Part shown: positions 1 to 4,389 of the stretch, piece after piece
Layout of the letters: every line of letters begins with the position of its first letter
How positions within the stretch are numbered: position 1 is the stretch's first letter
Origin: a virus
Lineage: Duplodnaviria; Heunggongvirae; Uroviricota; Caudoviricetes
Virus record (IMG/VR): IMGVR_UViG_2657245439_000012
DNA length: 4,389 nt
Strand: one strand, 5' to 3'
The notes under the pieces: model-generated
Seen by the model: the letters and a program-made list of their open reading frames with translations, nothing else
Databases searched by the model: none
Told to the model about the DNA's origin: nothing
Position numbers and translations under genes: made by a program

Positions 1-5
1 TGTGC

Positions 6-42
6 ATAAAAAAATCCGGAAACAAGTGAGCGTTTCCGGATT
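6..42 (-). terminator. Rho-independent terminator
   Basis: Perfect inverted repeat ATCCGGAAAC (14-23) / GTTTCCGGAT (32-41) with an 8-nt loop; on the minus strand the stem is followed by a run of 7 U (complement of the A-run at 8-14). On the plus strand the stem is followed by TCTTACAC, so it is much weaker in that direction. Confidence 0.7.
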
Positions 43-308
43 CTTACACAGCCACTGGATCGGTCAACTGATCCTTAACTGATCGGCATTACTCCGGAGA
101 GGGGCATTTTTGCATGCACATTCTTTTTCTTGCATGGTGCCGGGTGCCTCCCGGTGAATTCAGTATCAGCACCTGAATCCGCGATTATCACATATACCTG
201 GTTGCTGATTGCCCCTCCGCACAGGGGGATTCACCATGCAGTAGTATTTTTAATAAACAGCAAATAAAAAAATCAAGCATTATGCAGGCTGTTTCTTTTT
301 ATCACCGG

Positions 309-440
309 CTACAGCAATACCACAATGCCGCAGACCAGCACCCCATCCGCCAGCACCGACATGATTCTGCTGGTGAAATCCACCATCACCACCAGAAACA
401 GCAGGAGTGCAGCCACAGCCAGGCGCAGTTTTACCGTCAC
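309..440 (-). CDS. Small hydrophobic protein, 43 aa (VTVKLRLAVAALLLFLVVMVDFTSRIMSVLADGVLVCGIVVLL), predicted two-helix membrane peptide
   Basis: Own translation of the minus strand. GTG start (438-440) overlaps the TGA stop of the upstream TerB-like frame (GTGA overlap); GGAG sits 8 nt upstream of the GTG; stop TAG at 309-311. Below the length cutoff of the supplied ORF track. Two hydrophobic stretches. Short, so it could be chance. Confidence 0.3.
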   Translation of the reverse strand: MTVKLRLAVAALLLFLVVMVDFTSRIMSVLADGVLVCGIVVLL

Positions 441-897
441 AGGTGATTCTCCAGACGAAGACTCAGAACACCGGCAATCTCTTCCAGCACCTTGCGCTCT
501 TCCGGCTCAATTTCGCCGTCTGCCTCCGCAATGGCCACCGCCACATCCAGCACATCTTCCGCTTCACGCGTATCGTGTTTCACATCCTCGATCTCACGTA
601 ACGCCGCACGACGACCAATTTTAAAGTTCGTATCCAGCTGACCGATAATGGTTGCGCTAATCGCATTAATTTCTGACGTAAACGCGGACAGCGCAGGCTG
701 ATTACGCAGTACCTGTTCGATCTTCGCTTTCTAGGAAGCCTCACATTCACCATCTGCACAGGCCACCAGGTAGGCAGCATTAATAACCGCCTGTGCCAGA
801 TCGCGTTTCTCAAACTTTCCTTTTTCCGGTTAACGTGACACACCAATAACTCTTGTCGAAAAAGCCAGCAAGCTGAAAGACCGGTATTCACAACCAC
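437..897 (-). pseudogene. TerB-family (tellurite-resistance TerB-like) gene remnant, disrupted by an in-frame amber codon and a likely frameshift
   Basis: Minus-strand frame ending at TGA 437-439 translates to ...KFEKRDLAQAVINAAYLVACADGECEAS*KAKIEQVLRNQPALSAFTSEINAISATIIGQLDTNFKIGRRAALREIEDVKHDTREAEDVLDVAVAIAEADGEIEPEERKVLEEIAGVLSLRLENHL. It shows two hydrophobic-x-ADGE acidic repeats as I recall for TerB domains. In-frame TAG at 731-733; frame is closed upstream by TAA at 830-832 and contains no ATG anywhere. The only possible start is GTG 895-897 in another frame (track ORF 580..897), which would require a frameshift near the A5 tract at about 815-825. Confidence 0.5.
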
Positions 898-931
898 CAG
901 CGCGTTTACTGTACTGGCGTGATTTCAGTCA

Positions 932-957
932 TAAAAAAACCCGCCTGGCGACGGGTG
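932..957 (-). terminator. tR'-like intrinsic terminator downstream of the late promoter
   Basis: Minus-strand RNA ACCCG-UCGCCAGG-CGGGU followed by U7 (plus-strand A-run 932-938); located about 40-65 nt downstream of the predicted pR' start, as in lambdoid pR'-tR' units. The stem is only 5 bp. Confidence 0.55.
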
Positions 958-989
958 TAAAAAATCTTCTAACGTCAGGCATAAAACGC

Positions 990-1031
990 CCATCGTTAGG
1001 GCAAATTTACCACAGATTCGGGAAAAATCAA
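990..1031 (-). promoter_or_regulatory. Late promoter pR'-like with Q-utilisation (qut) / sigma-dependent pause element
   Basis: Minus strand reads TTGATT (-35, 1026-1031), 16-bp spacer, TGgTAAATT (extended -10, hexamer 1004-1009), then TGCCCT and AACGATGGG (992-997). I recall the lambda pR' layout as TAAATT-TGACTC-AACGATGGG, where AACGAT is the -10-like pause inducer. Lies immediately downstream of the Q stop codon (1037-1039). Confidence 0.6.
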
Positions 1032-1036
1032 CAAAG

Positions 1037-1858
1037 CTATCTGGTCACCTTTTTCAGTTGTTGTTCTGCCCATGCTTCTTCAATATCAAACTGCACCACC
1101 AGCGTATCGTAAAAACGTTTAACTGTTTTTTTCCATGTATCAAGAGATATGGCATCGGTTACATTACATATGGCATTAAATGCCTCCGTTGAAGGTAATC
1201 TTTCATAGCCACGACCACCACAACGCTGGCAGTCTCTGATAACAGGCATACCACGTTTTACCGACTCTTCACGATGAATGGCAACACCGCGCCCACGACA
1301 ATCTTTACAGGCAGTGGATACCTCTCCCTTCCCTCCACACTCCGGACAGGCAACTTTTACCACCTCCCTGACTTTTTTCCATTCCTCCCAGTAAGACGGA
1401 TACACGCCTTTTGTGCACTTTGCCCACACTGGCGGCTTACCATCCGGATACTGGATCTTGTTTGTAAAAACCTCGCTTTCAATAAATTTTTTTCCGTGAC
1501 AACAGGGGCACTGTTTTTTGCTCGCCGCGCTACGGGCATAATCTTCAAACGCATACGAAGCCATAATACGCATCACTGCCGGTTTTATTTCTGCCGGGAG
1601 TTTTCTTAACGCCGCCACGCGATCACACCGACTGAGTGCATATTCTGTCAGCAATTCTGTTGCCCGCTCTCTGTCATTCATACTAATGCCCATTTTCCCA
1701 AGGAACGCAGAAAACCCCATCTCAGCCCAATTCTGTGTCATGCCCTGCGCGGCCATCACATCAGTGATACTCAGCGTATCTTTCGACGTTGAGGCCGATG
1801 CATCAGTCAGGCCGGGGGATTTTGGGGAGTAGTATTTCGGTAAATCTTCCAGTTTCAT
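1037..1858 (-). CDS. Phage antitermination protein Q (late-gene regulator), 273 aa
   Basis: Track ORF. Cys-rich zinc-binding region (CPCCHGKK, CPECGGKG, CKDCRGRG, CQRCGGRG); N-terminus MKLEDLPKYYSPKSP and C-terminus KVTR resemble Qin/phage-82-type Q as far as I recall; sits directly upstream of a pR'/tR' unit and downstream of rusA, the canonical lambdoid position. ATG overlaps the rusA stop (ATGA). Confidence 0.7.
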   Translation of the reverse strand: MKLEDLPKYYSPKSPGLTDASASTSKDTLSITDVMAAQGMTQNWAEMGFSAFLGKMGISMNDRERATELLTEYALSRCDRVAALRKLPAEIKPAVMRIMASYAFEDYARSAASKKQCPCCHGKKFIESEVFTNKIQYPDGKPPVWAKCTKGVYPSYWEEWKKVREVVKVACPECGGKGEVSTACKDCRGRGVAIHREESVKRGMPVIRDCQRCGGRGYERLPSTEAFNAICNVTDAISLDTWKKTVKRFYDTLVVQFDIEEAWAEQQLKKVTR

Positions 1859-2229
1859 TTTTTGACCTGCCCTTCAAGCATTATGGGGTAAATTTTCACC
1901 CCCAGACGTCCACCAGATACTGGCTGAGCACGAACGATATTGATTTCATCAAACTGCTCATCGTCCATTAGCAACCCCGCATGCGTCAGCGCATCCAGCG
2001 GCGCTTTCAGAATATTGTCCAGGTCACGGCGGCGCTTATCCGGTGGCTCGGCAATAATCTTTATCGCCAGCCTTCCGGACAGGCTTAATTTCAGCCGCTG
2101 CTGGCGAACAATAAGCGCCACAGCCCGGCGATAACGCTCACCGGCTTTTGATACAAAATATGTGCTGCCACGACGTCGCCAGTAGGTGTTCACCGTCGGC
2201 GGGTAAAGCAAAACAAACTCTATACGCAT
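1855..2229 (-). CDS. rusA: Holliday junction resolvase RusA (crossover junction endodeoxyribonuclease), 124 aa
   Basis: Translation contains YPPTVNTYWRRRG, PDKRRRDLDNILKAPLDALTHAGLLMDDEQ and SGGRLGVKI, which align with RusA motifs (catalytic acidic residues in RRRDLDN and DD). SD AAGAGG lies 6 nt upstream of the ATG at 2227-2229; stop overlaps the Q start. Confidence 0.9.
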   Translation of the reverse strand: MRIEFVLLYPPTVNTYWRRRGSTYFVSKAGERYRRAVALIVRQQRLKLSLSGRLAIKIIAEPPDKRRRDLDNILKAPLDALTHAGLLMDDEQFDEINIVRAQPVSGGRLGVKIYPIMLEGQVKK

Positions 2230-2241
2230 CAGTAACCTCTT

Positions 2242-3291
2242 TTACCCGAGCACGCCGGTTGCAAAGGCGTGATCAAGAAAACGAAAAATTAAATCAACCT
2301 GGGAACCATGCTTTTCTTCGAACGCCAGCGGATCCGCATGAAGCTCGTTGTGATGCTCCCGACACAGCGGTAGCGTGAAAATATCGTGGGATTTTGTTCC
2401 CATTCCGCCCTGACCATGACCAATCAGATGATGAGGATCGTCCGCTGGCTTACCACAACACGCACACGGCTGTGTCTTTACCCAGCGTGTGTATTTCTCA
2501 TTTACCCAGCGGCGACGTTTAGGTCGTTTCATGAAGGATTCCGGAGACTCCGGATCAACGGCAATGCTGACCACCGTCTTTTCCTGTGGTGGGTTCTGTT
2601 GCTGGTGGGTGTGAGGCGGTAGCGCAATATTTTTTGTGCGCTGCTTCAGTATGCTGGTGGCGGTCTGCTCTCCCGGCACGATGTCGCTTTCACGGTACAT
2701 TGAGCGGATTTTTTCCGCACGCCCCCCCAGCGAACGACGTAATACCGCTTCCGGTAGCGCGTCCGCCACCTGATTGCGGACCGCCCACCAGGATAATTCA
2801 GCCAAAGATAATTCACGCTCCTGCGTACCGCTTATTGCGTGACCGATGACGTCAATCATCCATGCTGACAGGTTTTGATGAGCAAGTTGCTCGAGTGATT
2901 CGGATGTCTGGTCACGCAGCTGGTTGTCGCAGTGCCAGCACAACACCATTGCGCCGGTACCATAACGGTGAATGACAGTTTCGCTGTGATGATAATCGCC
3001 GTGTGGCCACTGGCAGGATTTAATATGGCGCAACAGCCAGTCAGACAATGCACCAGCACCACCAGCAGCACGAATCACCCGTGCGTTACTGAAAAACGGC
3101 AGCAATGTTTTGTCTTCCACCAGCGGCTGGCGAACGGCAGGAACGACCCCGGACGGCAGATTACGCATGCTTTTCGGTTCCGGCTCCATCAATACCCGGG
3201 TATTGTGGAATACTGGCATGGATTCACGGCCCGGCTTAACGATCACAAGCCCGAGTTCCGGTACCAGAACAGGTCGAAGTAATACCCGCAC
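2242..3291 (-). CDS. ydfU: YdfU-like prophage protein (DUF968 family) with C-terminal HNH-like Cys/His motif, 349 aa
   Basis: Track ORF; same length as the Qin prophage YdfU as I recall it, and in the same position between Q and rem/hok. C-terminus PCACCGKPADDPHHLIGHGQGG...LPLCREHHNELH looks like a His-Me finger (CxxC...HH...C..HH..H). The start as drawn is GTG 3289-3291 with GGAGG 4 nt upstream; the first in-frame ATG is at 3217-3219, so the N-terminus is uncertain. Confidence 0.75.
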   Translation of the reverse strand: MRVLLRPVLVPELGLVIVKPGRESMPVFHNTRVLMEPEPKSMRNLPSGVVPAVRQPLVEDKTLLPFFSNARVIRAAGGAGALSDWLLRHIKSCQWPHGDYHHSETVIHRYGTGAMVLCWHCDNQLRDQTSESLEQLAHQNLSAWMIDVIGHAISGTQERELSLAELSWWAVRNQVADALPEAVLRRSLGGRAEKIRSMYRESDIVPGEQTATSILKQRTKNIALPPHTHQQQNPPQEKTVVSIAVDPESPESFMKRPKRRRWVNEKYTRWVKTQPCACCGKPADDPHHLIGHGQGGMGTKSHDIFTLPLCREHHNELHADPLAFEEKHGSQVDLIFRFLDHAFATGVLG

Positions 3292-3292
3292 G

Positions 3293-3571
3293 TTACCTCC
3301 AGATGCGTTGCTGGAATGTGCGAGACGGACGCGGTGGGCGTTCAGAGTAAGGAAGCCTGACGGAGATTATCCAGTGACGGTAGTCGAGACTAAGGGCTTT
3401 CTTAACCTCGTATCCGCGCCTGCGGTAACACTGAATTGTCCATTCAGCCTGCTCTTCAGTACATGGAGGGTGTTGGAACCATTCAGACTTGAATGCGTGA
3501 GAATACCGCTCGTGCGTGCAGGCAAGAACGGGCGAATTATCAGAATTGTAATATTTTACGTTGCGTGCCAT
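3293..3571 (-). CDS. Hypothetical prophage protein, 92 aa, Cys-containing
   Basis: Track ORF. ATG 3569-3571 has GGAG 7 nt upstream; its TAA stop (3293-3295) lies 1 nt from the ydfU-like start inside that gene's SD, typical operon packing. No family recognised from sequence alone. Confidence 0.5.
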   Translation of the reverse strand: MARNVKYYNSDNSPVLACTHERYSHAFKSEWFQHPPCTEEQAEWTIQCYRRRGYEVKKALSLDYRHWIISVRLPYSERPPRPSRTFQQRIWR

Positions 3572-3637
3572 CGGTTTTCTCCGGTGGCACGGTGTTACTC
3601 AGCGGGAGTTCAGCCCCGCGCAAGATTGTAGATGAGT

Positions 3638-3889
3638 TTATTCTTCTGCAAAAGCTGAAAAGCCTGCTTTTATTCCGATCTCTTTCAGTGCCTGTAATGA
3701 AGTAACAAACTCACCTTCGCGCAAGATAAATCCGTCTGTCACTCGACCATCCACAAAATTAATTAACGCAGCCCCATTCTTTCGCAAACACATAATGCGG
3801 TAATGACTAACAAGATTTCCATTTTCAACGCACACAGCATAGAGGCCATCTTCACAAAAAATTTTACGCAGTTCTTCGATGTTCATCAT
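3638..3889 (-). CDS. rem: Small prophage protein, 83 aa; probably the Rem homologue, assigned by synteny and length only
   Basis: Track ORF. Tandem ATG ATG start with AAGGA 5 nt upstream; 83 aa and located immediately downstream of hok, matching the rem-hokD arrangement I recall for Qin. The sequence itself was not recognised. Confidence 0.45.
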   Translation of the reverse strand: MMNIEELRKIFCEDGLYAVCVENGNLVSHYRIMCLRKNGAALINFVDGRVTDGFILREGEFVTSLQALKEIGIKAGFSAFAEE

Positions 3890-3967
3890 CAGAATCCTTC
3901 CGGATAATTAGCTCTCCCCTTTAAGGGACCATCCCTCTTATCCCTGCGCGCTACTTAAGTATTTTTG

Positions 3968-3997
3968 ATTCTATTCCGGCGCCGTCCAGAACTTCAA
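3968..3997 (-). promoter_or_regulatory. Candidate sigma70 promoter for the rem-to-Q operon
   Basis: Minus strand TTGAAG (-35, 3992-3997), 18-bp spacer, TAGAAT (-10, 3968-3973), about 70 nt upstream of the rem-like ATG and just downstream of the hok terminator. Motif match only. Confidence 0.3.
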
Positions 3998-4005
3998 ACG
4001 CGTTG

Positions 4006-4036
4006 AAAATAAAAACAAAAACCCGCCGAAGCGGGT
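4006..4036 (-). terminator. Rho-independent terminator of the hok transcript
   Basis: Minus-strand RNA ACCCGC-UUCG-GCGGGU (6-bp GC stem, UUCG tetraloop) followed by UUUUUGUUUUUAUUUU; lies about 70 nt downstream of the hok stop. Confidence 0.75.
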
Positions 4037-4076
4037 TAAGTGCGGGTGCGTTGAGGATGCCTGCCACATCAGAGGT

Positions 4077-4098
4077 GGCGAGGGATTTCTCCCTCGCC
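4077..4098 (-). other. Stable stem-loop in the hok 3' UTR (possible fbi / 3'-processing structure)
   Basis: Perfect 9-bp inverted repeat GGCGAGGGA / TCCCTCGCC with a 4-nt loop, beginning 8 nt after the hok stop codon. Hok mRNAs are known to carry 3' fold-back elements; the functional assignment is inference. Confidence 0.4.
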
Positions 4099-4105
4099 GG
4101 GTCTC

Positions 4106-4261
4106 TTACTCCTCAGGTTCGTAAGCTGTGAAGACAGCGACCTCCGTCTGGCCGGTTCGGATTCGTACCTCGCAGAGGTCTTTCCTCGTTACCAGTGCCG
4201 TCACTATGACGGTTAAACAGATGACGATCAGGGCGATTAACATCGCCTTTTGCTGCTTCAT
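4106..4261 (-). CDS. hokD: Hok-family type I toxin (HokD/RelF-like small membrane toxin), 51 aa
   Basis: Translation from the internal ATG (4259-4261) gives MKQQKAMLIALIVICLTVIVTALVTRKDLCEVRIRTGQTEVAVFTAYEPEE, which matches HokD/RelF as I remember it; SD AAGGAG lies 9 nt upstream; stop TAA 4106-4108. Confidence 0.9.
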   Translation of the reverse strand: MKQQKAMLIALIVICLTVIVTALVTRKDLCEVRIRTGQTEVAVFTAYEPEE

Positions 4262-4318
4262 AGCCTGCTTCTCCTTGCCTTCCGGCACGTAAGAGGCTAA
4301 CCTACATGTGTCTAGCAT
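4106..4318 (-). CDS. mok: Mok-like in-frame leader ORF (modulator of killing), 70 aa, overlapping hok
   Basis: Track ORF begins MLDTCRLASYVPEGKEKQA and continues in frame into Hok; this resembles the MokC N-terminus (MLNTCR...KEKRA) as I recall it. GAGG lies 8 nt upstream of the ATG at 4316-4318. Confidence 0.55.
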   Translation of the reverse strand: MLDTCRLASYVPEGKEKQAMKQQKAMLIALIVICLTVIVTALVTRKDLCEVRIRTGQTEVAVFTAYEPEE

Positions 4319-4389
4319 GAAATTGGCCTCAGATTAATGTTAAGCGTCTTGCAGGACGCGTAATGTTAACTGGGGCTTTTCTCTATCTG
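4275..4389 (+). ncRNA. Candidate Sok-like antisense RNA region (promoter within the mok 5' end, transcript antisense to the mok initiation region); truncated by the window edge
   Basis: Expected from hok/sok architecture. Plus strand has a weak TTGCCT (4275-4280), 17-bp spacer, TAACCT (4298-4303), and a GCGTC-TTGCAG-GACGC hairpin at 4344-4359. No clear terminator is visible before the window ends. Confidence 0.25.

Follow-up and report, generated by a model that had tools for sequence, protein, structure and literature searches.

The segment at positions 273 to 818 (minus strand) of the window, the 4,389-nucleotide stretch of prophage DNA that was analyzed, is very probably what remains, in nonfunctional form, of tciA-tciB, a two-gene phage cargo cassette. 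The combination of a TerB-family gene and a small membrane open reading frame is a known and ordinary cassette that has already been catalogued, and in the window both of its genes are damaged. The window probably makes no TciA and at most a tail-less TciB of 43 amino acids, whose own GGAG could support its translation from the late transcript.

All of the genes in the window lie on the minus strand. Read from right to left, they include hokD with the sok RNA (4106 to 4389, minus strand; 71 bits against Rfam sok), a Rem-like gene encoding 83 amino acids, a gene encoding 92 amino acids, a DUF968/YdfU gene (2242 to 3291), RusA (1855 to 2229), and the 273-amino-acid antiterminator Q (1037 to 1858; 168 bits against Pfam PF03589), and the window is a lambdoid prophage right arm of the Qin-like type. 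Adjoining the Q stop is a putative late promoter, pR' (1004 to 1031, minus strand), composed of TTGATT at 1031 to 1026, a 16-nucleotide spacer, and TGg with TAAATT at 1009 to 1004. Read by eye, the site agrees with 8 of 12 consensus positions and carries an extended -10 TG, which suggests a promoter role; it was absent from the output of the promoter scan because its consensus match is below the threshold of the tool. Positions 934 to 1089, which include the pR' site, align at 96% identity with the sequence that follows this Q in another locus (L020). A strong tR'-like intrinsic terminator (932 to 956, minus strand; ACCCGTCGCCAGGCGGGT and then TTTTTTT) lies 81 nucleotides past the Q stop, where the terminator scan recovered a hairpin (956 to 939) of seven pairs, five of them G-C, together with its T-run; a second, weaker hairpin is found at 1003 to 987. 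Between this terminator and the cassette remnant is a noncoding leader (819 to 931, minus strand) that in undeleted relatives precedes a 65-amino-acid open reading frame and a DNA methylase gene. A search of the window for tRNA genes found none. Across positions 309 to 957, Rfam returned a single match, to a suhB-like RNA at 924 to 1009 (20.5 bits; E value, 0.63), which was rejected because it is below threshold and coincides with the terminator hairpins. A 105-amino-acid open reading frame at 580 to 897 was rejected as a gene, being an other-frame read-through of tciA and tciB with no homology support, and the same applies to the plus-strand open reading frames at 282 to 446 and 325 to 624.

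The 5'-truncated tciA pseudogene (437 to 818, minus strand) retains codons 18 to 143 and a TGA at 437 to 439, and its frame translates as ...PEKGKFEKRDLAQAVINAAYLVACADGECEAS, a stop, KAKIEQ...LRLENHL, and the final stop. When the amber codon was read through, the frame matched the Pfam TerB family (PF05099) at 41.6 bits (E value, 1.7e-10; profile positions 2 to 109 of 118), above the gathering cutoff of 24.4 bits, and the original prediction of a TerB-family reading frame is borne out by this profile match. The amber (TAG at 731 to 733, cta on the plus strand) occupies codon 46, which is GAG in intact relatives, and the Glu46 specified there is invariant in the TciA alignment and belongs to the first ADG...E motif. 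The frame had been described as inactivated, which is correct, but the description overlooked the absence of a start codon. In an alignment with phage JLK-2012, similarity to the intact tciA begins at codon 18 (KFEKRDL) and the sequences upstream are unrelated, so that the start codon and the first 17 codons are gone; an in-frame TAA lies upstream of the remnant at 830 to 832. With no start and an internal stop, the remnant is not a complete gene, and PGAP labels the TerB gene in a 99.7%-identical locus a pseudogene with an "internal stop." An exact 61-mer carrying the tciA amber occurs in 537 records. A profile built from 15 TciA homologs matched the solved Klebsiella TerB (2JXU_A) with an E value of 1.8e-11 (query positions 14 to 137, chain positions 20 to 144), a match that describes the TciA family and not the damaged window copy alone, and an intact relative (P0001) matched PHROG 632 at 233 bits. 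Judged by comparison, the intact tciA product is a soluble TerB-fold protein of about 143 amino acids with two acidic A-D-G-x5-E motifs.

The second gene, tciB' (309 to 440, minus strand), starts with a GTG at 440 to 438 and runs for 43 codons to an amber TAG at 309 to 311. It matched Pfam DUF3927 (PF13064) at 45.6 bits (E value, 6.8e-12), for which the gathering cutoff is 25 bits; its GTG overlaps the TerB TGA (439 to 437) as GTGA and has a GGAG 8 nucleotides on its 5' side; and hydropathy gave two hydrophobic segments, at approximately residues 5 to 22 and 26 to 47 of the full-length form. The small open reading frame had been proposed to be a two-helix membrane peptide coupled to the TerB gene through overlapping stop and start codons, and these observations agree with a conserved peptide of that kind. 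What does not hold is the view of the 43-amino-acid open reading frame as an intact partner; judging from sequence comparison, it is an amber-truncated allele of a 55-amino-acid gene. Codon 44 is TAG here versus TGG (Trp) in relatives of the P0128 type, and full-length relatives have Trp or Phe at this position. Translation beyond the amber gives the C terminus of the 55-amino-acid relatives (P0128 and P0121), and the former codons 45 to 55 (PVIKRNSLHNA), together with the original TGA at 273 to 275, now lie untranslated at 273 to 308 (minus strand). P45 and K48 are invariant in 16 TciB homologs and are both lost through the amber, which leaves the open reading frame short of the full length of 50 to 55 amino acids and of the (W/F)-P-x-x-K tail after helix 2. 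A 55-amino-acid relative matched PHROG 1470 at 101 bits. By comparison, the intact tciB product is a hairpin of 50 to 55 amino acids with two transmembrane helices and basic residues at both ends. A DUF3927 profile search of 1.84 billion representative proteins gave 117 relatives, almost all of them standalone peptides of 50 to 60 amino acids. The few longer proteins (P0262, P0302, P0307, and P0014/P0047) were considered as natural TerB-DUF3927 fusions, which would have pointed to a physical interaction, and rejected, as they are frameshift or chimeric products.

The identity of the cassette is provided by phage genomes. Searches with tblastn found the TerB protein at 96 to 98% identity in Escherichia phages Evi, JLK-2012, and PPyecE_EH1910 and at 38 to 50% identity in P1, P7, and D6, where the gene is annotated as tciA and the next gene as tciB. 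The names tciA and tciB were first given in phage P1 and are also used in the annotation of JLK-2012; they rest on homology, the rationale for the P1 naming being that of the GenBank notes. Both proteins fall in the PHROG moron category, where PHROG 632 is described as "tellurite resistance" and PHROG 1470 as [quoted passage not shown] and on near-identical E. coli loci PGAP annotates a tellurite resistance TerB family protein, a DUF3927 family protein, and an antitermination protein. The one functional result found for the pair comes from P1, where tciA and tciB were nonessential in a CRISPRi screen (PMC10695390). The original prediction anticipated intact homologs, and these exist and occur together: tciB directly follows tciA in 104 of 107 loci, a set made up of the window, annotated phage loci, contigs with diverse homologs, 80 IMG/VR loci, and 10 species genomes. 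This pairing is far beyond chance. Among the loci examined at the junction, which came from E. coli, Klebsiella, Franconibacter, Pantoea, and P1, the two genes meet as GTGA, TGATG, or TAATG, and the start-stop overlap is seen in lambdoid, P1, and P2-like contexts; an exception is L011, in which the start of tciB as called by the annotation tool is 13 nucleotides past the tciA stop. Between intact copies, dN/dS was 0.004 to 0.11 for tciA and 0.18 to 0.45 for tciB; both are genuine genes on which purifying selection acts. A PADLOC scan of intact TciA and of the 55- and 43-amino-acid forms of TciB matched no defense system model, the single match being one of 14.8 bits at chance level.

The missing 5' end of tciA and the position of the remnant both trace to a deletion, the junction of which (816 to 818) is a 3-nucleotide overlap of two homologies. 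Positions 816 to 1089, including the putative pR' site, are 98.5% identical to positions 203 to 476 of locus L074 and 197 to 470 of locus L075, and positions 132 to 818 correspond to positions 3051 to 3737 of L074, such that about 2.57 kb is missing at 816 to 818 relative to these two loci. The corresponding stretch of L074 contains a small open reading frame, a 353-amino-acid DNA methylase, a toxin-antitoxin-like pair (112 and 124 amino acids), and tciA codons 1 to 17; in L048 and L228 it includes a tRNA cluster, in place of which L074 and L075 have the toxin-antitoxin-like pair. The tciA remnant lacks a start codon because the deletion of about 2.6 kb took its first 17 codons, and it lies next to tR' because the same deletion fused the leader past tR' to tciA codon 18. 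The location of the cassette immediately after tR', which was part of the original prediction, is consequently an artifact of the deletion, as the mapping to L074 and L075 shows. For a 71-mer spanning the junction, coverage reached at least 80% in 477 of 5,426 complete E. coli genomes, and partial matches to it break at query positions 35 to 37, that is, at the junction.

Damage extends to the sRNA gene downstream of the cassette. An STnc100-family sRNA gene (86 to 265, minus strand; Rfam RF02076) was recovered at 116.1 bits against a gathering score of 47 and begins 8 nucleotides past the original tciB stop. The terminator stem of this copy is missing its 3' arm, and the alignment leaves the last helix unpaired. 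An IS4 element has inserted into the STnc100 terminator, and its last 91 bases, with the inverted repeat ending at 91, make up positions 1 to 91. The match to the end of IS4 in E. coli SMS-3-5 is exact up to position 91 and is lost beyond it, and in relatives without the interruption (H1) the other hairpin arm of the terminator follows. Because IS4 splits its terminator, the STnc100 gene itself is damaged. Comparison with the relatives thus shows a deletion of about 2.6 kb that removed the small open reading frame, the DNA methylase, the tRNA cluster (going by L048 and L228), and tciA codons 1 to 17; a GAG-to-TAG change that destroyed the invariant Glu46 of tciA; and a TGG-to-TAG change that ends tciB at codon 44, ahead of the two invariant residues P45 and K48. 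The IS4 element then landed in the terminator of the downstream sRNA.

Intact and damaged forms of the cassette are widespread. The original prediction regarded the pair as an unusual accessory module, a view that gives way to that of the tciA-tciB of P1 and JLK-2012, represented by PHROG 632 and PHROG 1470 and annotated by PGAP: DNA matching positions 309 to 818 of the window is present in 1,140 of 5,426 complete E. coli genomes (803 at coverage of 80% or more); the copy number in a matching genome has a median of 4 and reaches 10, and there are about 4,256 genomic copies overall. Decay was followed in 80 IMG/VR loci retrieved with a 35-mer around tciB codon 44, with either allele allowed, and sorted into classes that overlap. 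Both genes were open in 47 of the 80 loci, of which 37 had the standard ATG-MFG start and 10 a shifted start read as TTG or GTG. The deletion junction was found in 15 loci; 10 of these also carried the amber at codon 46, in 5 cases along with the tciB amber as in the window, and the other 5 had further frameshifts. The amber at codon 46 with a complete 5' end was found in 7 of the 80 loci, and the tciB amber, in any context, was found in 10; in one of these 10, tciA was otherwise intact, which is also the situation in L037. The occurrence of the tciB amber next to an intact tciA (L037 and L112) indicates that it is not simply a consequence of tciA loss. A 61-mer census of the tciB amber (95 exact and 565 near matches) was uninformative because a nearby single nucleotide polymorphism splits the exact class. 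Since the sampled loci mix combinations of lesions, the lesions are being shuffled by recombination among coresident prophages. Loss of the cassette is frequent, as expected if resident prophages carry it as an accessory that is dispensable or costly. Two annotations can be corrected on this basis: the "43-amino-acid DUF3927 family protein" present on about a thousand contigs is a truncated allele of the 55-amino-acid gene, and adjacency to tR' is a deletion product common to about 477 complete genomes. For the window itself these points matter little, given a remnant that PGAP flags as a pseudogene and damaged neighbors.

Residual function of the remnant was weighed against its interpretation as a pseudogene. 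It is very unlikely that the Q-dependent late transcript still yields the 43-amino-acid TciB and that this product acts alone as an inner membrane peptide, for example, as a membrane-perturbing or lysis-timing factor. Although the open reading frame keeps its own GGAG 8 nucleotides before the GTG and both hydrophobic helices, and although the same amber occurs next to intact tciA genes, the basic tail is gone, together with the invariant residues P45 and K48, and the allele is in the minority (10 of 80 sampled loci). The exact 43-amino-acid sequence is found on at least 992 contigs, where PGAP annotates it as a DUF3927 family protein, but such a high contig count is expected from heavily sequenced Shiga toxin-producing E. 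coli (STEC) clones. Moreover, in at least 4 of the 5 junction-class copies (from a total of 15) that have acquired further frameshifts, tciB is garbled too, which is the prediction of relaxed selection. Suppression of both ambers, by a suppressor tRNA or programmed readthrough, with functional TciA and TciB still being produced, is improbable in the extreme. Both premature stops are TAG, and related loci have phage tRNA genes just 5' of tciA; however, the window has no tRNA gene, the tRNAs of the related loci (Met/Ile2-like, Arg, Arg, Lys, Asn, Thr, and Gly) include no suppressors, and readthrough would not supply the first 17 codons or any start to a tciA frame that is preceded by the in-frame TAA at 830 to 832. 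Two ambers are in any case unremarkable, since GAG and TGG are each one base change from TAG.

Function might instead be retained at the RNA level, with the tciAB remnant serving as a spacer, 5' region, or 3'-untranslated-region precursor of the STnc100-family sRNA, and this is unlikely. The strong STnc100 match (116 bits at 86 to 265) lies on the same strand as the remnant, a -10-like hexamer, CATAAT, can be read by eye at 284 to 279 inside the old 3' end of tciB, and the STnc100 family also follows stx2B in phage 933W, where the sRNA has been reported as the Hfq-binding EcOnc27 (PMC12711010). Against this, the terminator of the sRNA in the window is split by IS4, the promoter scan shows no consensus promoter, and the TerB part of the remnant is left unexplained; an RNA role of this kind would also be compatible with pseudogene status and not an alternative to it. 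The reading of the segment as a nonfunctional tciA-tciB remnant is preferred. Neither of the outcomes named beforehand as refuting the original prediction occurred: the TerB match is significant, and the small open reading frame is conserved.

The genomic position of the cassette is shared with Shiga toxin genes. In E. coli lambdoid prophages, Q is usually followed by pR'/tR', in some cases by a small open reading frame, a DNA methylase, and other genes, and then by a tRNA cluster (Met/Ile2-like, Arg, and Arg) and tciA-tciB, after which come the STnc100-family sRNA, the nanS-p sialate esterase, and the holin, endolysin, and spanin genes. The Q upstream of lambdoid tciAB is drawn from any of three families. 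The remnant in the window occupies this late-operon moron position, past Q and on the same strand, and its relatives continue with nanS-p, holin, and endolysin genes. A pattern scan upstream of the intact tciA in L020 found no consensus sigma-70 promoter, and the terminators found were those of STnc100. In 933W, stx2A-stx2B lies between argO and STnc100-like sequence followed by the esterase, and in the Stx2a phage Stx2_EH1910, the Q of which is 100% identical to that of the window, the order is Q, a small open reading frame, a DNA methylase, three tRNAs, stx2AB, and the esterase. The interval occupied by stx2AB in 933W and Stx2_EH1910 is the one that holds tciAB in the other prophages, so the slot takes either pair as its cargo, and the earlier comparison of the locus to a late-operon cargo slot like that of stx was well founded. 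The two cargos share slot and orientation, past Q/pR' and tRNAs of the ileZ-argN-argO type and before STnc100, nanS-p, and S-R-Rz, whereas the proteins encoded by stx2AB are unrelated to those encoded by tciAB. We know of no virulence role for tciAB. The cassette is a very common cargo under purifying selection that sits in the Shiga toxin slot of sister phages, and it represents an annotation gap.

Occurrence downstream of Q had also been suggested for the pair, and this is the case in lambdoid prophages, but the cassette is not tied to Q. In P1, tciAB is in the ban region and flanked by tRNA genes, and in a Klebsiella P2/186-like prophage it is in the early region, between Fil/DUF5347 and DUF2732. 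The P1 genes resemble the lambdoid cassette in sequence (42% identity for TciA in the alignment and about 53% for TciB), in gene order, in the overlapping start-stop junction, and in having tRNA genes alongside; they differ in belonging to the C1-controlled ban region, not behind Q, and the window copy differs from them in being a pseudogene. P1 has a third gene, tciC, encoding a 35-amino-acid peptide, and a tblastn search for it over all fetched loci and the window matched only P1 itself.

What the intact cassette does may be suggested by the ter operons. TciA shares a Pfam family and paired ADG...E motifs with TerB of the terZABCDE operon, which is associated with tellurite, phage, and colicin resistance (2JXU). 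In contrast, tci loci have no terC, terD, terE, or terZ neighbors, and the partner of TciA is a two-helix peptide of 55 amino acids and not the polytopic TerC of the ter operon. For ter operons, a TerB-TerC complex has been proposed, and phage inhibition, colicin resistance, and filamentation phenotypes are described (PMC8123226). By analogy with that proposed complex, TciB might hold the soluble, acidic TciA at the inner membrane; as a two-helix hairpin with basic residues at each end, TciB would probably have both termini in the cytoplasm. The intact pair would then help the membrane withstand stress or keep out colicins or superinfecting phage during phage development, a setting suggested by its expression on lytic transcripts in three phage types. 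This tethering and protection mechanism is hypothesized entirely from the TerB/TerC analogy and the ter-operon phenotypes. Tentatively, and with more doubt than confidence, intact TciA-TciB may be viewed as a minimal membrane-tethered TerB module that is lytically expressed by lambdoid, P1, and P2-like phages, would protect the inner membrane, and would be a nontoxin alternative to stx2AB. If so, possible roles would include exclusion of pore-forming colicins, superinfection exclusion, and control of lysis timing, and the frequent inactivation of the cassette in resident prophages would reflect a cost to the lysogen. A TerB-type domain at the inner membrane is also found at the N terminus of DjlA, a membrane-anchored DnaJ-like cochaperone, to which there was a weak NCBIfam match; however, this match reached 24 bits against a cutoff of 162, the tci genes encode no J domain, and the membrane anchor of the tci system is a separate peptide.

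Within positions 6001-10079 of the Stx2a phage Stx2_EH1910, a late region with stx2AB is driven by a Q late antiterminator protein that is 100% identical to the Q of the window. In this late region, stx2AB occupies the position held elsewhere by tciAB, the cassette encoding a TerB-like protein (TciA) and a DUF3927 membrane peptide (TciB); stx2AB has the corresponding place in phage 933W. The two gene pairs behave as alternative cargos in the interval from the tRNA cluster to STnc100/nanS-p. In the window, 8 nt separate the original tciB stop from the start of an STnc100-family sRNA gene (86-265, minus strand; 116 bits to Rfam RF02076), and an STnc100-family sRNA is also located after stx2B in 933W. 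A 2026 preprint has tied the STnc100 family to PasD sRNAs.

The last helix of the window STnc100 lacks pairing, and its terminator stem carries an insertion, the end of an IS4 element (window 1-91, with the inverted repeat ending at 91). This stretch exactly matches an IS4 end of E. coli SMS-3-5, where the element lies between the genes pdxK and crr, and the two insertions have similar flanks (C.CCG..G.G.G.CATTTTT), a sequence likeness that may reflect an IS4 target preference for terminator-like sites.

The window copy of the cassette is a pseudogene remnant, and the stretch between the terminator tR' and tciA that corresponds to positions 477-3050 of the undeleted relative L074 is missing from it. 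This deletion of approximately 2.57 kb, at window 816-818, is common to about 477 complete E. coli genomes. As judged from the layout of L074 and a second undeleted relative, L075, the genes lost comprise a small open reading frame, a DNA methylase of 353 amino acids, and a toxin-antitoxin-like pair (112 amino acids and a 124-amino-acid HTH protein). A variant of the deletion junction is present in the IMG/VR sequence L177, which reads AGFFDKSYWCVTLTGKGKFEKRDLAQ at the junction; the in-frame stop that immediately precedes the tciA remnant in other copies with the junction is thus absent here. The amber codons at tciA codon 46 and in tciB are both still present.

A Klebsiella contig (L008, 4001-4584) carries tciA-tciB among the early genes of a P2/186-like prophage: genes for a CI-type repressor, CP76, Fil, and DUF5347 come before the pair, and those for DUF2732 and the gpA replication protein come after it. 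The cassette is thus mobile across phages of unrelated architecture. Genes for tRNA-Asn and tRNA-Thr are found just upstream of tciA in both P1 and the lambdoid phage JLK-2012 (loci L002, 4548-4781, and L003, 2065-2218), which suggests that a tRNA-plus-tciAB block is passed on as one unit. In L043 and L045, an IS66-family element at about 500-2900, with open reading frames of 141, 116, and 537 amino acids on the opposite strand, separates the tRNA cluster from an intact tciA.

Elsewhere in the window, a weak isrK-like Rfam match (4016-4097, minus strand), which at 25.7 bits does not reach the gathering score of 50, sits between the Rem-like gene and hokD, overlapping a terminator-like GC-rich hairpin. 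Among the E. coli genomes, a 420-kb record from a pig (NZ_CP090612.1, H32) matches the window over its full extent, with 97% coverage and 96.9% identity, but an IS481-family transposase interrupts this copy.

Follow-up and report, generated by a model that had tools for sequence, protein, structure and literature searches.

A predicted Q-dependent late promoter cassette of the lambda type, common in Escherichia coli, in a lambdoid prophage

Introduction

The definition and mechanism of the late-gene regulatory cassettes of lambdoid phages have been described (PMC9388147, PMC5001585), and the pR'/qut/6S RNA/tR' cassette of phage lambda is among the known systems closest to the locus reported here. 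Lambda Q, whose family is PF03589, binds a 13-bp site in its Q-binding element (QBE), and during its loading region 4 of sigma is repositioned at the -35-like sequence TTGACT (PMC9388147). This loading mechanism predicts a universal sigma-binding element placed next to a Q-specific element (PMC9388147), and the terminator that follows is overridden by Q (PMC9388147, PMC5001585). The lambda sequence reads TTGACT-17-TAAATT-TGACTC-AACGATGGG, and its promoter starts about 40 nt past the stop codon of Q. The 13-bp Q site lies in the -35/-10 spacer of this promoter. We take the start of the 6S RNA, at 44587, to be the first A of AACGAT, and the U-run of the terminator to end near 44780, which gives a leader of about 194 nt.

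The same logic, namely a Q gene, a constitutive promoter, a sigma-dependent pause, a nearby terminator and the late genes, is found in phage 82 and in phages of the 21/933W type (PMC9388147, PMC7547250), whose Q families (Q82, PF06323, and Q21, PF06530, respectively) are unrelated to the one studied here. The pause element of phage 82 is placed some 9 bp further downstream, and the pause occurs at +25 (PMC5001585). The pR'-tR' leader of Stx phages, 258 nt long, is processed to a 74-nt RNA, StxS, which is linked to a clade of 144-aa Q proteins and not to the 207-aa clade (PMC7547250). It has also been discussed whether toxin output might depend on the type of Q and pR' (PMC6266700, PMC3320398).

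A short-leader form of the lambda-type cassette is already documented by the curated record of phage P22, where P late, qut, the 5' nucleotide of the RNA and t late (tR') are annotated in the same order as the elements described below. The Q protein of P22, gp23, is a short lambda-like Q (207 aa) that goes with lambda's spacer sequence. Long-form Q proteins, of 250-276 aa, are found in phages SfV and HK225 and in the Qin prophage of E. coli K-12 (ydfT/quuQ); the SfV and HK225 records have their late-leader terminators annotated, but not the promoters.

Here we report the analysis of a 4,389-nt stretch of viral DNA (IMG/VR record IMGVR_UViG_2657245439_000012), called the window hereafter. A first-pass annotation, made from the letters alone, had proposed on its minus strand a lambda-like late promoter, a pause element and a short tR' transcript. 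The locus is an uncharacterised member of a textbook kind of cassette, and one which is common in E. coli.

Results

The window covers the nin, Q and late-leader part of a lambdoid prophage, and all its genes are on the minus strand (Table 1). The sok antisense RNA of the hokD locus was recognised with 71 bits. An isrK-like match (4016-4102, minus strand) stayed below threshold, with 25.7 bits against a gathering score of 50; it overlaps a terminator-like hairpin (4037-4020) located between hokD and rem.

Table 1. Features of the window, in the direction of transcription. Numbers with a sign are relative to the predicted start, A997.
Feature	Position	Strand	Remarks
hokD (with sok RNA)	4106-4318	minus	
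sok RNA	4256-4389	minus	
rem	3638-3889	minus	
92-aa ORF	3293-3571	minus	
DUF968 / ydfU-like gene	2242-3291	minus	
rusA	1855-2229	minus	
Q antiterminator gene, 273 aa, lambda-Q family	1037-1858	minus	Pfam PF03589, E 4.7e-50
Q stop codon	1039-1037	minus	
-35 hexamer TTGATT of predicted pR'	1031-1026	minus	From sequence; starts 5 nt after Q stop
16-nt spacer TTTCCCGAATCTGTGG, putative QBE	1025-1010	minus	
Extended -10, TGgTAAATT	1012-1004	minus	From sequence and 9-sequence alignment
-10 hexamer TAAATT, TG two bases upstream	1009-1004	minus	Same hexamer as lambda pR'
Weak -35-like element TTGCCC, -7 to -2	1004-999	minus	Register of lambda TTGACT
Gap TGCCCT	1003-998	minus	
AACGAT, -10-like sigma70-dependent pause element (SDPE), +1 to +6	997-992	minus	
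Predicted 5'-terminal RNA hairpin, +1-4/+24-27 and +7-12/+16-21	997-971	minus	RNAfold
GGG, +7 to +9	991-989	minus	
GGG and predicted pause site near +16/+17 (U17/G18)	991-980	minus	Predicted position
Mosaic module, tR' and ~80 nt of non-coding DNA	960-850	minus	Also in phages with unrelated Q/promoter cassettes
tR' intrinsic terminator, hairpin ACCCGTCGCCAGGCGGGT then T7	956-939, then 938-932	minus	
TerB-family pseudogene, internal stops	437-799	minus	First gene after tR'
Small DUF3927 gene	273-440	minus	
STnc100-like sRNA gene	86-265	minus	Rfam RF02076, 116 bits vs gathering score 47
IS4 insertion end	1-91	minus	99% identical to IS4 ends elsewhere in E. coli
IS4 hairpin and U7	42-8	minus	Directly upstream of transposase ATG
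IS4 transposase ATG	7-5	minus	Positions 7-1 translate to 'MH'

Just downstream of Q, the arrangement TTGATT-16-TGgTAAATT is predicted to be a sigma70-type promoter. This sequence, the TGCCCT gap and the AACGAT element were all present where the first-pass annotation had put them on the minus strand, and its comparison with lambda, in which AACGAT follows the -10 by 6 nt, was borne out: the segment aligns column for column with pR' of lambda and of P22, and the register of -10, 6 nt and AACGATGG is the same in the three sequences. The spacing of 16 bp that had been given is correct between TTGATT and TAAATT, but the distance from TTGATT to the TG is 13 nt. A hairpin followed by U7, expected about 40-65 nt downstream, was found at +42 to +59 (hairpin) and +60 to +66 (U-run) if +1 is A997, and the short tR' transcript that had been announced corresponds to a promoter-proximal tR' and a predicted leader of about 65 nt, a length typical of the family (see below).

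By analogy with lambda and P22, transcription most likely starts at A997. A pause at +16/+17 is likely here, a position deduced from the invariant GGG at +7 to +9 and from U17/G18. The composite motif TAAATT-N6-AACGATGGG occurs a single time in the window, and it was recovered in none of 200 dinucleotide-preserving shuffles, even when 2 mismatches were allowed. A scan for consensus promoters did not list the pR' site, because TTGATT and TAAATT together score 8/12 and the scan needs 9; lambda pR', scored in the same way, reaches only 9/12. The core promoter is weak by consensus and possesses an extended -10 TG, and its position is conserved in 79 loci. When the interval 932-1034 was searched with Rfam, no family was found to cover it, the suhB/mmgR match (20.5 bits, E 0.63) being noise. 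A second terminator-like match, at 1003-987, was rejected as a terminator: its 5' arm is upstream of the predicted start, so that the hairpin would be absent from the RNA.

Next to lambda, the window cassette has the same Q family, the same -10 TAAATT, the same 6-nt gap to the pause element, AACGATGGG at +1 to +9 and a TTG at -7 to -5. It differs by its -35 (TTGATT instead of TTGACT), by its spacer (16 nt instead of 17, with unrelated sequences), by the start of the promoter past the Q stop (5 nt, against about 40 in lambda), by the end of the terminator (+66, against about +194) and by the length of Q (273 aa in the window, including an additional zinc-finger insertion, and 207 aa in lambda). 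As in lambda, the terminator would be overridden by Q. Because the -35-like TTG in front of the pause element is conserved in only some of the clades, the role of TTGCCC (1004-999) as the counterpart of lambda TTGACT is a presumed one. The P22 leader is 59 nt long as measured here, compared to 65 nt in the window; the terminator hairpins of the two are not homologous, and the window has neither the short Q of P22 nor its spacer.

Among the phages with a long-form Q, SfV, Qin and HK225 present the same succession as the window, that is -35, spacer, -10, 6 nt and AACGATGGG, followed by a 5' stem and, at about +55-65, a terminator. HK225 and its relatives have a spacer motif in common with the window, whereas the SfV/Qin clade carries a different one, TTTTCAAAAAATATGGA. 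The hairpin that is the counterpart of tR' is annotated as a terminator in the records of SfV, HK225 and P22. A search of the literature with the motif string and with ydfT/quuQ returned no description of the window allele or of its counterpart in K-12 Qin, nor any test of the SfV, Qin and HK225 promoters. A pR' of the phage 82 type was rejected on two differences, in Q family and in pause-element position: the window Q belongs to PF03589, and its -10-like element is at +1 instead of about +10.

Aligned from one terminus to the other, the Q proteins of the window and of lambda share 32% identity. In an alignment of 19 members of the family, the window Q contains relative to lambda Q an insertion of about 80 aa with extra CxxC pairs, and this long form is that of most members, lambda and P22 being the short ones. 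The insertion, also seen relative to P22 Q, brings two additional CxxC pairs and has a weak match to DnaJ_CXXCXGXG; it may be a second zinc ribbon. Because of this insertion, the DNA contacts of the lambda structure are not simply transferable to the window Q.

The spacer varies with the Q protein. Wherever Q shares 54% identity or more with that of the window (33 loci), the spacer matched at 14-17 of 17 positions (TTTTCCCGAATCTGTGG), and the SfV/Qin-type, SI5-type, L158-type and lambda-type Q proteins go each with a spacer motif of their own. Over the loci, identity between Q proteins and identity between spacers were correlated (Spearman 0.80). A clade-specific spacer beside a shared pause element fits with a Q-specific site placed next to a sigma-specific one, and covariation of the spacer with Q is the signature expected of a QBE, hence the designation of TTTCCCGAATCTGTGG as a putative Q-binding site.

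The generality of this organisation was surveyed in the regions downstream of 99 Q loci, made of 18 phage records, 80 chromosomal loci and the window. The chromosomal loci were taken from a collection with one genome per species, and cover Escherichia, Enterobacter, Kluyvera, Pantoea, Erwinia, Serratia, Xenorhabdus, Providencia, Pectobacterium and other genera; the family was scanned with an 8-sequence alignment as the query, the 19-sequence alignment being too divergent. A -35, 15-18 nt, a -10, 5-7 nt and a -10-like element were found in this order in 79 of the 99 loci, the -35-like hexamers of the relatives at this spacing being TTGATT, TTTACT, TTGCAA, TTGACT and others. The pause element is AACGAT in 55 of these 79 loci, and a variant of it by 1-2 bases, keeping A2 and T6, in the remainder. 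In the 9-sequence alignment, the T, A, A and final T of the -10 and the columns AA..ATGG are invariant. A terminator was present in 77 of the 79 loci, with a median leader length of 64 nt (53-79 nt in 68 of the 77). The short leader is therefore the normal form, and the leader of lambda, of about 194 nt, the exception. Effects of nascent-RNA length on NusA and Q (PMC4914094) were considered and have no bearing on the terminator distance.

In the window, the stem of tR' has 7 bp, of which 5 are GC pairs, with a loop of 4 nt and U7 behind it, so that termination there would give a leader RNA of about 65 nt. Folding of the whole leader with RNAfold gave, both as minimum free energy and as centroid structure, a 5' hairpin followed by the terminator (dG -21.3 kcal/mol, z -3.0 compared to shuffles). 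We analysed this 5' stem further with a custom pairing and permutation script. In 66 unique leaders, the first five transcribed bases have a complement within +17 to +31, mostly +18 to +27, more frequently than other 5-mers, and the mean complement score of the 5-mer decreases from 4.2 at offset 0 to 2.7 at offset 7. Another pair-scoring test, on 68 unique leaders, gave 4.34 observed pairs against a mean of 3.60 (max 3.84) with shuffled downstream sequences; G-U pairs were counted in this test, which blurred the signal.

Variants of the pause element are often accompanied by a matching change in the partner: the 5' arm AACAA faces TTGTT (L152, L156), AATGA faces TCATT (L148, L151), GATGA faces TCATC (L147) and AAGGA faces TTCTT (YeP2). 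This covariation was significant when 5-mers were permuted among the 23 variant leaders (P = 0.0006), and also when a single leader was kept per distinct 5-mer (n=12, P = 0.011). Support for the 5' hairpin is nevertheless moderate, because several variants are uncompensated (L103, L123 and 640R1) and the sequences are related. MAFFT followed by RNAalifold on 34-nt leaders yielded an ungapped alignment and no consensus structure, since loop lengths differ. Altogether, these pairing data suggest a conserved 5'-terminal hairpin in the late leaders of the lambda family. Lambda itself would be included, with the pairing AACGA/UCGUU.

Downstream of tR', close relatives of the window have the TerB-family pseudogene, the DUF3927 gene, a SASA-family esterase, a holin, a lysozyme and a lysis protein, a gene content which fits a late operon. 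The state of pseudogene of TerB is annotated likewise in the closest RefSeq relatives. In the window, IS4 lies about 900 nt downstream of the cassette, where it interrupts the late-leader region of the prophage, and the window then ends; its terminal repeat finishes at 'ggcatta', and the prophage sequence is left at position 91. The insertion took place in the terminator hairpin of the STnc100-like gene, whose 3' arm is missing, and this copy is therefore probably devoid of a terminator of its own. In other relatives, IS3 or IS481 insertions are found nearby. STnc100, a family of prophage sRNAs, is related to the PasD sRNAs (bioRxiv 10.64898/2026.05.13.724894). That the pR'-tR' RNA itself could be PasA or PasC was considered and is unlikely, since pasA and pasD2 most commonly lie further downstream, on either side of the esterase (sialidase) gene (bioRxiv 10.64898/2026.05.13.724894).

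In the first-pass annotation, the late transcript was thought to continue to a terminator at 6-42. That hairpin turned out to be IS4 sequence preceding the transposase ATG, and not phage sequence; in relatives lacking this IS, the operon extends into the esterase, holin, lysozyme and lysis-protein genes. An end of the operon at this place is moreover unsupported, because the Q-modified polymerase is terminator-resistant and expected to ignore it. The IS4 hairpin, a strong one, and its U7 could block transcription that reads into the IS from outside.

Comparison with other phages revealed a mosaic boundary inside the cassette. Homology between the window and many Stx2a phages extends from 960, which is four bases ahead of the terminator stem, down to 850. 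This module is 88-91% identical in many Stx2a, phiP27, cdtI and SfV-type phages; in Stx2_EH2201, it follows a Q of the Q21 family (PF06530) and an unrelated promoter region. As the homology boundary falls at the terminator, we conclude that Q and promoter/qut travel as a unit, and that the terminator belongs to the downstream module. A counterpart of the 850-960 module is present at 1501-1610 of locus L183. No significant structure was detected by an RNA fold test of the region 840-931 (z -0.5), and in some copies the segment past the terminator begins with an ORF of 7-8 codons, of doubtful meaning.

The 112-bp segment from promoter to terminator was found in 1,674 of 5,426 complete E. coli genomes (31%), and was at least 99% identical in 474 complete-genome records; among ten records listed, none has an annotation over it. 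An O157:H7 strain is among the carriers. The full-length Q ORF of the window recurs with 100% identity in many viral contigs. A longer segment of 251 bp, covering the 3' end of Q, tR' and the 80 nt that come next, is 100% identical in phage Stx2_EH1910, where a small ORF, a methylase, tRNAs and stx2AB (stx2a) come after the Q-pR' region.

Discussion

The register, the conservation of the elements and the covariation of the spacer with the Q clade indicate that the locus is very probably the regulatory cassette for the late genes of a lambdoid prophage whose Q antiterminator is of the lambda family, and at the level of sequence its elements are those of an antitermination unit of the Q-lambda type. 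By homology, sigma70 RNA polymerase would start at TTGATT-16-TGgTAAATT, most likely at A997. After synthesis of about 13 nt, region 2 of sigma would rebind the non-template AACGAT at +1 to +6, and the complex would scrunch and pause near +16/+17. Without Q, polymerase is expected to escape from the pause and to terminate at the hairpin and U7 (956-932), releasing the leader of about 65 nt. Q made after induction would bind the clade-specific spacer TTTCCCGAATCTGTGG and load onto the paused complex, and the Q-loaded polymerase would then pass tR' and the terminators beyond it and enter the late region, which in the window copy would consist of the TerB pseudogene, the DUF3927 gene and the STnc100-like sRNA gene, then IS4.

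The 5' hairpin may add a component to this switch. Given how 5'-end-dependent decay works, a plausible role of the hairpin would be to protect the leader and the late mRNA. The hairpin could make the 5' end less accessible to RppH- and RNase E-dependent decay; it could also come into play once the RNA has been threaded through the Q nozzle. A broader proposal would be that +1-+5 is kept complementary to +18-+27 so that a hairpin is borne by every late transcript and leader as a selected part of the switch, the 65-nt RNA of the clade being in addition an abundant Hfq-binding sRNA, constitutive in lysogens. We regard this whole proposal as doubtful.

That the leader of about 65 nt also acts in trans as an Hfq-binding sRNA is, taken by itself, improbable. 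The parallel is with StxS: in Stx1 and Stx2a phages, processing of the RNA made between pR' and tR' yields a functional sRNA that is bound by Hfq (PMC7547250). The window leader ends in a terminator with U7, and terminators with at least 7 T residues are reported to be typical of Hfq-binding sRNAs (PMC5558911). It also has between its two hairpins an A/U-rich, single-stranded linker, AGAAGAUUUUUUACA, and its presence in 31% of complete E. coli genomes would suit such a function. However, the family does not share this linker: in the HK225/Enterobacter clade it is down to 3-7 nt, and its sequence varies by clade. Since it differs in both length and sequence between clades, the leader contains no shared seed, and the interval gave no Rfam match above noise (suhB, E 0.63).

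Rather than a working late switch, the cassette might be a relic, intact in sequence but functionless in a cryptic prophage. The internal stops of the TerB pseudogene in this lineage, the IS4 copy in the STnc100-like gene and the IS3/IS481 insertions near the cassette in other relatives point in this direction. Yet this decay downstream leaves the identity of the cassette unaltered, and a disabling change is visible in none of its elements. The full-length Q ORF, shared without change by many viral contigs, the near-identity of the 112-bp segment in 474 complete-genome records and the 251 bp found unchanged in the genome of a Stx2a-converting phage also argue against a relic, so that we consider this explanation quite improbable. 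It may still be that, in a decaying prophage copy such as this one, the switch no longer drives a productive late programme in its host.

Finally, that the hairpin and U7 are merely the terminator of the early-right (Q) operon, next to fortuitous promoter-like and AACGAT sequences, is hardly credible: the hairpin is indeed only about 80 nt past the Q stop, some phage records annotate nothing but a generic rho-independent terminator and the promoter is below the scan threshold, but comparative data already disfavour this reading, with the composite motif in 0 of 200 shuffles, the same register in 79 loci from many genera (AACGAT in 55), a register identical to that of the experimentally defined pR' of lambda (PMC5001585) and a spacer that covaries with the Q clade.

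As the switch of the preferred reading, a lambda-type late cassette, is itself textbook, the value of the locus lies mainly in annotation and epidemiology, namely its prevalence and its presence upstream of stx2a in one phage. The survey leads to a simple annotation rule: within about 100 nt past a PF03589 gene, TANNNT, 6 nt and AACGATGG, with a terminator at +55 to +70. This rule would locate the late promoters in most Enterobacterales prophages of the PF03589 family. From the spacers, each Q clade also receives a candidate Q-binding sequence, with which the specificity of Q could be swapped experimentally.

Downstream of ydfT/quuQ, the Qin prophage of K-12 MG1655 (L182, 2870-2960) has an unannotated cassette built in the same way, TTGCAT-17-TAAAAT-TTTTTC-AACGATGGG with a 5' stem and a terminator, so that a model strain is available for testing late promoters of this kind.

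Follow-up and report, generated by a model that had tools for sequence, protein, structure and literature searches.

Among the described hok/sok-type systems, hokW-sokW of Sakai prophage 5 (Sp5; the Stx2 phage VT2-Sakai) is the natural reference for the locus analysed here. HokW is toxic and is neutralized by sokW expressed from its own promoter, and a promoter-less mutant is toxic (PMC8621323). The sokW RNA is complementary to the hokW 5′ UTR over 71 nt, and the toxic 'pro-less' construct involved primers YO-421/YO-422, which convert the sokW −10 element from TAACCT to GAGCCG (PMC8621323). For the hok/sok (parB) system of plasmid R1, a refolding of the hok mRNA from tac/fbi pairing to tac/ucb plus SD/dcb pairing has been described, as has a 3′ stem-loop of this mRNA (PMC9841398); the element names of that paper (ucb, dcb and the others) are used throughout. 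The hokC/mokC/sokC (gef) locus of Escherichia coli K-12 resembles the present one in having an in-frame mok that ends at the stop codon of hok and an annotated sokC that starts 9 nt inside mokC; it differs in carrying an IS186 element 20 nt downstream of the hokC stop. The K-12 hokD gene is reported to be without the canonical components and to have been inactivated by rearrangement (PMC12214031). Chromosomal hokA, hokB and hokC are reported not to mediate post-segregational killing (bioRxiv 10.1101/2025.08.07.668861), and the integrity of a hok sequence is, therefore, no proof of activity.

The window (the whole stretch of 4,389 nucleotides of viral DNA that was analysed) corresponds to the nin/Q region of a lambdoid prophage resembling Qin, and the gene order is Q, rusA, ydfU (DUF968), rem and hokD. 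All of its genes are located on the minus strand according to the ORF list, Pfam and RefSeq annotation, which also provided the following assignments.

1037-1858, minus strand: antiterminator Q
1855-2229, minus strand: RusA
2242-3291, minus strand: DUF968/YdfU
3293-3571, minus strand: small hypothetical ORF
3638-3889, minus strand: rem

The region to the right of rem is, with a probability of about 0.9, a full-length hokD/sokD type I toxin-antitoxin locus closely related to hokW-sokW. Its features, with the basis for each, are as follows.

4010-4037, minus strand: intrinsic hok terminator with a 7-bp GC-rich stem (4037-4020), a UUCG loop and a U run (terminator scan)
4044-4056, minus strand: fbi (CCUCAACGCACCC), a fold-back inhibitory element whose sequence complements that of tac (GGGUGCUUGAGG) at the mRNA 5′ end (one exact occurrence in the window)
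4077-4098, minus strand: 9-bp perfect hairpin just past the stop codon, with arms at 4077-4085 and 4090-4098 (inverted repeat; kept in both predicted folds)
4106-4261, minus strand: hokD coding sequence for a Hok/Gef-family membrane toxin of 51 amino acids plus stop (ORF list, Pfam PF01848, nucleotide identity to K-12, RefSeq hokD annotation)
4106-4318, minus strand: mok-like leader ORF of 70 amino acids, which is in the hok reading frame and ends at the same stop codon (ORF list; geometry as in the MokW-like ORF and mokC)
4262-4389, minus strand: 5′ leader of the hok mRNA, except for its initial ~41 nt, located outside the window (Rfam RF01794, flagged as cut at the 5′ end)
4271-4276, minus strand: hok Shine-Dalgarno sequence AAGGAG (sequence; CAAGGAGAAG invariant in a four-locus alignment)
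4275-4303, plus strand: sok promoter with −35 TTGCCT (4275-4280), a 17-nt spacer and −10 TAACCT (4298-4303) (single pattern match in the window; hexamers as in hokW-sokW)
4293-4298, minus strand: dcb, the downstream complementary box AGCCUC (pairs with GAGGC of the mok Shine-Dalgarno sequence in the predicted 3′-truncated fold)
~4310 to 4380-4385, plus strand: putative Sok antisense RNA of ~71-76 nt, with a single-stranded 5′ tail, a long hairpin (4325-4377) and then UUUUCUCU (predicted fold; ends by analogy)
4327-4330, minus strand: mok Shine-Dalgarno sequence GAGG, 8 nt upstream of the mok ATG (sequence; GAGGC invariant in the four-locus alignment)
4335-4369: TAATGTTAA repeats flanking GCGTC/GACGC, the inner part of the Sok hairpin (repeat and fold analysis)
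4370-4376, minus strand: ucb, the upstream complementary box GCCCCAG, an anti-Shine-Dalgarno sequence of mok (pairing with CUGAGGC in the predicted fold; AGCCCC invariant)

An initial annotation of this DNA had described a hok/mok type I locus with a complete 3′ end and a cut 5′ end, comprising an intact 51-aa Hok, an in-frame Mok-like leader, a 9-bp perfect 3′ hairpin, a textbook terminator and a control region interrupted by the window edge. Pfam, Rfam, ORF, hairpin and terminator analyses supported this description throughout: an ORF runs from 4261 to 4106, an ATG at 4318 opens the 70-aa ORF ending at 4106, both arms of the hairpin are present, a T run follows the terminator stem, and the Rfam leader match is flagged as cut at its 5′ end.

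The region that spans the hok promoter, leader, CDS and fbi exhibited ~93% nucleotide identity to hokW-sokW. Both systems specify a 51-aa toxin, have an in-frame 70-aa Mok ORF (annotated as a 'MokW-like' CDS), carry the same sok −35 and −10 hexamers and reside in a lambdoid prophage, and the extended Sok hairpin is the same in both except for one nucleotide in the loop. The Sok regions also differ by a few nucleotides between the mok Shine-Dalgarno sequence and a point just after the mok start. Further differences were detected at the C terminus of the toxin, which is FTAYEPEE in the window but FVDYESEK in HokW, and beyond fbi, where the 3′ end of hokW is unrelated and the canonical terminator of the window does not align. 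The genomic positions are also distinct, with the hokD of the window lying beside rem and ydfU whereas the neighbourhood of hokW in Sp5 contains none of these genes. Toxicity and its neutralization would be carried over to hokD/sokD from hokW-sokW, the only relative from which they are known.

The similarity to R1 hok/sok is one of architecture. The elements occur in the same order (tac, ucb, mok Shine-Dalgarno, dcb, hok Shine-Dalgarno, hok, 3′ hairpin, fbi and terminator), the boxes GCUUGAGGCU, GGCAGA, AGCCCC, GAGGC and CAAGGAGAAG are common to both and the same refolding from tac/fbi to tac/ucb is predicted. R1 Hok, however, has 43% amino-acid identity to the Hok of the window, the Sok hairpin is longer in the window than in R1, and the R1 locus is borne by a plasmid rather than a prophage. 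An R1-type locus (L009) was utilized for these comparisons. A second R1-type hok, from an IncF plasmid (L005, NZ_CP141206.1, 1-320), was set aside as its leader is interrupted by IS150; promoter, tac and ucb are lost from this locus while mok and hok are intact, making it a plasmid example of the insertion sequence inactivation known for chromosomal hok loci.

The Hok protein of the window matched the Pfam HOK_GEF profile (PF01848) over all of its positions (1-42 of 42) with 82.9 bits against a curated cutoff of 22, as expected for a ~50-aa member of the Hok/Gef family. An alignment of this protein with HokW, a P1-like Hok and an R1-type Hok contained 19 invariant columns, including Cys15 and Cys30 (numbering of the window Hok). 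The coding sequence is the same as that of K-12 hokD at the nucleotide level, and the toxin is identical to K-12 HokD/RelF. The codon for Tyr47 (UAC) together with the following G forms UACG, a TadA A-to-I editing motif (4120-4123, minus strand), and editing would recode Tyr to Cys. The local fold around this codon contained no significant hairpin (z = −0.5). The K-12 hokD mRNA has been reported to be 6% edited (PMC12214031), and Tyr-Glu is kept at this position in nearly all of the Hok homologues that were fetched.

An alignment of four loci (the window, hokW, hokC and R1 hok) displayed the canonical conserved boxes of the hok family. The mok ORF overlaps hok, has its own Shine-Dalgarno sequence and starts 57 nt upstream of the hok ATG. 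A Shine-Dalgarno-preceded mok start was located 56 to 58 nt upstream of the hok ATG in most of ~60 distinct Hok loci. Starts at −57 are in frame and generate a Mok-Hok fusion of 68-71 aa (the window, hokW, hokC and Photorhabdus), starts at −58 are in the +1 frame and specify 50-70 aa (the R1 type and P1-like plasmids), and a start at −56 specifies a 19-aa ORF. The frame of mok thus varies while the position of its start is held, which suggests that selection acts on translation through the mok region rather than on the Mok peptide. R1 mok, at −58, is out of frame whereas that of the window is in frame, as in MokW and MokC, and a 70-aa Mok-Hok fusion could, therefore, arise here.

The initial annotation had left it undecided whether a functional sok is present, but the whole gene appears to lie inside the window, with the promoter followed by a start at ~4310, the hairpin and a U tract ending at ~4380-4385. 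The promoter was located using the hokW primer sequences and a pattern search, and was placed at 4275-4303 because both hexamers are identical to those of the mutationally tested sokW promoter. A generic sigma-70 scan of the window did not flag this site, whose match to the consensus is weak (7 of 12). The start was placed at about 4310 by analogy with K-12 sokC, whose annotated start aligns at 4310, and with the sokW probe YO-592, which covers the same stretch. The plus strand from 4310 had a predicted folding energy of −30.3 kcal/mol (z = −4.5), and the long hairpin at ~4325-4377 one of −32.8 kcal/mol (z = −5.8). The sequence hence contains a promoter inside mok, a terminator hairpin and a predicted transcript that covers both the Shine-Dalgarno sequence and the start of mok.

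Direct repeats flanking a GCGTC/GACGC hairpin had also been described in this region. The window contains two copies of TAATGTTAA, and no others, where chance predicts 0.02; the second copy is located at 4361-4369 as described, while the first lies at 4335-4343 rather than at 4334-4342. The GCGTC/GACGC hairpin is real and forms the tip of the long hairpin at ~4325-4377. An exact 9-nt direct repeat flanking a palindrome, at a copy number so far above expectation, could indicate an element independent of the toxin-antitoxin system, such as a protein-binding site or a mobile-element scar, and the absence from hokC of an 18-nt extension of the stem would be compatible with such an origin. The repeats are, however, the complementary arms of one 23-bp hairpin that is followed by a U tract, this hairpin sits as a loop insertion within the hairpin modelled by Rfam, and it is conserved in the functional sokW, making an independent element very improbable. 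The repeats are instead the two arms of the Sok terminator hairpin, and the other strand is the hairpin of the hok mRNA that holds ucb and the mok Shine-Dalgarno sequence. In the predicted folds, the repeat arms pair through two G.U pairs in Sok, while A.C mismatches are found on the hok mRNA strand. The palindromic extension (4344-4361; ACGCGUCCUGCAAGACGC in the hok sense) is present in hokD and hokW and absent from hokC (L089), the 59-nt sokC having a hairpin without it; Rfam treats the extension as a loop insertion.

Approximately 90% of the hok mRNA is contained in the window (4010-4389, minus strand). The Rfam family RF01794 (sok/hok-leader) matched 4256-4389 with 71 bits, above the gathering score of 59, over model positions 41-157, indicative of a conserved structured hok leader. 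Although named 'sok', this family represents the leader in the hok sense, up to the hok AUG, and the strand of the match should not, therefore, be taken as the Sok strand. In the identical locus of E. coli E24377A, the same model scored 117 bits over positions 1-157, and the match began with GGGUGCUUGAGG, located 41 nt outside the window. Weak matches of the hok 3′ UTR to the isrK and rsmX families (25.7 and 21.5 bits) were far under the gathering scores and were rejected, as they reflect just a hairpin-plus-terminator shape. The 9-bp hairpin past the stop codon is, by analogy with the 3′ stem-loop of R1 hok mRNA (PMC9841398), probably the structure that protects the 3′ end of the processed (truncated) hok mRNA.

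The missing right flank was read from E24377A (L001) and from CD45 (L002), the latter being the best match to the whole window (99.6%). Judging from these identical or near-identical genomes, the parts past the window edge would be limited to the hok promoter and the initial ~41 nt of the mRNA, which contain tac. A promoter-like TTGGCG-17-TAGAAT is located 48-76 nt past the edge in E24377A, and the same hexamers occur in CD45. In the source genome, both GGGTGCTTGAGG and a promoter would be expected no further than ~80 nt from the right edge of the window, in the order TTGGCG-17-TAGAAT and then GGGTGCTTGAGGCT within 30-80 nt.

The comparison with K-12 bears on whether hokD could instead be a distal member of a relBE operon, with neither a promoter of its own nor antisense control. 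The K-12 Qin hokD (relF) has the same Hok CDS, terminator and neighbours (rem and ydfU) as the window, its 3′ UTR is nearly identical with a single hairpin substitution, and it is located 71 nt downstream of relE. The initial annotation had allowed that relE might lie just beyond the edge. The alignment of the window with MG1655, however, ends ~17 nt upstream of the hok ATG, at the point where K-12 has the 3′ end of relE. Everything upstream of −17, namely, the mok start, the sok promoter and RNA, ucb, tac and the hok promoter, is missing from K-12, with relBE in its place, whereas the window contains the mok start, the sok promoter, the Sok hairpin and ucb. Since the similarity ends at this point, K-12 hokD is the truncated form and that of the window the full one; hence, the widely cited hokD (relF) is not the complete version of this locus. 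The sequence content of the window rules out a relBE operon for the 128 nt upstream of hok, and no relBE was detected upstream of the hok promoter in E24377A or CD45. These genomes carry other genes there: an AIPR protein with an 83-bit match to AbiU in E24377A (L001, 6041-7816) and Septu PtuA (549 bits) and PtuB (278 bits) in CD45 (L002, 7444-9439). With a sok promoter present in the window and no relBE in the matching genomes, the outcome that the initial annotation had named as contradicting its reading, that hok is simply the distal gene of relBE with no antisense promoter, was not borne out and has next to no chance of being correct.

The slot directly upstream of the hokD promoter contains a different defence-type cargo in each of these strains: relBE in K-12 (L003, 1847-2373), AIPR in E24377A and Septu in CD45. 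hokD may lie at one edge of a hotspot for variable cargo in Qin-like prophages.

As fbi lies in the window (4044-4056) and tac ~30-41 nt past its edge, long-range pairing was computed on the E24377A sequence. The 420-nt mRNA had a predicted minimum free energy (MFE) of −176 kcal/mol (z = −8.1), and in this structure the 5′ end (tac) pairs with CCUCAACGCACCC, the tac/fbi pairing for which structure prediction had been proposed as a check. In the same fold, ucb (GCCCCAG) pairs with CUGAGGC, which holds the mok Shine-Dalgarno sequence, and the 9-bp 3′ hairpin is intact. Removal of the 3′-terminal 60 nt from the sequence resulted in a predicted fold in which the 5′ tac pairs with ucb, the mok Shine-Dalgarno sequence moves from ucb to dcb (AGCCUC) and the 9-bp hairpin is kept. 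This predicted refolding is the change described for R1 (PMC9841398).

For comparison of tac/fbi pairing, 79 Hok loci were fetched from diverse Enterobacterales. Complementarity was observed at stop+45 to stop+57 in most of the loci in which the tac motif was found, and fell into two co-varying classes, GGGUGC/GCACCC and GGCGC/GCGCC; the search pattern missed the motif in many Photorhabdus and Kluyvera loci, and covariation was sampled in ~25 distinct loci. A 14-nt tac probe was compared with shuffled 3′ UTRs, replacing a folding of long segments that inflated the duplexes. The z-scores for single sites obtained with this probe were modest (−0.5 to −4), and the argument for tac/fbi pairing is, therefore, carried by the constant position and the covariation.

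The mechanism proposed for this locus is borrowed from the R1 hok/sok paradigm and has been reproduced in silico only. A stable hok mRNA of ~415-420 nt would be transcribed from the promoter that lies just past the right window edge. In the full-length molecule, tac would be paired with fbi and ucb would mask the mok Shine-Dalgarno sequence, preventing both translation and Sok binding. Slow trimming of the 3′ end would remove fbi, allowing tac to pair with ucb and releasing the mok Shine-Dalgarno sequence into a weaker stem with dcb. Ribosomes initiating at mok (4318) would then read through the hok Shine-Dalgarno sequence, permitting synthesis of Hok, with the 70-aa Mok-Hok fusion as another possible product. 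The short-lived Sok RNA (plus strand, ~4310-4380), being perfectly complementary to the Shine-Dalgarno sequence and start of mok, would block mok translation and trigger cleavage of the duplex. If sok transcription were to stop, Hok would enter the inner membrane and depolarize or kill the cell.

The locus is widespread in E. coli. Window positions 3900-4389 shared 99.8% identity with over a thousand E. coli chromosomes in which the CDS is annotated as hokD, and at least 80% of the complete 471-nt unit, from promoter to terminator, was present in 3928 of 5426 complete E. coli genomes (~72%). hokD/sokD is hence a very common system that has already been described, and, as most E. coli genomes contain it with hardly any change, it is genuine but unremarkable. 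In these genomes, RefSeq annotation is confined to the hokD CDS, which usually leaves mok and the gene for the Sok RNA unannotated; the coordinates given here are transferable to thousands of genomes, although their importance extends little beyond correct annotation.

An intact sequence may nonetheless be physiologically silent, the locus being a never-activated remnant that hitch-hikes on a defective prophage. The often cryptic nature of Qin-type prophages, as indicated by the K-12 annotation, lends this possibility some weight. The retention of the locus in so large a proportion of genomes argues against it, as does the conservation of every regulatory element, including 100% identity of the hok unit to that of E24377A. 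Real decay, moreover, resembles the K-12 form, in which the leader is deleted. In its common E. coli version, the locus retains the complete hok/mok/sok circuit and hardly differs from hokW-sokW, which at 93% identity is active and affects phage release, speeding it (PMC8621323). A silent remnant is, on this evidence, unlikely, although it retains a real minority chance.

A full-length, regulated hokD/sokD locus would also allow a more speculative role. Like hokW-sokW, it might act as a trigger of prophage induction or abortive infection, situated at the fixed border of a variable slot for defence cargo (relBE, AbiU-like AIPR or Septu) in Qin-like prophages, with the Mok-Hok fusion and the 18-nt extension of Sok tuning the timing of the toxin. 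We regard this extension as doubtful; if true, the full hokD/sokD module would be more than an addiction relic.

Short contigs assigned to Veillonella, Acinetobacter, Xanthomonas, Streptomyces, Ferruginibacter and Oscillibacter also contained Hok loci that do not differ from E. coli hokD or R1 hok (L019, L029, L036 and L080-L082); these non-enterobacterial occurrences are most likely due to contamination or mis-binning. Elsewhere in the window, the STnc100 small RNA family (RF02076) exhibited a full-length match at 86-265 (minus strand) with 116 bits against a gathering score of 47, downstream of Q and a DUF3927 gene in the leader of the prophage late region. A promoter-like TTGAAG-18-TAGAAT, possibly the rem promoter, is located at 3968-3997 (minus strand), where it directly follows the hok terminator and precedes rem by ~80 nt.
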